NCBI GenBank assembly: GCA_963810935.1
Contig: CAWEPK010000005.1
Span: 1-64,000, forward strand
Direction: 5' to 3'
Length of the DNA stretch: 64,000 nt
From: an uncultured delta proteobacterium
Lineage (GTDB): Bacteria; Desulfobacterota; Syntrophorhabdia; Syntrophorhabdales; WCHB1-27
Below are positions 1 through 64,000 of the stretch, piece after piece; position 1 is the stretch's first letter; every line of letters starts with the position of its first letter. The notes under the pieces are model-generated. The model saw only the letters and a list, made by a program, of their open reading frames with translations, was not told the origin of the DNA and searched no databases. A program made the position numbers and the translations under genes.

Positions 1-33
1 TTCTCTGACGAGAAATGTTCCGTCCTCTGTCAT
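1..33 (-). CDS. 5' end of a gene running off the window (probably ftsA, by position only)
   Basis: ATG at 33 immediately after the ftsQ stop; reads MTEDGTFLVRE. ftsA normally follows ftsQ, but 11 codons are too few to confirm. Confidence 0.35.
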   Translation of the reverse strand, partial: MTEDGTFLVRE

Positions 34-34
34 G

Positions 35-736
35 TCACCCCTTCCTCTCTCTTATGATGGCGCCATTGTCGAAACGGGCATCTATGCACTTTATGAGCAG
101 CCCTCTCTTCTTGGCATCCTGAAGCACCGCCATGGCCCGCTTCAGACGGCCGGGCCTCTCTTCCTTGCCGAGTATGATCTCGACCCCGTCCGTCAGGCTG
201 TACAGGGTCACGTCTCCCTCGTTGTATACGACTTCCGAGAGGTCGTCTTTCTTTATGATGCCCTGCCTGGCCCAACCTGTGACCTGCCTGAATATCCCCC
301 TCGCGTCGGCTTCGTCTCTGGCATTGACGACGAAGAGGTCTTGCGTGCTTCCCTTTCGAAGCCCCCTGAACGGCACTCCCTCTTCATCGAGCATCTCTAT
401 TTCCCCGCCGGGCCCCACCCAGAGCGCCGAAGCCACCTTCTCCTTGACCTCGATCAGGATTGAAAAGGGGAAAATCCTTTTCACCCTGACGTCCCTGATG
501 AACGGATGGGACGTGATCGCTTCCTTCACCTTTCCCATGTCCGTCCGGAAAATACTGTCGTTCAGGAAGGGGTAGACCTTCGAGAGTATCTCCGATTCGG
601 CAAGCTGGTCGGCCCCCGTTATCTTAATGTGCTTCAAAAGAAAGACCGGCTCCGTGCGCGAGAAGAGGTACATCCCCGTGAGCACGGTTAAAAGGGACAT
701 CGACACCAGGAAAAGGACGTAGACGGTCCGTTTCAT
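35..736 (-). CDS. ftsQ: Cell division protein FtsQ/DivIB (POTRA domain)
   Basis: N-terminal TM helix, POTRA-like PFIRDVRVKRIFPFSILIEVKEK, C-terminal IDARF; follows ddl in dcw order. Confidence 0.9.
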   Translation of the reverse strand: MKRTVYVLFLVSMSLLTVLTGMYLFSRTEPVFLLKHIKITGADQLAESEILSKVYPFLNDSIFRTDMGKVKEAITSHPFIRDVRVKRIFPFSILIEVKEKVASALWVGPGGEIEMLDEEGVPFRGLRKGSTQDLFVVNARDEADARGIFRQVTGWARQGIIKKDDLSEVVYNEGDVTLYSLTDGVEIILGKEERPGRLKRAMAVLQDAKKRGLLIKCIDARFDNGAIIRERKG

Positions 737-1647
737 GCCTTCAGGTCCGCTCCTTTAAGTATCTCTTCGACGAGCTGGTCGAAGGTCTTCCCGAGGTGCG
801 CCCATGCCTTCGGAACGAGGGACGTCTCGGTCATGCCTGGAGAGGTATTGATATCGATGACGAGGGGCGTCTCCCTCTCTAACATCATATCGACCCTCGC
901 GCAGCCGGAAAGGTCGAACTGCTCCCAGACGGTCAATGCCTCTGTCCGCGCCTTTTCTTCTATATCCGCGTCGATATCGGCCGGGACGATATATTCTGTC
1001 ATGCCCTTCGTATATTTCGAGGCGTAGTCGTAGAAGCCCGATTTCGGCCTAACTTCCACTACAGGCAGCGGCAGGCCGTTGACTATGCCTACCGTTATCT
1101 CCCTGCCGATCACGTACTGCTCCAACAACAGTTTGTTGTCGTACTTGAAGGCCGTCTCTATCGCTTTTTGCTTTTGCTCGCGCTTCTTGACTATCGATAT
1201 ACCGACGGTCGAACCCTCGCGCGCAGGCTTCACGACGAAAGGCAGCCTGAAATCGGCCTCCTTCTCGGACCGGCATATCCGGTAAGCCGGGGTCGGGATT
1301 TCCAGGCTCATCAATAAGAGCTTTCCGAGGCACTTGTCCATTGCCAGCGCAGAGCCGAGCACGCCCGATCCCGTATAGGGGATGGCCATCATCTCAAGAA
1401 GGCCCTGGACCGTGCCGTCTTCGCCCCATCTGCCGTGGAGAGCGATGAAGGCAACATCGATCCGCTCCTTCTTCAAAAGGTCGGGCAGGTCTTTCCCCGC
1501 ATCGATGCCGACCACTGTGTAGCCGGACCTTACGAGGCTCGCGAGCACTGCCTGCCCGCTTTTAAGAGATATCTCGCGCTCGGAGGAACGCCCGCCCATG
1601 AGGACGCCTATGCGTTTCTTCTTGAGGTCTTTACGCGCCCCTGTCAA
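733..1647 (-). CDS. ddl: D-alanine--D-alanine ligase
   Basis: GGRSSEREISLKSG, ALHGRWGEDG, KPAREGS, YDYASKY and INTSPGMT motifs. TTG at 1647 is preferred (AAGGAAGG RBS); the ORF track gives GTG at 1653. Confidence 0.96.
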   Translation of the reverse strand: MTGARKDLKKKRIGVLMGGRSSEREISLKSGQAVLASLVRSGYTVVGIDAGKDLPDLLKKERIDVAFIALHGRWGEDGTVQGLLEMMAIPYTGSGVLGSALAMDKCLGKLLLMSLEIPTPAYRICRSEKEADFRLPFVVKPAREGSTVGISIVKKREQKQKAIETAFKYDNKLLLEQYVIGREITVGIVNGLPLPVVEVRPKSGFYDYASKYTKGMTEYIVPADIDADIEEKARTEALTVWEQFDLSGCARVDMMLERETPLVIDINTSPGMTETSLVPKAWAHLGKTFDQLVEEILKGADLKA

Positions 1648-1766
1648 ATGCACCTTCCTTTTGATGAGGGGGAGGCTCCACGGGCTTTGCTCGTGGAGGG
1701 GGCGACGCTAGCCCCAGTAATTGCGACGCCTATGCGCTTTTTCTTAAAGTCCTTATTTTTGGCCAT
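1644..1766 (-). other. 40-codon ORF duplicating the ddl N-terminus, interrupted by a short repeat element
   Basis: Reads MAKNKDFKKKRIGVAITGAS... versus ddl RKDLKKKRIGV; 1725-1754 matches 1603-1632 at 25/30 nt. Confidence 0.7.
1665..1724 (-). repeat. Short dispersed repeat (REP/MITE-like), copy 1
   Basis: GCAATTACTGGGGC...CCCCTCCACGAGCAAAGC matches 15699-15747 GCAATTACCGGGGC...CCCCTCCATGAGCAAAGC. Confidence 0.65.
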
Positions 1767-2655
1767 CAAATCCCCACAATTCCACTTCTTCCTCAAGGGC
1801 AACGCCCGTCGCCTCCGCCACACGCTTTTTCACTGTCTCAATGACCGACAGCACGTCGGACGCGGACGCCCCGCCCGTATTGACGATGAAATTCGGGTGC
1901 TTCGCCGATACACAGGCCCCGCCTGCAGCAAAACCCCGAAGGCCCGCCCGGTCGATATAGGTCCATGCAGGCCCGCCGCTGCCGTTTTTGAAAACGGAGC
2001 CTGCGGACGGCAGGTCCATGGGGTGCTTTTCGAGCCTCTGGCGCCATACGTAATCCATGTCGGCCTCGATGCCTGCCCGGTCGCGCGGCGCGAGTCTGAA
2101 CGTGGCCTCGACGATGCACTCTGTGTCCCCGATCGCGGACCGCCTGTAACCGAACCCCATCTCGCCGGCCTTCACCGTGCGTGACCTGCCTTTCTCATCG
2201 ACGCAGACCGCGTAAGCCAGGCAATCGGAAACTGCCGCCCCGAAACTCCCTGCGTTCATCCTGATCGCGCCGCCAACTGTCCCGGGTATGCCGTAGAGTT
2301 TTTCCAGACCCGAAAGCCCCCGTGCAGCGCACGCTGCGATAAGCTTTTTCAACGGCGCCCCGCCGCCTGCGTCGCAAAAAGCCCCATCGCCGGTAGTCCT
2401 GAAACGCAGGGCCTGCATCCGGGTTGTCCTGATTACTCCCATATCGACGCCGCGGTCCGCCACGATTACGTTGGTCCCATTACCGAGGAACCTGAAAGGC
2501 AGCTTCTGTTTCGAGAGCCAGCCTATGGCCTCTGCAACGCCACGTGCGTCCTCGGGGTAGAAAAGGTAAGGGGCAGGTCCGCCTACTTTCATCGACGTGT
2601 ACCTTTTCATGGGCGCGTTCGTCACCACTCGTCCTCTTATGCCTCGCGGCTCCAT
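1753..2655 (-). CDS. murB: UDP-N-acetylenolpyruvoylglucosamine reductase
   Basis: GNGTNV, GIPGTVGGAIRMNAG, PSAGSVFKN and KHPNFIVN motifs. Confidence 0.96.
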   Translation of the reverse strand: MEPRGIRGRVVTNAPMKRYTSMKVGGPAPYLFYPEDARGVAEAIGWLSKQKLPFRFLGNGTNVIVADRGVDMGVIRTTRMQALRFRTTGDGAFCDAGGGAPLKKLIAACAARGLSGLEKLYGIPGTVGGAIRMNAGSFGAAVSDCLAYAVCVDEKGRSRTVKAGEMGFGYRRSAIGDTECIVEATFRLAPRDRAGIEADMDYVWRQRLEKHPMDLPSAGSVFKNGSGGPAWTYIDRAGLRGFAAGGACVSAKHPNFIVNTGGASASDVLSVIETVKKRVAEATGVALEEEVELWGFDGQK

Positions 2656-4010
2656 ATCGCCGACAGCTCCTCTCCAACCTTATATATATCCCCGGCACCC
2701 AGCGTCACAACCATGTCGCCGGGCTTCGCAATCTTGCAAATATGGCTTACCATCTCCTCCCTGGTCGGGGCGAAGATCACGTTCGGGTGGCCGCCTGAGT
2801 GTATGCTGCCGGCCAGGGCTTCCCCGCACACGCCGTCTATCTTCTCCTCGGAGGCGGCGTATATCTCCGTTACCAGGAGAACGTCGGCGTCGTCGAAGGA
2901 CTTCACGAATTCCCCCAGGAGCGCTTTCGTCCTTGAATAACGGTGCGGCTGGAACGCAACTACGATCCTGCCCGGCCACATGGAGCGCAGCGCGCGCAGC
3001 GTCGCCTTTATCTCCGTCGGGTGGTGGCCGTAATCGTCCACGACCTTCACCGTACCGTCCCACTTAAGCTCCAGGCGGCGGTGTATGCCCGAGAACTGGC
3101 CGAGCGCCTCCGCCATCACGCCGAAGCCTATATCGAGCTCCATGCCTACCGCTATCGCCGCAAGGGCGTTCACGACATTGTGCACGCCCGGAGTCGCAAG
3201 GTTTACGTCTCCGAGCCGCTCGCCCTTGTAAAGCACGGTGAAGCGCGTGCTGAAACCGTTCTGGCGCAGGTCGACCGCCCGTAGCTCCGCCTTCTCCGAA
3301 AGGCCGTACGTCACGTACCTTCTCTTGAGCATAGGCATGAGGCTCGCAAGGTTCTCGCTGTCGATGCAGAGGATGACGAGGCCGAAGAAAGGCACCTTGT
3401 TCATAAAGGCGAGGAAGGCCTTCTTGATGTCTTCCATGTCCTTGTAAAAGTCGAGGTGCTCCATGTCCACGTTCGTGACGACTGCGATCGTGGGGAAAAG
3501 CATGAGGAACGTGCCGTCGCTCTCGTCCGCCTCTGCCACAAGGTACTGGCTTGAGCCGAGCTTTGCATTCGTCCCCAGGCTGTTAAGCCTCCCCCCTATC
3601 ACGCAGGTGGGGTCGAGGCCGGCGCCCCGGACCACGGAGGCGACCAGCGAAGTCGTGGTCGTCTTGCCGTGCGCCCCGGCGACGGCCACGCTGTACTTGA
3701 TCCTCATAAGCTCGGCGAGCATCTCAGCCCGCTGGATGACCGGAATGGCGCGCGCCTTCGCCTCCTGCACCTCCGGGTTGTCCGCCTTCACCGCCGACGA
3801 GGTGACGACGACGTGGGCGTCTTTGACGTTCTCTCCCCTGTGCCCGTAGTAAATGGTCGCACCGAGCTGCACGAGCCTGTCCGTGATATCCGTCTTGCGG
3901 AGGTCGGAGCCGCTCACCGTGAACCCGAGGTTGAGAAGCACTTCGGCTATGCCGCTCATGCCTATGCCGCCGATGCCGACGAAGTGAATGTTCTTAATCC
4001 TGTTAAACAC
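2637..4010 (-). CDS. murC: UDP-N-acetylmuramate--L-alanine ligase
   Basis: HFVGIGGIGMSG, GAHGKTTT, EADESD, DDYGHHPTE and FQPHRYSRT motifs. Confidence 0.98.
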   Translation of the reverse strand: MFNRIKNIHFVGIGGIGMSGIAEVLLNLGFTVSGSDLRKTDITDRLVQLGATIYYGHRGENVKDAHVVVTSSAVKADNPEVQEAKARAIPVIQRAEMLAELMRIKYSVAVAGAHGKTTTTSLVASVVRGAGLDPTCVIGGRLNSLGTNAKLGSSQYLVAEADESDGTFLMLFPTIAVVTNVDMEHLDFYKDMEDIKKAFLAFMNKVPFFGLVILCIDSENLASLMPMLKRRYVTYGLSEKAELRAVDLRQNGFSTRFTVLYKGERLGDVNLATPGVHNVVNALAAIAVGMELDIGFGVMAEALGQFSGIHRRLELKWDGTVKVVDDYGHHPTEIKATLRALRSMWPGRIVVAFQPHRYSRTKALLGEFVKSFDDADVLLVTEIYAASEEKIDGVCGEALAGSIHSGGHPNVIFAPTREEMVSHICKIAKPGDMVVTLGAGDIYKVGEELSAIWSREA

Positions 4011-5061
4011 CTGTCTGTATTCCTCGCATAATCTTTATTTCCGCGTCTTCGACGTAGATCGATCCGATGTTCTCGCCCATGCGGCTTATCTGCGCAGGGT
4101 CGTCCCGCAGCTTCCGGACGGCAGCGAGCAGGCTTTTCCCGGAGACCGCGCTGTTCTCAATGGTCAGGCCTCCCCCTATGGCCTCGACGTAGGCGGCGTT
4201 CTTCGACTGGTGGCCGCCCGCTGCATAAGGATAGGGCACAAAGACGGCAGGCCTCCTGAAGTACGACAGCTCGAAGATGGTCGACGCCCCCGCCCTCGAT
4301 ATGACGACGTCCGCGAGGTTGTAGTACTTCTCCATATGGTCCGTAAACGCAAAGACTTCATGGGCGGTCTTCGATGAAGCATAGCCCGCTGCCACGCGGT
4401 CGAAGTCGTCTGCGCCCGTCTGGTGATACAATGTCACGGCCCCGCCGTTTTCAAGATAGGGCAGCAGGTCGAGGACGCCTTCGTTGATCGTTCTCGCCCC
4501 GCGGCTCCCGCCGAAAACAAAGACCGTAAAAGCAGAAGCGCCTTTTTCCTGCCGCTTGCCGCGCATGATCTTCCTTATCGGGTTGCCCGTATGGACTATC
4601 TTCTTCCCCTTGAGGTGGCGGGCCGTCTCGGCAAAGCTGACAAAAACGGCCTTCACCCTCCCGGAGAGCAGCTTGTTGGCCATGCCCGGAGAGACGTTCT
4701 GCTCGTGGAGGAAGCATGGCACCCGCAGCAACAGGCCCGCCAGCACGACCGGCACGCACGTGAAGCCGCCCATGCCGAGGATCGCGTCCGGCTTTTCCGC
4801 CCTTATCAGCTGCAAAGACTGGAGCGTGCCGCGGATGACGGCGACGAGCGTGCCCAACTTCGCGGCCGGGCTCGTGCCCAAAAAAGGCTTTGCCTCTATC
4901 TTTGCGAGCCTGTAGCCTGCCTGCGGTATCAGCCTGTCCTCCATCCCGTAGGGCGTACCTGCGAAGACGACTTCGGACTTATCCGCGTCAAACGCCTCGG
5001 CCACCGATATGCCCGGAAAGATGTGACCGCCTGTCCCGCCCGCTGCTATCAAGACCTTCAT
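4003..5061 (-). CDS. murG: Lipid II GlcNAc transferase MurG
   Basis: AGGTGGHIFP, HEQN, GNPIR, GGSRGA and RAGAST motifs; start moved to ATG 5061 (MKVLIAAGG), which overlaps the upstream stop. Confidence 0.96.
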   Translation of the reverse strand: MKVLIAAGGTGGHIFPGISVAEAFDADKSEVVFAGTPYGMEDRLIPQAGYRLAKIEAKPFLGTSPAAKLGTLVAVIRGTLQSLQLIRAEKPDAILGMGGFTCVPVVLAGLLLRVPCFLHEQNVSPGMANKLLSGRVKAVFVSFAETARHLKGKKIVHTGNPIRKIMRGKRQEKGASAFTVFVFGGSRGARTINEGVLDLLPYLENGGAVTLYHQTGADDFDRVAAGYASSKTAHEVFAFTDHMEKYYNLADVVISRAGASTIFELSYFRRPAVFVPYPYAAGGHQSKNAAYVEAIGGGLTIENSAVSGKSLLAAVRKLRDDPAQISRMGENIGSIYVEDAEIKIMRGIQTGV

Positions 5062-5843
5062 CGGCGCTCTTTGCCTCCTTTCATCATCAGTCCCAGAAGG
5101 GGGCCGACGACGAGAAGACCGAGCATGGGCTGATGGACGAGGACGCCGTTCAGGCGGAAGCCGACAGACATAAGCAGGTCCACCGAGACGTAGATAAAGC
5201 CAAAGAAGGCGAGGACTGTGACCATGTCCGTCCTCTTCACGAACGCAATGAACGCGATGAGGAGGAGCGCCAGATCGCACGCAAAAAGCGCATAGCGCTG
5301 TGCGTCGAAGAACGGGACGGCCTTATGGAGCACCGGCGAGCCGGTCGCAACGAGGACGGCAACACAGGCTACGATATATCCGGCTACGAAAAGCGCGACC
5401 TTCATATGGTTTATGATAAATAGAAAAAGGAGCATGGAGACGGTAAATGGGAGCATAAGCTCGAAGTGCCCGGTTAAAAAGAGGTTGAGGGCGGACGCGC
5501 CGTAGAGCAGCGAAAGGCCCGTCACTTCTTTGTATATCTCCCTCTCCTTCTCTTCCGTCGTCACCAGAAAAAGGGCGATGCTGTAAAAGGCAAGGAACAT
5601 GGCCGCGGCCGCAATCCACCAGGAGGCGCGCAGGGCCGGATAGATGATGAGCAGGGGCGACAGCGCAAGGCAGAGCCCTACGATGGGATACTTGGAGGCG
5701 AGCACGTATCGGGACTGTAGCCGCGAGAGACCATAGGCGGAGGCCATGACAAGACACAGGGCGAGCATCGTCGTCGGCGTAGTCTCGCGAAAGATACAGA
5801 AGAAGAAAATGGACGCTAAGATGAGCACAATTATCTTCCTCAC
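5058..5843 (-). CDS. Polytopic membrane protein in the ftsW position (degenerate FtsW-like)
   Basis: About 261 aa, many TM helices, translationally coupled to murD and murG. The C-terminus only faintly resembles SEDS proteins and no LPxxSYGGSS is visible. Confidence 0.7.
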   Translation of the reverse strand: MRKIIVLILASIFFFCIFRETTPTTMLALCLVMASAYGLSRLQSRYVLASKYPIVGLCLALSPLLIIYPALRASWWIAAAAMFLAFYSIALFLVTTEEKEREIYKEVTGLSLLYGASALNLFLTGHFELMLPFTVSMLLFLFIINHMKVALFVAGYIVACVAVLVATGSPVLHKAVPFFDAQRYALFACDLALLLIAFIAFVKRTDMVTVLAFFGFIYVSVDLLMSVGFRLNGVLVHQPMLGLLVVGPLLGLMMKGGKERR

Positions 5844-7177
5844 AGGGCCTCCACTATCTGCCTGAACGCGTTGCCGCGCGCCTTGTAGCTCTCGAACATA
5901 TCGAAGCTGGAGCACATGGGCGAGAAAAGGACCGTGTCACCCTTGCCGGCAAGCGCCATCGCCCGCCGGACGGCCCGTTCCAGGCCGTCTTCCGGGTAGG
6001 TGGCGATATACGGGCCAAGCTCGGAGGCGATCCTCGGCCCGGCCTCCCCTATGAGCACGAGGCCTTTAAGGCGGTGCGCGAACGGTATGATGGGGGCGTA
6101 GCTCCCGCCCTTGTCCTTACCGCCCGCTATCAGGACGACATTTCCGTTCATGCCCTCCAGAGCCTTCCGTGCAGCATCCACGTTGGTTGCCTTCGAATCG
6201 TTGTAAAAACGGACGCCCCCGACCTCTCTCACGAACTCTACCCTGTGGGGGAGCCCCTTGAAACCGGCCAGCGTCTTTTCGATAGTCTCCGTGTCGATGC
6301 CGTACAGGCGGGCAATGAGGACGGCGCAAAGCAGGTTCTCCGTATTGTGGATGCCGACGAGAGGCGAGATATCCCTCCTGCACGAGAATTCGGCGCCGGC
6401 TGTCCTCACGCGCAGCGTCCCGCCGTCGAGGAAGGCGCCCTCTTCGAGCTTGGCGCGGGAAGAAAAATAATAACGCCTCGCTGCGAGCCGGCCTATGCCT
6501 TCGATCTCTCTGGAGACGACGGCTTGGTCGCCGTCCGTCTGGTTCTCGAAAATCCTCATTTTCGCCGCCGCATAGCCGGCGAAGGAGTCGTACCTGTCGA
6601 GGTGGTCCTCCGTGATATTGAGAAGGACCGCAGTATGCGGATGTAAGCTCTCGATAGTCTCAAGCTGGAAGCTGCTTATCTCCGCGATGACGACGCGTGC
6701 CTTGTGGCCGGAAAGCACATAGTTGGCCAGAGGGTCGCCTATGTTGCCGCCGACGAAGACGTCGGGCGAGACGGCTTCGAAAAGCCGGCCGAGGAGCGTT
6801 GTGGTCGTCGTCTTCCCGTTCGTGCCGGTAACGGCAATGATAGGGGCGTCGATGAACCACGATGCAAGCTCGACCTCGCCTACCACCTTCGATCCGTTCT
6901 GCCGCGCCTTTTGAAGCAGGGGATGGTCGTATGCCATGCCGGGGCTGATGACGATCAGCCCGTGGTCGAGGAAGTCCCGCTCGCCATGGCCGCCGAACCT
7001 CGCCTCGAAAGGGATGCCGTCGAGGGCAGCGATCGCGCCCGCAAGCTCGCCTTCCGGCCGCATGTCGGTGGCGGTCACTTTTTTGCCGAGGCCCGCCAGG
7101 AGCTTCACACACGAGATGCCGCTTGCCCCAAGGCCTGCTACCAAGACGCGATCCGGTATATGGAGGTCTTTCTTCAT
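5840..7177 (-). CDS. murD: UDP-N-acetylmuramoyl-L-alanine--D-glutamate ligase
   Basis: GLGASG, TGTNGKTTT, GGNIG, EISSFQLE, DHLDRY, NDSKATN and GGKDKG motifs. Confidence 0.98.
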   Translation of the reverse strand: MKKDLHIPDRVLVAGLGASGISCVKLLAGLGKKVTATDMRPEGELAGAIAALDGIPFEARFGGHGERDFLDHGLIVISPGMAYDHPLLQKARQNGSKVVGEVELASWFIDAPIIAVTGTNGKTTTTTLLGRLFEAVSPDVFVGGNIGDPLANYVLSGHKARVVIAEISSFQLETIESLHPHTAVLLNITEDHLDRYDSFAGYAAAKMRIFENQTDGDQAVVSREIEGIGRLAARRYYFSSRAKLEEGAFLDGGTLRVRTAGAEFSCRRDISPLVGIHNTENLLCAVLIARLYGIDTETIEKTLAGFKGLPHRVEFVREVGGVRFYNDSKATNVDAARKALEGMNGNVVLIAGGKDKGGSYAPIIPFAHRLKGLVLIGEAGPRIASELGPYIATYPEDGLERAVRRAMALAGKGDTVLFSPMCSSFDMFESYKARGNAFRQIVEAL

Positions 7178-7184
7178 CTCTCCT

Positions 7185-8261
7185 TTATCGCAGCTTCAGC
7201 GTGCTCATTGCTACGAGCCCCAGTATCACCGATATGATCCAGAAGCGGACCACGATCTTTTCTTCGTTCCATCCCTTCAGCTCGAAATGGTGATGGATCG
7301 GGGCCATGCGGAAAACCCGCTTGCCCCGCGTCTTGTAAGAGAGCACCTGGATGATGACGGAGAGGGCCTCGATTACGAATATGCCCCCGACGATCACCAG
7401 GAGGAACTCCTGTTTGATCATGACCGCAATCACGCCGAGGCCCGCCCCTAAAGAGAGCGAGCCCGTATCGCCCATGAACAGCTCGGCCGGGTATGCGTTG
7501 TACCAGAGGAACCCTATGCCCGCGCCGAGCATGGCGCCGCAGAGTATCGTAAGCTCGCCGGCCCCCTTCACGTAGAAGATCTGAAGGTACTGGGCGAATT
7601 TTACGTTGCCGACGAGGTACGCAAAAATAAGGAAGGTGGCGCAGACGGTCAGCACCGGCCCTATCGCCAGGCCGTCGAGCCCGTCCGTCAGGTTGACGGC
7701 GTTCGAACTGGCCACTATGATGAGCACGCAGACCGCAATATAAAAGATGCCGATATCCGGAGTGGCGTGCTTGAAAAACGGTATCGACAACTGGGTCAGG
7801 AATGTCCCCTTGGAATAGATGAGCGCGCTCGCCGCAAGTGCGCTTGCGCACTGGAGAATGAGCTTTGTCTTGCCCCTGAGTCCCTTCCCTTTGTCCCCCT
7901 TCAACTTGCTGAAGTCGTCGATGAAGCCTATGCCCCCGAAGAGCACGAGCGTCATCATGGCGATCCAGATGTACTGGTTACGCAGGTCGGCCCATAAAAG
8001 CGTAGGGATGATCGTCGAGATAAGGATGACGGACCCGCCCATCGTAGGGGTCGATTTCTTCGCCTCGTGCCGGTCGGGCACGTCTTCCCGTTTGCCGTTG
8101 TTGATCTTCCACAACTGGAATTTCTTTATTGCCCTCGGTGTAAGCAAAAAGCTTATGACGAGCGCGGTAAGCACAGCGAGCACGGTCCTGAACGTGATGT
8201 AGCGGAACACGTTGAAAACCGTAAGCCAACCGTGGATCGCAAAGAAAAGATGATAAAGCAT
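7185..8261 (-). CDS. mraY: Phospho-N-acetylmuramoyl-pentapeptide transferase
   Basis: TPTMGG, NAVNLTDGLDGL, FMGDTGS and MAPIHHHFE motifs. Confidence 0.98.
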   Translation of the reverse strand: MLYHLFFAIHGWLTVFNVFRYITFRTVLAVLTALVISFLLTPRAIKKFQLWKINNGKREDVPDRHEAKKSTPTMGGSVILISTIIPTLLWADLRNQYIWIAMMTLVLFGGIGFIDDFSKLKGDKGKGLRGKTKLILQCASALAASALIYSKGTFLTQLSIPFFKHATPDIGIFYIAVCVLIIVASSNAVNLTDGLDGLAIGPVLTVCATFLIFAYLVGNVKFAQYLQIFYVKGAGELTILCGAMLGAGIGFLWYNAYPAELFMGDTGSLSLGAGLGVIAVMIKQEFLLVIVGGIFVIEALSVIIQVLSYKTRGKRVFRMAPIHHHFELKGWNEEKIVVRFWIISVILGLVAMSTLKLR

Positions 8262-9616
8262 TAAACGAGCGCCTCCACTACCTCATCCAGGCCGAGCGCC
8301 CTCGACCCTTTTACCAACACTATATCGTCCGGCGCCAGTTTCCCCCGGACGAATTCCACCAGCTTCTTCTTGTCTTCAAAAACGGAAACATTGCCGTTAC
8401 CGGCTTCATCCGCCGCAGCCTTCATCGCCGGACCGAAAAGCAGGACCAGCGAGAGATTGCTTGCCCGCGCCAGGCGGCCGACACCGCGGTGATAGAGTTC
8501 CGCACCGTCGCCAAGCTCCCGCATGTCCCCGAGGATGGCTACCCTCTTGCCTGTGCAGGGGAGCGCGGCCAGCGTCTTTACGGCCCATTCCATCGAGGCG
8601 GGGTTTGCGTTATACGTATCGTCGACGATGACGTAGCCTGCACCCGATCTAACGGGTTTGAACCTGCCCTTGTAAGGCTCGAACCCTTCTATGGCGCGGC
8701 CGAGCGCGATTGCCGGAACGCCCATGAAAGAGGCGAGTGACGCAGCAGCGAGCACGTTGTACAGGTTGTGGCGGCCGAGCAGCCTGGTCGCCGACTCGAC
8801 CTTCTCGTTTTGCAGGTCGAGGACGATGTCTGCGCCGTCGAGGCCCCTGTCAGCCGATACTTTCAGGCTGAAATCGGCCGGCCCGTTGATGCCGAAGGTG
8901 TAAACCTTGCAGTCCGCCCTTCTGTATGCCGCAAGCGACGGGTCGTCCGCATTGACGAATATCGTCCCGCCGGCCATGGTAGTCCTGAAAAGATCGAGCT
9001 TCTCCGCGGCGACGCCCGCGAGGTCGGAAAGACCTTCGAGGTGCGAAGGGGCGACGTTCGTGATGAGTGAGATATTCGGCTCGACCATGCCGGTCAGCGT
9101 CCGTATTTCCCCCTTGTGGTTGGTACCCAGCTCGAAAATCGCGTAATCAGGCCGACCCTCTATGGCGAGCATCGTTTTGGCCACGCCGATCTGGTTGTTA
9201 TAGTTCTTCTCGTTTGCGACGACGTTGAAGGCGCCGCTCGCGATGCGGACGAGCAGCTCCTTGGTCGTCGTCTTGCCGTTGCTCCCCGTTATGGCGACGA
9301 AAGCGGATTCTATCCGCTTTCTCTTCCATGCGGCGAGGTCGAGGAGGGCCTGGTTTGTATCATCGACCATAATGATGGTGCCGCCGGCCCGCCCGCTCGC
9401 GTCGTGCCTGGACCTGTCGCACAGGGCGCCCGCGGCCCCGGCCGCAAACGCGGTCTCGATGAACCGGTGGCCGTCGAAGCTGGGGCCTTTGAGCGGGATG
9501 AAAAGCTCACCCGGCCTTATTGTCCTCGAATCTGTGGAGATCGCCGTGAACGAGCCGGCCGCAAGCCTGGCGACGCTTCCATTCACGCCCTGGACGACGT
9601 CGTTAACCTGCCACAC
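8261..9616 (-). CDS. murF: UDP-MurNAc-tripeptide--D-Ala-D-Ala ligase
   Basis: ITGSNGKTTTKE, NNQIGV, DDTYNANP, LGDMRELG and VKGSR motifs. Confidence 0.97.
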   Translation of the reverse strand: MWQVNDVVQGVNGSVARLAAGSFTAISTDSRTIRPGELFIPLKGPSFDGHRFIETAFAAGAAGALCDRSRHDASGRAGGTIIMVDDTNQALLDLAAWKRKRIESAFVAITGSNGKTTTKELLVRIASGAFNVVANEKNYNNQIGVAKTMLAIEGRPDYAIFELGTNHKGEIRTLTGMVEPNISLITNVAPSHLEGLSDLAGVAAEKLDLFRTTMAGGTIFVNADDPSLAAYRRADCKVYTFGINGPADFSLKVSADRGLDGADIVLDLQNEKVESATRLLGRHNLYNVLAAASLASFMGVPAIALGRAIEGFEPYKGRFKPVRSGAGYVIVDDTYNANPASMEWAVKTLAALPCTGKRVAILGDMRELGDGAELYHRGVGRLARASNLSLVLLFGPAMKAAADEAGNGNVSVFEDKKKLVEFVRGKLAPDDIVLVKGSRALGLDEVVEALV

Positions 9617-11060
9617 GCAAAATCTCCTCGATCACCGCCCTGTCGCTGAAAGGGTGGGTAGTCTTTCCAATGATCTGATAATCCTCGTGGCCCTTGCCTG
9701 CCACAAGCACAACGTCCTTTTCTCCGGCCATTCCGATTGCCTCTGCTATGGCCGTTTTTCTGTCCTCTATGGTTTTGAACGCGTTCCCCGTCACGCCCGA
9801 TTCGATCTCCGCGATTATGGCGGAGGGTGATTCCGTCCGCGGGTTGTCCGACGTTATTATGGTGAAATCGGCCAGGCTGGAGGCAATCCTGCCCATGACA
9901 GGCCTCTTTACCCGGTCCCTGTCGCCCCCGCACCCGAACACGACTATCAGCTTTCCGGGCCTGACCCGGTTGAGCGTCTCTATCGTTTTCTGGAGGGCAT
10001 CGGGGGTATGCGCGTAATCGATGAAGACGTGGAAGCCCCTGCCCGTCTGCACCCTGTCGAGTCTGCCCGGCACACGCTGCAAAGCGTTTATGCCCGCAGT
10101 TACGGCCTCGGGCGCGAGCCCGCAGACGTCCGCCGAAAGCGCGGCTGCCAGGATATTCGACACGTTGAAAAAGCCGACGAGAGGTGTTTCCACGCGCATC
10201 CGCCTGCCCTTCAGTGAAAAATCCAATGTTATGCCGTCTATCGTCTCCGCGACGGACGTGGGATATGCGTCCGCGCCCGCCTTGTGGCTGTAAGTCGCAG
10301 TCCGGATGGGCAATGGAGGGACAAACGAGGGCGCGCTCGGGTCGTCGATATTGAGCACCGCCCATTTTTTCTCCTTGACGCTCTGCACCAGATAGCGGCT
10401 GAAAAGGAGCGCTTTTGCGCGCCTGTAACTCTCCAGGTCGCCGTGGTAGTCGAGATGGTCGTGGGTGAGGTTTGTAAAGACCGCGCAGTCGAAATCTACG
10501 CCTTCCACGCGCCCCTGGTCGAGGGCATGGGAGGAGACCTCAATCGCAGCGTAGCGCACCCCTCTTTCGACCATCGCGGCAAAAAGCGATTGTATCTCTA
10601 CGGACTCCGGCGTCGTGTTATTGCCTTTCATCTCGCAGCCGTTATACCGATACGAGATCGTGCCTATCACGCCGGCCGTCGCCCCGGACGCCCGTATTAT
10701 GGACTCTATGAGGTAGGTGATGGTCGTCTTGCCGTTGGTGCCGGTGATACCTGTGACGCTCATCCTGCGCGACGGGAAGCCGTAGAACCTGGCAGCCGCC
10801 TGTGCAAGCAGCAGGCGTGCGTCGCCCGTAAGCACGAGACACGGGATATCGCCGGTAAGCGGCTCTTCCGAGACAACCACCGCGGGCCGCCGGGCCAGCG
10901 CGTCCTCGAGGAAGGCCCTGCTGGATGGCGTCACGAAGAACACGGAGCCCGCTCCGACTTGCCTTGAATCCTTGGTGACTCCCGTAACCTCCTGCCCGTC
11001 CGGAAAAACGCCCATGACCGCAGTTACCGGAAGGCCGGCCAGGAGCTCGGTGGGCTTCAT
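9603..11060 (-). CDS. murE: UDP-MurNAc-dipeptide--2,6-diaminopimelate ligase
   Basis: TGTNGKTT, EVSSHAL, DHLDYH, DYAHTPDAL, GCGGDRD and DNPR (DAP-type) motifs; start ATG 11060. Confidence 0.97.
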   Translation of the reverse strand: MKPTELLAGLPVTAVMGVFPDGQEVTGVTKDSRQVGAGSVFFVTPSSRAFLEDALARRPAVVVSEEPLTGDIPCLVLTGDARLLLAQAAARFYGFPSRRMSVTGITGTNGKTTITYLIESIIRASGATAGVIGTISYRYNGCEMKGNNTTPESVEIQSLFAAMVERGVRYAAIEVSSHALDQGRVEGVDFDCAVFTNLTHDHLDYHGDLESYRRAKALLFSRYLVQSVKEKKWAVLNIDDPSAPSFVPPLPIRTATYSHKAGADAYPTSVAETIDGITLDFSLKGRRMRVETPLVGFFNVSNILAAALSADVCGLAPEAVTAGINALQRVPGRLDRVQTGRGFHVFIDYAHTPDALQKTIETLNRVRPGKLIVVFGCGGDRDRVKRPVMGRIASSLADFTIITSDNPRTESPSAIIAEIESGVTGNAFKTIEDRKTAIAEAIGMAGEKDVVLVAGKGHEDYQIIGKTTHPFSDRAVIEEILRVAG

Positions 11061-12004
11061 CAGTTTTCCGTCCTCCCCCGGATAATGCACTCCTGGTCGC
11101 CTTTAAGCCTTTCAAAAGGTCTGGGCGACTGGTCGGTCACGTACCCGCTGCCGTATACCTTGATCTTTGTCGTGTAGGTGGAGAGCTTGCCTATGGCGGT
11201 GCGTATGGGCAGGCTGGCGAGGTTAGGCATCATCCATTCGGGTTCCACCGTCTTCCTGGCGTCTCTGGCCGCATCTAAGCCGTTCGTTATCTCGAAGCCG
11301 CTCTTGCCCTTGGCTATGCCCGTATTCTTCAGATAAAAGGGGAAAACCTCATCGCACTCCGGGCCTGCGTTCCTGTTATAGAAAGATACCAGTTTTTCCC
11401 GGTCGATCCTGTATCCCCTGCCTAAAGTTATATCCTCGGCGCTCAACCCCCCTGAAGGGTTGATGCCCTCCTGTTTCATGAACTCCAACACTCGTTTTTG
11501 CCCTATTGTACTAAAGATACTCCTTAAACCATCTTCGTCGCGATCTCTAAGAATTTCGAGAGGTTTCTTCCATACTACGTTATTGTACACATCCTTTTTC
11601 CCGAAAATCAAACCCTCTTTTTCGATCCATCCTTCCTTCAAAGCGTGGCAGACAACGGGGACCGAAATTAGGAGGGAGGGCTCTATCCCCGGCCGGCCGA
11701 CATCGGCATATCGGCCGTCCGCCAAGGGGGACCGCGTATTGCTCGCGGCCGGTCCCTTTGATGTGCCGTCCGATTGTGCGGAAACGGGAGAAGCCGTGAC
11801 GGGGGATAGAGCCCGTTGGGGAGGGGCGTTGCAGTCTGTTTCGGTGTAGGGAACGGGCATTAGTGCGCCGTGTGACGCGTTCGCCTGTTCCGCTGAAATC
11901 CGTTTCATACTCATTTTATCAGTCAATCGAAAAGCGACAGAGACATTGATGAGGCATAATACAACACAAACAAGAAAAGCCCTCTTCCTGGACTTCTTGT
12001 TCAT
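11060..12004 (-). CDS. Short degenerate FtsI/PBP-like protein with C-terminal PASTA-like domain
   Basis: 314 aa in the ftsI slot; N-terminal TM. EPSLLISVPVVCHALKEG resembles the EPGSxxK region but lacks SxxK. C-terminal MPNL...GSGYVTDQSP is PASTA-like. Confidence 0.7.
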   Translation of the reverse strand: MNKKSRKRAFLVCVVLCLINVSVAFRLTDKMSMKRISAEQANASHGALMPVPYTETDCNAPPQRALSPVTASPVSAQSDGTSKGPAASNTRSPLADGRYADVGRPGIEPSLLISVPVVCHALKEGWIEKEGLIFGKKDVYNNVVWKKPLEILRDRDEDGLRSIFSTIGQKRVLEFMKQEGINPSGGLSAEDITLGRGYRIDREKLVSFYNRNAGPECDEVFPFYLKNTGIAKGKSGFEITNGLDAARDARKTVEPEWMMPNLASLPIRTAIGKLSTYTTKIKVYGSGYVTDQSPRPFERLKGDQECIIRGRTEN

Positions 12005-12333
12005 CGCAAGACCACCACCTCTTTATCGTCCGGTCGTTTCAGTCCTAAGCGTTTGCGGCTTGCAAACTCCATGTATCCCTTCTGCGTCACTGCCGCAAGC
12101 TCCATTTTCAATGCTTTATTGGCTTCGACAAGCTCTTTTTCTTTGTTGAGGCTCTCTATGAACCGGCCCCTCGTCTCTTCGTATATACCGGTCACGAAGA
12201 AAAGGGTCGAGACGAGGGCCAGGCAAATCACAACAGTCACGGCGATAAATAGCGGCGACACCCGCGCGCGCATGTAGCTGGTCTGCTCTACCCTGATATA
12301 TGCGTTTCTTCCTATCGCCCGCGTCGTTATCAT
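12001..12333 (-). CDS. ftsL: Cell division protein FtsL-like
   Basis: 110 aa, single TM, coiled coil, ends ASRKRLGLKRP; lies between rsmH and the ftsI slot. Confidence 0.8.
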   Translation of the reverse strand: MITTRAIGRNAYIRVEQTSYMRARVSPLFIAVTVVICLALVSTLFFVTGIYEETRGRFIESLNKEKELVEANKALKMELAAVTQKGYMEFASRKRLGLKRPDDKEVVVLR

Positions 12334-13199
12334 AGCTTCTCCGATACGCGCAGCTTAGCGCTCCTGGCCTTACGGTTCTTCATGATCTCCTCCCTGCCGG
12401 CCCTGATCGGTTTCTTTGTAACCGGCCGAAGCAAAACATTCTCCCTGAAAAACCTCTTAACTATTCTGTCCTCCAGGGACTGGAAAGTAATCACGCCGAT
12501 CCTTCCTCCCTTTAAGACTGCTGCTGTCGCCTCCTCAAGGCCCTCGCCGAGGTTTTCAAGCTCCCTGTTAACCTCAATCCTGATCGCCTGAAAAGTTTTT
12601 GTGGCCGGGTGTATTTTTCCCCTTCCTTTTTTCGCCCCCGCCACTATATCGGCCAGCGCCTTGGCGCCTTCTATGGGGGCCTTTTTTCTCGCCTCGACGA
12701 CGGCCCGCGCTATCCTCACGGCGTCACCCTCCTCACCGTACTCTTTTATGATCCGCACAAGGGCGGAGTAGCCGTACTGGTTTACCACTTCCCGGGCCGT
12801 GAGCTCTTCATCCCTGTCGATCCGCATGTCAAGGTCGTCTTCATCGCCGAAACTGAAACCCCTGCCGCCCGACATCTGGTACATCGATATGCCGAGATCG
12901 AAAAGCACGGCATCGACCTCGGTGACCGACGCTTCGCGCAAAATGCGTCCCAGGTCCCTGAAGTTGCCTTTCTTCAGAAGCACCCGGTCCGCGAAGGGCG
13001 CCAGACGGCCGGACGCAAGAGCCAGAGCCTCTTCATCGGCGTCCAGCCCGATCAGCTTCAACTGCCGGTATTTCTCTAACAGGTAGTATGCATGCCCCGC
13101 GCCTCCGACAGTCGCATCTACCAGCAGCTTGTCATCGGCGTCGATCAGATATTCCGCAACCTCGCCAAGAAGAACCGGTACGTGTTCCTGCGCCGTCAA
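12330..13199 (-). CDS. rsmH: 16S rRNA m4C1402 methyltransferase
   Basis: HVPVLL, DATVGGAGHA, HPATKTFQAIRIEVN, SLEDRIVK and RSAKLR motifs. Confidence 0.97.
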   Translation of the reverse strand: MTAQEHVPVLLGEVAEYLIDADDKLLVDATVGGAGHAYYLLEKYRQLKLIGLDADEEALALASGRLAPFADRVLLKKGNFRDLGRILREASVTEVDAVLFDLGISMYQMSGGRGFSFGDEDDLDMRIDRDEELTAREVVNQYGYSALVRIIKEYGEEGDAVRIARAVVEARKKAPIEGAKALADIVAGAKKGRGKIHPATKTFQAIRIEVNRELENLGEGLEEATAAVLKGGRIGVITFQSLEDRIVKRFFRENVLLRPVTKKPIRAGREEIMKNRKARSAKLRVSEKL

Positions 13200-13711
13200 A
13201 GACCGAGTTCCGATGCGATATCGGTCATCTTGTCCGTATCAGACGTGGCCTGCTTGACCAGCTCGCTCCACGTCTCCTCGGCCCATATCTCTATCTTCGT
13301 GTTCATGCCGATTATTACCACGTTCTTCCTGATCGCCCCGTAGTTTCTGAGGGACTGAGGTATCAATATCCTTCCAAGTCTGTCCACGGAGCACTCGGAT
13401 ACGCCGGAATAAAAAAACCTGAGGAAGTTCTTCGCCTCCTTCCTGGAGACTCCCGACCTCTCTATCCGCCCCTGGACTTCCTCCCATTCCTTTTCCGGAT
13501 AGGCGACGATGCAGCCGTCAAGGTTCGTCAGTATCAGCTTCAGCTCCGCTACGGCGGCTTCCTTTTTGCGCCCGCCTTGCTTTCCGTAATAGCTGGCGAC
13601 CCGCTGCCCCTCGGCCGGCTCCATGTGGGAAATCAGCGATTCCCTGAATTTGGCAGGAATGCTGAGCCTTCCCTTATCGTCTATCGCGTATTCGAATCTA
13701 CCTGAGAACAT
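13196..13711 (-). CDS. mraZ: Transcriptional regulator MraZ
   Basis: IDDKGRLSIPAKFR and VDRLGRILIP repeats; ATG at 13711. Confidence 0.95.
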   Translation of the reverse strand: MFSGRFEYAIDDKGRLSIPAKFRESLISHMEPAEGQRVASYYGKQGGRKKEAAVAELKLILTNLDGCIVAYPEKEWEEVQGRIERSGVSRKEAKNFLRFFYSGVSECSVDRLGRILIPQSLRNYGAIRKNVVIIGMNTKIEIWAEETWSELVKQATSDTDKMTDIASELGL

Positions 13712-13715
13712 ATGT

Positions 13716-13740
13716 CCCACCGTTTAACACTCTTTCCCAC
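13716..13740 (-). promoter_or_regulatory. MraZ-binding direct repeats
   Basis: GTGGG-N5-GTGTT-N5-GTGGG with 10-bp periodicity just upstream of mraZ. Confidence 0.8.
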
Positions 13741-13749
13741 TTAATGCCA

Positions 13750-13778
13750 AATATACCGGTAACTCCTTTCTTTGTCAA
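13750..13778 (-). promoter_or_regulatory. Sigma70 promoter of the dcw operon
   Basis: TTGACA-N17-TATATT. Confidence 0.85.
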
Positions 13779-13943
13779 GGTTTTTTTAGGTTCTTGGAGT
13801 TTTTTTAAAAGCTTTCCCTCATGCGTCGGCCGGATAGCGGGGAGGACGGAACCTGTTTTTCGACCTGCCCGGATGGTTTGGCTTACAGGCATGTCCGGTT
13901 TCTTTACACAAACGGCACCGTTAATCTTTTATTTTTCTTTGTC

Positions 13944-13978
13944 TATCAAGGATTTGCGCCCTGGCATGGGCGTTGCTT
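13944..13978 (+). promoter_or_regulatory. Sigma54 promoter preceded by an IHF-like site
   Basis: TGGCATGGGCGTTGCT (GG-N10-GC) at 13962-13977; TATCAAGGATTTG (WATCAA-N4-TTR) at 13944-13956. Confidence 0.6.
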
Positions 13979-14132
13979 GCGCATCCCGGCCGCACTCGAC
14001 GGCTATCCCGTAGTCATCGACGAGATGGGGAGATAAAGAAACTCTAGCGGGTGGTCGGTGATCGGCTAGGTTGGTGGCGGAATAAAAAACAAAAGATCAG
14101 GCAGGTGGTTAAGGTAATGTAAGACGCCTGCC

Positions 14133-14771
14133 TCAGTACGGCCTCATGCCCAGCACGTTGCCCGGCGGATTGTAGTTGCAGACGACTATCATGTACCCCG
14201 AGCAGAATGCCTTTGCACAGCCGACGTCCCTCGTGCCCCGCCAGATAAGCTGCGTGTAGTGGCCGAATGAATGTACGCCGTATTGATCGACGGCCCTGCC
14301 GTCGTAGACCCGTTTTTCTCCCTCCCACATGGCCACTGCATCGGCCACCCCATAATATCCGGCGGTACCCATGAATAGGTTTTCTCCGTGTTCCTGCTTC
14401 CACCTGCCGGAATGCGGCCGGTGCTCCATGCGGCGGCTTGTGGACGCGAGGTGGTCGGCCCATTCCTGGGCGTAGACAGCCAGCTTCGTCGACCACGTGA
14501 GGGGAGAGAGGCCCACCTCCGTGCGCGCCCTGTTATGAGAGGCAAGCAATTGCCTGACCTCGCGCGGCGTCAGGCGGGAGCCGGCAGGGCCGCCCTCCGT
14601 GCCGGGCGCCATACTGCTTTGCCCCTTTGCGCCCCGGGGAGAAGCGGCCTGAGATTCCGCCCACCACGGCACAATTTTAATGACGCGCCCGCGCACGTCC
14701 CGGTCGAGCGAGACGGGGCCGAGGACAAACACGATGAGGACCGAGATGGACAATAGCCTGCCGACTGACAT
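14133..14771 (-). CDS. CAP/SCP (PR-1-like) secreted protein
   Basis: HNRAR, GENL, GHYTQLIW and VCNYNPPGN motifs; hydrophobic N-terminus from ATG 14771. Confidence 0.92.
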   Translation of the reverse strand: MSVGRLLSISVLIVFVLGPVSLDRDVRGRVIKIVPWWAESQAASPRGAKGQSSMAPGTEGGPAGSRLTPREVRQLLASHNRARTEVGLSPLTWSTKLAVYAQEWADHLASTSRRMEHRPHSGRWKQEHGENLFMGTAGYYGVADAVAMWEGEKRVYDGRAVDQYGVHSFGHYTQLIWRGTRDVGCAKAFCSGYMIVVCNYNPPGNVLGMRPY

Positions 14772-14796
14772 ATCCGTTTTCTTCGCATTCAGGCCG

Positions 14797-14813
14797 AAGC
14801 AACAAGCATGCCT
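14797..14813 (-). promoter_or_regulatory. Sigma54 promoter of the CAP gene
   Basis: AGGCATGCTTGTTGCTT (GG-N10-GC) about 27 nt upstream of the ATG. Confidence 0.65.
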
Positions 14814-14908
14814 TCGGCGCTTTTCATAAACCATTGGAAAAACAGGTGCGCAAGCCAACCCTTTTTCGGGACGGGCGCGGGGAATGTCGAATGGCGCCCT
14901 ATCAGACA

Positions 14909-14921
14909 GACAAAATTGTCG
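14909..14921. promoter_or_regulatory. Palindromic operator GACA-N4-TGTC, copy 1
   Basis: GACAAAATTGTCG, about 100 bp upstream of the sigma54 site; recurs at 16719 and 18555. Confidence 0.6.
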
Positions 14922-14970
14922 CTTCCTTTACTGTATAAAAGACTAAAACGGCGGGGGAGGCTCGATGCGG

Positions 14971-15035
14971 CCGGGGCGCCCGCCCGACGTGAGGAGGGAA
15001 GGGTCGCGCGCGGGGGCGCTGAGCCCCAATAATTG
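14971..15035 (-). repeat. Short dispersed repeat, copy 2
   Basis: CAATTATTGGGGC...GCGCGACCCTTCCCTCCTCACGTCGGGCGGG matches 15700-15774 in inverted orientation. Confidence 0.7.
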
Positions 15036-15041
15036 GCCGGC

Positions 15042-15383
15042 CTATCCTATGGCCTCACTGCCGCGCTCCCCGGTCCTTATGCGGATGCATTCTTCGAGGG
15101 GGAGCACGAAGATCTTGCCGTCTCCGATTTCGCCCGTCTTGCCCCCTTTGGTGATAGCCTGAATCGTCGGCTCCACGAAGTCGTCGTTGACCCCTATCAG
15201 AAGCTGCACCTTCCGGAGCAGGTTCCCCATCTCCCTCACGCCACGGTAAACTTCGGTGACGCCCATCTGGCGCCCATGTCCAAGGACCTCGTTAACCGTT
15301 ATAAGATTTACTTCCACTTTGTACAACTCCTGCTTTACCGCCTCCAGCCTGTCCGGCTTAATGATAGCGATGATCAGTTTCAT
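15042..15383 (-). CDS. Nitrogen regulatory protein P-II (GlnB/GlnK family)
   Basis: AIIKP, GHGRQ..TEVYRG T-loop and TGEIGDGKIFV...IRIRTGE motifs. Confidence 0.95.
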   Translation of the reverse strand: MKLIIAIIKPDRLEAVKQELYKVEVNLITVNEVLGHGRQMGVTEVYRGVREMGNLLRKVQLLIGVNDDFVEPTIQAITKGGKTGEIGDGKIFVLPLEECIRIRTGERGSEAIG

Positions 15384-15698
15384 GCTTCTCCTCCCGTCCT
15401 GATCTTATACAGGCATAGTACTCCACTTCGTCGGATCGACGCGCCTCTTTGCTTTTGCCGGCCCCCCAGTCCATAGGTCCGGCCATGCCTTTGGGGCAAT
15501 CGCCGGGAACGGACAATTGATATTATCATTGTCGCCCGTAATTCGCCACACGTATTAGAGAAACGGAATTATAAACCTATGGCCTGTGCAGGACCGGCGA
15601 AACGGAGGCGGGCGGACGGGATGTTGTCCGAAACGGGGTGCATCTTCGTACAGAGATAAATAAATAAAAAGAAAATAGCGGGTGATGGGCAGTCGGCG

Positions 15699-15839
15699 GC
15701 AATTACCGGGGCCCCAACACCCCTCCATGAGCAAAGCGCGACCCTTCCCTTCTTACGCCGGGCGGGTGTCCCGGGGCTTCACCGCTCGGCGCTGCGCATC
15801 CGCTTACCTTAACGACCCTGCTGCTTGTGCAGGGTCGTT
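15699..15839 (+). repeat. Short dispersed repeat, copy 3, plus adjacent 11-bp hairpin
   Basis: Shares sequence with both other copies; AACGACCCTGC-N7-GCAGGGTCGTT at 15811-15839. Confidence 0.65.
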
Positions 15840-15896
15840 TATTCGAGCTTGGCGCGCCCTTGAAGGTGTTAAACCGACCTCACCAGCTTCCGTCCG

Positions 15897-16418
15897 TTAC
15901 GGGTGCGGATACGGCGCGGGGGCCGGGTAATAATAGACCGGCGGAGGAGGAGGCGCATAGACCCTCACCGGCGCCGGTCTGTAAGTCGGCACCTGGTTTC
16001 CCTTGCTGTACATGCACTGCCCGTAGGCGATATCGTACCGCCTCTGGAGGGTGCGCCCGTTCATGGCCCCCTGGTTGGAACCCATGGCAGTCCCGCCTAC
16101 GAGCCCGGTGGCGCCGCCGATGGCCGCCCCCGCCCCTACATTGCCCGTCGCGGCGCCGACCGCCGCGCCGAGCCCTGCACCTACGACAGTGCCGAGCACG
16201 GCCCCGCCGACGGCCGTCTTATTGGCCGTATCGCTCGGAGACTCTCCCCCGATTTGCTGCTGAGCCCATTGCCTGCAGACAGCATCGTCACCCTGGAACA
16301 CCTCGAAGGGCTTCCCCGGGCCCGGCATTACGGAGATGCTCGGTCCAGTCGGAACCGATGCACACCCCCAAAGAGCGGCAAGAACAAAACATATCGGAAT
16401 AATCAGCCTCCAGTTCAT
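15897..16418 (-). CDS. Glycine-zipper lipoprotein (YMGG-like)
   Basis: Lipobox LWGC, GAVLGTVVGAGLGAAVG zipper, QCMYSKG and a Pro-rich tail; ATG 16418. Confidence 0.85.
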   Translation of the reverse strand: MNWRLIIPICFVLAALWGCASVPTGPSISVMPGPGKPFEVFQGDDAVCRQWAQQQIGGESPSDTANKTAVGGAVLGTVVGAGLGAAVGAATGNVGAGAAIGGATGLVGGTAMGSNQGAMNGRTLQRRYDIAYGQCMYSKGNQVPTYRPAPVRVYAPPPPPVYYYPAPAPYPHP

Positions 16419-16584
16419 TGCGTCACGCCTCCTTTTTTGGCCCGGACGAAATCGGCCCGGGAACAGTCGATCCGGGCAACGGCAGTCAGAGTGAAGCGAT
16501 AGCCGCTCGCGCGCCGGCGCCTTTTCAGGCAATTATCTTTATGGTCCGGACTGCTTCTCAAATTCTATACCTAATTCTTCGGTG

Positions 16585-16601
16585 AAGCAAAAGGCGTGCC
16601 T
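16585..16601 (-). promoter_or_regulatory. Sigma54 promoter of the lipoprotein gene
   Basis: AGGCACGCCTTTTGCTT (GG-N10-GC). Confidence 0.7.
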
Positions 16602-16718
16602 TGCACCACCCGCAGCACAAGTTCCCTGTTTTTTGCTTACGGGCCGGTCAAAAGCGGTCTCGGGCGGCTCCCTTTTGCCGACCACCTTCATGTCAAAGGT
16701 CCATTACATTGCAGGAAT

Positions 16719-16732
16719 CGACAAAAGTGTCG
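16719..16732. promoter_or_regulatory. Palindromic operator GACA-N4-TGTC, copy 2
   Basis: CGACAAAAGTGTCG, about 120 bp upstream of the sigma54 site. Confidence 0.6.
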
Positions 16733-16867
16733 ATTTAGGGGGCGCGCCGCTCGACATTACTGTGCGGCCGGCCTGTGCCCATCCCGAAAATCCGGACAAT
16801 TAAAACAAGGGACCGGAGAGTCTTCCCGACCCCCGGCCCCCTGTTGTTGCCCGGTTTCTGCGGAGCG

Positions 16868-18226
16868 CTATTTATTCGCTGCCATGTGCAATGCCGGCAC
16901 GCCGATCCTTGAAGTGCGAAGGGCCAGCAGCGCGACGATGCCCATAATCACGAGCGCGAGTATCGAGTTGACACCGCATATCTTGAAGACCGTCCAGTTG
17001 AGCCCGATGAAGACAGCACCCATAAGCGGTGCGACTGTCGAGCCCAGCCGTCCTATTGCATAGGCCCATCCGACTGCCGTGCCCGTGATGTCCGTAGGAT
17101 AGGAGAGGGTTACGAGGGCCACAAGGCCGGAGACGGTGCCGTTGATGAAAAGTCCGTTGATCACGGAGATTGCGGCGATGATGAAGAATGGGCTGGTCGC
17201 AAAATATCCGAAGGCCGCGAGGCTCAGGAACCCGAGCACGAAGCCTCCCTGGAGGATCCGATAGGGGTTTTTGGCCTTATCCATCATGCGGCCTATCGAG
17301 ACCGTCGCAACGGCGGAGCCCAGGTTTATGAGGGCGAAGGCCAGCGCGTACTGCTGCACCGAAGCGCCGCTCTTCTTCAGCAGCGTAGGCGCCCACGCGA
17401 GCATGAGGTAGATCAGGTAATAGCCGACGAAGAAACAGGCCCACAGAAGTACAGTCGTGCCGGCCCGCCCTTCCAGGAAAAGATGCTTCAGCGGCACGCC
17501 CGGACGCCTCACCTCGTTCGAGCAGAACTCGACGTCCTTCTCTTTCAGGAAGGCAGGCGCAATGTGGCCGATAATGCGGCGGACTTTCGCCTGGGCCCCT
17601 TCTCTCTTTACGAGGAACGTGAGGGACTCAGGGAGGAAGAACAACATCGCCATCGCGATCAGTATCGGCACGCCGCCGCCCATGAAGAATAGCGACTGCC
17701 AACCTAAATGGGGAAGGAGATAAACGGCGGACAAGCCGCTTATCGTAGCGCCCGCCGGCACACCCGCGTACAGCGCAGTCGAAAGCGTTGCCCTTGAGCG
17801 GGAGGGCGAGTATTCTGCGCCGAAGGCGATGGCGGTCGGGACCGCGCCGCCCATACCGAGGCCCGCTATAAAGCGGAAAAGGGCCAATTGGCCGACGCTC
17901 GTTACAAACGCGCAGAGCACTGTAAATACGCCGAAAACAAGCGCGCAGGCGACGAGCATCCGCTTCCGCCCGACCTTGTCTGCGAGCATGCCCAAAAAGG
18001 CCGCACCAAAAAGCGGCCCGAATTGGCCCGCGCTTATTGCAATACCAAGGGCCTGCGGCCTGATATGCATGTACTCTGCAATCTTGGGCACCGCAACCCC
18101 GATGACGGTCAGGTCGAACCCGTCGAGGAGCGTGCAGCAAAAACAGAGTATACCCACCAGTATCTGGTAGGACGTAAAAGGAACGGAATCGAGAACTTCC
18201 GATATGCTTACCGTCCGAGTCGCCAT
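16868..18226 (-). CDS. MFS transporter, aromatic acid:H+ symporter family (PcaK/BenK-like)
   Basis: LDGFDL, LADKVGRK, RFIAGLGMGG, AEYSP and LPES motifs; 12-TM pattern. Confidence 0.9.
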   Translation of the reverse strand: MATRTVSISEVLDSVPFTSYQILVGILCFCCTLLDGFDLTVIGVAVPKIAEYMHIRPQALGIAISAGQFGPLFGAAFLGMLADKVGRKRMLVACALVFGVFTVLCAFVTSVGQLALFRFIAGLGMGGAVPTAIAFGAEYSPSRSRATLSTALYAGVPAGATISGLSAVYLLPHLGWQSLFFMGGGVPILIAMAMLFFLPESLTFLVKREGAQAKVRRIIGHIAPAFLKEKDVEFCSNEVRRPGVPLKHLFLEGRAGTTVLLWACFFVGYYLIYLMLAWAPTLLKKSGASVQQYALAFALINLGSAVATVSIGRMMDKAKNPYRILQGGFVLGFLSLAAFGYFATSPFFIIAAISVINGLFINGTVSGLVALVTLSYPTDITGTAVGWAYAIGRLGSTVAPLMGAVFIGLNWTVFKICGVNSILALVIMGIVALLALRTSRIGVPALHMAANK

Positions 18227-18333
18227 TGCTTATTCCTCCCAAAACTCCATCGCCGGCTGCGAGGTCTCCATGGCCCGCGCCTACCTGAGTGTACTACTTT
18301 TCGGCTAACACTTCGGTATTAAGACTACTTGCA

Positions 18334-18362
18334 GTTTTACTATTAAACGGCATTCTTGTCAA
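18334..18362 (-). promoter_or_regulatory. Candidate sigma70 promoter of the MFS gene
   Basis: TTGACA-N17-TAAAAC. Confidence 0.45.
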
Positions 18363-18554
18363 GGGGGGGAACGGTGCGGTACTTCCTGCCTGCGAGGCGT
18401 TTTATTTCGCAACCCGCACGAGCCTGTCGAACCTGCGGGCGGCCCATGCGGCCCCGGGTCCGCCCAGGCCGGTCACCGTCCATTGATTATCACCGGCAGA
18501 ACGCGCCATTGTAAGAACTTTGGCACGCCGGCACGAAGCAGATGCCCTGTTCTC

Positions 18555-18568
18555 CGACAAAATTGTCG
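18555..18568. promoter_or_regulatory. Palindromic operator GACA-N4-TGTC, copy 3
   Basis: CGACAAAATTGTCG, about 125 bp upstream of the sigma54-like TGGCATATCTCTTGAA at 18692. Confidence 0.6.
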
Positions 18569-18753
18569 CACACTTCCCGATTCGGCCTGTGTCGCGCCTC
18601 GCCTCCGTGCGGTCAGCCGTACACGGAAAAACAAGTTACGGCCCGCGAATACCGCGAAAAGCGCGTATCCCACCGCTCGGGGGCCCCTGTCTGGCATATC
18701 TCTTGAAGTAAGGCTTATCCGGGCGCTGCAAGATTTTCATAGAGAGGTGCGCT

Positions 18754-21600
18754 GTGTGGAGCAGGAGAGATATCATGAAGCTTCTGGCGGGATTGCCATT
18801 TGCGGCAATGGCCGGCTGCGCCACAAACCCGGTGGGCGCGCGGCCTGCGGCCGCGGCGGCGGAGCAGGTCCTTCGATTCAAGGAAACAGGGAAGACCTCG
18901 TTCGGGATGTGGCAGGCCGATGTCACGTGCACGCCTGCCCGATGGAGGCCAGGCGTATCCATGGACCTCCTCGTATCCCTCCTGTTGTCGACCGGTATGC
19001 TGCCCGCCTTGAGGCAGGCAGTCGTCGACCCGGAAGCGGTGACGCTCCTCGTCACGTCCGAGCGCTGCTTCGACGCGGCAGGCATCATGCACCTGCCTTC
19101 GGACGAGCGCATGTCTACGCTCCTCACGCCTTGCGGGCTAGCCATCGAGGGAGGGTCTGCGGGCGCCGTGAGCCGGGCAACGGGGGCGTACAGAAACCCC
19201 GTGGACGAGCTTGCTGCCCTGCCCCTTGCGTCTTTGCAGCACGACGTCTCCGGCGCCCACGCGCTGTTCCACCTGCGCTTCGCCCTGCCTGCCGATATGC
19301 CGCCCGGCATTTATCGGCTTCGGCTCGATTTCGGCGTGCAGACCCGCAAGCGGCGTTTCAGCCTATGCGAGAACTCGGCTTTCGCTGGCAAGAGCCGGGA
19401 CAAGGAATATGGGTCCTGCGCCTACTCGCCGCCGGTCCCGGTCTCCGGCAGGGACGTAAGGGGCCGCGAGGTGGATGCGTCACGCATAAAGCCGAGGGTC
19501 TACGCGGTCCTTCTGGCCCGTTATAACTCGAACGGCTCGCGGGGGGTCGTGGCCCGCGAGGACGAAAACCACTTCGCCCTGTCCAACAGGAACATCATCC
19601 CCGACGAGACGGTGCTGCCGCTCCGCAACCCGCAGGGTAAACCCGCCGCCTACAGTCTGGAGCCTCAATTTCCGGCCGACTCCATCGACCCCAACCGCAA
19701 CATCCCCTGGGACTACACGTCAGGAATCCTCTCCGTGCAGGTGACAGGGCCGTCAGGGACCATGATAGACCTGGGCAGCGCACCCTTCAAAGGCATGAAA
19801 CAGGAAGGGCCGACTACGGGCGACCCGCGTTTCTTTGCGTGGAGGCCGTCCGCCTTCGGCCGCCACACAGTCGTTGCGAAGGGATGGATCAAAGACAGGT
19901 GGGGTAACCGTTATGAATTCGGGGGGACTTATACGTTCTGGATCGCCGGCAGGATGACCATGGCAACGGCCACCTTCCAGGGCATGAGTTATCCGGCAGG
20001 GAGCACCTACGGCCGCGACATCGCTTTCTTCCCCGCAGTCCCCGCTGACGTCGAGGTGAAAGTGGACCTCTACCCATTTTCCGACGAGAGCGAGGTGCGG
20101 TCCCTCTCCTATGCCGGGCGCGCCTCGTCCGCGGGCATATTCGGCGTGCGCGAAGGGATGAAGCCTTTTACCCTCGATGCGCCGGGCGAGTACCATGCAC
20201 GCATCCTCGCGCGCTACGCGGACAAGAACGGCGAGCTTTGGGTATGCAGCCTCCGTCACGCGGGCGTCGTCTACGCGCCCGATACACCCCTTGTCGCGCA
20301 CGGCAAGAGGCTTAAGGCAGGCAACGGCTTCGCAGAGAGGGGAGAGACAGGCAAGGAGGGCTACATAGAGCCGGGCGAAAAGCAGTTACGCCACCTGGAG
20401 CACATCGCTTTTCCGTACAGATCGGGCGACGTCCTGCTTATAGCGAGCGAGGGGCAGGGGGCGAACAAGATCGAGCCGGTCCTCACCTGGGAGATGCCGG
20501 GCGAGCCTGCGATCCCCGATAAGCAAATGCAGGGCATCGGCGCGACGAACGTCAAGATTTATACGTCGAACGGGCTCTCGCCCCACCTCTACCCCGAGTA
20601 CATCGCCCACCGCGCATACTATTACGCCTCCGGTCCCAGGCCGGGTTTCCCCTCGCGCTTCCTCGTTGCCGAAGACGGGGTCCAGTCGCCTTACTGGCCT
20701 ACGAGCGCTACGAACTTCGGCGGTCAGATAGGGGCTTCCCCGAACGGCGATTCCCCGGGCGACATTTACAGGCTCGCGGGCGGCATAGTGCTTCACCCTA
20801 AAGGCAAAAAACCGCTTTACGCGGGCTACCTCGCGTCTGCATTCATTCTGCCAGGCGGAACGCGCAACAACCGCGTGGTCGCTCCCGGCTCCGAAGCCCT
20901 GACGGGCGCGGACGGCCGGGAGGCCCGCTTCTTCCTTGTCCCCGTCCGGCCGGGGACTGTTTACGAGACGGGCGCTACCTTCACGCCTGCCTTCCAGATA
21001 GACCCCGTCGTGCCTGCGCGCATCGCATTCAACCTGACGTCCCCATCGGGCAGGCGCTTTACCACCGAAGGAACAGCCGATGGGTTCGGTAATTTCGCAG
21101 GGCGGGAGAAGTGGGTGCTGGACGAGGCAGGCGTTTACGAGTACGCCGTAAGGGCAGACTGGAACGGCTTCGAGGGGCTGGTGCCGGGGCTCGGTGAGGG
21201 CAGGGGCTGCATCTTCGTCACGGAGAAGGGGATCAAGGGCCGTACGGGCCTGTTTATCGAAACCTCGCCGCAGGACGCATTTTCCATCGACCGGGGCCTT
21301 ACCGTCAGCGGCAGAAGCACCGGGCCGAAGGTCTTCTTCACCGTTATCACGCCCGGTGCTGTCATCGACCAGGGGGAACTGCGGGTCGCGGAAGGAAAAT
21401 TCACTTACCGGTTCGAGCCGTCAGAGGTGAGCCGGCGCATCCCCATTTATGACATAGAGAACCGAAGGGCAAACCGCAGGGAAACCGGCCGGGTTGTCCA
21501 CCTCTCGTTCTTCGCGGAAGAGCGCCTTCCCGACGGCTCGCGCTTCCACGATTTTGCCCGCGTTATCCTCAGAGGAACAAGGGTTGTGTCGGCCGGATGA
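18754..21600 (+). CDS. Large hypothetical Tat-exported lipoprotein
   Basis: 948-aa ORF with RBS; SRRDIMK twin-arginine motif then lipobox MAGC; no family recognised. Confidence 0.8.
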   Translation: MWSRRDIMKLLAGLPFAAMAGCATNPVGARPAAAAAEQVLRFKETGKTSFGMWQADVTCTPARWRPGVSMDLLVSLLLSTGMLPALRQAVVDPEAVTLLVTSERCFDAAGIMHLPSDERMSTLLTPCGLAIEGGSAGAVSRATGAYRNPVDELAALPLASLQHDVSGAHALFHLRFALPADMPPGIYRLRLDFGVQTRKRRFSLCENSAFAGKSRDKEYGSCAYSPPVPVSGRDVRGREVDASRIKPRVYAVLLARYNSNGSRGVVAREDENHFALSNRNIIPDETVLPLRNPQGKPAAYSLEPQFPADSIDPNRNIPWDYTSGILSVQVTGPSGTMIDLGSAPFKGMKQEGPTTGDPRFFAWRPSAFGRHTVVAKGWIKDRWGNRYEFGGTYTFWIAGRMTMATATFQGMSYPAGSTYGRDIAFFPAVPADVEVKVDLYPFSDESEVRSLSYAGRASSAGIFGVREGMKPFTLDAPGEYHARILARYADKNGELWVCSLRHAGVVYAPDTPLVAHGKRLKAGNGFAERGETGKEGYIEPGEKQLRHLEHIAFPYRSGDVLLIASEGQGANKIEPVLTWEMPGEPAIPDKQMQGIGATNVKIYTSNGLSPHLYPEYIAHRAYYYASGPRPGFPSRFLVAEDGVQSPYWPTSATNFGGQIGASPNGDSPGDIYRLAGGIVLHPKGKKPLYAGYLASAFILPGGTRNNRVVAPGSEALTGADGREARFFLVPVRPGTVYETGATFTPAFQIDPVVPARIAFNLTSPSGRRFTTEGTADGFGNFAGREKWVLDEAGVYEYAVRADWNGFEGLVPGLGEGRGCIFVTEKGIKGRTGLFIETSPQDAFSIDRGLTVSGRSTGPKVFFTVITPGAVIDQGELRVAEGKFTYRFEPSEVSRRIPIYDIENRRANRRETGRVVHLSFFAEERLPDGSRFHDFARVILRGTRVVSAG

Positions 21601-21624
21601 AGCAACCTTATCGATCCACTCATC

Positions 21625-21653
21625 TTGACTTTTTATTAACTCATCGGTAACAT
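21625..21653 (+). promoter_or_regulatory. Candidate sigma70 promoter
   Basis: TTGACT-N17-TAACAT upstream of the 21716 gene. Confidence 0.6.
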
Positions 21654-21715
21654 CGCTTTAACAATGCAATCGTATCATTAAAGACGGACAAAACGATCCT
21701 CAGGGGGGTACACCC

Positions 21716-23446
21716 GTGATCAGCACGAAGAAACGAATCGCCGGGTTTGCAGTTATTGCCGTTTGCCTCGCGCTCGCGGCTTGCGGAGGCGCGAGTAATA
21801 TAATAAGCGCCCCGGCGGCCGGGACACCCGGTGAAGCCGGCGGGGCCTGGAGCTTCGCAGTCATGGGCGACACGCAATGGACCGTCCCCGACACCGCCGG
21901 GAAAAACCCGAATACGGTAGCCGTCGATATCGTCAGCCGGCTCTCCCGGCAGTTTATACAAAAAGGCGTTAAATTCGTGGTCCAGGTAGGCGATTTAACG
22001 GACGACGGCAGCCCGGAGGCCGTCGACACGAGGGCGGTGTGGGCACAGGCGCTGTATAACGCAGGCATAGGTTTCTTTCCTTTGCGGGGCAACCACGAGC
22101 CTTCCCGCGTGGCGGCCGGCGAGTTCCTGAAAATGTTCCCCCAGACGCGCGGCGGAGCGATGAACGCCACACCCGATTATGAAGCCCTTTCCGCCTCGGT
22201 CGGCTTCGACGTCGATGCGAGACCCGCCGGAAGATCGGGTACCGTATTTACCGTAGGCTCCCGCTTCATCAGCCCCGGTAACCCTGCGGGCCTTGCCGGC
22301 CTTTCCTACTCCTTCGACTTCGGCAACGCGCGCTTCGTGCTCCTCGACCAGTTCACCCGAACCGACGGCACAGGCGCAACCGCCTCCGACGTGAACGATA
22401 CGAACATCGCCGACCAGCAGGAGTGGATCGCCTCGACTCTCGCGGCAAGGCCCAAAGGCGGGCACACATTCGTATTCGCCCACAAGGGCTTGATCACCGA
22501 GAGCCATGTCGATTCCCTTTTCGGCTCGGACCCCTCCAAGAACCCCGAGGCCAAGAATGCATTCATGGCAAGCCTGCAGGCCGCGGGCGCCGGTTACTTC
22601 TTCTGCGGACACGACCACATCCACCAGCGCTCCGTTATCGCGAGCCCGGACGGGAGATCGACGGTGCGCCAGGTCATTGCCGCTTCCGACAGCTCGAAGT
22701 TCTACATTCCGAACAGGCCGTCCAACGACGCGGTTTACAACAAGGGCGGCTTGCGCGAGACTTCCGTTATGCAGGAGCTTTACAAAATAGGCTTCTACAT
22801 CGTCACCGTCGACGGCAGCCGCGTAACGGCCGATTATTATTCGGCGGACAACACGGGCGCGGTATTAGCGCCCGACGGCAAGGACTATCTCATCCAGGCG
22901 ACCCCGTCACTCGACTTCACGAAAAAAGAGACCTTCGGGTATGACCTGAACGGCAAGGAGTTCCTCGTGCCGCCCGAAGGGTCCTACACCACCGTCCGGG
23001 ACGCGGGACCGTCGGGTACGGCCGCAGAAGTGCTCTCCGGTTCCAACAGCCGTCCCGGTACGGACGGCAGCGGCCGCAAGTTCACAAAAGCCGTCGGCAC
23101 CGGATGGCGGGCAGCTACGGCGGATGTCCAAAGCGAGGTACTGTCGCTGTGGGGTATGTCACGCTCGCTGGGCAGCGGCCTTACGGACACGTATACGATC
23201 TCGATAACATACAGGACGCAGCGAAATGGCGCGCCCTCGCCGAACGGCCGTTCCGGCGTTCTCACCAGAGACCGTCGCGGCAATTGGGTGAACGCTGCGG
23301 ACATGAATTACGGCGGCGCGAAGAAATTCGTCCCCGGCCCCTGGACGCCCGCCTGCAAACTGGGCTCCTACGGAGTCGATACGGAAAGCGGGACTGCCTG
23401 GGCCGTAATTAACTATAACGGCGACTTCGCAGTCGGCAATTTTTAG
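21716..23446 (+). CDS. Lipoprotein, calcineurin-like metallophosphoesterase with extra C-terminal domain
   Basis: Lipobox LAAC; GDTQ, VGDL, RGNHE, AHK and GHDH motifs. Confidence 0.88.
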   Translation: MISTKKRIAGFAVIAVCLALAACGGASNIISAPAAGTPGEAGGAWSFAVMGDTQWTVPDTAGKNPNTVAVDIVSRLSRQFIQKGVKFVVQVGDLTDDGSPEAVDTRAVWAQALYNAGIGFFPLRGNHEPSRVAAGEFLKMFPQTRGGAMNATPDYEALSASVGFDVDARPAGRSGTVFTVGSRFISPGNPAGLAGLSYSFDFGNARFVLLDQFTRTDGTGATASDVNDTNIADQQEWIASTLAARPKGGHTFVFAHKGLITESHVDSLFGSDPSKNPEAKNAFMASLQAAGAGYFFCGHDHIHQRSVIASPDGRSTVRQVIAASDSSKFYIPNRPSNDAVYNKGGLRETSVMQELYKIGFYIVTVDGSRVTADYYSADNTGAVLAPDGKDYLIQATPSLDFTKKETFGYDLNGKEFLVPPEGSYTTVRDAGPSGTAAEVLSGSNSRPGTDGSGRKFTKAVGTGWRAATADVQSEVLSLWGMSRSLGSGLTDTYTISITYRTQRNGAPSPNGRSGVLTRDRRGNWVNAADMNYGGAKKFVPGPWTPACKLGSYGVDTESGTAWAVINYNGDFAVGNF

Positions 23447-23731
23447 CCGCGTGTGCGCTTGCGCCCCTGGAAACCTTGCCTGCCCGATCCTTTAAATCGT
23501 ACAAATCTGCTCAGGGAATAAGCCGGGCAAGCGAAGCCTGATCCACGCGGGCAGCGGGTGAGCCGTGCCCATACCCATAAGACGATCAAAGAAGGTCGTT
23601 GTATGGAATAACCGGAGGACACAAAAAAAACTACAGACACCTTACGGCTTTTGTCGCAGAGAATGGGTGTCCGGTTGAAAAGGGGGCTACTCCATTTGGT
23701 GGTGCTTAACATTACCAGATTCGAGGTTGCC

Positions 23732-23896
23732 ATGGCTCAATTGTGCGAAAGATATTTTACGTTATCCTACCGGACGAAGAAGGGCATCGAGCTGGCTAAG
23801 GCCACATACGAGGGCCTCGACCGCGCCCATCCGAAGGAGTACTACAGGTGGTTTCCGGGGTGGATTAAGGATAGAGGGAGGGAGAGGAAGTTTTGA
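23732..23896 (+). CDS. Small hypothetical protein (54 aa)
   Basis: GAGG RBS before ATG 23732; no recognisable motif. Confidence 0.3.
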   Translation: MAQLCERYFTLSYRTKKGIELAKATYEGLDRAHPKEYYRWFPGWIKDRGRERKF

Positions 23897-24209
23897 AACT
23901 GCCCCGATGATCCGGAAGTCGTCTGTTGGTTTGCATTCCGAATCGGCGGAAAGTTGAAGTCGGGAACGCTATAGGCGCCACCTTCATTCTCCCTCTGATT
24001 GGTTTGACAAAGATGGGTGAAGCCGCCGCACCAAGGGTAGACGCCTGATGATGTTCACTGTGTACGCATACGCATGAGCGTCATTCGGCGTCTCATTGCT
24101 GAAAATAGCGACATTCAGCTTCCGGAATTTGCCTATAAGGCCCGTATTGAGATGCCCTGTATGGCAGTGGGGAATACCCCAGCAAAATGTATTCAGCAAA
24201 AAGAGTATA

Positions 24210-25247
24210 CTAAAGACTATTTTTCTTAGCTCGATAATCCGGAGGGAGAAGGCTATTGACACGGGTAACCTTTGCTGCCTCCAGGAAAAAGGTTCCGAGG
24301 AGCAACGTGCAAGTAAAGGTTATCGAGATCCATCTCCCCCAATCGGCGGCCATTATATAGAGAGGCGAAGAAAATATAACGCTCGCTACTAAAAATATCG
24401 CCAGCTTTTCGGGTGCTATATCTATCTTCTTACATTGAAAATAACCAACAATCAATGGCATTGCACCGAACAACAACGCGGAGCCATAAACCGCAAAATA
24501 ATCTTCGTTAAATATGAACTCCGACATCATAGTCATATTTCTTGCCAAGCCTTGGTCGTATGAAAGTTCGCCCATACACACAGACTCTTTCAAGCCGTGC
24601 GCAACTAAATCTCTGCAAATAGCTCCACCGTCGATCCTGCTGCCAATAAAAACTATAGCCAACATCGCTACTAAAGACCCTAAAAACATAAAGAATGCGC
24701 TCCTGAGCCTGTACGGCCCGACTCGCTTGCCCGAAAGCCATTCCGCAGCAAAGAAATATGGTGTGAAGAAAAAAAACAACTCATGCCATAGCGTGGCAAC
24801 TGCAGAGAGAACCATACAAGCAAATAAGAACAACGGCTGATTTTGGAAACCTTTTGTCTTCGTTAAGACGTTGATATAGGCCGCGAGAAAAACATACAAC
24901 ACTATCTCCTTCCTTCCGACTGCCGCAGCATCTATCACGGTAAATAGGAAGGTTGCGGGAGAGAAAACGAACAACATAAACCAGAATGGCTTTTCCTTGT
25001 CTAAAATAAGCATCAAGAATAAGATGAAAAAACTAACACATAAGAAAATCTGTACTAAAAGTACTATTTGAGCAAGGCCCAAGCCCGTTACGGTCGCCAA
25101 CGCCTTTGCAAGCTCCCCCCCAAAACCGCGCCTAACAAATCCTGCACTCCAGTTAACCAACCAATCGCCTAAAAGATACCCATGCTGGCTACGATTAAAT
25201 TTGAAGACGCAGAACGCATAGTTGGTCAAAACGCCGCCCAAGAACAT
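24210..25247 (-). CDS. Polytopic membrane protein, possibly a GT-C-like transferase
   Basis: About 9-10 TM segments; GDWLVNWSAGFVRRG, GRKE, WHE and DWGRW loops; start uncertain. Confidence 0.65.
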   Translation of the reverse strand: MFLGGVLTNYAFCVFKFNRSQHGYLLGDWLVNWSAGFVRRGFGGELAKALATVTGLGLAQIVLLVQIFLCVSFFILFLMLILDKEKPFWFMLFVFSPATFLFTVIDAAAVGRKEIVLYVFLAAYINVLTKTKGFQNQPLFLFACMVLSAVATLWHELFFFFTPYFFAAEWLSGKRVGPYRLRSAFFMFLGSLVAMLAIVFIGSRIDGGAICRDLVAHGLKESVCMGELSYDQGLARNMTMMSEFIFNEDYFAVYGSALLFGAMPLIVGYFQCKKIDIAPEKLAIFLVASVIFSSPLYIMAADWGRWISITFTCTLLLGTFFLEAAKVTRVNSLLPPDYRAKKNSL

Positions 25248-25563
25248 CGTTATCAGAACGTTAGAATAAGTGACTTTTCTTAAGATTGGCTTCGTATTCG
25301 CTCTCTAGATAAAGTCGTTAGAGGAAGGTAAAAGGTCAGGGACCCGCAGCGTACAGACACAGAATTAAGCGATAAAGCCTTCCAAACTCTATCATCCCGA
25401 CCAGCGAAAAGACTTTGAGAGGCAGCAAAATGTCAACGGGACCATGAATGCACCCGGGTTTAGCCCTTAGGGAAGGGTCAATCTAAAATCTTCAAGCGGG
25501 GAAACAGTTAAAAAACACAAATCAGCGATTCACTTCCTCTCCCTCCGGCTAACTTATGTTTCT

Positions 25564-27135
25564 TTAGCGCAGCTTTCCTAACTTTGCATCGAGAAACGGC
25601 AGGATAGCAGCCGTGAACTCATTAACAAATCCGTCCATCCGCTCCTCTGCGTTCTTGACGCCTTCGTTTGGATATATAGGAGTGATGGGTCTGACAAAAA
25701 GATCGTAGGTGTTATCGTGTTTAAGAGCGTGAAGGGTGAGCTGAAAGCGGTTGATGTTAACATTGTCGGATGTGTTCTTCTTCGTTTGGAACCAGTAATA
25801 GACTAGCTGCCGGGCATTCATATTTTCTATGACCATTTCGGTCGCCTGTATAAACCCGAGGAGAGGCACCTTCTGTATGATGCGCTTTTTAAGTTGCAGC
25901 GTATTCCATCCCTGGGAAGGAAGGCAAACGTTCGGGCTGTGGAAGAAGTTTTCGTTCTCCATGAACGGTGACCCGCGATAGCCTATATAAAGGAAAACAG
26001 CCTTGCCGTCCGCTCCCGTGTATTTTGCGCTTAAGGCCTCCTCCGCCCCGGAAAGGGCCACCATATTACTATCCATCCGGTCCGTCTCGCCGGACCACCG
26101 GCCTATAGTCATCGGAAACCCGGAAAAGCCTCCTTGCAGGGTAAGCCTTGGCATCGCCCCGGTCGCCTGACTGATGCCGCTCATCAAAAGTAACGCGCAT
26201 ATGCATATGATAGATGGAATAACGCTGCAGCCTGACTCACCTTTGCTTAGAATCTTTTCGATTAGCCTGCCGAGTGCACCGGGCTTCGGATCGCCTCCCT
26301 TGATCATCTTCAGCAAGAACATGAGCAGAATGATGAGAACAAATGCGAACATAAAGATCAGCCAGCCCGAGAAACCGTGAAAAAACCCCTCTGCTACACT
26401 GGAACCGTATTTTTGGGCCAGGATGCCGGTGGCGCCTATCCTTACTCCATTGGTTATCACAGCCACCGGAACAGTGAACGCAATTATGACAACTCGTTTC
26501 CAGGGCTTTTTTTCAGATAAACAAGCGGCCAGAACTCCCAGGGCGAGAAGCGGAAATATATAGCGAAGCCCGCTGCATGCATCGACTACCTGTAGCTGAA
26601 TATTCCCAAGATCGATGACATTGCCCTGAACAAAGGCTGATACTCCGAAAATATTCAGAAGACCGGAGCCCAGTTTTGTCGACAGCAGTTTTAGAGGAAC
26701 GCCTACATTCGTTTGAACGACGGTTGGGAGCGGGACCATGAAAATAAGAAAAAATAAAGGTAACAGGAGAGCTTTAAAGACATACTTGCCAAAGCAGAAC
26801 AAGACGATGGACAGCAGTAAAAACGGGATCGCGGGTCGTACTGCCGAAGGGCTTGAGCCAAGGATCCCGTATGTGCTTATCAAAAGGAAGAGGAAGAACA
26901 ACGATCCGCCGATCCAATTCCAGGAAATCGGGAGCGATTTGATTGTTGATCTTTTATCCCAAATCATATACGCGACTATCAAAGGAATCAGAAAACCGTA
27001 AGAATAATCTTCGTCAGTATACCAAATATTTACCAGGCCCTTCAGCGTCCCCCAGTAAGCAAGGAAACATGACGCAACGAGCAGCCAAACGGATAAAATC
27101 AGAAATGATTTTCTTCCGAAACTCACACCCGTCAT
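25564..27135 (-). CDS. Exosortase fused to an EpsI domain (XrtD-like architecture)
   Basis: DYSYGFLIP, VVDACSGLRY (catalytic Cys), NGVRI (Arg), FFH (His), then HSPNVCLPSQGW and VYYWF (EpsI); ATG 27135 coupled to the upstream stop. Confidence 0.9.
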   Translation of the reverse strand: MTGVSFGRKSFLILSVWLLVASCFLAYWGTLKGLVNIWYTDEDYSYGFLIPLIVAYMIWDKRSTIKSLPISWNWIGGSLFFLFLLISTYGILGSSPSAVRPAIPFLLLSIVLFCFGKYVFKALLLPLFFLIFMVPLPTVVQTNVGVPLKLLSTKLGSGLLNIFGVSAFVQGNVIDLGNIQLQVVDACSGLRYIFPLLALGVLAACLSEKKPWKRVVIIAFTVPVAVITNGVRIGATGILAQKYGSSVAEGFFHGFSGWLIFMFAFVLIILLMFLLKMIKGGDPKPGALGRLIEKILSKGESGCSVIPSIICICALLLMSGISQATGAMPRLTLQGGFSGFPMTIGRWSGETDRMDSNMVALSGAEEALSAKYTGADGKAVFLYIGYRGSPFMENENFFHSPNVCLPSQGWNTLQLKKRIIQKVPLLGFIQATEMVIENMNARQLVYYWFQTKKNTSDNVNINRFQLTLHALKHDNTYDLFVRPITPIYPNEGVKNAEERMDGFVNEFTAAILPFLDAKLGKLR

Positions 27136-27704
27136 CCTTCGTTTCCCTTGCTTGGAGGCTGCGGCCAATCCCAGATTACGTCCGTTTCCGAAAAAGTCCT
27201 GATTACCCTTGCCGGGGCTCCTGCGACAACCGAATACGGCGGGACGTCGTGTGTTACAACAGAACCTGAACCGACAATAGCACACTCACCCACAGTCACA
27301 CCTGCCAAAATTAGCGACCTGGCGCCTATATAGCATCCTTTCTTCAAATACACACCCTTACGGCCGCCCATTTCTCCCTTCATGACATGCTGAAGGTGCA
27401 TAGGAACAAACATATGGCCGATGATATAAGAGCCACTGATGATCGTCACGTCGTTCTCGATAAATATGCTATCCGGATACGTATTGTCTATGAAGACTGC
27501 AGAACCGATGAATACACGCTCTCCGATGGTAACACCGCGTGATCTATGCAGAGCGACACGCCAACTGGGGAACATCGGCAGGTATCTCGCTATCGCATGG
27601 AGTAACCGAAAATAGACGGACTTAATCGCACCGATGCCGGAGAACTCTTCCTCAAGCGGAATTTGGCCCATCCATTTCTTGAACGTCTTCATTCGGCCAC
27701 TCAC
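27132..27704 (-). CDS. Hexapeptide-repeat O-acyltransferase
   Basis: GVTIGERVFIG and IGARSLILAGVTVGECAIVGSGSVVTHDVPPYSVVAGAPAR. Confidence 0.9.
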   Translation of the reverse strand: MSGRMKTFKKWMGQIPLEEEFSGIGAIKSVYFRLLHAIARYLPMFPSWRVALHRSRGVTIGERVFIGSAVFIDNTYPDSIFIENDVTIISGSYIIGHMFVPMHLQHVMKGEMGGRKGVYLKKGCYIGARSLILAGVTVGECAIVGSGSVVTHDVPPYSVVAGAPARVIRTFSETDVIWDWPQPPSKGNEG

Positions 27705-27709
27705 TGCAT

Positions 27710-28850
27710 CTACGTCAGTGTCTCTGCGTATGCTCTCTCAAACACATCCGTAGTTATTTCCCAGTCATAGATCTTCTTCGTCTCATTTTTGCCGACATCC
27801 CCAATCCGTCTCAGACTCACTGGCCGGAAGATCGAGGACTTTCTTAACCGTCATGAAGAACTCGTCCTTATTACCCTGGTCGAACAGAAAGCCAGTTACT
27901 CCGTTTCTGATCACCTCCTGGTGACCTTCTATGTCCGACGCTATGCAGCACTTCCCTATAGAGAGGGCCTCCATCAGAGAGACGGGCAGCCCCTCATTCT
28001 TTGAAGGTGTTATGAAAGCCATGCAGTTCGACAGCAACTCGGCTTTTTCCTGCCCCGTTACCGGTCCCGTAAAGATGCAAGACCGCCCGTCCGAGCACTT
28101 CAATCTCAGTCGATGGAGATAGTCCGCCGAGGTCGAATCTTGCGGCCCACCCGCAATAACTATTTTAACCGAAGGAGGAAGCGTAACCGCCAAGTCAATT
28201 AGCCAATCGACCCTCTTGATCGGGTCAATTCGCCCGAGAAAAAGGAGGTAATCCGCTCCGTTAAGCCCATATTTCTCGCGTATCAGTTTTGGAGGCAAAG
28301 CTTGTTGCTCATTTACTCCGCTCGGCGTGAGTAAGGCCGTAACTCCGAATTGAGATTGAATCTTGTCCTGGAGATGGCGGGCAACAGCGGTAACACAGTG
28401 GGCGCGTGTCGTACCGCGTCTGAAGCCACGTTTCAGGATATACCTGGCGACTAGTCCATATTTTGGATTATCCCAGCCTGATTCAACCCCGTGAGCGGTC
28501 ACTATCGTCTTTTTGGAGCACAGCCGGATTAACGGCACGAAAAAATAGGATGCATAGCCATGAAAATGAACGATATCGAAGGGTCGGATCAACACACCCA
28601 AACAGGCAAACAAGCTGTTAGTCAGAGCATCAGTCGCTTGCAAATGGAGAGTAGGTACCCGGACTATTTTAATCCCTTTATAGACGTCCTTCCCGTAGTC
28701 TTTACAATACCATGAAGATGCGAACACGGTTACATCGTGGCCTCTCTTGGCCAACCTCTTCCCGACCTCTTCCACGTATGTCTCTATGCCACCCCATTTT
28801 GCCGGCACACCCTTTAGCCCAATCATTGCGATTCTACGTTTCGGGCTCAT
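27710..28850 (-). CDS. Glycosyltransferase family 4 (apparent +1 frameshift near 27815)
   Basis: GGIETYVEE, LGRIDPIK and EGLPVSLMEA; a typical YDWE tail continues in the shifted frame to TAG at 27710. Confidence 0.88.
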
Positions 28851-28934
28851 AACTTCATCTGCCTGCCAAACGCTCTTTGGAAACTCAATGAACCGGTTTA
28901 CCTAACAAAACTTTGCGTGAGGATATAGCGGATA

Positions 28935-30077
28935 TCACCGGCTGCCAGTGTCAGAACCCGCTGAGAGGACAGAGTGAATGAGGGACACCTCGGTTTGGAA
29001 TAACGTGGTAAAACTATATCTTTGCGCAAAACTGTAACCTTCCGCCTCCAGTTTCTCTCTCAGAGCGGCGTCACCTGCAATACTCAAGAGCGCATCGGAC
29101 ATGACCTTGACGTTTCCAGGTTCGACGAGCAGTCCATTCACACCGTCGGCTACGACGTCACTGCTCCCCGGAATACGCGTAGCTACGCAGGCTGTGCCGC
29201 AAGCCATTGCCTCTACCAAGACTCTGGGGTGGCCCTCCGACGTAACCGAAGGAAGGACAAATGCTTTAGCTCTTGCCATGTATCCCGCTAACCGCGCCTG
29301 GTCTAACGATCCCAGGAAATCGACATTTGAAATGCCTTCCCTGCTTACCAGTTCCTTTAGTGACCTCTCAGCATCGCCTCTGCCGCATATAATGAGATGG
29401 TAATTCGGAAAACGGCGCACTATTTCTTTGAAAGCGGATATCAGGACATCGACGCCTTTTGACCAATGGAGGCGGCCGGCATATACGACTTGGTCTTCTT
29501 TGGCGGGGCTTTTCTTGAAAACGTTAAAGTCAACAAAATTGGGGATGACGACGGCCTTCTTCCGGTAATTGTTCTCCGCTATCACTTTCAGCCTTTCCGT
29601 ACTGCAAATAACCAGGTCTGCCCCTCTGAACCCGCGTGCCTGCAGGAAATTAGCAAACCATTTTTTAACTCCACTGTAATTGGCACGTGTCGTGCTCGCA
29701 TAATCCCATTCGTAGCCGGCTATCACCTTGTGTCCGGCCAACGCCCTTATAAGTGGAAGTGTCGGAATCTCAACGCCGAAAGTCCGGATCAGTGCGTTCA
29801 TTGACGGCGCTCTGATGACAAGAAAGACCCAAAACAACAAGTGACGAAGTCCGTAAGTACCAATCTTAACCGGAATGGGATGGTGTTTGACGCCGAGCAG
29901 TCCCGAGTAGTTTCGTATGTCAGCCGTATAATAGTCGACCTCGAAATACCTCGCGTATTCTCGTATCATAGCCACTTGCCTGTTGAGAAAACCTGATTTC
30001 TCAAACTGTTCAAGAGTTCCGGCAGTTGCGGAAATGAGAGTAAGCCTTGGCTTTCCGGTCACTTCTTTCTCGCCCAT
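28935..30077 (-). CDS. Glycosyltransferase family 4
   Basis: AGRLHWSKG and EGHPRVLVEAMACG motifs. Confidence 0.9.
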   Translation of the reverse strand: MGEKEVTGKPRLTLISATAGTLEQFEKSGFLNRQVAMIREYARYFEVDYYTADIRNYSGLLGVKHHPIPVKIGTYGLRHLLFWVFLVIRAPSMNALIRTFGVEIPTLPLIRALAGHKVIAGYEWDYASTTRANYSGVKKWFANFLQARGFRGADLVICSTERLKVIAENNYRKKAVVIPNFVDFNVFKKSPAKEDQVVYAGRLHWSKGVDVLISAFKEIVRRFPNYHLIICGRGDAERSLKELVSREGISNVDFLGSLDQARLAGYMARAKAFVLPSVTSEGHPRVLVEAMACGTACVATRIPGSSDVVADGVNGLLVEPGNVKVMSDALLSIAGDAALREKLEAEGYSFAQRYSFTTLFQTEVSLIHSVLSAGSDTGSR

Positions 30078-30113
30078 CGCTATTCTCCTGGTCCTGAACC
30101 TGCTCCTGTTAAA

Positions 30114-30248
30114 CTAGTTTCCGGGCTGCGCCTTAAGCACGACTTTCCTCAATGTCGGGGATTTGTAGTATAGCGTACAGAAACTATATCCCTGTGTAAA
30201 GCTGTAAGCCTTCGTCCCCAGTTTCTCTCTCAAGGCGGCGTCACTTAC
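30114..30248 (-). pseudogene. Chimeric remnant: GT4 tail fused in frame to GT2 tail
   Basis: Reads DAALREKLGTKAYSFTQGYSF-CTLYYKSPTLRKVVLK; the halves match the C-termini of the 28935 and 30403 genes. Confidence 0.75.
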
Positions 30249-30402
30249 AAATGGAAGCGTCCTTCAGACATCGGAACTCCCTATTATACGAATACCAAAT
30301 TGTATTGAATATTGTGAATTATGGCGGAGCAAAAACCTTCAAGCAATTCTTGTTGACAAAAGCTTTAACAGCAACATGCGGTCAAATGTAGACTCGCCCG
30401 TT

Positions 30403-31296
30403 TTATCTATTTATCCCCATCTTGATAACAACTTTACGCAGTGAAGGACAGCGATAATACAGTGTGCCCAGCTTATCCAGAATCGGGCCCGGCATGATTC
30501 TTAAAAGTTGCAACAGAACCGTATCTTTGAGGATCAGAGACCTTAAGGCACGAACTACGTTTTCGTGAGCCGTGACATCTCTTTCAATAAGGTTAAGTTC
30601 ACGTTTTCGTACCGTGATTCTCGACTCGGTGACATTCATCTTTCCTTTCTTGCCTCTGCTCATCCCATCGGCATGCTCGTAATAATAGACCAGAGGCTCG
30701 GGAGCATAATCAAAAAGACCTTTTTCCCGTGCGACCGTCAGCCACATTGGCCAGTCATGGCAGGCCGGCATCGATAGAGGCACAAAATCGTGCAAAAACG
30801 ACTTGCGCACAACCGCGGATGAAGCCACTACGAAGTTCTTTCTTATGAGGGAATCGTAAACTTCTCCTCGATAAGGCTTGTCGAGGTCATAGACCCTGAA
30901 TATCGGTTTCGGTTCGGGGAACATCTCATTACAGACGTGCGCATCTGAATATACGAGCGCCGTATCCGGCGTGAACAGCACCATTTGCTTTTCTAACTTG
31001 TCGGGGAGCCAAGCATCATCCGAATCACATAATGCCAGATATTCGCCTTGGCTGTTCCTCATTCCCGTTTCCCTTGCTCTGCCCTCACCACCGTTTTGCT
31101 GGTATATGTATTTGTACGGTACCCCCTTAAGCAAGCTTTCCGCCACTGTCCGGCTGTCGTCGATTGAGCCATCGTCAACCACTATTACTTCAAAATCCCG
31201 AAATGTTTGGCCGACAATAGAGCTAAGGGTGAGCCCAAGAGTTGAAGCCCGATTATAAGTAGGCACAATAACACTTACTAGGGGACGCCTTTCCAT
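30403..31296 (-). CDS. Glycosyltransferase family 2
   Basis: VSVIVPTYNRA, VVDDGS and CDSDD motifs; ATG 31296. Confidence 0.92.
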   Translation of the reverse strand: MERRPLVSVIVPTYNRASTLGLTLSSIVGQTFRDFEVIVVDDGSIDDSRTVAESLLKGVPYKYIYQQNGGEGRARETGMRNSQGEYLALCDSDDAWLPDKLEKQMVLFTPDTALVYSDAHVCNEMFPEPKPIFRVYDLDKPYRGEVYDSLIRKNFVVASSAVVRKSFLHDFVPLSMPACHDWPMWLTVAREKGLFDYAPEPLVYYYEHADGMSRGKKGKMNVTESRITVRKRELNLIERDVTAHENVVRALRSLILKDTVLLQLLRIMPGPILDKLGTLYYRCPSLRKVVIKMGINR

Positions 31297-31340
31297 CAAT
31301 CTCTCCCCGCTGTCTGCCAGGGCGCGGCAGGAATCATCTA

Positions 31341-31967
31341 CCCCCGGCAAAGCCGGGGGTTTGTTAAAACCGTGAACCGCTCAAAGCGGTTAGTTGTGCG
31401 TTAGCTGCCTAAAGGCAGCTATTTGTCCTTCTCAAACAGTTTCATCTGGTCGAGCCTTCGATCTGTCTCTTCCTGGGCTTGGATGTACGCTCGTATGGCT
31501 TGCTCGTCCAACCCTATGGTCGATACGCAATAACCTCTGGCCCAAAAGCTCTGACCTACGAAGTTGCGTCTCCTGCCGCTCATCCGGGCTATGTAGATCG
31601 CGCTCTTCCCTTTGATAAAGCCTACCACCTGGGCAACGGCATACTTTGGGGGAACCGAGAGCAACACGTGGACGTGGTCCACTACCAGTTTCCCCTCCAA
31701 CACCTCGCTCTCCTTCTGCCGCGCCAGCTCCTTGATGATGGGCCCTAGCTCCTTCCTGAGATTCCCGTATAGTACCTTTTTCCGGTACTTCGGAATCCAC
31801 ACCACATGATACTTGCAATCCCATACCGTATGACATAAGCTCTGAATATCTTCCACCGAAAGCCTCCTTAACTCTGCCGACCGCCTAAACGGTTCACGGA
31901 TACAGGAGGCTTTCCTATATATTCCCGGAATTGTCAAACTCCGGGATTCCCCCGGCAGAGCCGGGGG
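31341..31967 (-). mobile_element. IS200/IS605-family element carrying tnpA only
   Basis: Near-identical subterminal hairpins CCCCCGGC-A(A/G)A-GCCGGGGG at 31341-31359 and 31949-31967 flank a Y1 transposase. Confidence 0.88.
31419..31856 (-). CDS. tnpA: IS200-type HUH (Y1) transposase
   Basis: CKYHVVWIPKYRKK, DHVH, IKGKS, FWARGY and YIQAQ motifs; GTG 31856 with AGGAGG RBS. Confidence 0.95.
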   Translation of the reverse strand: MEDIQSLCHTVWDCKYHVVWIPKYRKKVLYGNLRKELGPIIKELARQKESEVLEGKLVVDHVHVLLSVPPKYAVAQVVGFIKGKSAIYIARMSGRRRNFVGQSFWARGYCVSTIGLDEQAIRAYIQAQEETDRRLDQMKLFEKDK

Positions 31968-32003
31968 TTTACCAGAATGAAATTAAACTGCTCCTCAAAC
32001 TGG

Positions 32004-32897
32004 TCAATCGCATATTCCCGTCTTGAGAATAGCTTTCCGCATTTTAGGCCACGTATAATATATCAGGCCAAGCCTATCCAAAATCGCGGACGGCGTGATC
32101 TTGAGAACTCGTAATAAGAACATGTCTTTGAACATCAGCGACTTTATATCGCTTATAAGTTTTGCATCAACTTTGATCTCACTTTTAATCATCACAAGCT
32201 CATGTTGTCGCACCTTGATTCTCGATTCAATGACGTGTATTTTTCCCTCCTTGCCCCTGGTTAACCCACCGGTATGCTCGTAATAACGGACAAGAGGCTG
32301 AAGAACGTATTCAAAAACTCCTTTCTTGCGCGCTACCGTGAGCCACATCGGCCAGTCATGGCACGCCGATACGGACAGGGGCACATAATCTTCCAAATAC
32401 GATTTACGTACAACCACGGAAGAAGCTACTATGAAGTTCTTTCTTATCAGGTTACCGTAAACCTCCCCTCGATATGGCGTACCTAGCTCGTAACTCCTGA
32501 ATGTGGTTTTCGACTGACGGAACATCTCTCCGCACACAAGTGCATCCGAATATACAAGCGCCGTATTCGGCGTGAACAATGCCATTTGTTTTTCCAATTT
32601 ATCAGGGGACCACACATCATCAGAATCGCAGAAGGCTAGGAACTCTCCTCGTGCGACGCCTATACCGTTTGCTCTTGCGACGCCCACACCGCTGTTTGAT
32701 TGGTATATGTACTTTAACGAGCCGTATTGCGCGAAGCCTTCGACCAGAGACCGGGTCTCGTCCGTCGAACCATCGTCTATCACTATCATCTCAAAATCCC
32801 GAAATGTTTGATCAATGATGGATTGAAGCGTGCGGCCAAGGGTATCTGCCCGATTGTAAGTCGGTACAAGGATACTCACAAGCGGAGGTTGTTTCAT
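32004..32897 (-). CDS. Glycosyltransferase family 2 (paralog of the 30403 gene)
   Basis: Same GT2 motifs; shares PDKLEKQM..FTP.TALVYSDA and ACHDWPMWLTVAR. Confidence 0.92.
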   Translation of the reverse strand: MKQPPLVSILVPTYNRADTLGRTLQSIIDQTFRDFEMIVIDDGSTDETRSLVEGFAQYGSLKYIYQSNSGVGVARANGIGVARGEFLAFCDSDDVWSPDKLEKQMALFTPNTALVYSDALVCGEMFRQSKTTFRSYELGTPYRGEVYGNLIRKNFIVASSVVVRKSYLEDYVPLSVSACHDWPMWLTVARKKGVFEYVLQPLVRYYEHTGGLTRGKEGKIHVIESRIKVRQHELVMIKSEIKVDAKLISDIKSLMFKDMFLLRVLKITPSAILDRLGLIYYTWPKMRKAILKTGICD

Positions 32898-33185
32898 TTC
32901 TTTATTATCTCAAAGGCAAGACAGTTTGTCAAAACTATGAAAGCCACATCGTATTTCGTCTCTCCGCTCGAAGGCTATTTTTCCACTGAAAAAGATACTG
33001 ACTTAAGATTCTATCGAAAAGAAGGACCACCCGCCTCTTCTTCAAGGGCGGACGGATGGCATGATCTTGTGCGTTTACAACAAACGCCATCTCACGAACT
33101 TCCAGATCTGGTCCGCGTCCCTCCTTTGTCCCCTCACGAATAGGAGGGCCTCAACTTCTCACGGTAAGATAATAACGGTTTGACA

Positions 33186-34304
33186 TCAAAGCACATCATG
33201 ATAAAGCAGGGTCGGGGACCACATCGCAGAATCAAGGATACCGGCAGAGGAATGGGCCGCCCGCAGTGGCTTGACAACTAAATAAGGATTGAATTTCAAT
33301 CTGAACTTTCTCCTTTGATATGTCAGGGATTCGAAAGCTGTTGCAAACCCGAACTTGCCTGTTACCCGCCTTAAATCCGCCTCAGTCGGCCGGAACATAG
33401 TGATCCTATCACATTTCCTTCGTCGCAAGAATGTCATTGACACCGATATTGCGTCCTCGAGTATTTGCCTGCTTTGATTCTTTATTCCATAATCTACTAT
33501 CCGCCCGCTCTTCAATCCATGACGATCCCTCATAACGTCAACTACGACATACCAGACGAGCCTCCCTTGATCATTGCCTATCAGGTAGTGGAACGAGCTG
33601 CTCGGGTGGCGATCAACCCGCCATTCCATATACTTTTTAGACCGCACGAGCTCCACGACATCCCGGTTGTATAGATCATCCACTTGATTCATTATTTCCG
33701 GAAATGACCCAAATACATCGACACGTGTGTTTCCTGGGGCTCGGCCTTTACGTGCTCCCCGGCCAAATAGCTTAGCACAGAAACGACTCGTTGCTCCTCG
33801 TAAGGGGAGCTTAGGCAAAAAACGTTCTAAGACCCTTCGCCAGTTAACGACGTAGTTTAACCGTCTAATGGGTATAACCGGCTTCCAGCCACTCTTTAGA
33901 AAACCCGGCATCGAGTTCTCGTTCGGAAAACCAAAGACAAATTCACACCCGAGATCTTGATAACGGTTCTCTCCATACACTAAGAGCCGGGAAAAAATGC
34001 CTCTTCCTCGGTAAGCAGGATGGACTATTGTGTCAGATGACTGTACTGCCTTCACCTTCCTGCCGCCTATCATAAAGCATAAGGGCATGAAGCAATTTGA
34101 GCCCACTATTTTATCCCCGTCCACGGCAATTATGACATCGGGCTCACCCTCTGTAAAAGGATTCTCTAAGTGTTTCCACTGCCATTCCTGTTTTGAAACG
34201 TCAGACAACCCGATTAAGTGCAGAGATAGTACCTCGCCCAAAACCTGCTGACGGCTGGCCGTCTTAATGTCGATTCCATCCTTCAACTTTGTGTTATTGC
34301 CCAT
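33186..34304 (-). CDS. GNAT-family acyltransferase
   Basis: WQWKHLENP, DTIVHPAYRGRGIF and FGFPN motifs. Confidence 0.85.
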   Translation of the reverse strand: MGNNTKLKDGIDIKTASRQQVLGEVLSLHLIGLSDVSKQEWQWKHLENPFTEGEPDVIIAVDGDKIVGSNCFMPLCFMIGGRKVKAVQSSDTIVHPAYRGRGIFSRLLVYGENRYQDLGCEFVFGFPNENSMPGFLKSGWKPVIPIRRLNYVVNWRRVLERFLPKLPLRGATSRFCAKLFGRGARKGRAPGNTRVDVFGSFPEIMNQVDDLYNRDVVELVRSKKYMEWRVDRHPSSSFHYLIGNDQGRLVWYVVVDVMRDRHGLKSGRIVDYGIKNQSRQILEDAISVSMTFLRRRKCDRITMFRPTEADLRRVTGKFGFATAFESLTYQRRKFRLKFNPYLVVKPLRAAHSSAGILDSAMWSPTLLYHDVL

Positions 34305-34338
34305 TGACAACCGTAACGGGACTGGTTATTATGACCGC

Positions 34339-35322
34339 GTGAACGTCTCCTTTATTCCTTTTTTTAACAGGATTGTGGTCTTTGTTCACGCGGTGCCGTC
34401 TGTCGCCTGGTTTTCAGATCTGATCAAATTGCTGGGGACACTCTATCGTTTTGTTCCTTTTAAAGCCGTCGAGGACTTCTTCTATGACCCGCCTTTACGC
34501 AATCGCAGGTTCTGCCATATATCGTTTGACGACGGTGAAATCTCTGTGTACGAGAATGCATTTCCCGTCCTGAGACAACTGAATATCCCTGCGTCATTGT
34601 TTGTATCGCCGTCGATTGCCATGAACAGAACCAATTACTGGTTCCAAGAGATCAGGGGTATGGATAAAGAGCTTCTGAGAAAAGCAGTAAGTGATGCGAC
34701 ACAATGCAGCTTTAGCGCTATCGCAAAACACTCCGTCACTTCGCTTCTTAAGTCTATGACTATTGCTGATATTCAAAGCATTATCGATCAAGTACGGAAA
34801 CTCAGCCCTGCATCAGCGGTTCCCTGTAATATGTCGGAAGAGCAGCTGCTCGATTTGCAGAAATCAGGATTGTTTACAATCGGCGCCCACACAATGAACC
34901 ACCCTATTCTGAGCAATGAGCCACATGAAACCGCAAGGTTTGAGATCGTTGAATCAATACGGGGACTATCTGCCCTGTTGAATACCCGGGTCACTAGTTT
35001 TGCCTACCCCAACGGCGTTCCTGGAGTTGATTTCGGAAGGAGAGAAATAGATATACTGAAGGAAGAGGGCATAACAATAGCATTTAGCACCAGAAATAAG
35101 TGGATAGACAAGACGGACGATCCGCTTGCTGTTCCAAGAGTGGGCGTACTTTACAGTAGAGAGAGCCTGTTACCCGGCAAAATCATACTGGGACCTGTCT
35201 GGGAAAAAGCAAAGCGCATTATCAGGAGAATGACCCTAAGTCCGGCTGAAGATACAGAAAGAGCCGAGATACGGAGCATTATGTCGAGCAACAATCGGAA
35301 AAAAGGGCCTCAAGTTTCTTAA
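34339..35322 (+). CDS. Polysaccharide deacetylase (CE4/NodB-like)
   Basis: SFDDG, GAHTMNHP and FAYPNG motifs; start uncertain (GTG 34339; ORF track 34267). Confidence 0.88.
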   Translation: MNVSFIPFFNRIVVFVHAVPSVAWFSDLIKLLGTLYRFVPFKAVEDFFYDPPLRNRRFCHISFDDGEISVYENAFPVLRQLNIPASLFVSPSIAMNRTNYWFQEIRGMDKELLRKAVSDATQCSFSAIAKHSVTSLLKSMTIADIQSIIDQVRKLSPASAVPCNMSEEQLLDLQKSGLFTIGAHTMNHPILSNEPHETARFEIVESIRGLSALLNTRVTSFAYPNGVPGVDFGRREIDILKEEGITIAFSTRNKWIDKTDDPLAVPRVGVLYSRESLLPGKIILGPVWEKAKRIIRRMTLSPAEDTERAEIRSIMSSNNRKKGPQVS

Positions 35323-36388
35323 TATTCTCCTTGATATCGAATTTTTCTGCAATAAGCCCAAAGCTGTTCTCGGCAAATAGCTCGCTTTTACTCCGGTCGT
35401 TTAGCAAATTCAGTATCTTACGTGCAAGTTCTTCCCATTCACGGGGGCGTACGAGAAAACCGTTTTTGCCATCTTCTATCACTTCGGGGATACCACCGAC
35501 GCTTGAAGCTATTGCCGGTGTCTTTAATGCCATGGCCTCAAGTATGGCCGTAGGAAGACCCTCTCTGATGGAAGGGAGAACAAAAAGATCGGCTTCGGCT
35601 ACCCGTGCATACGGGACACAAACGCCGGGCATGTGAACATTGTCCTCTATGCCGAGTTCTTTCGCGTATTCAGCGAGAGAGGCCCGCTCTGCACCCTCCC
35701 CCAGGATTTCAAGTTGACAATCGGGGTAAGATTTGACCACATCCTTCAAAGCCCTGAGAAGGAATCGGTGACCTTTGATGGAACGAAGGCTTCCTACCGA
35801 CACGATTGTCGGCTTTCTTTTATCGGTGCGGTCGCGAGACACTTGAAATTCCCTGATAGCCTCAAAATCAATCGAATTATAGATTACCTTGACTCTGTCC
35901 TCGGCGATCCCGAAGTTGGAAATAAGGTCCTGCTTTGACGCCTCGCAGGGCGCCACTATGCAGTCGATGCTGCCATACCTGTTTCGGAGCCATAGCTTCA
36001 ATATGGGCGCCAGGCGTGATTCCGTAAGCTGCTGCGAGAGTATGGTCTCTTCATTGGCTACGTGTTTGGGCCGTTTGTTGCCGGATAGTTTTACGGCCAG
36101 GGACGCTACGCTGCTTGCATAGTCCACTCTGCTGTATAGTATATCCGGCTTTTCCTCACGTATCACGCGGGCGAGCTTTAAGACAAGGCTGCCTATGCTC
36201 CAGCGGCTCTTCTTTTCCAGATCATATATTTTGATGTTCGCCGGAACGGTTTCTGAGGTTTCATTGAAAAGGCACAATGCGGTGGAAAACCGTGATGCCG
36301 GCAAATTGTGAAGCACCAGGGCCATCTGTCTTTCCGCTCCGCCATACCCTATGCCGCCCGGCATCACGCATAACACTTTCATGGCCAT
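35279..36388 (-). CDS. Glycosyltransferase family 4
   Basis: GGAERQ, GSLRSIKG and EGLPTAILEAMA motifs. Confidence 0.92.
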   Translation of the reverse strand: MAMKVLCVMPGGIGYGGAERQMALVLHNLPASRFSTALCLFNETSETVPANIKIYDLEKKSRWSIGSLVLKLARVIREEKPDILYSRVDYASSVASLAVKLSGNKRPKHVANEETILSQQLTESRLAPILKLWLRNRYGSIDCIVAPCEASKQDLISNFGIAEDRVKVIYNSIDFEAIREFQVSRDRTDKRKPTIVSVGSLRSIKGHRFLLRALKDVVKSYPDCQLEILGEGAERASLAEYAKELGIEDNVHMPGVCVPYARVAEADLFVLPSIREGLPTAILEAMALKTPAIASSVGGIPEVIEDGKNGFLVRPREWEELARKILNLLNDRSKSELFAENSFGLIAEKFDIKENIKKLEALFSDCCST

Positions 36389-36456
36389 TCGAAACGCCTT
36401 TTTCTTAATTCATTGGCTTTATTCGTTGTAGCCCATCTTAACAATGGGGTAGGCTA

Positions 36457-37275
36457 TCATTTTACCGCCGCATACAAACAACCTGTAAAGACAACGTCAG
36501 CAACATATTTGAGAAATTTACTCCTCCTTACCACTCTGAGCGGCAAATTGTATCTCCCCATATTCGAATCCTCCGCCAGGATGTCCCACCGGTCAAATAC
36601 TTTTCTAAAGCCGTGCTCAAAAAGCAGCCGTCGTCCTTTGGCGGGCGTAAACCAATTGATGGCCGGCGTATCTGTATATCCGACCAGCTCGGGTCTATTC
36701 AATTTTGCCCAATTCATTATCTTCAGCTTGAGAGGGTTGGGATACCATCCGAAAAAAGGGAAACCACTGATTTCAGCTTGCTTAGGGCACATCGCGCTCG
36801 CCGCGTTGAACACGAAAACACCCCCTGGCTTGAGCACCCTATAGACTTCCACAAAGGCTTTCTCGACGTCGTTTACATGCTCTATTACAGACATTGCAAT
36901 TACGAAATCGAAGCTATCAGCTTTGAATGGCACTGCCTCCACCACGCCACCCGCCATCTCTATAGTTATTCCCATATAATCCGACAACCGTTTGGCGTTA
37001 TGACGGGCCATATCAACCGGCTCGAGACCGACGCAACGATAACCCAGTTCCCGGCTGGCTATAAGGAACTCTCCCTGTGCAGCGCCAACCTCCAGTATGA
37101 CTATGTTTGGGCATGAGGGCTTCAGAATACCCAAGCGCGAGATCATCTTTTCAGCTACATGCCTTTTGGCCTGCAAGCCTTCGAGGATTTCGTCGAAGCT
37201 CCTTTTTTCCTTTGCGAAACATTTCTTTACAGGTGCTCCGGAAGCCGCCCGTTTTGTCGTTCTCATAACCATCAT
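36457..37275 (-). CDS. Class I SAM-dependent methyltransferase
   Basis: ILEVGAAQG, SFDFV..SVIEHV and RVLKPGG motifs. Confidence 0.88.
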   Translation of the reverse strand: MMVMRTTKRAASGAPVKKCFAKEKRSFDEILEGLQAKRHVAEKMISRLGILKPSCPNIVILEVGAAQGEFLIASRELGYRCVGLEPVDMARHNAKRLSDYMGITIEMAGGVVEAVPFKADSFDFVIAMSVIEHVNDVEKAFVEVYRVLKPGGVFVFNAASAMCPKQAEISGFPFFGWYPNPLKLKIMNWAKLNRPELVGYTDTPAINWFTPAKGRRLLFEHGFRKVFDRWDILAEDSNMGRYNLPLRVVRRSKFLKYVADVVFTGCLYAAVK

Positions 37276-37385
37276 CTCCTTCCGAGGGGAGGATCTACAA
37301 GGTACATCTGTTGGGCGTGGTTTTTACGAGTGGGCGCGATCTCAATACTCCTTTGAAATGGTCGGCTTTCAAAGGAATGCATCCG

Positions 37386-38756
37386 TCAACCAACCCGTCT
37401 TATAAGATGTCTGTAGTTTGGGGAATAACCTAAATGAGCCGCCTTTGAAAAACCTGAATGAGACATGTCCGCATCTGCTCGTTTCAGCGAAGAGCGTATG
37501 CTCTTCGATAAAACCACTCCTGCCGGTATCCACACGAACCATTGAAAGAGCGCGTTTGTCTCCGAAAAACCGATAACGAGCGTGCACACAAAGTAAGCCG
37601 AATACGCCAATACGAAGTTCTTCTCGATACCGGGCTGCGAAGACCTGTAGGCCCTGCGAAGAGCTTTAAGAAGGCTTAAGATAAGGCACAGAAAAACTGT
37701 CCAGCCCAGAAAGCCCGTTTCGAGAAGAAGTCTGACATGGTCGCTTTGAGTATATGCGGTGAAATTGCTCAGCCCACGACCCAGAAATGGATGATCCATG
37801 ACGAGAGGCAGCATGATGCTCCAGGCGCCAATCCTCCCACTGAAGGTCAAGTTACCCGTACCAAATTCTCCAAGACGCATTGACTCTAACGGCACAACAA
37901 GCAGCACGAACAATGCCAGGAGGGGCACCGCCAGGAGCAGACCCTTATTTCTCTTCAGGCCAATAACCATAATGCCCGCCATTACGCCGAACCATGACGA
38001 CCTTGTATAAGTGAGAAACAAAAAGAAAAACAATAATACAACGCAAGATGCAAAAAATAACCGGCGTTGTTGCCTCATTTTTCTGTCCATGGCCATTGTA
38101 ATACATAAGAGCAAAGGAAAAGTGAGATACGATGCGAGTTCCACTGGATTGCCAAACGTGCCCATGATCCTATTGTAATGCTCCCACGATGGAACATCGG
38201 CAAGGAAGCCGGCGTGGAAGACGATCTGATATATACCCAGCGCCAGCGGAATCACCAGGGACAAAAGCAGAACTTTTATGAATCGGGCTATGTTTTTCTC
38301 TCCCGTAAACGTAAGCCCTGCAAGTATATAAATAAAAATGAAGCTGCCGATTCTGTTCCATTCCTTTATTGCTGACACGTAGTCCGTAGTCCTTGGCACG
38401 AACTTGCTGAGCCAACCTATCCTCAGCCCCGCGTTGCCTGGAGCTAATATGATACTTATGCCCATGACCAGCCAGAGAGCCGTGAAGACCTGCACAGCAG
38501 GCATTTTTGAGAGCCTCACCTTCGATGACACCACCATCCACATGCCGGCCAGGAGCATCATCGTCTGCAGCGGCCCACCCAAGGCAATCGTTGCTGCGGA
38601 GCCTGGGATGGCCATGGTCATTCTCATGAGTGGCTGAAGTGCGGGCATCGCAAGCACGTAAAGCAGAAGACCCGCATTTGCATTTATCAAAAGCAGAATA
38701 GCCAAAAAGAAGCCGAAAGGGATGCCGATAACCCATACCCAGACGTCGTGCATCAA
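37386..38756 (-). CDS. O-antigen ligase / Wzy polymerase-like membrane protein
   Basis: Multi-TM; RIMGTFGNP, TYTRSSW, GRIGAW...PFLGRG and H..LLLETG. Confidence 0.85.
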   Translation of the reverse strand: MMHDVWVWVIGIPFGFFLAILLLINANAGLLLYVLAMPALQPLMRMTMAIPGSAATIALGGPLQTMMLLAGMWMVVSSKVRLSKMPAVQVFTALWLVMGISIILAPGNAGLRIGWLSKFVPRTTDYVSAIKEWNRIGSFIFIYILAGLTFTGEKNIARFIKVLLLSLVIPLALGIYQIVFHAGFLADVPSWEHYNRIMGTFGNPVELASYLTFPLLLCITMAMDRKMRQQRRLFFASCVVLLFFFLFLTYTRSSWFGVMAGIMVIGLKRNKGLLLAVPLLALFVLLVVPLESMRLGEFGTGNLTFSGRIGAWSIMLPLVMDHPFLGRGLSNFTAYTQSDHVRLLLETGFLGWTVFLCLILSLLKALRRAYRSSQPGIEKNFVLAYSAYFVCTLVIGFSETNALFQWFVWIPAGVVLSKSIRSSLKRADADMSHSGFSKAAHLGYSPNYRHLIRRVG

Positions 38757-38795
38757 TCCCTCTCAGGCAGCCCAATGGCGGCAGAGCGCAACAAG

Positions 38796-39737
38796 CTATA
38801 GCATTCCTTTATTGCGGGCCAGTTTCTGAAATAGCATCTTGGGCGGCAGGAACGAAAAACTATGCCTCATAACATTCTTGCACGCCCGAATCCATACCTT
38901 CTTCTTGTCATCTCCCCTCCTGAAGTGCCAGGCCAGATAGAGCAAAAAATGGAGTCCAAACGTATAAGCCCTGAATATCATTTCAACGGCACGGCCGTAT
39001 TGTCTCCCAATCAGAAGAGAGGTTCCCCGCAGGGCCACGGGCAAGATGATATCATGGATCGGTCCCGCCGTACCCGCATGTTGATGAATAAGGGTTCCGG
39101 CCGTGTTTACGTAAATACCGTAATTCTTCTTTTCCGCCTCTACGGATAAAGCAACATCTTCGGGGCAGAAAAAATAATCTTCACAAAAGAAACCCAAATC
39201 TGCAAGCGTATCTCTTCTAACCATGAAACAGCACCCCGTTAAGCCTTCCGTTTTAAAGATCGTCATGTTTTTTGGGCGGGGTGTCTTTCTGCATAAATCC
39301 ATTCCCCCGGGCGTTCCCAGCAAGAACCAGGTTAGCAGTCCATACCGCTCTCTGCCACACGTCTGGACATTACCGTCGCCATATAGAACAACAGGCGATA
39401 CGAAATGAGCGTCAGGCACGCTTTCAAAGGTCTTTATCAGTATGTCTATTGTGTTGTCGACAAAAAAGGTATCATCGTTCAAAACAAGGCAGTACCTGCC
39501 CTGCGAGTTCTTCAGCGCGAGATTATGGTTTTCCGCATAGCCTCTGATTTCATTGCTTTCAATAATCCTTACGTCAGGGAAGGCATTTCGTAAGGCTATT
39601 AGATTTTCGGGAGTGAAACGATACGCCACAACAATGATCTCATAATCAATACCGTCGCCGTACTTTTGCAAAGACGTGATGCATCTTGACAGGTTCGGTA
39701 GCTGATTATACGACACTATTGAGATACTTAAGTCCAT
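38796..39737 (-). CDS. Glycosyltransferase family 2
   Basis: SISIVSYN, GYAENHN, LNDD and FCEDYFFCPED motifs. Confidence 0.88.
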   Translation of the reverse strand: MDLSISIVSYNQLPNLSRCITSLQKYGDGIDYEIIVVAYRFTPENLIALRNAFPDVRIIESNEIRGYAENHNLALKNSQGRYCLVLNDDTFFVDNTIDILIKTFESVPDAHFVSPVVLYGDGNVQTCGRERYGLLTWFLLGTPGGMDLCRKTPRPKNMTIFKTEGLTGCCFMVRRDTLADLGFFCEDYFFCPEDVALSVEAEKKNYGIYVNTAGTLIHQHAGTAGPIHDIILPVALRGTSLLIGRQYGRAVEMIFRAYTFGLHFLLYLAWHFRRGDDKKKVWIRACKNVMRHSFSFLPPKMLFQKLARNKGML

Positions 39738-40735
39738 TCAATCTTCTCTTCGCAAGTAAAAACAGGCGGTGTCGCCCTCATTCCTGTCGTTCAACTCCCT
39801 GGCTCTTACACGAAACTCATCCAACTCGTCTCTCGAGAAAAATCCTTTCAGTGCTTCCTCACCACCAACTCCTAAATTCACCTTGATAGAGATATGCCCC
39901 GCGAATAGAGTTCGCTTGCCCAGAATTGGAAGTCAGTCGAGTCGTAAATAATATTCTCTATGCTGAACTCCGTTTGTTTAGCTAGAATCGTCATACTCTC
40001 AGTTGAATGTAAGAACAAGTGCCGCGGAGCATCCAGGGCGACCCAATTAGTCCGGTACTTACGCCAGGCGTATGACCTGCTCACCGGGATGCGTATCAAG
40101 ACATAGTGTCCGGGTCTGAGAATGCGATGTATCTCCTGAAGGATTTCAAATGGATTGGGCATATGCTCGAAGGAATGACTGAGGAGAACGAAATCATACG
40201 AACCTGAAACGTCGCTCAAGTCGCTACGGTAAATTTTAATACCGTCCTTGTAAATAACATCTTTGTCTACGTATTGATCGATACCGGCAAGGCTCGTAAA
40301 ACCGACCTCTTTTAGGTCAAGGAGAAAATCCCCGTTGCCGCAGCCAACGTCCAGTATCGAGTCGCCGAAATCTACTTTTGCATTCTTTAACCATTCACAA
40401 TAGGCTGGGAAACCATACATCTTCGAGAGAATCCTTCCAAGGGAACCTGCCCCATGCAAAGCATATTTCATCCTTTGCTTTTTCAAAGCACGTCTCAGGA
40501 AGTTATTGCTCCGCTCCCTATTAGCAAAAGAATAGTAGTTCGCAGGATAGTAATCAGAAAGACGCTCCGGGACGGTCTCAATTTGAAGGCACCCGCACCC
40601 GGCACATTCGAAGTACGTAAATTCATCGCCACGTCCGAACATCATTTCTCGCCCTACATATCGCTTATTGCCATGCATGCTACCGCATATCCTGCAAACG
40701 GGCATGCCCTCTATTTGAGATAGGTCTTTTTCCAC
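39738..40735 (-). CDS. Class I SAM-dependent methyltransferase with N-terminal Zn ribbon (apparent frameshift near 39887)
   Basis: CRIC..CAGC, LDVGCGNG, HSFEH and DAPRHL; the tail ELNDRNEGDTACFYLR lies in the shifted frame and ends next to the downstream ATG. Confidence 0.85.
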
Positions 40736-40849
40736 GTATGTCTCCGTTGCTACTTTATAAGCGTCGCTGATATCCCGAGCAACTAAGTACTTAGAGGTTG
40801 CAACGCCGTCAAAAACGGTGACGACTCCCTCTGGAAGATAATCGTAAAT

Positions 40850-42136
40850 TCACCCAAATTGTTCTTCCTTCGCTCGGCTTGCTTCGGGGACCGATACTCG
40901 GCCATATCTGCGCCAGCAGAAATAACCGGCAATCGAAAGTATGATTCCTTGTGAAACAAAGTTAACGAGGGCGGCAGCTATCGCTCCGTACCGCGGAATA
41001 AAATACACGTTGCCACATAGACTGAAGACTGCACCAGTAAAGCTGGCTATCACAAAGAGTTTGTCGCGACCCGACGCCATTATCCCCCATGCGAAAACGT
41101 CGCTGATTAACAATTCAATCTTCGAAACGAATAGAATTAGAAAAGGCCATGTTGAGGCGCTGAATCGAGGGCCAAAAAGAAGGTTAACCAAGCGCGGACC
41201 TATGGCAAACATAGCTCCTGCTACAACAGATCCCACGCATAGGTACAACAGGCCTATCTTTTTCTGCCTGTGCCAGATTTGCTGCGGGTTCTGTTTAAGC
41301 CAGACTACAAATCTTGGATAGAGCAACATTCCGGAGGTGGCTGTCAAAAAAGATAGCGGAGCAATCAGAGAAGTTGCAGCTCGATATACCCCGGCCTGCT
41401 CGAAGCTGGCAAATCGGGCCAGCAATATCATGTCTAACTGGACATAAGCGAACACCGTGCATACTACTGCAAATGCCCATCTGCTTTCATACAACAGCGC
41501 TTTAACCTCACTATAATCAAAACGACCAAAGATAGAGGCACTTGTTCGTCTTCGTACGTACCTCCATGTGAGACACAGGCCGACAACGTTCGAAACGGCC
41601 AGTACCGCTATATCGGAGCCGGCAGGCATTCCGGGCCGAAAGAAAGATACATACGCTGCCGCCGCCACGAAAGACGTAAGGCACATAACGCGATTTTGAA
41701 CGGGAAGTTCTTCCAGACCCTGCAAAATCCATCCTGTATTTATGGCAGAGGTGAACATAAAAAATGCGCCCATCAGCCACGCCATGCCGAACGGTAATCT
41801 ACTGAGCAATAAGTAAATACTATAGAATACCCATAAGACAAACATGCATGCGCCTATACGCCACCGCAGGCCTACAATTACTTCTATTGTTTCCTTCGCC
41901 CTCTCTTTCGCGCCTGCTATCTTCCTGGTGCCAACAATATCAAGGCCGAGGTTAACGAATAGAGAACATGCAGCGGAGGTGGCGAGGATAAGGCCGGAAA
42001 CACCCAAATTCTTTGGCCCCATGCATCGTACCATCCAGGCAGTCGTGAGGAAGTTTATAGCCTTCATCACTACCTGCCAGCCGACCAATTCTGTCGCCTG
42101 ACGAAAAACATTATTCTTAATAACAGCGCGTATCAT
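40850..42136 (-). CDS. wzx: Wzx-type oligosaccharide flippase
   Basis: About 12 TM; DMILL...AGVYRAA and IPRYGAIAAA, typical of MOP-family PST flippases. Confidence 0.85.
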   Translation of the reverse strand: MIRAVIKNNVFRQATELVGWQVVMKAINFLTTAWMVRCMGPKNLGVSGLILATSAACSLFVNLGLDIVGTRKIAGAKERAKETIEVIVGLRWRIGACMFVLWVFYSIYLLLSRLPFGMAWLMGAFFMFTSAINTGWILQGLEELPVQNRVMCLTSFVAAAAYVSFFRPGMPAGSDIAVLAVSNVVGLCLTWRYVRRRTSASIFGRFDYSEVKALLYESRWAFAVVCTVFAYVQLDMILLARFASFEQAGVYRAATSLIAPLSFLTATSGMLLYPRFVVWLKQNPQQIWHRQKKIGLLYLCVGSVVAGAMFAIGPRLVNLLFGPRFSASTWPFLILFVSKIELLISDVFAWGIMASGRDKLFVIASFTGAVFSLCGNVYFIPRYGAIAAALVNFVSQGIILSIAGYFCWRRYGRVSVPEASRAKEEQFG

Positions 42137-42199
42137 AATCTATATTCTATATACAATCACCGAGTAGCTGATTGCAGTCGGATTCGACCGTGAGTACTA

Positions 42200-43273
42200 T
42201 CAATCCGACTGTGACAGGTGTCGCAGGATATCGGCGACGACAATTTTCGGTGTATACTTCGATTCGAAAGTGGCTATGTTGGCCTGACTGAGCTTTGCCT
42301 GTCTTTCCGGGTCCTCCAGCAGCTTGCAGGCCTCTTCAGCGATATGCTCGGGACCCTCGAAGCAAAACTGCTCGTCAAAGTATTCGTTCTTATACAGGGC
42401 TTGCTCGTTATTGTAAAGTTTTTCACCAACAATAGGAAGGCCAAGCGCCAGCAGCTCGCCCAGTTTAAAAGAAAGGCAGTCATACACCCCTCGCACGTAA
42501 ATACCTATTCTAGCCCGAGACATAAGACGAAGGTAGGAATAGTGACGCATAGGATCGACCCTGAGATCGTCAAGACCATCCGGCAGTTTTTGCGCGCTGA
42601 GCAGGCCGACAATCCCGTTCAGATTCCTCTTCCTGATCTCGCGTACAAGTAGGTAGCGATCTTGATTAATATCTGAATCAAAATTCTCGTAAAAGCGTAT
42701 TAAAAATAACAGATCGAGATCTTTGACGCTTCCGCGCCATGCCCTAAACTGGTCCAGTTTTCTCAGACTCAGCATCGTTTTAAACCTTCTGACAGCGCTG
42801 TTTAGGGGCCATTGCATACGGCTGGAGGGAAGTGCACGGGGCCAGAAAAGCCATGGCTTTGGCGGTTGCAGAGGAAAGACAATAGGTACCGGAACAATCT
42901 TTTCTTTGAATGGCTGAAGATATTGATTGTCGTTTACTACGGTTTCTTTAAAATTGACTTTGAAATATAGTTTTACCTGATTAAGAAGAGGGAGATGATA
43001 CTCGGAGCCAAGGTTGCTGTCTTTAGTGTCGATGCAGAAAAAGAACTCGTCCTCTCCCGCCCTTGCACGAAACAACATAATCGAGGACAAGATTTTCCTG
43101 CATTCCTCAGACAACTTCATCTCCTCAAGAAGCCCCGGCATCTTTCTGGAAATGGACATCCGGTACCCAAGCTCTTCGCTGTTTTCAAGAAACCCGGCAA
43201 GAAAGAAACTGGAGTAATTTAGATCACTGAAGTCGTAGAAAGTGATTCTATCAATGCGCCCCTTTTTCAGCAA
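42200..43273 (-). CDS. Hypothetical protein with a glycosyltransferase-like C-terminus
   Basis: SFKLGELLALGLPIV ... LLEDPERQAKL resembles a GT-B C-terminal half. Confidence 0.6.
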   Translation of the reverse strand: MLKKGRIDRITFYDFSDLNYSSFFLAGFLENSEELGYRMSISRKMPGLLEEMKLSEECRKILSSIMLFRARAGEDEFFFCIDTKDSNLGSEYHLPLLNQVKLYFKVNFKETVVNDNQYLQPFKEKIVPVPIVFPLQPPKPWLFWPRALPSSRMQWPLNSAVRRFKTMLSLRKLDQFRAWRGSVKDLDLLFLIRFYENFDSDINQDRYLLVREIRKRNLNGIVGLLSAQKLPDGLDDLRVDPMRHYSYLRLMSRARIGIYVRGVYDCLSFKLGELLALGLPIVGEKLYNNEQALYKNEYFDEQFCFEGPEHIAEEACKLLEDPERQAKLSQANIATFESKYTPKIVVADILRHLSQSD

Positions 43274-43346
43274 ATGTTACCTCCCTGCCTCGGTCTTTCG
43301 TGAGTCGGACCACGCTAACTCGTAGTTATTTAAATTACATGTCTGC

Positions 43347-43601
43347 TTAATTGCTGACTATATATCCCATGTCCGGCTGAAGCGTGGGCTGTTTTGCAAT
43401 GCCCGTCGCCGCAGCAGTGTTCGAGGGGTCTACAAAAACCATAGCCTTTTGAAAGGCCCTTTTGAACCATCGGTGTACCGGAACAACCGAGTTGACCTGC
43501 AGGTTCTGCACCCATCCGATCCCTGACGCCGAGGGGAAGAAACCGAGCACGGCGATGCAATAGTGATCCGTGCCGGGCGGCAATTGATAGGACACTATAG
43601 G
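43347..43601 (-). pseudogene. Diverged duplicate of the 3' end of the upstream hydrolase-like gene
   Basis: LPPGTDHYCIAVLGFFPSASGIGWVQNLQVNSVVP versus LPPGTDHYCVAALGVFPSALGTGWVQNLQINSIVP. Confidence 0.85.
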
Positions 43602-43789
43602 ATACCGAAATCGGAGAACATTGCGATAAAGCCGATGAAGATCTTCGCAAAATTAACGATCCCGTAATCCACTGACGAAAGGTGGCGGGCCAGGATGATA
43701 TTCGAAAGCACCGCCGAACCAAAAAACACGCCGGATACGATTGCGTTGTATCCGATATTAACAGTCGTCCTGGCCCCGATTCCGTTCAT
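43595..43789 (-). pseudogene. N-terminal fragment of a second Wzx flippase
   Basis: IILARHLSSVDYGIV...FSDFGI is the classic Wzx N-terminus; it is cut off after about 64 codons. Confidence 0.8.
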
Positions 43790-45430
43790 GCCTTTTTTGT
43801 GGAAATATAGTATCGATAAACGAGGAGGGGGCGCACTGACAAAAGAGCTTCCTGTTTCCTTTCCTGACTGCCGACAACTGCTCCGGTGGTCCGTTGAAGC
43901 ATAGGCTGTTTCGCTATGCCCGTTAGCGCCGCTGTGTTCGAGGGATTTAAAAAAACCGTAGCGTTTTGGAAGGCCCTCTTGAACCATTGCCTGGCAGGAA
44001 CTATCGAATTGATCTGCAGGTTCTGCACCCAGCCGGTGCCCAACGCCGAGGGGAAGACCCCGAGCGCGGCCACGCAGTAGTGGTCCGTTCCGGGGGGCAA
44101 CGGCAAGGAGACGTTATAGGCTTTCCAGTCATAGGTGCCCAGATCGAAAGGCAAATCGGCGCCCGCCTGAAGGAGCGCATTGTTCGCATCATAAAACTTT
44201 CCCAGAAGCGCGAACCTCATCCAGGAGACAGAGCCCGCTCGCACATTGGAACCCTTGGCCGAGCACGATATGTTGAGGGTGCCCCTATTCGAGCCGGCAA
44301 GACCGATGCATCGGCTCGTGTATGCTCCGTTCGACCCCTTGCTCGCAAATTGCAAGGCCGGAATTCCGTTGTCTTGGACGATACTGACACCGCTCGTCGC
44401 TGCCCAGCCTGTCATGCCGTTTGACATCGGACGCTGGATTACCGTTGATGCGAACGATGAAGGCGGCAGCGACTCCAGTGCCGGACCCAAATCCGATGTA
44501 TACTCCGCCCACGAGGTCAACGGTGTGCCGGATGCCGGGGCGTCGAAGGAGAAATAGGCGTTTTGGTTACATAGCAGCAGGAAGCTCGCAAAACAGAAGA
44601 GGAATTGTCTATGAAGCGCATCCCCGCTCCCCCGTGAGCCGCTGTGGACCAGCGCCATCTTATTGAGCTTCAGGAGGTCGGCAAAAGCTTGCATTTCCGA
44701 AAGCCACTGTACGCTGTCCTCGTAATGATCAACCGCCTGCCAGGACCCGTGGACGAACCCCTCCATCATTATCCCATCCACGTGCTCGATATATTCTTTT
44801 GCGTCGTCACAATTGATGATAATCGTCTTGTCCGGTAAAGCGGCCTTAACATCCTTCAGAAAGGAAGAGACGGCGGCGCTGTACGACTGAACGTAAGCAG
44901 GGTTTACGGTAGCGGGGGTTTTTCCGCCTTCGACGACAAAACCTTCCGGATTTATCTTTGCATACACATCGTCGAGGAATATGCCGTCAAACATTGGATA
45001 AGCAGCGAGTTTCTTCCCGAGGTACCGCATGAGATGCCGGCGGAACCCGGCATTGGTTATATCCATGAGGTACCAGCCGAAGGGTTCCTTTACCAAACGT
45101 TTGTTTGTCGCCGCGTCCCTTACGAACCAGTCGGGGTGTTTCGAGGCCTCGCTAAAATCGTCGTAAGAGGTTATCATGCCGGCCAGATCGCGGTAGAATA
45201 TCACCTTGATGGCCGGATTTATTCGCTTGACCTTTGCAACCGAGGCGCTCTTCCACCATTCCGTTATAACGAGATCGTAGGTCTTCGCTATACCGGCCGG
45301 ATACTTGTCCAATAAGGGAGAAGAGCCGTAAACCGTTATGTGACGTTTGAACGGTTCATGGGCAAACCCCGCCGAAGTAAAACCGATTAAAAATAAGGCA
45401 CGCAAGGGCAAGTGAAAAAGCGCTTTTCAT
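43786..45430 (-). CDS. Secreted putative glycoside hydrolase-like (TIM barrel) protein with a CBM-like insert
   Basis: HPDWF, MDIT, FDGIFLDD, DGIMMEGF and DLGTYDWK. The signal peptide MKSAFSLALACL from ATG 45430 joins the main frame if one base of an A5 run near 45390 is removed (ORF track start 45411). Confidence 0.7.
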
Positions 45431-45565
45431 CATTATCATCATTACCCTTGGCGGATAGCGGGTAACTTCACCAATATCAGGACAAATGGGATATCGAATC
45501 AGGAAGGGCTACAAAATTACTTGATACTGTTTGTTTTTAAAACCAGCGTTTTGATGTTCTTGGAG

Positions 45566-45577
45566 CAGGCTACCGCC
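45566..45577 (-). promoter_or_regulatory. ops / JUMPstart-type antitermination element
   Basis: GGCGGTAGCCTG matches the GGCGGTAGnnTG consensus; it lies in the leader and orientation of the polysaccharide operon. Confidence 0.7.
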
Positions 45578-45960
45578 GCTGGGTGATTCTCAACCCTTTG
45601 GACCTGCGAATTAAAATGTTAGTAAACATACTACTACCCAAATGCATTACACAACAGTACGTATTGTATTACGAACTTTATGGCGACGCAAACTATATTA
45701 AGTACGCAGCACAGAGCAATCACCATGAACCTGGATGAGCGACCGGACAAGCCCACCCGGCCACAAATATGTTATCGGTAGAAAAAACAAAAAATTTTAG
45801 TACGGTGGGTATCGTCTAAGGGGCGCCGTCTTAAGCTATCCGTTCAGGTTCAGTAAAAAGAGATACTTTTTACTCCAGTGGTACTCTAAGAAGCAGTGAA
45901 CGGCGAGACCGGAATAGAAGCCTGGGTTGCCTGGCTATGAAACACTCAACGGTGGCACGC

Positions 45961-47226
45961 TCACTGGAGGATCGCGTGCTGCACAAAAAACCGGACCATG
46001 ACCATGTTCCTGTGTGCTATGCTGGCAGGGCTCGCCGCCTTGTTGTCAATCCACACATAATTATAGGACCCTTCCATGTACAAGTCCCTGTTGAACTGGT
46101 ATCGGATGCCTGCGGAGCCATATACCGTATCTGAATTGATTGCTGTTGCCGAGAATTGCCCCGCCTGTGATTTGTTTAAGAAGTATCCGCTGCTCAGAGA
46201 GCCGGAAAGCTCATAGGTAAATTTGCGGCTGATATCGGCAGTGACAAACGTACGCTCGACAGCACCGAGCGAGCCGTAGGCAGGCATTACGTCCCGGCCG
46301 GAGGCCAGGTTCGCCGTTGTTTTCTCCCCGGCATATGCTAACGTCGCTTTCCCGACAAATCCTTGTCCCGTGCTCGTCACGTTTTGCGTAGTAAGTATCG
46401 GCGATATAGAAACCAGAGTGCCTCCAACAACAGTGCCCGTAAAGCCAGCCAATTGGGCCTGTTGGAAATATGCTTCCGTGTAGCGGCCGCCAACATCCAA
46501 CAGGATCTTCCATTTTTCCTGGATTGCGTATTCGAGGCCGGTTGTAGCCTCATAATTATCGAGCGTCAGCCCGGTGTAGCTGTACCTCGTATATCCAAGC
46601 GTAAACCGGGCCTTCGTGTTTTGCACGAAGTCTGAGACGTCCCGTAAAAAGGTGAGCGAGCTGGCATCGTACACTGTATCGACGCCGCGGTTGTCCCTGT
46701 ACCAATACTGCCCGTGGTCGTATGAGAGCGAAGCCGTTGTCAGGCTGGTAAGGGCATAATCGGTCGTGAAACCTTCCGACGAAACCTCTCTTCTTAATGC
46801 ATTCAATACAAGACCTGATGTAAAGAGCTCTCTATCCGGTCTCGAATCGCGGTCGAATGCGCCCCGCAGGGAGACAGTCAGCTTGGGGGTGAAAGCATAT
46901 TTTAAGGCAGCCTTGTAGAACTGGTCCGTGGAATTGAAATCGGGGTTGTCCTTGTAAAGAAGCTGATCGACCCGGGCGCTCACGTCCAGGTTGAGTTTCT
47001 CGGTATTCGTCAGGAGCTGCAAGCCCCCGGACGTCGTGCTTATGTAATCGTGGAACTTCTGACTTGAAGGAGCGTTGTTCGGGGCCAGGAAGATATTGTC
47101 GCTATATTCCAGCTTTTCCGCCACGGACGGCAGGAGACGGAATTCGGCAGCACGTGCAAAAGACGGTAAACATATTAAGGCAAACAGCAGGAGGGAGAGT
47201 ACATCCCATTTCCCTGTCTTGACCAA
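45961..47226 (-). CDS. Outer-membrane beta-barrel protein associated with polysaccharide export
   Basis: Signal peptide, YSDNIF start, alternating aromatic beta strands; directly downstream of the OPX gene. Confidence 0.8.
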   Translation of the reverse strand: MVKTGKWDVLSLLLFALICLPSFARAAEFRLLPSVAEKLEYSDNIFLAPNNAPSSQKFHDYISTTSGGLQLLTNTEKLNLDVSARVDQLLYKDNPDFNSTDQFYKAALKYAFTPKLTVSLRGAFDRDSRPDRELFTSGLVLNALRREVSSEGFTTDYALTSLTTASLSYDHGQYWYRDNRGVDTVYDASSLTFLRDVSDFVQNTKARFTLGYTRYSYTGLTLDNYEATTGLEYAIQEKWKILLDVGGRYTEAYFQQAQLAGFTGTVVGGTLVSISPILTTQNVTSTGQGFVGKATLAYAGEKTTANLASGRDVMPAYGSLGAVERTFVTADISRKFTYELSGSLSSGYFLNKSQAGQFSATAINSDTVYGSAGIRYQFNRDLYMEGSYNYVWIDNKAASPASIAHRNMVMVRFFVQHAILQ

Positions 47227-47250
47227 GCAGACCCCCTTTCCGGCCCCGCA

Positions 47251-47883
47251 TCACGGCACGACAACGATGTCGCCTCGCTTGAGCTCGATATTTTCTTCCA
47301 GGTTTTTCCCATCTACCACATCGTCATAGTGGAACCGGAAAATCTTCGTCTTGCCGTCCTCCTGGCGGAAAACCTTGATGCTCTGCCGCTTGGCGAAGGG
47401 GTTGAGCCCCCCCGCTATTGCCAGGGCCTGAAGGACATTGGTATTTGTGTTCACTGTAATCCTTCCGCTTGCAATTGAGTTCACCCGCCCTATGACGTAG
47501 ATAAGCATGCTGTTGATCTGCCTGACGTCTACGTTAAGCACCGGCTCGGAGACATATTCGGATATCTTCTGCTCCACCTCGGCCTTCAGCTCTCTCAAGG
47601 TCTTGCCTGACGCCTTTATGAGGCCCAAAAGAGGAAAGGAGATGGTGCCGTCCGGCAGTACCACCACGTCTTTTGTCAGGGCCTCGTCTTTCCAGACCGA
47701 GATTGCGACAACGTCGCCGGGACCGATCTGGTATTTGGAATCGACGCTTTCGGTGCCGGTTGCAGGGTCTACTTTCTTGACGGTCACACTGTTTTGTGAA
47801 GGAGCGGCCGGCTTCTTTTCCGCCGACCAGGCAAAAGAGGCCGCCATGAGGACCAAAAAGAGGGCCAAAAACAACTTCTTCAC
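47251..47883 (-). CDS. wza: Short polysaccharide export protein (OPX/Wza family)
   Basis: YQIGPGDV, VLPDGTISFPLLG, ALAIAGG and LKRGDIVVVP; no C-terminal outer-membrane helix. Confidence 0.9.
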   Translation of the reverse strand: MKKLFLALFLVLMAASFAWSAEKKPAAPSQNSVTVKKVDPATGTESVDSKYQIGPGDVVAISVWKDEALTKDVVVLPDGTISFPLLGLIKASGKTLRELKAEVEQKISEYVSEPVLNVDVRQINSMLIYVIGRVNSIASGRITVNTNTNVLQALAIAGGLNPFAKRQSIKVFRQEDGKTKIFRFHYDDVVDGKNLEENIELKRGDIVVVP

Positions 47884-48082
47884 TTTGTTACACCTCCGTT
47901 GAAGCTATAACGGAACGAAGGGAAACGCCTCGTCTCTTGAATCAAGAAGAACATTACCAAATATGACCGGTTTAATGCAACAACAAAATATGAAAAAACC
48001 AGGCTACGGCTCGCAAATCGGGTGGAACAAGGTCGGTGCGGGCTGAAGAGTAAGCAATTCGCAGGGCCACACCCGGCTCCCG

Positions 48083-49033
48083 TTACTTGCCTTGTCGCTT
48101 CCCGCGCCTGTACCACTCTATCGTCTTTTGCAGTCCTTCCCGAAAAGCCGTCTTTGCGGTAAACCCGAACTCCGCACCGGCCCTGGCGGTATCGAGCATC
48201 CTTCGGGGTTGTCCGTCCGGCCTGGCCGTATCCCAGGCTACCTTGCCGCTAAACCCTGTGAGCTCCACTATTAAAGCAACAAGGTCTTCGATCGATATCT
48301 CGAAGCCCGCCCCGATGTTCACAGGCTCGCTCTTGTTATAACGCTCCGTCGCCAGGATTACCGCCTCGGCGGCGTCCTCGACGTAGAAAAATTCCCGCGT
48401 GGCCTTGCCCGTTCCCCAGACTACGATCTCGTTCTCTCCGCTGTCAATTGCATCGACACACTTCTTAATCAGGGCCGGGATCACGTGTGAAGACGAGGGG
48501 TCGAAGTTGTCTCCCGGTCCGTAAAGGTTGACGGGCAGGAGGAAAATGGAATTGAAACCGTACTGCCGGCGATACGCCTGCGACTGGACGAGCATCATCT
48601 TTTTGGCCAGGCCGTACGGCGCGTTCGTCTCTTCAGGGTAGCCGTCCCAGAGATTGTCCTCCCTGAACGGCACGGGGGTGAACTTAGGGTAGGCGCAGAT
48701 CGTGCCGAGAGCCACGAACTTATCGATGCCGTGCGTGTAACCTTCGTGGAGGAGCTGGACCCCCATCATCGCGTTCTCGTAAAAAAGGGAGGCCGGGTTC
48801 TCCTGGTTGAAGCCTATCCCGCCCACCTTCGCCGCGAGATGAATCACTATATCCGGCCGCGTCTCCTCATAAAGACGCCGCACATCGGTCATATCGACGA
48901 GGTTGTACCCGGGCACGTCCGCTATAGCAAGGTTGCCATAGCCCAACTCCCGCATCCGCCTGACGAGATGCGTGCCGAGAAAACCCTTACCGCCGGTGAT
49001 GGTGATCCGCTTATCCTTCATCGCCGTTCGCAA
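48083..49033 (-). CDS. fcl: GDP-L-fucose synthase
   Basis: [40 protein letters not shown] and [10 protein letters not shown] motifs. Confidence 0.95.
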
Positions 49034-49039
49034 GCTGCT

Positions 49040-50182
49040 TTAATGCTCCCTGATCTGCTCGTAGATCGAAAAGTCGTGGTTCGTATAGTCGAAACCCTTG
49101 CTCCTGCATGCAGCCAGGCCCTCACGTGCGGAAGACAGCCCCACCGATTGGACGTCGCAGTCAACCATAATCTTGACCAGCTCTCCGAAGGTCACCCGCG
49201 GCTCCCAGCCGAGGACGCGGCGGGCCTTCGAGATATCGGCATGGAGTGCCTCGACTTCCGTCGGCCTGAAATAGCGGGGATCGACGTGGACCAGGGCCGC
49301 GCCCGGCGCAAGGTGCTCCCATCTGGAGGAGGCGACTATGCCTACCTCGTTCACTCCCCCATCGCGCCATTCGAGCTGCACGCCCATATACGAGAAAGCC
49401 GCATCGATGAACTCCTTAACCGTGTGGCTCTCTCCTGTCCCTACAACGTAATCGTCGGGCCGCTCCTGCTGGAGCATCAGGTGCATCATCTCTACGTACT
49501 CCGGGGCAAAGCCCCAGTCGCGCAAGGCACGCAAGTTGCCCATGTAGAGTTTCTTCTGGGTACCCTTGAGGATGTTCGCCACGGCGCGGGTAATCTTGCG
49601 CGTGACGAACGTCTCGCCCCGCCTCGGCGATTCGTGGTTGAAAAGGATGCCGTTGCAGGCGAAAAGTCCATAGCCTTCCCGATAGTTGACCGCCATCCAG
49701 TAAGCATAGAGCTTCGACGCAGCGTAGGGGCTTCGAGGGTGGAAGGGCGTCTTCTCGCTCTGTGGGGGCGGCGATGCGCCGAAAAGCTCTGATGAAGAGG
49801 CCTGATAGTACCTGGTACTGATCCCGCTCCTGCGTATCGCCTCAAGGAGCCGCGTGGTCCCCATGCCGGTCGCATCTCCGGTGTACTCGGGCATATCGAA
49901 GCTCACCCTGACGTGGCTCTGCGCGCCCAGGTGGTATATCTCCTCGGGCCTGATGTTATAGACAAGGTTGCCAAGCTGACCGGAATCGGAAAGGTCGCCG
50001 TAATGGAGGAAAAGGCGTGCGCCCGGCTGGTGCGGGTCCGTGTAGATATGGTCGATCCTGCCTGTATTGAACGTACTCGCCCGTCTGATCAGGCCATGCA
50101 CCTCATAGTCCTTTGACAGGAGGAATTCCGCCAGGTAAGAGCCGTCCTGACCCGTTATGCCCGTGATAAGAGCGCGACGCAT
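49040..50182 (-). CDS. gmd: GDP-mannose 4,6-dehydratase
   Basis: [21 protein letters not shown] and [21 protein letters not shown] motifs; ATG 50182. Confidence 0.97.
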
Positions 50183-50389
50183 TGCACTACCTTCCACTTT
50201 CCTTTAACCGTGAGGATTATCATTCCCCCAGGCTGCGCGAAGTAACTTAATACGAACCTATAGAAGCGTAAATAGTATTTATCTTATTACAAAGTCCCGA
50301 CGACAGGCAAATAATATCGAACCGGGCAGATATCGACTACGCGCCCTTTTCGCATCTTTTCGCTTGCTTTTTGCCTCTCAGGCGTTAAA

Positions 50390-50743
50390 ATGGGTAAGGC
50401 AAAGGCCATGCATATACTGATAAACTGGTTCGTCACTACCGTCGCAATCCTTATCGCCGCCTATCTTCTGCCCGGAATCGCCATCAAGGGCCTGGCAGCC
50501 GCCATTGTTGCCGCCCTCGTCCTGGGTCTTATCAATGCAGTCATCAAGCCCGTGCTTATCATCCTGACCCTGCCCCTAAACATCCTTACCCTCGGTCTTT
50601 TCACATTCGTGCTGAATGCCCTGCTCGTCCTTCTGACGAGCGCCATCGTCCCGGGCTTCTACGTGCGAAGCTTCCTGTGGGCCCTCCTTTTCAGCTTTGT
50701 TTTTTCAATAGTGAGCTTCGTTATCCATCGCATAGTAGGTTAG
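50390..50743 (+). CDS. Phage holin family 4-TM membrane protein (YvlD-like)
   Basis: INAVIKPVLIILTLPLNILTLGLFTFVLNA. Confidence 0.88.
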   Translation: MGKAKAMHILINWFVTTVAILIAAYLLPGIAIKGLAAAIVAALVLGLINAVIKPVLIILTLPLNILTLGLFTFVLNALLVLLTSAIVPGFYVRSFLWALLFSFVFSIVSFVIHRIVG

Positions 50744-50867
50744 GCAGTTTCTCCTCCTTTTGTGCCGCATTACCACTTTCTTTCCTTTTCTTTCCGCTGG
50801 GATTGACATGCCCCGAAACATAATTACATTACGATTAATTTTTCGGTATGAAAGGAGGTTAGAAAGA

Positions 50868-51208
50868 ATGAACAGAAACAGGATTTTCATCATCATGCTC
50901 GTCCTCGGTCTCATGGCCGCGTGGTCCCTCGGTGTCTCCGATGCGCTCGCGGGAGGCAAGAAAAGCCAGGACCAGCAGAACCAGCAGAGCAGTGGCTCGG
51001 ACCGCTCGATGACGAACTCGGCATCGAGCCCTGACGCGAGCGGGGCGACCGGCAGGCTCAAACAGTAACATGGGCTCGCGGGCGGCTCCCCAGGGAAGCA
51101 GCGGGGGGTATGGCGCCGGCTCCAGCGGGATGTCCTCCAGCGGAAGCAGCAACCCGAACAACCCGAGCAACCCACCGAGCAGGCTCTACCGACTCCAGTA
51201 CAAGGTGA
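50868..51208 (+). CDS. Small secreted Ser/Gly/Asn-rich protein (two apparent +1 frameshifts)
   Basis: AGGAGG RBS and signal peptide ending ALA; the low-complexity composition continues across the shifts at 51056 and 51183. Confidence 0.65.
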
Positions 51209-51356
51209 GCTGCAAAAAGAAGGGCGCCCGACTTTCCGCAAGACGTCCTCGAATAGGACAGGCAGGTAAAGAAAGGCCACCCCGTTGCGACATCACAGTC
51301 GGCGCGGGGTGGCCCGTGCAATGCTGGTTTCTTCTTTTTTGCGGCCTCTCTTTCGG

Positions 51357-52560
51357 CTACAATTCTATTAGGTCGATGGGTGTGCCGGTAACACGCTCCA
51401 GCTTCTCTTTACGGGCGATGAAATCGACTTCTATGCCTATTGCGCCTTTGCCCGGAAAGACGAATTTGGGCTCGAAGGCAAACACGTGGCCTTCAACGAG
51501 CATCCTTTTGTGGCGCCCCGTTACAACCGGCAGCTCGTTGATCTCAAGACCGAGCCCGTGGCCGATGAAGGATACCCGCTCGGGGCCGAAGCCCATAAAA
51601 TGCTGCTCCAGGCCGGCTTTTTTCGCAGCCGCGTAAGCCCTTTCGTATATGGCGGTGCAGTCTACGCCCTCTTTTCCGAAGGACCCCGCATCCTCCACGA
51701 TCTCCCGCGCGACCTCGAACGGTTTCCGGAACGTCTCGTCCAATGGCCCGACTACAAAAGACCTCGTCTCGTCCGTGATATAGCCGTTGTAGCCGCCGCC
51801 GTAATCGACCAGGACGGGGATGCCTTTTTGCACTGCGTGCATCGATGACCCCTGGGCAATTGCAGGTGTGACACCGAGGCCCGCAATAGGCACATCGCCC
51901 GCAGAAGCTACCGTCCCCGAGTATCCGGCCGTGACGTACAGGTTCATCATCTCCTGGTTGAGGCCCCTCATCCGCAGCATTCCCTGGTGGCCGTGCCGCC
52001 GGCCGGCCGCTACCAGCGCAGCGTCGATGTCGACCTCTCTCACGCCCTCTCTTATGACCTTCGGCGCTTCGGCGAAGATTGCATCACAGATGGCCCCCGA
52101 CCGGCGCACCTGCTCGATCTCGAACGGGCTTTTTACGATCCGGAGTCTCTTTTATAAGGTCTGATACGTCCACAAAATCGTTGAAGCCCATAAGGCCGCA
52201 AAGCCTCTGAAAAACCGCTACAGGGACGACGTCGAACTCCATGCCGCCCTTCCCCTTGAGGATCCCTTTTGCCCGGAGCGCATTCGCCATATCCCTGTCG
52301 CTCTTCGCTTCCATGACTGCAAGGGGCGTCTCCACCCGCGCGCGTCCTACGCTCCTTGCGACGAAGTAGAGCGGCTCGTCGTCGAGCGGGACGACGAGGG
52401 TGGCCCTCTGGGTCGAGCCGGTGAAATAGAATAGATCGACGTGCTGCACTATCACGCAGAAATCGATCCCCGACTTCGCCATCAGCGCCTTCAGGCCTGC
52501 TATCCTTGCGGCGATTTCTTCCTTAGGCGTGTGCTCACCCGCGGCGTGCTCTCTCAACAT
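51357..52560 (-). CDS. Xaa-Pro peptidase family M24 (apparent +1 frameshift near 52146)
   Basis: Creatinase-N domain, then [28 protein letters not shown] and EPK. The start may be further upstream, overlapping the proS end. Confidence 0.88.
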
Positions 52561-54247
52561 GCTCCATCACCTTTCCGAAGACGTCTTCTTTCCGCACCCT
52601 GACGGGCGCTTCCTCGGCGCGCAGCTTGATATCGACGTTTCCTTCCTTGAGGCCCCTTTCGCCTACCGTGACGCGCAGGGGTATGCCGATAAGGTCGCAG
52701 TCCTTGAACTTGACGCCCGGCCTTTCGTCCCTGTCGTCCAAGAGAGTATCGACCCCGGCCGCCGAAAGGGCGCCGTAAAGGTCCGTGGCTATTTCCATGC
52801 TCTCGGCGTGGGACGTGTTTACAGGCAGGACCTCCACCTCGAAAGGCGCGATGGCGAAAGGCAGCGCGATGCCGTTGGCGTCATGGTTCTGCTCGATGGC
52901 CGCCGCAACCGTCCTACCCACCCCTATGCCGTAACAGCCCATGACGAACGGCCGTTCCTGTCCTTCGGAATCAAGGAAGGTCGCATTCATCGCCTCGCTG
53001 TATTTCGTCCCCAGCTTGAAGATATGGCCGACCTCGATGCCCCGTGTTGCGGTGAGGCGGCCGCCGCAGCGCGGGCACGCATCGCCGGCGCGCGCCACCT
53101 TGAGGTCGTAATAGCCTTCGACTTTGAAATCTGCGGGGTTGACTCCCGTTATATGGACATCCTTTTCGTTTCCGCCTACGACGAAATCCTCCATCGAAAG
53201 GATGTCGTTGTCTGCAAAAAGAGGGATGGAAAGGCCGATGGGGCCTGAAAAACCCAGGGGTCCGCCGGTGGCCTCTTCTATGATCGACTCGCCCGTAAGC
53301 TCAACGAATTTGAAGCCGGCGACGTTCTTGAGCTTGATCGGGTTTATCTCCCTGTCGCCCGCCACAAGGGCGCCCACAACCCCCCTGTCCGTCATAAAGA
53401 GAAGCGTCTTTACGAGCTTATCCGGGGGCACATCCAGGAATGCGGCCACTTCCTCAACCCGTTTCTTACCCGGCGTCTCCACGCGCTTATACGACCCGCC
53501 CGCCTTTTTCGCTGAAACCGGGGCAGCGGCCCCGACCTCGGCCCGCTCCAGGTTCGCCCCATAGTCGCAGGAATCGCAAGAGATGATAGTATCCTCGCCC
53601 GTGTCGGCAAGGACCATGAACTCATGCGAGAACTTGCCGCCTATCTCTCCCGTGTCTGCCTCTACTGCGCGGAACCGGAGGCTGCACCGCCTGAAAATGT
53701 TCTCGTAAGCGTGGTACATCTCCATGTAGCTCTTTTCCGCCCCCCGCTCGTCCGCGTCAAAGCTGTAAGCGTCCTTCATGATGAACTCTCTGGAGCGCAT
53801 CACGCCGAACCTGGGCCTTATCTCGTCGCGGAACTTCGTCTGTATCTGGTAAAGGTTGCGGGGCAGCTCGCGATATGAGCGCAGTTCCTTCCGAACGAGG
53901 TCGGTAATAACTTCTTCGTGCGTCGGGGCGAGGCAAAGCTCCCTGTCGTTCCGGTCTCTGAACCGCAAGAGCTCTTTGCCGTAGAAGTCCCACCTGCCGC
54001 TCTCCACCCACAGCTCTTTCGGCTGCACGGCAGGCATCAGTATCTCCTGTGCCCCGGCACGGTCCATTTCTTCTCTTATGATCCGCTCCACCTTCCGCAA
54101 CGACTTGAGGCCCAGCGGCAGCCACGTGTAGATGCCGGCGGAAAGCCGCCTTATAAAACCTGAGCGGAGCATAAGCTTGTGGCTTACTACTTCAGCCTCC
54201 TTCGGCTCCTCCTTCATCGTCGGCAAGAACATGCGAGAGAACAACAT
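52535..54247 (-). CDS. proS: Proline--tRNA ligase
   Basis: [27 protein letters not shown] and MGCYGIG motifs; INS editing domain present. Confidence 0.98.
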
Positions 54248-54297
54248 CGGCTTACCCCCAGTCTTTAAAAGTCCGTCCTGCGTCTGTTTTTCAGAAG

Positions 54298-54715
54298 CTA
54301 TTTTGCTACGGCGTAACCCCTGGCCGTCCAGGCAGGGTAGCCGCCCGAAAGCAGCCCGACCTTCAGATAGCCTAAATTCAGGGCCGCGACCGCGGCCTGT
54401 TTGCTAGAATCTCAGGCCAACCCCCTGCAATAGAAGACAACTTCTGTCTCCTTGTCGGCAGGGAGCAGCGTAGAAAGCTTTTCGAACTCGTACGGCGGTA
54501 TATTGACCGCCCCCGGCAGGTGGCCCTCCTGCCTGTATTCATATTCGGTCCTCGTATCGACCACAAAAGGCCCGCGGCCCGCTTCGATCCTCTCCTTGAG
54601 CCTGCTCAGGGGTCAGGTTCTCGATGCGCCCCTGCTGTCCGACCGTTGCGCAGGAAAAGGCAAGCAACGCGGCCAGTAAACAGAGGGCGGCAGACGCATG
54701 GCGACCCGGTTTCAT
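54298..54715 (-). CDS. Rhodanese-domain lipoprotein with in-frame UGA (predicted selenocysteine); apparent +1 frameshift near 54601
   Basis: Lipobox AFSC, VVDTR..EY...[29 protein letters not shown] and LSGGYPAW; not present in the ORF track. Confidence 0.8.
54375..54411 (-). promoter_or_regulatory. Bacterial SECIS-like hairpin
   Basis: GGCCGC-GGTC-GCGGCC stem-loop (54382-54397); the G-starting apical loop is 20 nt after the UGA. Confidence 0.7.
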
Positions 54716-54851
54716 GTGTTAAATCTAACAAATAACGGGCTTATTGTCACTATTTCCCGGCCGTAAGGCGGCCGCTGCCGCTTCAGGCCAGCCGGTAAGG
54801 ACCCCAAACACATGTTGTCGAAGGATTTGCGCCGTGGTAGGATAGGAGCTT

Positions 54852-55316
54852 ATGAATCCTATCGACGACAAGCCGGCAATGGACGAAACGGTCATATACC
54901 GGACAAAATGCCATGGGGCCATGATGCTCGGGCCGATAGTGGTTGTTATCATAGGGTGTCTGGCCTTGCGCTCGCAAGGGTTCAACGCAGGGGTGCTCAT
55001 TGCTTTCGGCCTGATCTGGGGCGCCCTCGCATACAATATCCTGCGCCGGTCGCACCTGGAGCTGACCCGCTCCGGCGTTTCGATCACAGCCGGTTTTCCG
55101 GTACCGGTGCATTACGATATCCCCACGGCCAGGATAGAAGCGATCGATTTTTACCAGCCGGCTCTCGGCTCGATGCTCGATTTCGGCAAGGTCCTCATCG
55201 TCGATAAACAGCGGGGGAAAAGTATTATCAAATTCGTCTCGGGCCCAGCGGAATTCGTGATGAGGGTCCGCGAGCAACTGATCGCACTCGCAGCGCCGCC
55301 CACGGACAACCCGTAG
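54852..55316 (+). CDS. Membrane protein with a bacterial PH-like domain
   Basis: Two TM helices then ELTRSGVSITAG...IEAIDFYQPALGSMLDFGKV. Confidence 0.7.
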   Translation: MNPIDDKPAMDETVIYRTKCHGAMMLGPIVVVIIGCLALRSQGFNAGVLIAFGLIWGALAYNILRRSHLELTRSGVSITAGFPVPVHYDIPTARIEAIDFYQPALGSMLDFGKVLIVDKQRGKSIIKFVSGPAEFVMRVREQLIALAAPPTDNP

Positions 55317-55330
55317 CTCTGTCCGCCGAA

Positions 55331-55807
55331 TTACAGGGATTTCACCTTTTCAGCCAGTAATGAGGCAAAGACAAATTTCTTGTCCAGGCGGTATTTGGTG
55401 AGATAGCCGATAGTCAGACCCAGCACTGCGCCTGCGTATTTCGCTTTGCCGGACTGGAAAACCGCGTTAAAAGCAAGCTCCGAGCCCCAGAAGATCATCG
55501 TCGTAATAATACCCATCGCCGAATAGAGGACGAAGCGGCAGACGTCGTCGGTGCGCGTCTCCACCCGGACATAGAAAATGTACTTCTTGTCCAGCACGTA
55601 TTTCACGAGCAGACCGGCCAGGGTGCCGATTGCCATGGCAGCGTAGAGGGCCGGAGGGCCGCTATAGAGGGCAAGAGTGAAGCGCTGGGCTGCCACATTG
55701 GTTAAGATGGCGATACCGGCAAAAAACGCATACTTTGTCGCTAGCAGCAAATTACCCGATCCTGCACCCATAGGGTCCTTTTCAGTAGATAATGATCCCG
55801 AACGCAA
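55331..55807 (-). CDS. GtrA-family small flippase-like membrane protein
   Basis: 4 TM with a repeated KYVLDKKYIF / KYRLDKKFVF motif; the start may be ATG 55771. Confidence 0.8.
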   Translation of the reverse strand: MRSGSLSTEKDPMGAGSGNLLLATKYAFFAGIAILTNVAAQRFTLALYSGPPALYAAMAIGTLAGLLVKYVLDKKYIFYVRVETRTDDVCRFVLYSAMGIITTMIFWGSELAFNAVFQSGKAKYAGAVLGLTIGYLTKYRLDKKFVFASLLAEKVKSL

Positions 55808-56645
55808 CCAGCCAGGCGACGAGGATGGATTGGATAAATCGGTCCTTCAGAAGGACGTCGGTGGGCGAACCCGATCCGTTCCCTACGAGGGCTACCTGCA
55901 TGTACCTGAGAACGCCGAGGATCACAAATAAAGAGGTGAGAAATAGCTTGTCCGTCTGGAATTTCTCGATGACATCGGGCGACTTGGTGTACATGATGTA
56001 GCAGACGATGGTTACAGCGGCCATAGCCATCATCGCCGAATCGATAAACGCCAGATTATAACCGTCAATGACCTTTCTCGTCTTTACGTCCGTCTCGTTG
56101 AATATCAGCACGTCATTCCTGCGCTTGCCGAGGGCGAGGAACATGGCAAGCAGGAACGTCATGAGGATTATCCAGGAAGAGACCGGCACTCCCGTCGCCG
56201 TGCCGCCTGCGTATACGCGGATGACGAAACCGCAGGCGATTATGAAGATATCGAGCACCGGCACGTGCTTGAGCCCCAGTGTGTACGCAACATTTACGAG
56301 CGTATAAACAATGCAGGGATAGAACGCGTTTTTCTCGAAGAAGAAAGCCGCCGCGAGGCCCGCTGCCTGGAGCAGCACCATTGTCGTGATTGCCGTTTGT
56401 CTGGAGATGCGGCCTGCCGGGATAGGCCGGTTCCTTTTTACAGGATGGAGCCGGTCGGCGGACACGTCTAAAAGGTCGTTGAAAATGTATACCGAGCTTG
56501 CAACGGAGCAGAACATGAGGAAGGCAACGACCGCCTTGCCTATCAAGTCGAACTCGACGAACCGACCGGCGAAGAATAACGGCAGAAAAATGAACAGGTT
56601 CTTCGAATACTGGGAGGGACGCAGGATGCGGACGATATCGCCCAA
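55782..56645 (-). CDS. UbiA-family polyprenyl-phosphate phosphoribosyltransferase
   Basis: RPSQYSKN, YIFNDLLDVSADRLHPVKRNRPI, LKHVPVLD and LALGKRR motifs. Confidence 0.9.
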   Translation of the reverse strand: MGDIVRILRPSQYSKNLFIFLPLFFAGRFVEFDLIGKAVVAFLMFCSVASSVYIFNDLLDVSADRLHPVKRNRPIPAGRISRQTAITTMVLLQAAGLAAAFFFEKNAFYPCIVYTLVNVAYTLGLKHVPVLDIFIIACGFVIRVYAGGTATGVPVSSWIILMTFLLAMFLALGKRRNDVLIFNETDVKTRKVIDGYNLAFIDSAMMAMAAVTIVCYIMYTKSPDVIEKFQTDKLFLTSLFVILGVLRYMQVALVGNGSGSPTDVLLKDRFIQSILVAWLVAFGIIIY

Positions 56646-56658
56646 GGATGCCTCTTTT

Positions 56659-57751
56659 TTAGCTTTCGGGGTACTGCTCGAAGAGCCGCCCCCATTTAGT
56701 ACCGCCCACGTGCGCTTTCTGGATGCTCTTGCCTTTGGTCGGCCACCAGCAATAGTCGTGGTACAGGAATGAGCCCAATATCAGGCAGTATACGAGCGGG
56801 GTGTGCGTAAAGAGGTTCTGAATAGGCTTGAACGGCCCGAACCAGAGCGAATCCCCCACTTTGCTCGCCAGGTTATCGCCGACGGAGAAACGGAAGTCGA
56901 TCTTCGAGATATCCTCACCCACGACCTCTATCTCACCCGGCTTGCCCACACCCAGCCCGTCCTCGTGGGCCATGCGGATGTACGGTATGCTCATAGGATC
57001 GAACCCCATCATTTTTGCAGCCACCGCGTCGATCGCTACACAGTCCGCCCCGGCCAGGACATAGTCTTTTTCGACGGGTATCATTGTCCTCGGCCCCGGA
57101 CCGTTCCCGCAGATCGTCCCGTCCATCACGGCGAATATACCCGTATGTATCTCCTTCTGGATGGCAAGAAGGTCGACAAGCGTCTCATGTATCCAGCTAT
57201 GCGTATAATGGCGCTTCGTGTTGAGGAGACCGCCGAAGGCATTCTTCATCGCCCCAGTAGTGGTCGTATAGATGTGGGTCTTCACTGTCGGCAGGTGCAC
57301 GATATTCTTCCCGATAAAATAATCGGGTATCCGTATCCCCTCGGGATAAATACGGTCGAGGGACCTCATCTTCGCCTTGGGCTTATAGACGGTCCAGGTG
57401 ATATCCTCAGGGAGAAAATTATACAGCTCCCGTATGCCGTACTTCTTGTAGACCGGCGTTAGCCTGTTCAGGACCCCGCCTTTTACCGGGTTGGTAACCA
57501 CGGTGTTATTGTGCACGGCGACAATGTTCCCTAACCCCGCGGCCTTGAGCGCAAGGATCACCCCCTCGAGCCTGCCAGGGCGTCGTGTTGGCGCTGAGGT
57601 AGGGGAAGTGCCAGGAGATATTGTCCTTGAGGATCGTCTCTCCGTCTTTCGGGAGGAAATCTTTCATCCCGGCCGACTGCATCACCTTCTCGATATCGTC
57701 GAGCACGCCCGCCGGCTTTGTCTTGATTACAGCTACTATAGGCTTTGCCAT
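56659..57751 (-). CDS. DUF362-family protein (apparent +1 frameshift near 57571)
   Basis: LKDNISW...TTPWQ[L]EGVI, LPTVKTH..TTGAMKNAFG, GNGPGP and DCVAIDAV motifs. Confidence 0.85.
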
Positions 57752-57869
57752 TCCGTGACAGCTCCAACCTCATTCTTATCGGACATTACGTACCACAGGG
57801 CAAGCGATAATAGCAAGCGCAAAATAGAGTACAACCCCTCGCAACACCTCGGGAAACGCACCCGGCAGC

Positions 57870-58481
57870 CTAAGAGCCGGCCTTCTCCTTGGCAAGGTTG
57901 CGCAGGGGTCTCGGAAAACCTTCCGGGTACGTAAGGTGGGCCTCAAAGAGGGCGTGCATCTGGCGGACCATCAACCTCGCCGAGGCGACCGCGACCGCGT
58001 CCTTCGCTATCACTCCTTTTTCCACGGCCCACGCCATTGCGAACTCGGCCGTAAACATGTGGTTGTAGCTGAAATACATGTGGAAGGGGTTAGACGCGCT
58101 TACGCAGCCCCGGGTCGCGGCGACGAGTATCAACCCGCCGATCTTGCCCGCCTGTTGAAGCGTAGGGAAGGTAAGGGCGTAGGTGCGGTCGAGGGCATTC
58201 TTGGTCAGACCCGACATCGACCAGAAGTAGACGGGGCTGGCCCAGATGATCCCGTCGGCCTCCCGTATCTCCCTGTGAAGCTCTTGCATGTCGTCATTGA
58301 TGACGCATTCACCTGTCCGGACGCATCCCATGCACCCGTGGCAGGGGGCTATTGCCTTATCACGCAGGACGAACCTGGACACGCTGTTTCCCGTCTGCTG
58401 CGCCTCCTGCAATGCCTCGTCCAGAAGGACCTCCGTGTTGCCGCCTTTCCTCATGCTCCCCAGGATACCGAGAACCTTCAT
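57870..58481 (-). CDS. Iron-sulfur flavoprotein / NADPH-dependent FMN reductase family
   Basis: GSMRKGGNT, CHGCMGCVRTGEC and ASPVYF motifs. Confidence 0.9.
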   Translation of the reverse strand: MKVLGILGSMRKGGNTEVLLDEALQEAQQTGNSVSRFVLRDKAIAPCHGCMGCVRTGECVINDDMQELHREIREADGIIWASPVYFWSMSGLTKNALDRTYALTFPTLQQAGKIGGLILVAATRGCVSASNPFHMYFSYNHMFTAEFAMAWAVEKGVIAKDAVAVASARLMVRQMHALFEAHLTYPEGFPRPLRNLAKEKAGS

Positions 58482-58552
58482 GTTCCACCTCCTTGCATAC
58501 GCTTGCTTTAATGCCCTGCTGCCTATTTATCCACACCCGTTGGGCGGCGATC

Positions 58553-58580
58553 AAAAAAGGCGGCCTCGTACGAGGCCGCC
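58553..58580 (-). terminator. Rho-independent terminator
   Basis: GGCGGCCTCG/CGAGGCCGCC stem followed by T6 on the minus strand, just after the 58602 gene. Confidence 0.85.
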
Positions 58581-58601
58581 GCGAAATAGACGTTCTGCTC
58601 G

Positions 58602-59342
58602 TCAGGAGCGCTTTCCGGCCGGTGCGATGCCCCCGCACGTATCCATGAAGAGACGGTCTTCGGTCGTATCGTCGTAAAAACGGGACCACGAGGTGGGCGT
58701 TTTCGACGTCTCGTGCCTGCCGTCCCAGTAAATGCCTTCTGTTTCCATGGTCCTGTACCTGCTTTTGCGGCAATCTACTTCCTCCCGGGATATGATCTCT
58801 TTCTGGTATGAACCATCGGAGAAAGTCCTTCTGCGCCAGAACTGAAGCGTGCCGTCAGACCCACGGGTGATGCTGCGCCTGTCGAAGAGAAGGCTTACGC
58901 CGCTCGCACTCATCCCGACGACTTCCCACCGCCTCTCCCTCGGCTGCCCGGGCGCCTGGTCGACTTCCTCCTGCAGAAGGCCCTCGTTCACCTCCTGCTC
59001 GAGCTGGGCGAGCCGCTTCCTCAACGCGTCCGTCTCCTTTTTCTCTATGGCCAGCCTTTCCTTTATGGCCTGGTCACGGCTTTGCAGATAATCGTCTTTC
59101 TTGAGCCAGATAAACTCGGGCTGATAGGGATCGGACATGTACCGGTTGTTCCGGGTATAGACGTATTCGACGCCGCTTACGACCTTCCTGTCTCCCTCGC
59201 TGGGCCCTACGGCATTCTTTTCTTTGGCAGCCTGCTTCGCATCACCGCCCGGCCCGCCGAATGCCCAGTCATGTAGCGTCGTGCAGGAAGCGAGGAACAA
59301 CGCACAGAGCACAACCAACAACAACGCCGGACGGGAAGACAT
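58602..59342 (-). CDS. Hypothetical lipoprotein
   Basis: Lipobox LASC, coiled coil, and a C-terminal FDRRSI...EVDC...C domain resembling surface-adhesin E-like domains; ATG 59342. Confidence 0.7.
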   Translation of the reverse strand: MSSRPALLLVVLCALFLASCTTLHDWAFGGPGGDAKQAAKEKNAVGPSEGDRKVVSGVEYVYTRNNRYMSDPYQPEFIWLKKDDYLQSRDQAIKERLAIEKKETDALRKRLAQLEQEVNEGLLQEEVDQAPGQPRERRWEVVGMSASGVSLLFDRRSITRGSDGTLQFWRRRTFSDGSYQKEIISREEVDCRKSRYRTMETEGIYWDGRHETSKTPTSWSRFYDDTTEDRLFMDTCGGIAPAGKRS

Positions 59343-59403
59343 ATTCACCTCCAGGAAACATATGCCGGCGCCCCGACTCGGGATCTCTTTCCGGCACGAC
59401 ATC

Positions 59404-60780
59404 TTACGCGATACCGTACTTCTTTTTCAAGAACTCCATTCCGGTCATCGGATAGAGGGCGTAAATCAGTATGTCCTCCATCTTGTCCGATATGCCTTTC
59501 AGCGCCTCGGCCGCCTTCGGAAGCTCCGGCCCGATCACATCGCCGGGCCGCGCGTCCATTGGCGTCTCTCCCCTTGGATAGCCCTTCAGAGCCTTCTTTC
59601 TTATCTCCTCATCGACGGGGGCCGGGGTACGGCCGTAAAGCCCGTAGAAGTAGTCCTTCACCTCTTTCGTGATCACCTTGTACCTGCCCATGAGGACGTT
59701 CATAACCGATTGAACCCCGACGATCTGGCTCGTAGGGGTGACCAGCGGAGGATAGCCCATCTCTGCCCTTGTCCTGGGTATCTCTTCATAGACCTCGCCT
59801 ATCCGGTGGAGGGCCTTCGCCTGCTTCAACTGGCTCACCAGGTTGCTTATCATGCCGCCCGGTATCTGGTGCATCAGCACGCCGATGTCGATGGCGGAGA
59901 ACTTCGTCGTGTCGGCGAACTGCATGTACTTCTCCACGATGCTCTCCAGGTACTCGTTGATCTCCGGGAATTTTGACAGGTCCAGACCCGTGTCGCGCTC
60001 CGTCCCTGACAACGTCACGATAAAGGGCTCGACGGCTGGGTGGGAGCTGCGAAGGGCGAAGGGCGCCACGCACGTGTCTATGCCGTCCGCTCCCGCTTCT
60101 ATCGCTTTCAGAAGCGCCATGGAGGCCATCCCGCTCGTATAATGCGTATGGAGATGGACGGGGATGCCGATCGTTTTTTTCAGCGCGGACGCCAGCTCGT
60201 AAGCGTCATAAGGAGATATGATGCCTGCCATGTCCTTTATGCACAAGGAGTCGGCGCCCATCTCCTCCAGCTTCCTGGCCTTGTTTACGTAGTAGTCGAG
60301 GTTGAAGATGGGACCGCCCATCCTCCTTTGAGTCAGCGCGTAGGAGAGCGTGCCCTGGATGTGCTTGCCCGCTTTCTTCACCGCCTTGTACGCGGTGATG
60401 AAATTCCGCTCGTCGTTAAGGGCGTCGAAGATGCGGAAGATATCGATGCCGACCTCCGCCGCCTTGGCGACGAACGCCTCGACCACGTCGTCCGCGTACT
60501 GGCGGTACCCGACGAGGTTCTGGCCGCGAAGGAGCATCTGGAACCTGGTATTCGGCATGCGCTCCCTGAGCACGCGCACCCTGTCCCACGGGTCTTCGTT
60601 GAGGAAACGCGTAGTCACGTCGAACGTAGCCCCTCCCCAGACCTCCGCCGAATAGAAGCCGATATCGTCGAGCTTCCCCGCTATCGGAAGCATATCTTCC
60701 GTAGTCATCCTCGTGGCGAAAAGCGACTGGTGCCCATCCCGCAGGGTGGTATCGGTTATCAGAACCGGATTTTTTGCCAT
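59404..60780 (-). CDS. Pyruvate/oxaloacetate carboxyltransferase (PycB/OadA-like, no biotinyl domain)
   Basis: TLRDGHQSL, EVWGGATFD, MLLRGQN, IKDMAG, HLHTH and PLVTPTSQIVG motifs. Confidence 0.93.
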   Translation of the reverse strand: MAKNPVLITDTTLRDGHQSLFATRMTTEDMLPIAGKLDDIGFYSAEVWGGATFDVTTRFLNEDPWDRVRVLRERMPNTRFQMLLRGQNLVGYRQYADDVVEAFVAKAAEVGIDIFRIFDALNDERNFITAYKAVKKAGKHIQGTLSYALTQRRMGGPIFNLDYYVNKARKLEEMGADSLCIKDMAGIISPYDAYELASALKKTIGIPVHLHTHYTSGMASMALLKAIEAGADGIDTCVAPFALRSSHPAVEPFIVTLSGTERDTGLDLSKFPEINEYLESIVEKYMQFADTTKFSAIDIGVLMHQIPGGMISNLVSQLKQAKALHRIGEVYEEIPRTRAEMGYPPLVTPTSQIVGVQSVMNVLMGRYKVITKEVKDYFYGLYGRTPAPVDEEIRKKALKGYPRGETPMDARPGDVIGPELPKAAEALKGISDKMEDILIYALYPMTGMEFLKKKYGIA

Positions 60781-60828
60781 ATTTACGCCTCCTTATCCCC
60801 GATGTATGAATTCATCCCCCAGGCACGT

Positions 60829-61017
60829 CTACCGGTTCTCCTCTATGAATTTCCGGAACGACCTGTCGTATGTCCTTTCCCCTTCCTTCGAGAAGAAACA
60901 ACCGGGCAACTGCTTCATGCTCCTGTGGTACGCCACGCATAGGCAGCACTTGCCCCGTTTCTCGCAATCGTACGTGCACGTGCACGCGGCCATGTTCTTT
61001 TCTACGATACAATCCAT
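60829..61017 (-). CDS. Small Cys-rich protein (DUF6485-like)
   Basis: CTCTYDCEKRGKCCLCVAYHR...LPGCFF...ERTYDRS. Confidence 0.75.
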   Translation of the reverse strand: MDCIVEKNMAACTCTYDCEKRGKCCLCVAYHRSMKQLPGCFFSKEGERTYDRSFRKFIEENR

Positions 61018-61039
61018 ACCGGCACCCCTTGTGATAAAA

Positions 61040-63594
<2,555 letters not shown>

Positions 63595-63813
63595 CTAACT
63601 GGTAAGGCGGAAAACCACGTAGGTTCATTATATGGCCGATTTAGTGAGAATATCATATGAGCCGGTAGGGGTCAATCTTTTGCGCACAAGGCGGACGTCA
63701 CGTTTTCGAGCGTTTCCCGACCTGTAACCGTGTTTTTTTACGCGGTCTTTTGTCGTATAATAGATGCCCGTGGGCAAAGCGGCATCAGGTAAACCCCGGT
63801 CAAAGGAGGCACT

Positions 63814-64000
63814 ATGAGGTCGGACAGGATGAAGAAGGGGATCGAGAAGGCGCCGCACAGGTCGCTTTTCAGCGCGCTGGGTCTTTTGCCCGAAGAGCTT
63901 GAACGGCCTATCATCGGCATCGCCAATTCCGCCTCCGAGCTTATCCCCGGCCACATGCACCTCGACAGGATAGCGGCCGCGGTCAAGGACGGCGTCCGCC
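63814..64000 (+). CDS. ilvD: Dihydroxy-acid dehydratase, 5' part (runs off the window)
   Basis: AGGAGG RBS; reads [19 protein letters not shown]...PIIGIANS...IPGHMHL. Confidence 0.9.

Follow-up and report, generated by a model that had tools for sequence, protein, structure and literature searches.

The minus strand of the window, by which we mean the whole 64,000-nt stretch of DNA that was analysed, carries at its positions 54298 to 54715 what is, judged from the sequence and from that of its relatives, a real but mis-annotated selenoprotein gene, masked here by an in-frame UGA and by what is very likely an assembly error. The intact gene product is likely to be a 138-aa lipid-anchored exported rhodanese in which a cysteine and a predicted selenocysteine are separated by four residues (Cys96-x4-Sec101). 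The features of the locus are as follows.

54722 to 54750, minus strand: predicted sigma-70 promoter, with -35 GTGACA, a 17-nt spacer and an extended -10 TG-TAGATT (pattern search)
54650 to 54715, minus strand: lipoprotein signal peptide, residues 1-21 with the start codon, and lipobox Cys22 (54652-54650) (frame translation)
54601, no strand assigned: frameshifting extra base, very likely an artefact of sequencing or assembly, lacking in genome G002 and in contigs of read runs X1, X2 and X3
54301 to 54603, minus strand: single rhodanese domain (PF00581, E 2.9e-19; AlphaFold model of the G002 orthologue)
54427 to 54429, minus strand: codon of Cys96, at the catalytic position of canonical rhodaneses (no variation among 20 aligned orthologues; alignment with the loop Cys of rhodaneses of known structure)
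54412 to 54414, minus strand: in-frame UGA, inferred Sec101, which takes the sixth place in the active-site loop C-R-G-L-A-U (orthologue alignment)
54382 to 54397, minus strand: SECIS-like hairpin with a 6-bp stem and GGUC loop (54391-54388), within Ala-Ala-Val-Ala-Ala codons
54298 to 54300, minus strand: true stop codon TAG, the common end of the orthologue frames
52535 to 54247, minus strand: next gene, proS (prolyl-tRNA synthetase), starting 51 nt past the rhodanese stop

Reading frame and the extra base

The rhodanese frame runs from 54603 to the TAG at 54300-54298, and its sole interruption is the TGA at 54414-54412, in the context FYCRGLA-U-DSSKQAA. A sequence-only reading of this DNA had described rhodanese homology on both sides of this codon, and the Pfam Rhodanese model does span it, covering residues 2-94 of the read-through domain with 69.8 bits against a cut-off of 22.2. 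That reading was also right that the gene is absent from the list of open reading frames, as no listed ORF of at least 60 aa lies in its frame. What it overlooked is the extra base at 54601. The ATG at 54715 starts a lipoprotein-type signal ending in Cys22 (MKPGRH...LLAFS-C22), the frame of which ends after 58 codons, and the extra base separates this signal frame from the rhodanese frame; the 418 nt that had been taken as one gene stretch are thus divided between two frames, and a single ORF from 54298 to 54715 is ruled out.

Genome G002, of the same genus and 96% identical at the DNA level, has one continuous 138-codon frame and is without the base at 54601. Four public short-read runs from one study, which may include the source sample of the present assembly (G000), were compared over 51900-55300, the fourth being without coverage of 54601; the base is missing from the contigs of all three covering runs, the X3 contig extending merely 19 letters to one side of the position. 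The X1 contig covers 53136-54667 with six substitutions and leaves the TGA unchanged. Because the base is missing from G002 and from every covering run, it is taken to be, very likely, an assembly error, and a real pseudogene or a programmed frameshift at this point was rejected on the same comparisons. Across the window many single-base indels separate this assembly from G002. Genomes G001 and G012 also have single-base shifts in the rhodanese gene, at other positions.

Two further genes in the window are, or seem to be, broken in a similar manner. An M24 peptidase that follows proS (51357-52560, minus strand), and which is a single 400-aa gene in relatives, is interrupted by an extra base at 52146 that is missing from the short-read contigs in both of the runs that cover it. 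A DUF362 gene (56659-57751, minus strand) seems to be split into ORFs of 81 and 300 aa where G001 has one ORF of 363 aa, which is likely to be another indel.

Evidence for selenocysteine at the UGA

Forty-one related genomes were searched, and 25 of them, G000 included, have an orthologue with an E-value of at most 6.3e-20; in the other genomes the best matches, at 2e-11 or weaker, fall outside the orthologue set. At this site 24 of the 25 orthologues carry TGA and one, that of G019, carries TGC, the TGA orthologues come from three families of the order, and the frames run on for 37-41 codons past the UGA (53 in one case) to a common end. Among 120 listed database homologues the residue at this site is Cys in 98 and Trp in one, one has a deviant loop, and 20 end exactly there, which is to say that databases cut the gene at the UGA. 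The source names given with the homologues suggest Syntrophorhabdales. The relatives with CxGxxC that the earlier reading had invoked are therefore the rule among the homologues listed, and the non-Cys residues that were to count against it are nearly absent. Its central proposal, that of a selenoprotein, is well supported by the persistence of TGA among the orthologues and by the selenocysteine machinery encoded in the genome. The gene is found in 15 of the 22 genomes of the family; it was not found in the other seven, some of which are 95-98% complete, and it is thus dispensable. The Cys orthologue of G019 (L013, on G019:C28) belongs to a genome that has selA, and it keeps the hairpin stem with U, not G, at the first loop base.

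The GC-rich hairpin with a GGUC loop noted previously was recovered as a 6-bp G+C stem whose 4-nt loop begins 20 nt past the UGA, with -11.7 kcal/mol for the hairpin alone. The available part of a recent review gives a bSECIS model with a loop of 3-9 nt, a stem of 4-16 bp, G in the first two loop positions, a spacing of 16-37 nt and a minimum free energy at or below -7.5 kcal/mol (PMC13188914), and by our own script, used in place of bSECISearch, the hairpin lies within every one of these published limits. Covariation was assessed on 22 in-register Sec orthologues; the Cys form, G001 with its frameshift and one locus lying a codon out of register were excluded. In this alignment 91.7% of the cells are paired, the wobble pair 21:30 occurs as C-G, G-C or U-A with eight double changes, and the covariation score of 0.289 compares with 0.152 for shuffled alignments (reached in 0 of 500 shuffles) and exceeds all slid controls, a shuffle test that overstates covariation since the sequences are related and not independent. 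The first loop base, a synonymous site, is G in 21 of the 22, compared with GCG at 45 of 189 other Ala codons in the same genes.

Cys-form control loci were taken from a contig scan with a pattern that requires Cys, which gave 14 loci, all Cys forms. The five core stem pairs are all retained at 24 of 38 Sec sites but at only 2 of 36 Cys sites, with one spurious pattern match in each set. A loose SECIS-like pattern is also present at 26 of the 36 Cys control sites, because Ala-Ala-x-Ala-Ala codons are partly self-complementary.

The genome has selA, three tRNA-Sec genes and two selD genes, while selB is present but spread over three frames (C5:224288-226169, L040) and intact in G002; the selB split is probably the same kind of indel error. 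The search for selA, selB, selC and selD that the earlier reading had recommended, with a lack of machinery as the outcome that would speak against it, thus found them all. SelA is encoded in 23 of the 25 orthologue genomes. In G007, which is 80% complete, tRNA-Sec was found and searches for selA and selB gave no match; in G025 (L027, 98% complete) the TGA gene, an intact hairpin and a full selB are present, and selA and tRNA-Sec were not found, reflecting either a gap in the assembly or Sec decoding that was lost recently. With hairpin, codon conservation and machinery considered together, SelB would almost certainly bind the hairpin and selenocysteine be inserted at the UGA.

The three tRNA-Sec genes (L002-L004) are near-identical, at C4:30323-30414, C6:4921-5012 and C11:126664-126755, each after the same small gene cassette; one lies at the edge of a contig, and ORFs that by eye resemble integrases come after two of them. 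It may be that selC is an integration site that was assembled several times from strain variants. The selD copies lie at C8:20204-21109 and C9:199342-200256, one without an in-frame TGA and one with it.

The predicted protein

The lipoprotein-signal test asked for a basic N-region, a hydrophobic core and a lipobox Cys, after the PROSITE pattern, and the N-terminus of G002, on which it was run and which is identical to that of G000, matches. Cys22 is invariant in all 20 aligned orthologues, 15 of which satisfy the pattern. The lipoprotein N-terminus proposed from the sequence alone therefore stands as regards the signal and Cys22, with the correction that in this assembly it is not in frame with the rhodanese domain; if the frameshift in the assembly is disregarded, the protein can soundly be predicted to be exported as a lipoprotein. 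Cys96, Gly98 and Cys/Sec101 are likewise invariant in the 20 orthologues, Ser104 is conserved in at least 90% of them, and Arg follows the catalytic-position Cys in at least 90% of orthologues. An AlphaFold model of the G002 protein (pLDDT 88.6) consists of a signal helix and a rhodanese fold in which Cys96 closes a strand and residue 101 opens the next helix, and all top matches in a structure search with this model are rhodanese-type domains.

The canonical rhodanese loop is given as CRSG/AxR, ending in Arg, in the accessible text of PMC10925157. The predicted Sec101 is the sixth loop residue, where canonical sulfurtransferases have this Arg, and the loop accordingly fails the test for a canonical thiosulfate sulfurtransferase of the PspE/GlpE type. 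The TGA is situated in a CxGxxU active-site loop, as had been noted, but the selenocysteine would not be the catalytic residue, as that place is held by Cys96.

Other rhodaneses with in-frame TGA codons occur in this genome and beyond it. Two exported rhodaneses of G000 have the codon in a CxU motif, FYCDU at C12:211358-211780 (minus strand) and LYCAU at C17:146864-147292 (plus strand), and resemble the catalogued form 3 (NF041203), and Cys-only relatives are found on C8 (CGFTKC), C16 (CNGPYC) and C10 (CDCG). In a 301-genome sample of the phylum, of which 30 loci and four extra regions were read, the C-x-G-x-x-U loop is present in other single-, two- and three-domain rhodaneses. An exported three-rhodanese family of about 460 aa (L090, L091, L083) has C-x-G-F-R-U and a C-terminal Cys-Cys; many database entries of 254 aa match about 55% of this protein, consistent with a split at the UGA. 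In a tree of 75 domains, which is unrooted and weakly resolved, with few columns and many open forks, Sec and Cys forms are intermixed.

Relation to known rhodanese selenoproteins

Five predicted forms of rhodanese selenoprotein appear in the portion of a 2026 review that was available, including form 1 (UxxS), form 3 (CxU) and form 5 (TsoB, UxxxxU) (PMC13188914); an earlier list of forms is found in PMC9312934 and those of Olavius in PMC1976440. The accessible parts of PMC1794560 and PMC5029168 contain nothing further on motif position, and the word 'rhodanese' does not occur in the available part of deep-Sep, nor in the main text and partial supplement of BSepDB.

One of these forms is TsoB, which is known here from its NCBIfam name and the table in the accessible part of the review. 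Locus L089 is a TsoB by NF045694 (989 bits against a cut-off of 805), with the loop FY-U-AGLT-U-VRS, that is, U-x4-U. Its rhodanese domain is homologous to ours (36% identity over 114 aa), its second Sec occupies the same sixth loop position as Sec101 and is followed by x-x-S, its hairpin lies at a similar distance, and the TsoB model is the best NCBIfam match of the rhodanese lipoprotein. TsoB differs in being fused to DsbD and thioredoxin domains, whereas the present protein is a stand-alone lipoprotein of 138 aa, and in having Sec as the first loop residue where ours has Cys; with 67 bits, 138 aa and C-x4-U, the lipoprotein is not a member of NF045694. Form 1, of which WP_010941598.1 is the example sequence, shares a PF00581 domain with U-x-x-S, here U-D-S-S, a likeness of motif and domain, and the rhodanese lipoprotein may well be the same catalogue entry. 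A homologue search with a three-domain Sec rhodanese, in which that example was sought, listed no named Geobacter sulfurreducens entry, and a literature search for the connection likewise yielded nothing.

The rhodanese_LYCAU family (NF041203, form 3) is also a small exported single-domain rhodanese selenoprotein, but its Sec lies two residues past the Cys instead of five, and membership is rejected by the score (47.5 bits against 115) and by the motif, C-x4-U and not CxU. E. coli PspE and GlpE likewise have one rhodanese domain with a Cys at the catalytic position, and PspE is exported; it differs in its single Cys (PMC2593051), in the lack of Sec and in a cleaved signal, and membership in these families fails at about 21-24 bits against cut-offs of 102-126. 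The score for MoeB is also below its cut-off. BH2092 of Bacillus halodurans (PDB 3nhv, 3o3w) matches in fold, and its C-x-G-x-x-C loop aligns with C-R-G-L-A-U, but it is a Cys form with about 25% identity, and its PDB title gives no function.

The rhodanese lipoprotein thus belongs to a predicted-only kind of bacterial selenoprotein, and the novelty implied by the sequence-only reading was too high, as TsoB is already on record with Sec at this position. Our knowledge of Sec decoding is left unchanged by this gene. Correcting the annotation does give a group of anaerobes a further conserved selenoprotein of the envelope, and the natural Sec (G002) and Cys (G019) versions of a 138-aa single-domain protein form a convenient pair for testing the role of the second residue. 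A precedent for an exported bacterial selenoenzyme in sulfur chemistry, and one that has been tested, is MccSep, as described in the available part of PMC13510729.

Possible function

The reading that we tentatively prefer, at a little short of an even bet, is that the Cys96-x4-Sec101 pair may form a self-resolving, sulfur-handling redox centre that is re-reduced by a CcdA/DsbD relay. In this scheme Cys96 would accept a sulfane sulfur as in PspE, the donor being polysulfide, thiosulfate or a persulfidated partner, and Sec101, standing in the place of the canonical Arg, would serve as a built-in second nucleophile that attacks the persulfide, frees sulfide and ends up bonded to the Cys in a selenenylsulfide. 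Re-reduction of the selenenylsulfide would then fall to a periplasmic thioredoxin-like protein supplied by the CcdA/DsbD membrane relay, and the overall task would be a housekeeping one, concerned with sulfane sulfur and redox state in an anaerobe's envelope. In favour of a self-resolving pair, the second Cys/Sec varies no more than the first across the 20 aligned orthologues, and PspE can hand sulfur to a dithiol with release of sulfide, as stated in the part of PMC2593051 consulted. The C/U-x4-U loop is tied to a disulfide-reducing relay because TsoB has a homologous loop fused to DsbD and thioredoxin domains, an analogy which suggests that loops of this type may be recycled by such a membrane relay; G000 has one DsbD_TM gene, of CcdA size.

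A less probable alternative, and the one put forward in the sequence-only reading, is that the protein is a plain exported carrier or transferase of sulfur (or selenium), in which the Cys96 persulfide would be passed to an outside acceptor and Sec101 would tune or protect the site. The rhodanese fold, the Cys at the catalytic position and the Arg conserved directly after it are all consistent with such a carrier, as is the fact that periplasmic single-domain rhodaneses such as PspE are, in the accessible text of PMC2593051, thiosulfate sulfurtransferases. The replacement of the final Arg of the canonical CRSG/AxR anion pocket, as that pocket is presented in the available part of PMC10925157, speaks against it, the retention of a costly Sec in all but one of the orthologues argues for a chemical role of that residue, and no acceptor system is co-located with the gene.

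It is unlikely, though less so than a dead gene, that the rhodanese fold is a mere scaffold and sulfane-sulfur chemistry plays no part, the Cys/Sec pair serving instead as a thiol-disulfide oxidoreductase of the envelope or as a binding site for soft metals or metalloids (As, Hg, Cu, Zn). DsbD normally carries a terminal redox domain, and TsoB has its homologous loop at the usual place of that domain; a fur/znuACB-like cluster follows the gene in several genomes of other families; and an Sb(V)-As(V) reductase is among the proteins with the rhodanese/Cdc25 fold (2j6p, a weak match at E 6e-4). Yet the metal-uptake neighbourhood is confined to a few f4 genomes and is absent at this locus, the C-R-G-L-A-U loop is one residue shorter than the C-x5-R loop of Cdc25/Acr2, and the best structural matches are rhodanese-type domains. 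That the gene is dead in this organism, because 54601 is a true frameshift or the TGA a real stop, is very improbable: the assembly as given is frameshifted here and in selB, and G001 and G012 have their own shifts in the gene, but the bases at 54601 (3/3) and 52146 (2/2) are missing from all covering runs, one-base differences from G002 are numerous while both genes are intact there, and a stop at the TGA would remove the last helix and strand of a fold whose 37 downstream codons are conserved.

Returning to the self-resolving pair, a broader and more doubtful proposal can be made, namely that stand-alone lipid-anchored C-x4-U rhodaneses might be a widespread and routinely truncated subfamily in which the exchange of the anion-binding Arg for Sec made a sulfur carrier into a self-resolving persulfide/polysulfide reductase, a free-standing counterpart of the TsoB head domain that would be fed by CcdA/DsbD and, in this family, be translated from a leaderless transcript upstream of proS. 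Rhodaneses with C-x4-C/U are common throughout the phylum, and a literature search on those with a resolving Cys found no biochemical study of them. If the proposal were true, the C-x4-U lipoprotein would offer the smallest tractable model of a class of rhodanese chemistry yet to be characterised.

Genomic context and promoter

The location directly upstream of proS, pointed out in the sequence-only reading, holds for this family, in which proS adjoins the rhodanese gene at 15 of 15 loci, and fails for other families of the order (0 of 10), where the gene is found directly behind thrC (threonine synthase) at all ten loci. Some of the latter have fur/znu-like genes and dnaK downstream, and distant relatives occur in varied contexts. 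The rhodanese gene is probably co-transcribed with proS; a functional link between the two is unsupported, given thrC in the other families and the varied contexts of distant relatives. The neighbours at the loci compared are proS, thrC or a varied set of genes, and none that is conserved is a redox or sulfur partner.

The promoter pattern was found at one site against 0.3 expected, and it ends 6 nt upstream of the ATG; a leaderless mRNA heading a rhodanese-proS-peptidase unit is therefore predicted from its position. These -35 and extended -10 elements recur at 6 of 17 orthologue loci by pattern and, by eye, also at L018 and L021, lying 5-7 nt ahead of the start codon, and all loci with this conserved arrangement belong to this family. 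Upstream of the rhodanese gene lies a DUF362-UbiA-GtrA run headed by the split DUF362 gene. The same upstream region is shared with a divergent ORF of 154 aa (54852-55316, plus strand), which has a weak match, below the cut-off, to a bacterial PH domain.
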